Below the pieces are notes generated by a model, which was given only the letters and a program-made list of their open reading frames with translations, was not told where the DNA came from and did not search any database. A stretch of DNA of 13,267 nt from Tolypothrix carrinoi HA7290-LM1 (GTDB taxonomy: Bacteria > Cyanobacteriota > Cyanobacteriia > Cyanobacteriales > Nostocaceae). Of this stretch, positions 1 through 13,267 are shown in pieces. How positions within the stretch are numbered: position 1 is the stretch's first letter; every line of letters begins with the position of its first letter. The DNA lies in NCBI GenBank assembly GCA_019358935.1, contig JAHHIK010000161.1, positions 1 through 13,267 of the forward strand, read 5' to 3'. A program made the translations under genes and the position numbers.

Positions 1-29
1 TTGGTAGAATTTAGGTAATATTATCATTT

Positions 30-67
30 GATAGGTCTTGTTGAGAATACCTGACCTATCTTTTTTT
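30..67 (+). terminator. Rho-independent terminator-like hairpin
   Basis: GATAGGTC (30-37) and GACCTATC (53-60) form a perfect 8-bp stem followed directly by T7 (61-67). It probably ends a plus-strand transcript from left of the window. Confidence 0.65.
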
Positions 68-115
68 ACCTTAAAACGGTCACACTGTCTTATTTCCGTT
101 GCTTCAGCCTCTTTG

Positions 116-499
116 TCACCCCTTCAGATCAACATCTTTCTTAATACTACTTATTTTATGACTTAAAAAATTAAAGTTACTGTTTTGAGTCTCGACATAA
201 TTTTGTATTTCCTTCGCTTTATCGATAATTTATTTCTGTATTAATTGAACATTCTCAAGCGATCTATATTGCTCCCATACAAAATATACAAGTTTTTCCA
301 TATTATCAATATTATTTCTATTTATTATTTCCAACCATTTTTTATCTTTGCTTTTTAACTGTTCAAATAAACGATTTTTTTCTGTTTCATTGAGCCTTCC
401 AATTTGCTGTAGATTTTGTTTAATGCTGTTAAATAACTGAATTATGAGTTGAGCTTTAGCTACGGGGAAATCATTTAAGTCATTGAAATCTTTAATCAT
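116..499 (-). pseudogene. RdcB/YjcZ-like dynamin partner, N-terminal fragment, apparently interrupted (89-aa ORF at 230..499)
   Basis: Lies directly downstream of a CrfC/RdcA-like dynamin, the position rdcB occupies. FPVAKAQLIIQLFNSI...LFEQLKSKDKKWLEIINRN...EKLVYFVWE resembles, from memory, the helical N-terminus of RdcB/YjcZ-like proteins. After TAA at 230-232 the frame stays open 37 more codons (IIDKAKEIQNYVETQ...DLKG) to TGA at 116-118. Confidence 0.45.
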
Positions 500-672
500 G
501 TTTTTTCTTATTCTTCAGATGGTTCAATTAAAAATGGTTCTGTATACTTTTTAAGTAGTTGAATTTGTGCTTTCATAGGTTCAATTTTTTGAATCAACCC
601 TAGTGATTCTAATCTTTCCAGATTACTTTTTACTGATTGATTGTTTTTATTTTTTTCGGAACTTTCTAAAGT

Positions 673-2949
673 CTAAATAAATTCTTCTATTCTAGATTGT
701 AGAATACTAAAAAATTTATCAAAATTGTTGTTGTTATTTTGAATAACTTCTTCTTTTACTTTCGGTGGATATTCTTTTAGCGCTTCAATTAAAAATTGGT
801 ATAATAGAATGAAGTATTCTTTCATTGGTATTGTATAAGGTCTAATATCGCGGCCCAAAAGTCTCTTACAAAAATTTAAAAATTTTCCTAAAATACTATA
901 CTCAGTCTCAGAAATATTCACAGAATCAATTCTTTTCTCTTTATCTTTCAACTCAGACAAATATTGTTCTAATTCCGGCGGATTATCAGAGAAATTTATC
1001 AGAAATTCATTATTAATACGAGCAGTTACTTCTTTTAAAAATGGTTTACTATTATCAGAAAATAAACATTTAAAATGTTCATTTTTGGCTTTGATATTTT
1101 TATTTAAAATTTCATCTATTTTTTGAATTAATTCCCTAAGCATAGAGATTGTTATTTCAATAATCTCTTTTTGTTTTTCCTTTGCCTCTTTCTCAGTGCT
1201 ATACTTAAAAGATAAAATACCTTTCTTATATATTTTACCTAATAGACATTTATAAACTAACTCTGGTTCACTATATGTTATGTCTAAAATTTCATGAAAA
1301 TTATTTATTAAATTATTGTATTGCTCGTATTCTTCTTTAGGTAAATTTTCGACGTATTCTTGAGGTGAAACATTGAGATATGAAGATGTATTATTTTGAA
1401 GATGATTGATTTTGTTTTCTAAATCTTTAACGCCTTCATCTATTACTGTAAATTCTTTTTCAATCTCTTCTTTTATAAAAGATAAAAAATCATCCTTTAT
1501 CTTTTTTAACTTGGTTTTATCTCTTTGTAAATTTTTAATTTCTTTTTCAACCTCATTAAAATTCTTATTCATGCTAGACATTCTTAATTTTATTTTTTCT
1601 GTAAAATCTCTCAGAGAATTATAGCTATAGTTAAGTGCAGACATCATAGAACGAGGTGCAACTTGCCCTATCAGTAAATTGATCGCATTTTCTAAAAATA
1701 GAGAAAACCGAGATTCGTCCCACATCTCGTTAACTTTTTTTTCTAATTCAGAGAGAGTAGTATTTTCAAAATCTTCAGGACTATTCTTTCTTAAATATAT
1801 GCGTAGAAATTTTTTAGCTATTTTCTCGAACTGAGGATTTTCTTTATTCTTTGGTGCTTGCCAGAATTCAGTAGCAGTCTCTCCGTATAAACCAGATACT
1901 GCAAAAACACGATTTTCTTCTTTTGGGTTATCTATCTTGTATTTTGCAGCTACACTCTCTTGTAAATCCGGAAAATTCATCACTTCAGTACCATTAATAT
2001 TCATGTCCCATTTATTAACTACGATATATAAATTATCTTGACCTCGTAAATTAATAAAACTGTTTACTTCATCTCTAATCTGATTTGCTATTTTGTTATC
2101 TTGTTTAGTAAAATCAATGACAAGTAATACAATTGAACTTTTCTCTACTTCATGTTTTACAACAGCCTCAAAGTTATGTTTTCCTTCCTCATCTATACCT
2201 GGCGTATCTACAATTACTAAATTACCTAACTGAGACTTTTGTTCTTTTTGTAAATTCAACAATGGTGTAGAAATACAAGGAATATCAATTATGTCGTCTT
2301 TTCGATGTGTGCAATGTGTGCAAATTTTATTATAAAGACGAATTAAATCATTCAAATCAGTAAGGATATTTAATATTTTTTCCTGTCCCTCGATTTTAAT
2401 TTCCTCTTTTGCATTAATAATCTCAGATAAGTTTTCGTGGTTTTGTAAAAAATTAATTTTTTCGGCGAACTTTTTTAAAATTAAATCTTTATTTATTTCC
2501 GCTTGAACTTGCTCATTATTATCTTCGATTTCTGTTTTTATTTTATTGAAACAATATCGGAAATACTCTATTGTTGAAGATTTTAGTGATAGAGTTGGCG
2601 GTAATTGTTCCGTTGTAAAAACAACTTTAGTGGGCAATGCTGTCATTGCCTCAACTCTGACTGGCAAAAGTTTCTGTCTTATGATTGTATTAATTATTGT
2701 AGTTTTACCTGATTTTAATGGTGCTAAGATTGCCATTCTCAACTCTTGATTGTCAACATCATCCTGTAAGCTTTTAAAAATACTTTGATAATATTTAGCT
2801 TTCTCACTTGTTTCATCTTTCTCACCCTTTTCATTCACGAAATCCATTACTTTACTTATTTCAAGCATCAGTTTCTTCAGATGTTCCAATAAGTTAGTGA
2901 CATCTTCTTTGATATCTACTACATCCAAACTAAGGTTTTGATAGTTCAT
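673..2949 (-). CDS. Dynamin-like GTPase, CrfC/YjdA(RdcA)-like; probably truncated at the C-terminus by a premature TAG
   Basis: G1 APLKSGKTT, G2 LPVRVEAMTALPT (CrfC-like MTALPT), G3 DTPG, G4 VVNKWD, then a long coiled-coil C-terminal half. RBS-like AAAGGA lies upstream. The frame continues 54 codons beyond the TAG to TAA at 508-510. Confidence 0.85.
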   Translation of the reverse strand: MNYQNLSLDVVDIKEDVTNLLEHLKKLMLEISKVMDFVNEKGEKDETSEKAKYYQSIFKSLQDDVDNQELRMAILAPLKSGKTTIINTIIRQKLLPVRVEAMTALPTKVVFTTEQLPPTLSLKSSTIEYFRYCFNKIKTEIEDNNEQVQAEINKDLILKKFAEKINFLQNHENLSEIINAKEEIKIEGQEKILNILTDLNDLIRLYNKICTHCTHRKDDIIDIPCISTPLLNLQKEQKSQLGNLVIVDTPGIDEEGKHNFEAVVKHEVEKSSIVLLVIDFTKQDNKIANQIRDEVNSFINLRGQDNLYIVVNKWDMNINGTEVMNFPDLQESVAAKYKIDNPKEENRVFAVSGLYGETATEFWQAPKNKENPQFEKIAKKFLRIYLRKNSPEDFENTTLSELEKKVNEMWDESRFSLFLENAINLLIGQVAPRSMMSALNYSYNSLRDFTEKIKLRMSSMNKNFNEVEKEIKNLQRDKTKLKKIKDDFLSFIKEEIEKEFTVIDEGVKDLENKINHLQNNTSSYLNVSPQEYVENLPKEEYEQYNNLINNFHEILDITYSEPELVYKCLLGKIYKKGILSFKYSTEKEAKEKQKEIIEITISMLRELIQKIDEILNKNIKAKNEHFKCLFSDNSKPFLKEVTARINNEFLINFSDNPPELEQYLSELKDKEKRIDSVNISETEYSILGKFLNFCKRLLGRDIRPYTIPMKEYFILLYQFLIEALKEYPPKVKEEVIQNNNNNFDKFFSILQSRIEEFI

Positions 2950-2982
2950 AATTTTCCTTTAGTATATACAATGGTAGACATA

Positions 2983-3030
2983 GCCGAGACCCTTATTTTT
3001 CTTAGATATTTTTAGTCTCGGCGTTTTTTT
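2983..3030 (+). terminator. Inverted repeat with T-tract between the DUF1822 and dynamin genes
   Basis: GCCGAGAC (2983-2990) pairs with GTCTCGGC (3015-3022) around a 24-nt loop, followed by T7 (3024-3030) on the plus strand. The loop is long for a terminator. Confidence 0.35.
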
Positions 3031-3071
3031 GTGATTTTTTTGCTGATTCTAAATCAATCGAGTTTAAAAAA

Positions 3072-4193
3072 TTATAACACAAATTCCTCAGTAATTACAG
3101 CACCCTGAAAGCTGACTTCAACCTGAAACTGTTTGCCTACATTTTCACTAAATTCTAACTGAATGATATTATCAACTTTCCTCGCAGTGACTTCCTGACT
3201 TTCTGAGTCATAAGTGTTAGGATTAAGAGTCACTTTCAGCTTCAAAGCAGACGGTAGATATTCCTCATTGCCAGGTGACTCATTGTAAGGAATAACCTGT
3301 ACAAGCACATCGACTTCATTATCTTCCAACCGTTTTACATTGATAACTAAAGCTAATGTTTGACCATTTAACAATAGTCCAAAATCTAACTTTTTCGCCC
3401 CACAATGATAATCAAGTGACTTACTTCTTGCAGAACCCCAAGCATAGTTACTATCAAGCGTCTTCAGAATATCTTTGGTGGATTGCCAACCTTCTTCAAA
3501 AACTCCAAGCCACCAACTGCTCACGTTTACTAGCGCTTTATTAACGATGCTTGTAGTCTGGCTTAGACTTTGTATATCTGTATGATTAACCTCAGCTACT
3601 GATGGTAAAGGAATAGCAGTTGGTGACAATAAACACGAGTATAACAATAAGTTATTTATCTCAGAATCAAACCAAGAAAGCGGTAGCTGATAACAACTAT
3701 CAGATTTAGCTTCCAAATTAATTGATTGGCAATATTTAACCAGTTTATCGTAACGTAAAAAACCGTGAATATTTAATTTTTCTTCCTCTTCTAATACCTC
3801 AAGCAATACATAAAAATGAGCAATCATCTTTGGAGAATTGATGACTTCTTTGGGTACAGAGACAAAATCATCAATTAGGTTATCAACACTAATTAAACAA
3901 AGGTTAAACCCACCTAAAGTTAGATGACAAACAACATCAATCACATTAGCGCTGTCGGATTGAAATATCGAACAGTTATCTCGATTAATTTTGACATCTG
4001 GAATTCTTTCTCTCAGCCATTCTTCAAAACCAAGTAGCGCTAATGCATTTAAATAAATTTTCCACTGGTGTGTTTCGCTTAAGTTTCGGTCGCTAATTTC
4101 TTTAGCTGACTCAAAATGTTCCGGTTCCAGCCAAATAAGTTTTGGTGACAATTCTTGTCTCCAGTATCTTGAATAAATAGAGGTATTAATCAT
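3072..4193 (-). CDS. DUF1822 family protein
   Basis: WKIYLNALALLGFEEWL, HFYVLLEVLEEEEKLNIHGFL, VNVSSWW..FEEGWQS and the C-terminal beta domain (LVQVIP...YLPSALKL...IQLEFS...FQVEVS...ITEEFVL) match the cyanobacterial DUF1822 pattern. The gene sits directly downstream of a sigma-like gene, the usual arrangement. Confidence 0.85.
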   Translation of the reverse strand: MINTSIYSRYWRQELSPKLIWLEPEHFESAKEISDRNLSETHQWKIYLNALALLGFEEWLRERIPDVKINRDNCSIFQSDSANVIDVVCHLTLGGFNLCLISVDNLIDDFVSVPKEVINSPKMIAHFYVLLEVLEEEEKLNIHGFLRYDKLVKYCQSINLEAKSDSCYQLPLSWFDSEINNLLLYSCLLSPTAIPLPSVAEVNHTDIQSLSQTTSIVNKALVNVSSWWLGVFEEGWQSTKDILKTLDSNYAWGSARSKSLDYHCGAKKLDFGLLLNGQTLALVINVKRLEDNEVDVLVQVIPYNESPGNEEYLPSALKLKVTLNPNTYDSESQEVTARKVDNIIQLEFSENVGKQFQVEVSFQGAVITEEFVL

Positions 4194-4257
4194 AATCTTA
4201 GCTCATGGTTATATGGTACGCTGCGATAAAATCAGTATTTTATGGGAAATAATTTGC

Positions 4258-5751
4258 TCATGCTGCATCTTTGATTGAATCATTAAGATAACGGCGTATT
4301 AGTTGAGCAAATAAGCTGTTTTTTTTCTGTTTTTTTCCGCTTTGTATTTCTGCGTGTGCATCTGTGAATGTTTTATTCAAAGCATAATTTCTAATTGAAT
4401 CAGCAACATTTTTTAGATAGTCTGGGTTAGTGGAAATTGTTGTTAATCGATATTTTGTAGGTGATTTGGAAATGTTGTTAATAAATTTTTCTTCTGTGCG
4501 ATACTGAACATTCTCCAGAAAGTTTTCTAATTTAAATATGCGTCTGGCTTGATACCAAGGTATCCCCCACAATTTACCAATCTCCCCTAAAGACTTATCC
4601 TCTTCGTAGTAAAGTTGCAAACCTTCATGGAATTTTTGAGCAAAACTTTTGTAACCTTTACTTTTTCTCAAACCTTCAATTTGTTGGTAAATCACTTCTG
4701 ATATCGCTTCATATAAAACCTCTTCAAATAAGGCATGACAATCCTCTTTTAATTGGTCTAGTTCAATTTCCTCTAGTCCGGTGTCAGTATAAAAACCTAA
4801 CTCTAGATTGGGAACATAGTCATTAATGGAGTTATCATACACTTCTATAGGTATTGTTTTGGGACTACCTGTTCTTTTATAAAGCGTATCCTGACGTAAG
4901 ATTTCTGCGATTCTTTTGAGATGATAAATTAGTTTTTGATGAGAATGAATGATATTTCGTTGCTGCAACAAATCGCGCATTTCTTGCAGTTGGTTTAGCG
5001 TAGGTTCAGAACAACGTCCTTTTTCATGTGAGTTGCGTCTGTCTCGACGATAGACTGCATGAAAGACCTCTACAATTTCGCGGTCTCCTTTTTGAAGATG
5101 CGGTTCCAGAGAACGGGGAATATGTCTACATAATAACGCGCAGTCACTGGGAGTCCTTACCCCCAACTCCCACAGAAATAACCTTAAATTTTGATTTTGT
5201 TGGGTTAATCTCCAAGTCCAATTATCTAAGCTTTCACTAGAACTTAAGGTTGGATTAAATTTTTGCAAAATTTCAACGCTAAAAAACTCTCCTCCTTTAG
5301 CTATTGGTCGAGTTGTGTCATCATGATTCAAGATAAGTTGAGTTTGCTCTTCACTATCCAACAGCACCTGTTCTTTACCATCGTCATTTAAAACGAATGG
5401 AAGCAAATCAATATAGCTAAAAGGGTTCTCAACTTGGGGTTTACAAGTATGAGAAATTTTTTTGCAGCTGATGAGAATTGTCTGAGATACATAGCATCTC
5501 AAACAAAGCCCAGCAAAAGCGCGATCGCGGATATCGTCAGCTGAACGAAACATTTTCCACACAACAGCTTGAACATGTCTGTTTTCTTCTGACGATAGTG
5601 TAGGTTGACTGGCTAACTTGGGAAATTGTACCCTGAAGAACTCCTGTGCTAAGTGGATTGTCTTGAGTTTGTAGCCATCTTTTAGCTTATTATATTCCAC
5701 TCTAGGAGAATCAATTATCCACATTATCCAGTATCTTGACGGTGCTACCAT
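4258..5751 (-). CDS. Conserved cyanobacterial DUF1822-associated protein with a C-terminal sigma-70 region 4-like HTH (putative alternative sigma factor/regulator)
   Basis: Long ORF (track: 4258..5820). Preferred start is ATG 5751 (MVAPSRYW), which has GAGGT upstream. Motifs: SRYW, AGLCLRCYVS, DLLPFVLNDDG, and HTH-like LQLYYEEDKSLGEIGKLWGIPWYQARRIF. Function is inferred from the HTH and gene context. Confidence 0.6.
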   Translation of the reverse strand: MVAPSRYWIMWIIDSPRVEYNKLKDGYKLKTIHLAQEFFRVQFPKLASQPTLSSEENRHVQAVVWKMFRSADDIRDRAFAGLCLRCYVSQTILISCKKISHTCKPQVENPFSYIDLLPFVLNDDGKEQVLLDSEEQTQLILNHDDTTRPIAKGGEFFSVEILQKFNPTLSSSESLDNWTWRLTQQNQNLRLFLWELGVRTPSDCALLCRHIPRSLEPHLQKGDREIVEVFHAVYRRDRRNSHEKGRCSEPTLNQLQEMRDLLQQRNIIHSHQKLIYHLKRIAEILRQDTLYKRTGSPKTIPIEVYDNSINDYVPNLELGFYTDTGLEEIELDQLKEDCHALFEEVLYEAISEVIYQQIEGLRKSKGYKSFAQKFHEGLQLYYEEDKSLGEIGKLWGIPWYQARRIFKLENFLENVQYRTEEKFINNISKSPTKYRLTTISTNPDYLKNVADSIRNYALNKTFTDAHAEIQSGKKQKKNSLFAQLIRRYLNDSIKDAA

Positions 5752-6421
5752 AGGTCTTGAAATTACCTCGCTTTTCATCAGATATGACATCAACAGCAAA
5801 CCTATTTCACCAGTGACCATTTTTTCTCAATGTTCTGGAGAGCTACATATATATATAGATTTTGGTTTTGTGAACTTATGCAGATGATGTTAGCGGTTGT
5901 CTTGCAAAAACTGGTATTAATCTGGTAGAAGTAGCAAAAATGCTAACTGCCTGAAGCCAAAGTCATCGCTTATGTGGCAAAAAAAGATTTCAAAAATAAA
6001 ATTAAAGTTGGCATTCATCGTATTTGTGACCAAAGAAATTTTTATCAAAGTCTTGGTTAGCAAGACTTTCAGCACTTGTACGGCTGTTGGTGACACCCGA
6101 TCTGCTATTGGACGATATTGGGCTAACACAACCCATACAAGTGTATAAGTCGATTGGACTTGAATCTATCTAAAAATAGAAGCAGGAAAAACAAGCAATT
6201 ATCTAGAGCTTTTCCTTCTGCTCAGAAGAATAGCTCAAATTCTAGTTTTTCTGTCAAACTGGCTGATTTTATAATCCAGCAAACAATGCTGTAAGCCAGT
6301 CCTGGAGCCGTATTGCCAATTAGAGGAAATGTCTAATATTTTTCATGCTTGATTACTTAGTCTTCAGACCAATTACTAGCTTAATCACTCCGAGAATTTC
6401 TTAACTAAGAGGTTATTAACT
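5752..6421. promoter_or_regulatory. Divergent intergenic control region (about 670 bp)
   Basis: Separates the head-to-head regulator block and effector cluster, so it should contain promoters for both. RBS AAGAGGT at 6407-6413. No -10/-35 elements could be assigned with confidence. Confidence 0.6.
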
Positions 6422-6829
6422 ATGAATCGTAACTTTATCTATCGCATTGTAGAACTCACTAATGCTAAACGTCGGTCTTCTGGTTTGCCAGAACTGAGAT
6501 TTAACCCTGTGTTAGCAGCAGCAGCACAGAAACATAGTGCAGACATGGCATTGGAGGACTTTTTCAGTCATAAAAGCCCAAATGGAAGCAAACCTTCAGA
6601 TCGTGCCCAAGCTGAAGGTTATCCATCAACCTATGTCGGTGAAAACATTTATGCAGGTGGTTCCACCCCAGAAAATGCTTTTGAAGGATGGATGAACAGT
6701 GAAGGACATCGCAATAACATCCTGAGTCCAAATTATCAAGAAATTGGAGTTGGTTACTACTATCTAGGCAATGATACAGGTAACGTTAATTACAAACATT
6801 ACTGGACACAATGCTTTGGCAAACCCTAA
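6422..6829 (+). CDS. Stand-alone CAP/SCP domain protein (PR-1-like), copy 1
   Basis: ELTNAKR, LAAAAQKHSADMA..DFFSH, GENI, GWMNSEGHRNNIL, EIGVGY, YWTQCFG. RBS present, no signal peptide. Confidence 0.95.
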   Translation: MNRNFIYRIVELTNAKRRSSGLPELRFNPVLAAAAQKHSADMALEDFFSHKSPNGSKPSDRAQAEGYPSTYVGENIYAGGSTPENAFEGWMNSEGHRNNILSPNYQEIGVGYYYLGNDTGNVNYKHYWTQCFGKP

Positions 6830-6917
6830 TCAAAGACGTAATTTAGTTGAATTTAACTAAATCACCGCTTACTGACAAATCATTAAAATCTATTTCTACA
6901 TTTGGGAGGTTGTTACC

Positions 6918-7328
6918 ATGAGCCAAGAATTTATCAATCGTGTTGTAGAACTTACTAACATCGAACGTCAGAAAGCAGGTTTACCACCATTGAGATTCAA
7001 TGGTCGGTTAGCTGTAGCCGCTCAAAAGCACAGTGTAGACATGGCAATGCGGGACTATTTCAATCATACAGGAGAAGATGGTTCATCCCCATTTGACCGC
7101 ATTAAAGCTACAGGCTATCGATACTCCCGTGCAGCAGAAAATATTGCAGCAGGTCGGTCTACCCCAGAAGATACCGTTAAGGGATGGATGAACAGCCCAG
7201 GACATCGCAAAAACATTCTGACTCCAGATTATAAGGAAATAGGGGTTGGTTATTATTTCTTAGCTAAGGATATGGGTGACGTTAATTACAAACACTACTG
7301 GACACAAGTTTTTGGTACACCCTTGTAA
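6918..7328 (+). CDS. Stand-alone CAP/SCP domain protein (PR-1-like), copy 2
   Basis: Same CAP motifs (AAQKHSVDMA, AENIAAG, WMNSPGHRKNIL, YWTQVFG). RBS GGGAGGT at 6904-6910. About 61% identical to copy 1 by hand count (83/135, ungapped). No signal peptide. Confidence 0.95.
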   Translation: MSQEFINRVVELTNIERQKAGLPPLRFNGRLAVAAQKHSVDMAMRDYFNHTGEDGSSPFDRIKATGYRYSRAAENIAAGRSTPEDTVKGWMNSPGHRKNILTPDYKEIGVGYYFLAKDMGDVNYKHYWTQVFGTPL

Positions 7329-7417
7329 ATGATGAGGATGGGTAATATGACCGCACCTAGCACGCTAACAAGTACTCCTTCACTCTTATAAATCTCACTT
7401 GAACAGAAGATTTTGTT

Positions 7418-8410
7418 ATGTCTCAATTTCTTGGTATTGCTTTTCAGCCTTATGTTGGTCGCTGGACTGGAACTCCTCCAAACGCCACGACTCCGTGGTG
7501 GAATTCATACAGCCAGCAGGATATTGTCCGTATGCTTGAGGTCATTGCCTCCAAATTCAACAAAATTTGCACATATGGGATGGGTTATGCAGGCTATCAC
7601 CAGCCCACAACACCTTGGGATCAAGTAGATTCTAACTGTCGTGTTGCTGTTGCTGCTGCTCAGTTGAATCAGCAGAGGGGTCAGGTTGTTATTGAGGTAG
7701 CTCAAGGAATTTATCAGCAACTGCCAAACGCGGCACTACAACAGGCAGAAATTAAAGCTGCTTTTTCTGCGGCTCAAGCAGCGAACGCTGTTTATCCCAA
7801 TACGGTAACTTCTTTTGTATTCACAAATGAATATGTAGTTAACGCAGAGACAACCAATGCTGTCAACGCGATGATTGTAGCTAACAAGCAGAAAGCTAGA
7901 AGCCTGAATATCAAAGTGGGCGTGCGATCGCATACCTTTGGAAATATTGCCAACCCAAACAGCCCGTTTTACAACGAGTTGAAAACCCTCATTCAGAATT
8001 GCGATTTTATCCTTTGCAACCTTTATCCGGCTTTGAATACAGCCACTCCGATTGAAGGTGTAAATGGGGTAGCTCAAGCCTTCAATACTATTAAAACAGC
8101 TGTTGCCGCAATTAAGCCGCAGTGCGAAGTCATGATTGGCGAAACTGGATGGTCTTCCCAAGGAATTAGCTTTAACAACACAGCCAACAATGTACAAAAT
8201 CTTCTTGCCTACTACAAGGCAATTGATAAGTGGGCATTTGAGCAGAAAGTAACAACTTACCTTTTTGAGGCATTTGACGAGCCTTGGAAAAGCAACCAGA
8301 ACGCCCAAGTTCCTCCAGAAAACCCTTGGTCTGGACCAAACGGTGCTGAGGGACACTACGGTCTGTGGTATCTCAACGACCAAGGAAAGTATACGGAGAA
8401 AAGGGCGTAA
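7418..8410 (+). CDS. Glycoside hydrolase family 17 (beta-1,3-glucanase/glucanosyltransferase; PR-2-like)
   Basis: Acid/base motif FTNEY, nucleophile motif VMIGETGWSSQG, DFILCNLYP, YLFEAFDEPWK and EGHYGLW are GH17 hallmarks. No signal peptide or TM segment is visible. Confidence 0.9.
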   Translation: MSQFLGIAFQPYVGRWTGTPPNATTPWWNSYSQQDIVRMLEVIASKFNKICTYGMGYAGYHQPTTPWDQVDSNCRVAVAAAQLNQQRGQVVIEVAQGIYQQLPNAALQQAEIKAAFSAAQAANAVYPNTVTSFVFTNEYVVNAETTNAVNAMIVANKQKARSLNIKVGVRSHTFGNIANPNSPFYNELKTLIQNCDFILCNLYPALNTATPIEGVNGVAQAFNTIKTAVAAIKPQCEVMIGETGWSSQGISFNNTANNVQNLLAYYKAIDKWAFEQKVTTYLFEAFDEPWKSNQNAQVPPENPWSGPNGAEGHYGLWYLNDQGKYTEKRA

Positions 8411-8437
8411 CTTAATTGTGGCTTCTGGTCTTTTTAC

Positions 8438-8650
8438 AACTCAATTATTGAAAGGAGAAAATCATGACAGCTGCTCAAGCATCTAGCCAAACTTATACTG
8501 TCCAACCTGGGGACACGCTATTTTTGATAGCCCAAAAAGTCTACGGGGATGGCAATCGTTGGCGTGAAATTTATGAAGCTAATCGTGGTGTAATAGGAGG
8601 TAACCCAGAGCAGATTCAAGTTGGGATGGTACTTGTTATCCCAGGACTTG
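8438..8650 (+). repeat. Duplicated leader+LysM DNA cassette, copy A (copy B at 9107-9319)
   Basis: Ungapped near-identity at an offset of 669 bp, covering the RBS region and a 65-nt exact match (8521-8585 = 9190-9254). Confidence 0.9.
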
Positions 8651-8982
8651 GTCAGCCGAATCCCAATCCCCCTAACACATTAAATCTAGAAGCTACATTC
8701 TATAGCAGGGAAGAAACACAAGGACATCCGCCTGCAACAGGTGTACATGGAGTTACATTGCAAGAAGCCCTAAGCGGTAGAGGGCGCGTACAGTGTGCTG
8801 TAGACCCAAATGTTATTCCCCTGCTAAAAGAGTTCACCCTGATACTATGGGACGGTAGGCAGGTTCCTGCATCTGCGTTAGATAAGGGTACGGCAATTAT
8901 CGGTAATAGAATTGATCTATTTGTCGATACCATCCAAGAGGCAATTAATTTAGGTAGACAGCCAGTCCAGGCAATTCTTTGA
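8464..8982 (+). CDS. LysM + 3D (Asp-Asp-Asp, MltA-like) domain protein
   Basis: N-terminal LysM ([18 protein letters not shown]...[11 protein letters not shown]), Pro/Asn linker, then 3D motifs [32 protein letters not shown] with all three Asp present. RBS AAAGGAG. Confidence 0.9.
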
Positions 8983-9106
8983 TTGATTGTTAAAGAATTT
9001 CAATTTCTCTAATACTAGGAACCAAGTTAGTGACATGCAGACACTAGCATGGACTCTCAATAATTCTTGAATCAAAGAACCACTGACTATTCGATATATT
9101 CCACAA

Positions 9107-9319
9107 AACTCAACTTTTGAAAGGAGAAAATCATGACAACTGCTCAAGCATTTGGTCAAACTTATACTGTTCAATCTGGAGATACACTGTTTTTGATAGC
9201 CCAAAAAGTCTACGGGGATGGCAATCGTTGGCGTGAAATTTATGAAGCTAATCGCAATGTAATTGGAGGTAATCCCGAACAGATTCAAGTTGGAATGGTA
9301 CTTGTTATTCCAGGGCAAG
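9107..9319 (+). repeat. Duplicated leader+LysM DNA cassette, copy B
   Basis: Matches copy A (8438-8650) without gaps at an offset of 669 bp. Confidence 0.9.
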
Positions 9320-9921
9320 GTCAACCTGGTAATGGTGGCGGCGGCGCTGGTAAAGGCAATTTCCAAAAAATGCTCGAAGCACTGGGAGCATTTGAATCGG
9401 GGTTTCCATCAGGAGACCCAAGACAATACACCTCTGAAAACACACTAGGGTTTATGGGCAAGTACCAATTTGGAGAACCCTTGCTAATTGACCTTGGTTA
9501 CTACAAAGCCGATGTTTACTATGGAAACGGTGCTGACAAAAATTACTGGCGGGGTACTTGGACAGCAAAGAGAGGCATTAATAGTAAAGAACAATTCAAA
9601 AATTCCCGTGAAGTTCAAGAAGCTGCAATTCGTGAGGCTTTTAATCTCAACTTGCAACGTGTCAACGGTGCGCTTGGGGCGCAAGGACAGTCTATCAACA
9701 ATTACCTCGGTCAGCAAAAGACATATAACGATAGAGGAGTGCCAAAAACAGTCACTATTACCCTTTCCGGTATTCTAGCCGGAGCACATTTGAGCGGTCC
9801 TTTTGGAGTAGCTAACCTTTTATTGAAAAACGAAGTCCCTCATGATGAATTTGGTACTTCTATGCTCCGGTATGTGGAAGAATATGGCGGTTACAATGTT
9901 TCGCCAGCAGATTTCTCCTAG
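9133..9921 (+). CDS. LysM + lysozyme-like/lytic transglycosylase-like domain protein
   Basis: LysM nearly identical to that of the previous gene, then a Gly-rich linker. LGAFESG (catalytic E-S motif), GFMGKYQF (GxxQ motif) and LAGAHLSG (AxxAYNxG-like) fit the lysozyme/SLT superfamily. RBS AAAGGAG. Confidence 0.75.
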
Positions 9922-10076
9922 AAGTTTATAGATTGCCTGTACTGCTCCCGCCAAAACTCAAGTATTGCAGACATAATAAGGCAGCGTCACGAAAGTTAGA
10001 ACCGAGGGGCGTGTTACTTTGTGCTCCTCTCTTGGAAAACCGCAATCAATCCCTGTGTAAAAGCAGGAGTCCGACA

Positions 10077-11009
10077 ATGTTACAATCTCCAACACTCCAT
10101 ATACTGTCGCTCTTTTCATCTGCCCTGTCCGGAGTTTCTGCCATTGCAATAAGAGCAGTGACCTCCGCAAGAACCACGCTTTTAGTAATATCACTAACAT
10201 TCTTGCTGTTTTTTCCCAGTGCCTCTGCGGCGATCGCACAAGAATCAAGAGCCACGAGCCATACGACTCGATTGTCAGTTACCAATCAGTGTAACTTTCC
10301 CGTCTGGATGGCAACAATACCTAATGCCAATATAACTCCTCTATCGGATGGTACTGTTAAACTATCTCAAGGTCAGTCACACGATTATTCCATCCCCAGT
10401 AGTGGTTGGGCAGGAAGATTCTGGCCAAAAGTCGGCTGTGACTCTAATGGCATGAACTGTGCGGCAGGACAAGCAGTACCACCATGCCCTCCATCAGGTT
10501 GTCAACCTCCAGCTGACACCAAAGTTGAAATTAACTTTCCGAACCTCTCTTCAAAAGATAATGCTTGGTATAACATCAGCCTAGTAGACGGATACAGCCT
10601 TCCTGTCGAGATTAAACCAAGAGGTGGGGAGTCAGGTTCATGTATAACAACCAATTGTAATCTTTCTCTGAATAGCTGTCCTCAAGATGAAACACAGGGT
10701 TTAGGGGATTTGAGGGTCTTCAATGGCGGTAAAGCCGTACAATGCCTGTCTCCGTGTAAAAAATGGAACTATCCCCCTCCTTTTGGTCTAGGAAAGCCTG
10801 AAACCCAACCGCCCGGTATCGATTTATGTTGTCCATACAACGATGTCGAGCGGTGTCGCACGGGACCTGTCGTACAAACAAAGTTTGTCCAGACTGTACG
10901 CAAAACATGTCCTACTGCTTATAGTTTCGCATATGACGATGAAGCAGGTTTGCACAGTTGTCCAACGCAGAAGAGCTTTGATGTGACGCTTTGTCCAGTA
11001 GGACGTTAA
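10077..11009 (+). CDS. Thaumatin-like protein (PR-5-like), with predicted signal peptide
   Basis: Start ATG 10077 with AGGAG at 10065-10069. Hydrophobic segment LLVISLTFLLFFPSASAAIA/Q. Motifs VTNQCNFPVW, WAGRFWPKVGC, PPADTKVE, YNISLVDGYSLPV, CLSPC, CPTAYSFAYDD, FDVTLCP. The mature part has 16 Cys. Confidence 0.93.
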   Translation: MLQSPTLHILSLFSSALSGVSAIAIRAVTSARTTLLVISLTFLLFFPSASAAIAQESRATSHTTRLSVTNQCNFPVWMATIPNANITPLSDGTVKLSQGQSHDYSIPSSGWAGRFWPKVGCDSNGMNCAAGQAVPPCPPSGCQPPADTKVEINFPNLSSKDNAWYNISLVDGYSLPVEIKPRGGESGSCITTNCNLSLNSCPQDETQGLGDLRVFNGGKAVQCLSPCKKWNYPPPFGLGKPETQPPGIDLCCPYNDVERCRTGPVVQTKFVQTVRKTCPTAYSFAYDDEAGLHSCPTQKSFDVTLCPVGR

Positions 11010-11025
11010 AGCTGAAACGTCAAGA

Positions 11026-11052
11026 GTGCGATTGCTTGAAGGGCAATCGCAC
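11026..11052. repeat. Perfect 10-bp hairpin with HIP1-like arms
   Basis: GTGCGATTGC-TTGAAGG-GCAATCGCAC, 16 nt after the thaumatin stop codon; no clear U-tract follows. Confidence 0.75.
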
Positions 11053-11185
11053 GAACTTCTTGCCATAGGTGTCCTTGTAATTGGTCGATTGTGACAGTAG
11101 CTGTGTGACAGAGCTTTGGTTACAAATCGCCTTTCATGTCATTTTTCACTTAGCAATAAAACTCAACTTCAAAGAAGAGAAAATC

Positions 11186-12175
11186 ATGAGTAACAATGAA
11201 GACGCAACCAACTTTGATGGATTACTGAAGAGTAACGATATTCGCACAGGTTTCATATCTGGAGTTACCTTTAAGAATAAGGCAGTTCAATACTCGGTCG
11301 TCGATGGACTAGCCATTTTTGAAGGCTGTATCTGTCTTGGCACCGTTGAAGAAATGGAGAAGAAAACAGCTGCTATCCGGACTGGGCAAGATATTGAAGA
11401 AGATGCTGGTACACGCGGTCTGTTCATCCCTGGACAACAGTACCGGTGGACTAATGGTATTGTGCCGTATGAAATCGATCCTAATCTCCCCAATCAAGAG
11501 CGCGTAAGAAATGCGATCGCTCACTGGCAAGAGAAAACCCCCATCCGGTTCGTGAATCGAACAAGCAATAATGCGAGTCAGTATCCGAACTACATTCGCT
11601 TCCGACCTGCCGATGGCTGCTGGTCTGTTGTAGGTATGCGAGGGGGCAAGCAAGATATTGGTCTAGCCAATGGTTGCGGCTTGGGTGCTACAATCCACGA
11701 AATTGGTCATGCATTGGGGCTTTGGCACGAACAAAGTCGAGAAGATAGGGATAGACACATTCAAATTCACTGGCAGAACATTGAGCCTGACCACCAGCAT
11801 AACTTTAACCAACACATCAATGACGGTGATGACCACGGCGCTTACGATTATGACTCGATCATGCATTACGGATCGACAGCTTTTTCTAAAAACGGTCAAC
11901 CAACAATTACAACCGTTTCATCTGGAAGACCCATCGGGCAAAGAAATGGTCTTAGCAATGGCGATATAGCTACTATCCGATTTCTCTATCCAGGGACAAC
12001 TCCTCAGTTACGTCCGTATACCATAAAACAGGGAGATACACTTTATTTAGTTGCTGAACGAGAGTTAGGTGATGGCAACCGTTGGCGTGAAATCATGAAA
12101 TCAGCCAATGGCGGCTCTTTTACAGAACAGGAGGCTAATAATTTGCAACCGGGTCAGGTAGTCTACCTTCCTTAA
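11186..12175 (+). CDS. Astacin-family (M12A) zinc metalloprotease, LegP-like, with C-terminal LysM
   Basis: HEIGHALGLWHEQSREDRD (HExxHxxGxxHE), Met-turn SIMHY, WTNGIVPY, GCWSVVG, IGQRNGLSNGD. C-terminal [26 protein letters not shown]...LQPGQVVYLP is a LysM. ATG 11186 is preferred over TTG 11081. Confidence 0.93.
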   Translation: MSNNEDATNFDGLLKSNDIRTGFISGVTFKNKAVQYSVVDGLAIFEGCICLGTVEEMEKKTAAIRTGQDIEEDAGTRGLFIPGQQYRWTNGIVPYEIDPNLPNQERVRNAIAHWQEKTPIRFVNRTSNNASQYPNYIRFRPADGCWSVVGMRGGKQDIGLANGCGLGATIHEIGHALGLWHEQSREDRDRHIQIHWQNIEPDHQHNFNQHINDGDDHGAYDYDSIMHYGSTAFSKNGQPTITTVSSGRPIGQRNGLSNGDIATIRFLYPGTTPQLRPYTIKQGDTLYLVAERELGDGNRWREIMKSANGGSFTEQEANNLQPGQVVYLP

Positions 12176-12209
12176 CTTGAGGATGTCTCCGTATAACTGC
12201 TAGGCTAAA

Positions 12210-12307
12210 CTCAGTAGTCAGGAATCGAAAACTCCCATCCGAAGAATTAAGTTTTCAGCCATCAATTCGCTGGCAAAACTTCTCCTGTCAATTTTCGGAC
12301 TACTGAG
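12210..12307. repeat. About 98-bp element bounded by inverted repeats (MITE-like or structured RNA)
   Basis: CTCAGTAGTC (12210-12219) and GACTACTGAG (12298-12307) form a perfect IR. An inner stem pairs AAGTTTT-CAGC (12249-12259) with GCTG-gc-AAAACTT (12269-12281). Confidence 0.5.
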
Positions 12308-12349
12308 ACTCGGATTTGAGGCAGCTACTCTGTTTTTTAATAAACGCAA

Positions 12350-12718
12350 ATGTCGTCAAATAATGCGTCAAAGCTCGTAACAGGCGAAATCCTTTTCTCT
12401 GAAGACTTGGATTCATTTTCTGGAGCCAAAGTGAATGTGTACCTTGAAGATGTGAGTTCTCTGGATGCTCCTTCTAAGATTATCGCCAAACAAGTGATTC
12501 CTGATATCTCCCATGAAGTGGGGACTGAGAATCAAGTCAAATTTGCCCTAAAAAGTGAGACTTCAAATAAACAGGCAAGTTATTCAATCCGCGTACACGT
12601 CTCTGTTCATGGAGATGAACAAATTCACCGTGGAGATTACATCACTATGGAGAGCTATCCAGTTCTTACATTTGGGTATCCAAATCAGGTATCGGTACGT
12701 GTGCGAGAGGTGAAGTAG
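12350..12718 (+). CDS. YbaY/YscW-like (pilotin-like) domain protein without lipoprotein signal
   Basis: VTGEILF...GAKVNVYLEDVSSLDAPSKIIAKQ...YSIRVHV...ITMESYPVLT matches the YbaY-type L.DVS..DAP motif. The protein has no Cys and no lipobox. Confidence 0.8.
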   Translation: MSSNNASKLVTGEILFSEDLDSFSGAKVNVYLEDVSSLDAPSKIIAKQVIPDISHEVGTENQVKFALKSETSNKQASYSIRVHVSVHGDEQIHRGDYITMESYPVLTFGYPNQVSVRVREVK

Positions 12719-12829
12719 TATTTTTGGCGGAAATAGAAAGAAGCGCAAAAAGTTCTTTTTTAAATGCTAACCAAGCCTTGGTAGATTTTGATTTGGTGCA
12801 AACTATGCTGCAATTTGCAAAGGCAAAAC

Positions 12830-12851
12830 CAGGACTTACGCAACTGGCACA
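12830..12851 (+). repeat. Cyanobacterial interspersed repeat / IS-end-like remnant CAGGACTTACGCAACTGGCACA
   Basis: Recognised from memory as a motif recurring in filamentous cyanobacterial intergenic DNA. Single copy here, with no partner end in the window. Confidence 0.35.
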
Positions 12852-13107
12852 TGCGATGGCGTTTGGTTTGCCAAGCGTAGAAAAACGCTCGCAATATATG
12901 CATTGGCACGTCTGGACGTTTCAATCATCTTTCATCCTAAGAGACTTGATTACAATAAATGTAAATAAAATTTATTTTCGTTTTCGCGATCGCCTACGGT
13001 GTGTCATAGGCTCGCGCATCTTTGATTACCCTGGGAAAATTTTAGTTCATTTGTACTAACTAGGACAGGCTCAAGTTTCGGGTGGTTGCGCTTATACTTA
13101 ATGTATA

Positions 13108-13266
13108 TCAATCCCCACAAAGGTTTCGGGTTTCGCACTCCTGACCAGAAAACGAGACGCAAGCCCCTGGATGCGCGACATGGGGATAAGTCGGAGGCGA
13201 CTTTAGTCGCTTTCCAAATTCTTCTATTAACTCACTAACACTAATGCCTCTACTGTTTGCCTCGTT
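13108..13266 (-). CDS. 3' part of a small ribbon-helix-helix/CopG-like protein (start outside the window)
   Basis: Hand translation gives NEANSRGISVSELIEEFGKRLKSPPTYPHVAHPGACVSFSGQECETRNLCGD*. EA..RGISVSELIE is a typical RHH helix A-turn-helix B pattern. Not in the supplied ORF track. Confidence 0.5.
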   Translation of the reverse strand, partial: NEANSRGISVSELIEEFGKRLKSPPTYPHVAHPGACVSFSGQECETRNLCGD

Positions 13267-13267
13267 T
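13142..13267. mobile_element. Probable end of an IS200/IS605-family (TnpB-type) element continuing beyond the window
   Basis: TGACCAGAAAACGAGACGCAAG is followed by a bulged hairpin CCCCTG...CA(T)GGGG (13164-13185) and a second hairpin GCGAC-TTTA-GTCGC (13197-13210). Subterminal imperfect hairpins without TIRs are the IS200/IS605 hallmark. No transposase or tnpB is visible in the window. Confidence 0.55.

Follow-up and report, generated by a model that had tools for sequence, protein, structure and literature searches.

In plants, the pathogenesis-related (PR) proteins comprise, among others, CAP proteins (PR-1), GH17 (PR-2), GH19 (PR-3), and GH18 (PR-8/11) enzymes, and thaumatin-like proteins (PR-5), and the known prokaryotic defence islands act on phages and plasmids. 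For anti-fungal defence in cyanobacteria, the available sections of a review describe chiefly metabolites, along with a small number of single enzymes, and hydrolases that inhibit fungi and oomycetes include glucanases and a chitosanase of Anabaena and Calothrix (PMC10300848). Accessible parts of two further papers report single LysM-GH19 genes (PMC8547705) and chitinase enrichment in symbionts (PMC11319675). Here, a block of eight genes in a 13,267-nt stretch of the Tolypothrix carrinoi HA7290-LM1 genome (the window) was analysed and compared with its relatives. We conclude that it represents a mobile, modular cluster that probably serves as a stored lytic defence arsenal aimed at filamentous fungi or oomycetes, and also at bacteria.

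Open reading frame (ORF) and Pfam analyses confirmed the eight co-oriented genes, with the family names given in an initial annotation, on the + strand at 6422-12718. Ribosome-binding-like purine runs and alignments placed the most likely starts of the thaumatin and astacin genes at ATG 10077 and ATG 11186, respectively, rather than at upstream TTG codons. The intergenic gaps (88, 89, 53, 150, 155, 176, and 174 nt) are operon-like in size, a spacing compatible with, but not proof of, a single transcript. A motif scan found neither promoter-like (13 vs 13.8) nor terminator-like (3 vs 6.2) matches in excess of chance. Among 6173 10-kb intervals on other contigs of the same genome, 34 contained one module type and none contained two, so the grouping of modules in the window exceeds chance. 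Divergent from the cluster, on the − strand, lies a gene for a 520-aa sigma-like protein (4258..5820; weak Sigma70_r4 match, E = 0.087), with a DUF1822 gene (3072..4193, − strand; PF08852, E = 2e-53) as its probable partner. The model of the 520-aa protein is of low confidence (pLDDT 57); sigma factors head its Foldseek list, with no significant row. A second LysM/CAP cluster is present elsewhere in the genome, and the sole paralogue of the 520-aa protein adjoins it. Within the sequence surrounding the cluster, the sigma-like/DUF1822 pair was found in the window and at loci L005, L007, L070, L083, L086, and L088; it is a candidate regulator that would probably induce the block, with an AraC-type gene probably doing so at other loci. 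Caspase and CHAT genes also often flank the cluster, caspase genes being close to just 7 of the 59 anchored loci.

The co-occurrence of these genes in other genomes, which the initial annotation had proposed as a check, was borne out within the family. GH17, GH19, or 3D queries matched 57 of 389 family genomes (GH17 in 20, GH19 in 44, and the 3D type in 39). At the ORF level, 45 of the 57 carried a block in which two or more module types, one of them a fungal-wall-type enzyme, lie on the same strand; 26 had at least two fungal-wall-type families in one block, and 18 at least three. These counts come from related genomes, and the loci themselves contributed part of the module list. ORF-level counts were taken as primary, since tblastn gave GH87 matches in L063, L066, and L076 that have no corresponding ORF. 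Of the 39 genomes with the 3D type, 29 have it in one block with an enzyme of fungal-wall type (10 do not), further GH19 loci had a partner at most 5 kb away in 32 of 38 cases (6 without), and all 82 partner matches at GH19 loci were on the same strand. At 46 non-cyanobacterial thaumatin loci, mostly myxobacterial, tblastn with queries that did not then include GH64, GH30, or GH16 found a partner in none, and the truncated thaumatin locus L059 had no partner by tblastn either.

One cluster copy is carried by a plasmid, and this, together with the patchy distribution, fits conflict genes. It has also to be considered whether the enzymes remodel the organism's own sheath, its akinete or heterocyst envelope, or release hormogonia. 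The heterocyst envelope polysaccharide contains 1,3 links, and the LysM-3D and LysM-lysozyme proteins could act on the cell's own wall. However, heterocysts are near-universal in the group, whereas each marker occurs in only 5-11% of the 389 family genomes; the gene content of the cluster varies freely, and we know of no chitin or α-1,3-glucan synthesis in cyanobacteria. Self-remodelling is highly improbable.

The initial annotation had seen the block as a mirror of the plant PR arsenal. CAP, GH17, and thaumatin genes are all present in the window, but the likeness appears to be mostly convergent. The two CAP/SCP proteins (6422..6829, PF00188, E = 1e-26, with His-Glu-His motifs; and 6918..7328, Pfam CAP, E = 1e-28) are leaderless tandem duplicates sharing 61% aa identity, and their top-scoring model is of the bacterial YkwD type, at scores below the model cut-off. 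The GH17 gene (7418..8410; PF00332, E = 5e-9) encodes a leaderless β-1,3-glucanase or transglucosylase with candidate catalytic residues Glu138 and Glu242. Its Pfam match (36.6 bits vs a cut-off of 28.2) covers only residues 233-326, the C-terminal third; both glutamate motifs were found in 17 of 17 full-length homologues. PDB matches include a hydrolase and a glucanosyltransferase, the closest being a non-plant GH17. In a metagenome scan, 77 of the 79 GH17s returned were distant and were kept as a control set, in which GH30 was near 16 of the 77 loci. The thaumatin-like protein (10077..11009; PF00314, E = 1e-35; 16 Cys) is far nearer to proteins of springtails, gnats, and myxobacteria than to PR-5 of plants. 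Its nearest named relatives come from springtails and fungus gnats, animals that feed on fungi (the relationship tree was made by a quick method and included no plant rows). In the acidic cleft, canonically REDDD in thaumatin-like proteins, the window's copy has R, E, N, D, D, with Asn at one usually acidic position; Asn occupies this position in four of the six cluster copies and Asp in two.

The enzymes expected of an anti-fungal kit are supplied by the relatives, which add GH18/GH19 chitinases, GH64/GH16, GH30, and GH87. Pfam revealed LysM-GH19, LysM-GH18, GH64, GH30, GH87, GH26, and deacetylase modules in their loci, GH16 was identified via PDB matches, and CAP domains are fused to B-lectin, crystallin, or propeller domains. 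One GH19 type has its closest PDB matches in class I/II enzymes of plants and in reconstructed ancestors, and the best PDB match of the cluster GH30 is 5NGK, an endo-1,6-β-glucanase (PMC5481569, as described in the part consulted). Only two of the eight window genes are of fungal-wall types, and GH18 and GH19 are absent from the window's genome; both points, together with the Asn in the thaumatin cleft, count against the arsenal reading. Nothing was found that is specific to chytrids, which the initial annotation had named as a candidate target, and the lack of GH18/GH19, the relatives' glucanases, and the named carriers, which we take to be mostly terrestrial, lichen, or benthic taxa, point elsewhere. 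Alpha-1,3- and β-1,6-glucanases suit filamentous Dikarya better than chytrids.

GH17 and GH30, with or without GH16, also form a laminarin-feeding set, which likewise counts against an arsenal. These families serve feeding in other systems, and the heterotrophy of symbiotic Nostoc has been taken up in the literature (PMC11319675, in the section available), so that a polysaccharide-utilisation-like locus, with dead fungi, laminarin, or chitin as sources of carbon and nitrogen, has to be weighed. The gene content makes this quite unlikely. No TonB receptor, SusD, sugar permease, GH3, or GH20 was present among 107 scanned neighbours and module proteins, and in the window Pfam detected no SusC/SusD, other sugar uptake, or exo-glycosidase gene; one ABC ATPase and one fucosidase were the exceptions among the neighbours in relatives. 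The enzymes are leaderless and, to our knowledge, CAP, lysozyme-fold, and protease-inhibitor genes are foreign to utilisation loci. The absence of sugar-uptake genes among the 107 proteins scanned counts in favour of a defence arsenal.

Two further leaderless products are predicted to target peptidoglycan. The LysM-3D protein (8464..8982; PF01476 and PF06725) is of a predicted lytic transglycosylase type, and a second gene (9133..9921) combines LysM, assigned by Pfam, with a putative lysozyme-superfamily domain, assigned from a structure model; the 220-nt 5′ module of this gene has a counterpart of 89% identity in the LysM-3D gene. The lysozyme-like domain has no Pfam match, a Foldseek search gave no match at E ≤ 0.001, and a PDB sequence search was empty. 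Its AlphaFold2 model (pLDDT 94) gave lytic transglycosylases and lysins as the best VIA rows (Z 7.8, rmsd 3.7, 124 aligned); nearly all top rows are lysozyme-like, yet none reached Z 8. Homologues occur in phage tail-lysozyme genes and in PCC 7120, and a Glu at the end of helix 1, the candidate catalytic residue, is present in 33 of 45 aligned homologues. The model, the VIA rows, and the phage homologues together lend support to the earlier label of "lysozyme-like".

The leaderless astacin (M12A; 11186..12175; PF01400, E = 4e-54) carries an N-terminal extension and a C-terminal LysM that falls just under the Pfam cut-off (18.8 vs 20.9 bits). It scores above the NCBIfam LegP (NF045530) cut-off, a family label that reflects likeness of the catalytic domain only. 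The HExxHxxGxxH motif and the SIMHY Met-turn are intact in five of five copies, and at all five loci the astacin is adjoined by a YbaY-like gene, which in the window (12350..12718; PF09619, E = 7e-9) encodes a leaderless YbaY/YscW-family protein. Structure prediction of the complex gave an ipSAE of 0.92 (best control, 0.00), with at least 97% of contacts common to runs and a partner pLDDT of at least 87; the mark applied was attained by 116 of 157 solved pairs vs 2 of 215 mismatched pairs. The Leu38-Asp39 loop of the YbaY-like protein is placed on His171, Glu172, and His175; the prediction is thus of a protein that blocks the active site of the astacin and inhibits its neighbour. The DVS..DAP loop is also found in PDB 5wec; conservation of Asp39 is, therefore, a trait of the whole family and does not speak for this pairing in particular. 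The YbaY-like protein had no match among the plasmids searched. The predicted inhibition within the astacin-YbaY pair and the absence of leaders were both missing from the initial annotation.

A heuristic detected no hydrophobic leader in 225 of the 236 cluster proteins, among them seven of the eight window products; the thaumatin, in the window as elsewhere, always has one. Delivery as cargo of a contractile injection system was considered and rejected, because the sheath gene PF04984 is absent from the genome (G000, 99.65% complete). In the proposed mechanism, the thaumatin would leave the cell via Sec, while the remaining products may be held inside until entry of a hypha or rhizoid, cell lysis, or leaderless export, with the YbaY-like protein keeping the astacin inactive until release. 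The enzymes would then attack fungal or oomycete walls at β-1,3-glucan in this strain, and at chitin, β-1,6-, and α-1,3-glucan in relatives; LysM, crystallin, and lectin modules may anchor them to the target. The LysM-3D and LysM-lysozyme proteins would attack peptidoglycan and could assist in opening the producer's own cell. Leaderless enzymes need some further route to a fungus outside, which counts against storage as an arsenal. In a more specific version, which is possible but doubtful, the cluster would be an anti-fungal defence island that is inducible and spreads horizontally; its enzymes, having lost their leaders, would lie in the cytoplasm together with a protease inhibitor of their own until invasion or sacrificial lysis within the filament releases them.

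Storage without leaders would also suit proteins that act after ingestion. Fungi have leaderless defence lectins, and by analogy the cytoplasmic chitinases, proteases, lectin-CAP fusions, and lysozymes might act on a nematode, microarthropod, or amoeba that has eaten the filament, or on bacteria entering the cell; the B-lectin-, crystallin-, and propeller-CAP fusions and the two peptidoglycan-type hydrolases of the window are consistent with this. The α-1,3-, β-1,6-, and β-1,3-glucanases are not, because animals offer little target for them, and a primarily anti-grazer or anti-predator role is very unlikely.

The named carriers are, we assume, mostly terrestrial, lichen, or benthic taxa, and a rich version of the cluster in a lichen-derived Rhizonema record (L012) is awkward for pure antagonism. 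It would fit enzymes that trim or signal to a lichen fungus, or that protect a plant host such as cycads or mosses. Cyanomargarita, Heteroscytonema, and Fischerella, which we take to be free-living, are also carriers and argue against such management of symbiosis. Published accounts point both ways: a symbiosis-modulating role was proposed for LysM-GH19, found mainly in Nostocales and lichen-forming species (Orlando et al., PMC8547705), and chitinase is enriched in cycad symbionts but scarce in lichen symbionts (PMC11319675), in the portions of these papers available. The chitinase pattern in cycad and lichen symbionts also counts in favour of a defence arsenal. Symbiosis management overlaps with such an arsenal in mechanism; as the main function we regard it as unlikely.

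A literature survey, mainly of open-access text, found no description of the cluster. As a transferable block spanning the main fungal wall polymers, it opens anti-fungal defence by proteins to direct testing in cyanobacteria, bears on which organisms coexist with fungi, be it in soil crusts, in lichens, or in cycad roots, and is a source of candidate LysM-tagged glucanases and chitinases. Peptidase inhibition is a first functional hypothesis for the YbaY family; should the more specific and doubtful reading hold, the cluster would be a bacterial innate-immune arsenal aimed at eukaryotes, and the YbaY/YscW family would supply zinc-peptidase inhibitors of a new class.

Among described systems, the LysM-GH19 chitinases of group CHIT 11 (Orlando 2021, PMC8547705) are very probably the Nostocales LysM-GH19 fusions of the cluster, but they are treated, in the sections available, as single genes with no mention of a cluster, a leaderless state, or partner enzymes, and the window has no GH19. 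The fungicidal enzymes of Anabaena and Calothrix are, as far as the review sections describe them, M20-like and GH3-like, single, secreted, and unclustered (PMC10300848). The Bacteroidetes 1,6-β-glucan utilisation locus shares clustered GH30 (and GH16/GH17) acting on fungal or algal glucans; in the available account, such loci have SusC/D, GH3, and lipoprotein leaders, none of which were seen in the cluster (PMC5481569). The potempins of Tannerella forsythia resemble the YbaY-like protein as small β proteins encoded beside a peptidase gene, with a loop in the active-site cleft, and PotA inhibits through aspartate-switch elements; in the part of the paper available, however, they are OB-fold or hairpin-barrel lipoproteins, whereas the YbaY/YscW-family protein is leaderless and its inhibition predicted (PMC9890683). 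Caspase/EACC2 conflict systems share ECF-type sigma and DUF1822 genes in their neighbourhoods, but LysM, thaumatin, and chitinase are absent from the main text (Kaur 2021, PMC8195603). The cluster set as a whole has five families in common with the plant PR proteins, GH18 and GH19 occurring in relatives only. Plant PR proteins are dispersed and secreted, whereas the cluster is grouped, mobile, and mostly leaderless; its thaumatin and GH17 are not plant-like, and it adds GH64, GH30, GH87, 3D, a lysozyme fold, and an astacin to the shared repertoire.

The co-oriented genes at 6422-12718 (+) described in the initial annotation are real, and the finding extends beyond the window: the cluster is mobile and modular, and most of its wall-lytic proteins have no leader. 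The window is an entire contig (13,267 nt) from a genome of 7.96 Mb and 42% GC, in which the HIP1 site GCGATCGC occurs about once per kb, as in cyanobacteria; close homologues were located in named Nostocales. By ORF calling and Pfam searches, eight genes fill the cluster (CAP, CAP, GH17, LysM-3D, LysM-lysozyme-like, thaumatin, astacin-LysM and YbaY/YscW), separated by gaps of 53-176 nt, with GC of 0.39-0.48, close to the genome mean, beside an AT-rich left flank. The catalytic motifs of GH17, astacin, 3D and CAP are intact. The Pfam-unnamed domain of the LysM-lysozyme gene has a lysozyme-like shape in a confident model (pLDDT 94); its best structural matches, all short of Z 8, were MltC, Cj0843c, MltE and the phi6 lysin (Z 7.5-7.8), and its homologues include phage tail-lysozyme genes. 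A homologue of this gene in Nostoc sp. PCC 7120 (P0232/P0241, BAB75186.1; 63% identity) offers a tractable entry point, and a metagenomic locus holds a natural fusion of partial GH17, LysM remnant and lysozyme-like domain (L134:6089-7339), adjoining a gene judged relaxase-like by eye. A 220-nt segment comprising the ribosome-binding site and LysM is present in two window genes at 89% identity, which shows recent module shuffling.

The same genome carries a second, partly broken locus (L005:5646-13407, on G000:C73), in which a sigma-like/DUF1822 pair is followed by an inserted reverse-transcriptase gene, a split LysM-CAP, LysM-lysozyme, an M12 peptidase and an IS607-like element. A Fischerella plasmid bears one cluster copy set among transposases. 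A thaumatin gene is present in 4 of 61 relatives, and a GTDB scan over all species yielded 51 such loci. The four full-length thaumatin loci at 78-92% identity all have partner genes: the Cyanomargarita locus L010 reads CAP-CAP-LysM3D-LysM-GH19-thaumatin-LysM-GH18-astacin-YbaY, the Rhizonema locus L012 reads GH64-3D-CAP-GH17-thaumatin-GH30-LysM-GH16, and L011 and L013 are shorter versions. At the 46 non-cyanobacterial thaumatin loci no partner was found.

Among 389 genomes of the family, GH17 is present in 20, GH19 in 44 (about four being weak partial matches) and window-type 3D in 39; GH19 accompanies GH17 in 14 of the 20. The proposed co-occurrence in other cyanobacteria was borne out in DNA fetched around GH17, GH19 and 3D matches, where 47 of 57 matched genomes hold a same-strand block with at least two module types (45/57 including a fungal-wall-type enzyme), and blocks contain at least two fungal-wall-type families in 26/57 and at least three in 18/57. 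These tallies count as GH18 a 220-aa protein taken as GH18-like on its FDIEE motif alone, and as GH16 a second GH16-like type assigned by eye. Since the module list was partly derived from these loci, counts from the independent anchors are cleaner tests: the best block has a window-type partner in 15 of 21 GH17 loci, 3D lies beside a fungal-wall-type enzyme in 29 of 39 3D genomes, and 32 of the 38 additional GH19 loci have a partner within 5 kb (2/40 without a local anchor having been dropped), with 82 of 82 partner matches co-oriented. No 10-kb window among 6173 on other contigs of the window's genome contains two module types. The genomes compared are kin, and counts are therefore given without a P value; the named thaumatin set and the genomes known by handle derive from one collection and overlap, and their counts were not summed. 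Outside the family the cluster is seldom met: full-length GH19 matches occur in 3 of 376 phylum genomes, one of which, of a different family, has a GH19-GH17-CAP-GH64 arrangement (L131).

Several recurring members have no clear Pfam name. The leaderless FDIEE-motif protein (L071:13328-14005 and six relatives, L127:8108-9001) has no Pfam match and heads GH64-CAP-GH17 clusters; others (L079:1586-2272, L079:3070-3765, L079:3905-4393, L070:8545-9387) comprise the second GH16-like type, a thaumatin-like protein of divergent sequence (E 0.001), a small product encoded next to genes for 3D and deacetylase proteins, and an HExxH protein. PatG/subtilase genes of cyanobactin type directly adjoin several small clusters (L063:6184-8121, L091:11956-13977, L113, L116). 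Genes for caspase, CHAT-TPR and STAND/WD40 proteins are frequent neighbours of the clusters (L061, L084, L097, L102, L107, L109, L122, L123); a tie to programmed lysis is possible, although such genes are common in these genomes.

A 520-aa sigma-like gene with DUF1822 lies near the cluster in seven loci, and in the window's genome the 520-aa type occurs just twice, each time flanking a LysM/CAP cluster. The protein is a candidate sigma factor on weak matches and on a published pairing (PMC8195603) of ECF sigma and DUF1822 genes within conflict systems. Downstream of DUF1822 in the window, an AT-rich gene encodes a dynamin-like, CrfC-related GTPase (673-2949, -), which was found beside none of the other clusters examined. 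At other loci a small AraC-type regulator recurs close to cluster genes (L008:14715-15311, L075:8536-9060, L124:8156-8692, L106, L122, L123, L125), as an alternative to the sigma-like pair.

YbaY adjoins this astacin type in 5/5 loci, and a predicted complex of the two scored 0.92 against 0.00 for the best control, on a scale whose mark (met by 116/157 solved and 2/215 mismatched pairs) is approximate here, own alignments having been used; the high score could possibly stem from the predictor's memory of a like complex. The runs agree in 97% or more of their contacts, both partners are modelled with pLDDT of 87 or higher, and the YbaY Leu38-Asp39 loop is placed on the zinc-motif residues His171, Glu172 and His175 of the astacin. 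Modelling thus supports binding, and the predicted loop recalls the potempins, gene-linked peptidase inhibitors (PMC9890683). The sole PDB homologue found for YbaY, 5wec, is named 'Lipoprotein', and among the matches listed in a literature search on YbaY as a protease inhibitor none was relevant.

Related loci add GH18, GH19, GH64, GH30, GH87-type alpha-1,3-glucanase and malectin-GH26, together with polysaccharide deacetylase, GH25 and CVNH lectin. The top match of the cluster GH30 is 5NGK, an endo-1,6-beta-glucanase acting on fungal glucan (PMC5481569). CAP occurs fused to B-lectin, crystallin and propeller modules, and the cluster GH16 resembles beta-1,3(4)-glucanases and laminarinases. Judged by sequence, the enzymes of the set together cover chitin and beta-1,3-, beta-1,6- and alpha-1,3-glucan, the chief wall polymers of filamentous fungi. 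Three points weigh against the anti-fungal reading: fungal-wall types make up only 2/8 window genes, the window's own genome has neither GH18 nor GH19, and 16 of 77 distant GH17 loci have a GH30 close by, as glucan-feeding loci do. CAP, 3D, LysM, thaumatin and GH19 are all absent from those loci. Feeding is an improbable reading. TonB receptor, SusD, sugar permease, GH3 and GH20 are lacking among 45 proteins scanned from GH17 loci (a subset of their 107 neighbour groups, together with a few module proteins) and 62 scanned from the later loci (representing 58 of 79 groups, and four more); a single ABC ATPase and a single fucosidase were present.

Enzymes of these families are usually secreted. 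A hydrophobic leader is absent in 225 of 236 distinct cluster proteins by a hydrophobicity heuristic (not SignalP) that caught 5/6 hand-picked likely secreted controls; it is present in 6/6 thaumatins, 3/5 lysozyme-type, 1/7 YbaY and 1/11 GH87 proteins. At L086:12315 and L087:5125 the leaderless YbaY is followed by another, N-terminally extended copy, which in L087 scored as having a hydrophobic leader. A conserved cysteine pair in 57 LysM fusions from related loci, not in the window's LysMs, hints at function in an oxidising environment. A contractile sheath gene was looked for in the window's genome and not found. In the simplest model the enzymes would be stored in the cell and set free upon penetration or lysis; export without a leader would be the alternative. 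An anti-grazer role we rate a little below feeding, and self-remodelling lower still.

LysM-GH19 genes of Nostocales were noted earlier and tied to symbiosis (PMC8547705); chitinase was reported as enriched in cycad symbionts but scarce among those of lichens, and an antifungal role was proposed (PMC11319675). Symbiosis management, instead of own defence, is the least improbable of the rivals, though unlikely. Single fungicidal hydrolases are known (PMC10300848), and the available part of a recent chytrid-Planktothrix transcriptome paper (PMC13391722) deals with genes for buoyancy and nutrients and does not bring up enzymes of this kind. No description of the cluster was found in the literature searched, largely open-access papers without their supplements. 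The cluster probably acts in the manner of a PR arsenal, directed at bacteria and at filamentous fungi or oomycetes; that it represents a new class of defence island, stored in the cell and aimed at eukaryotes, is a more doubtful proposition.

The suggested mirroring of the plant PR arsenal holds for the families present, though probably more by convergence than by descent. Cyanobacterial thaumatins form one clade (17 sequences, SH-aLRT 98, in a quick tree with no plant outgroup); among named sequences, those nearest to them come from springtails, gnats, midges, rokubacteria and myxobacteria (47-55% identity), and plant PR-5 structures score much lower against the window thaumatin (best E 3e-22). 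The closest named thaumatins (P0027, P0059, P0063, P0073, P0074 and P0080) belong to springtails, gall midges and fungus gnats, the P0071 cluster includes a copepod protein, and gene transfer between bacteria and arthropods is possible. For the window GH17 the best PDB matches are 6fcg and a glucanosyltransferase, a plant glucanase scoring E 0.026, and one GH19 type is plant-like. These differing nearest relatives suggest a kit assembled from several sources, which appears to converge on the PR set. Tests of the features that define the plant PR system and the PUL place the cluster outside both.
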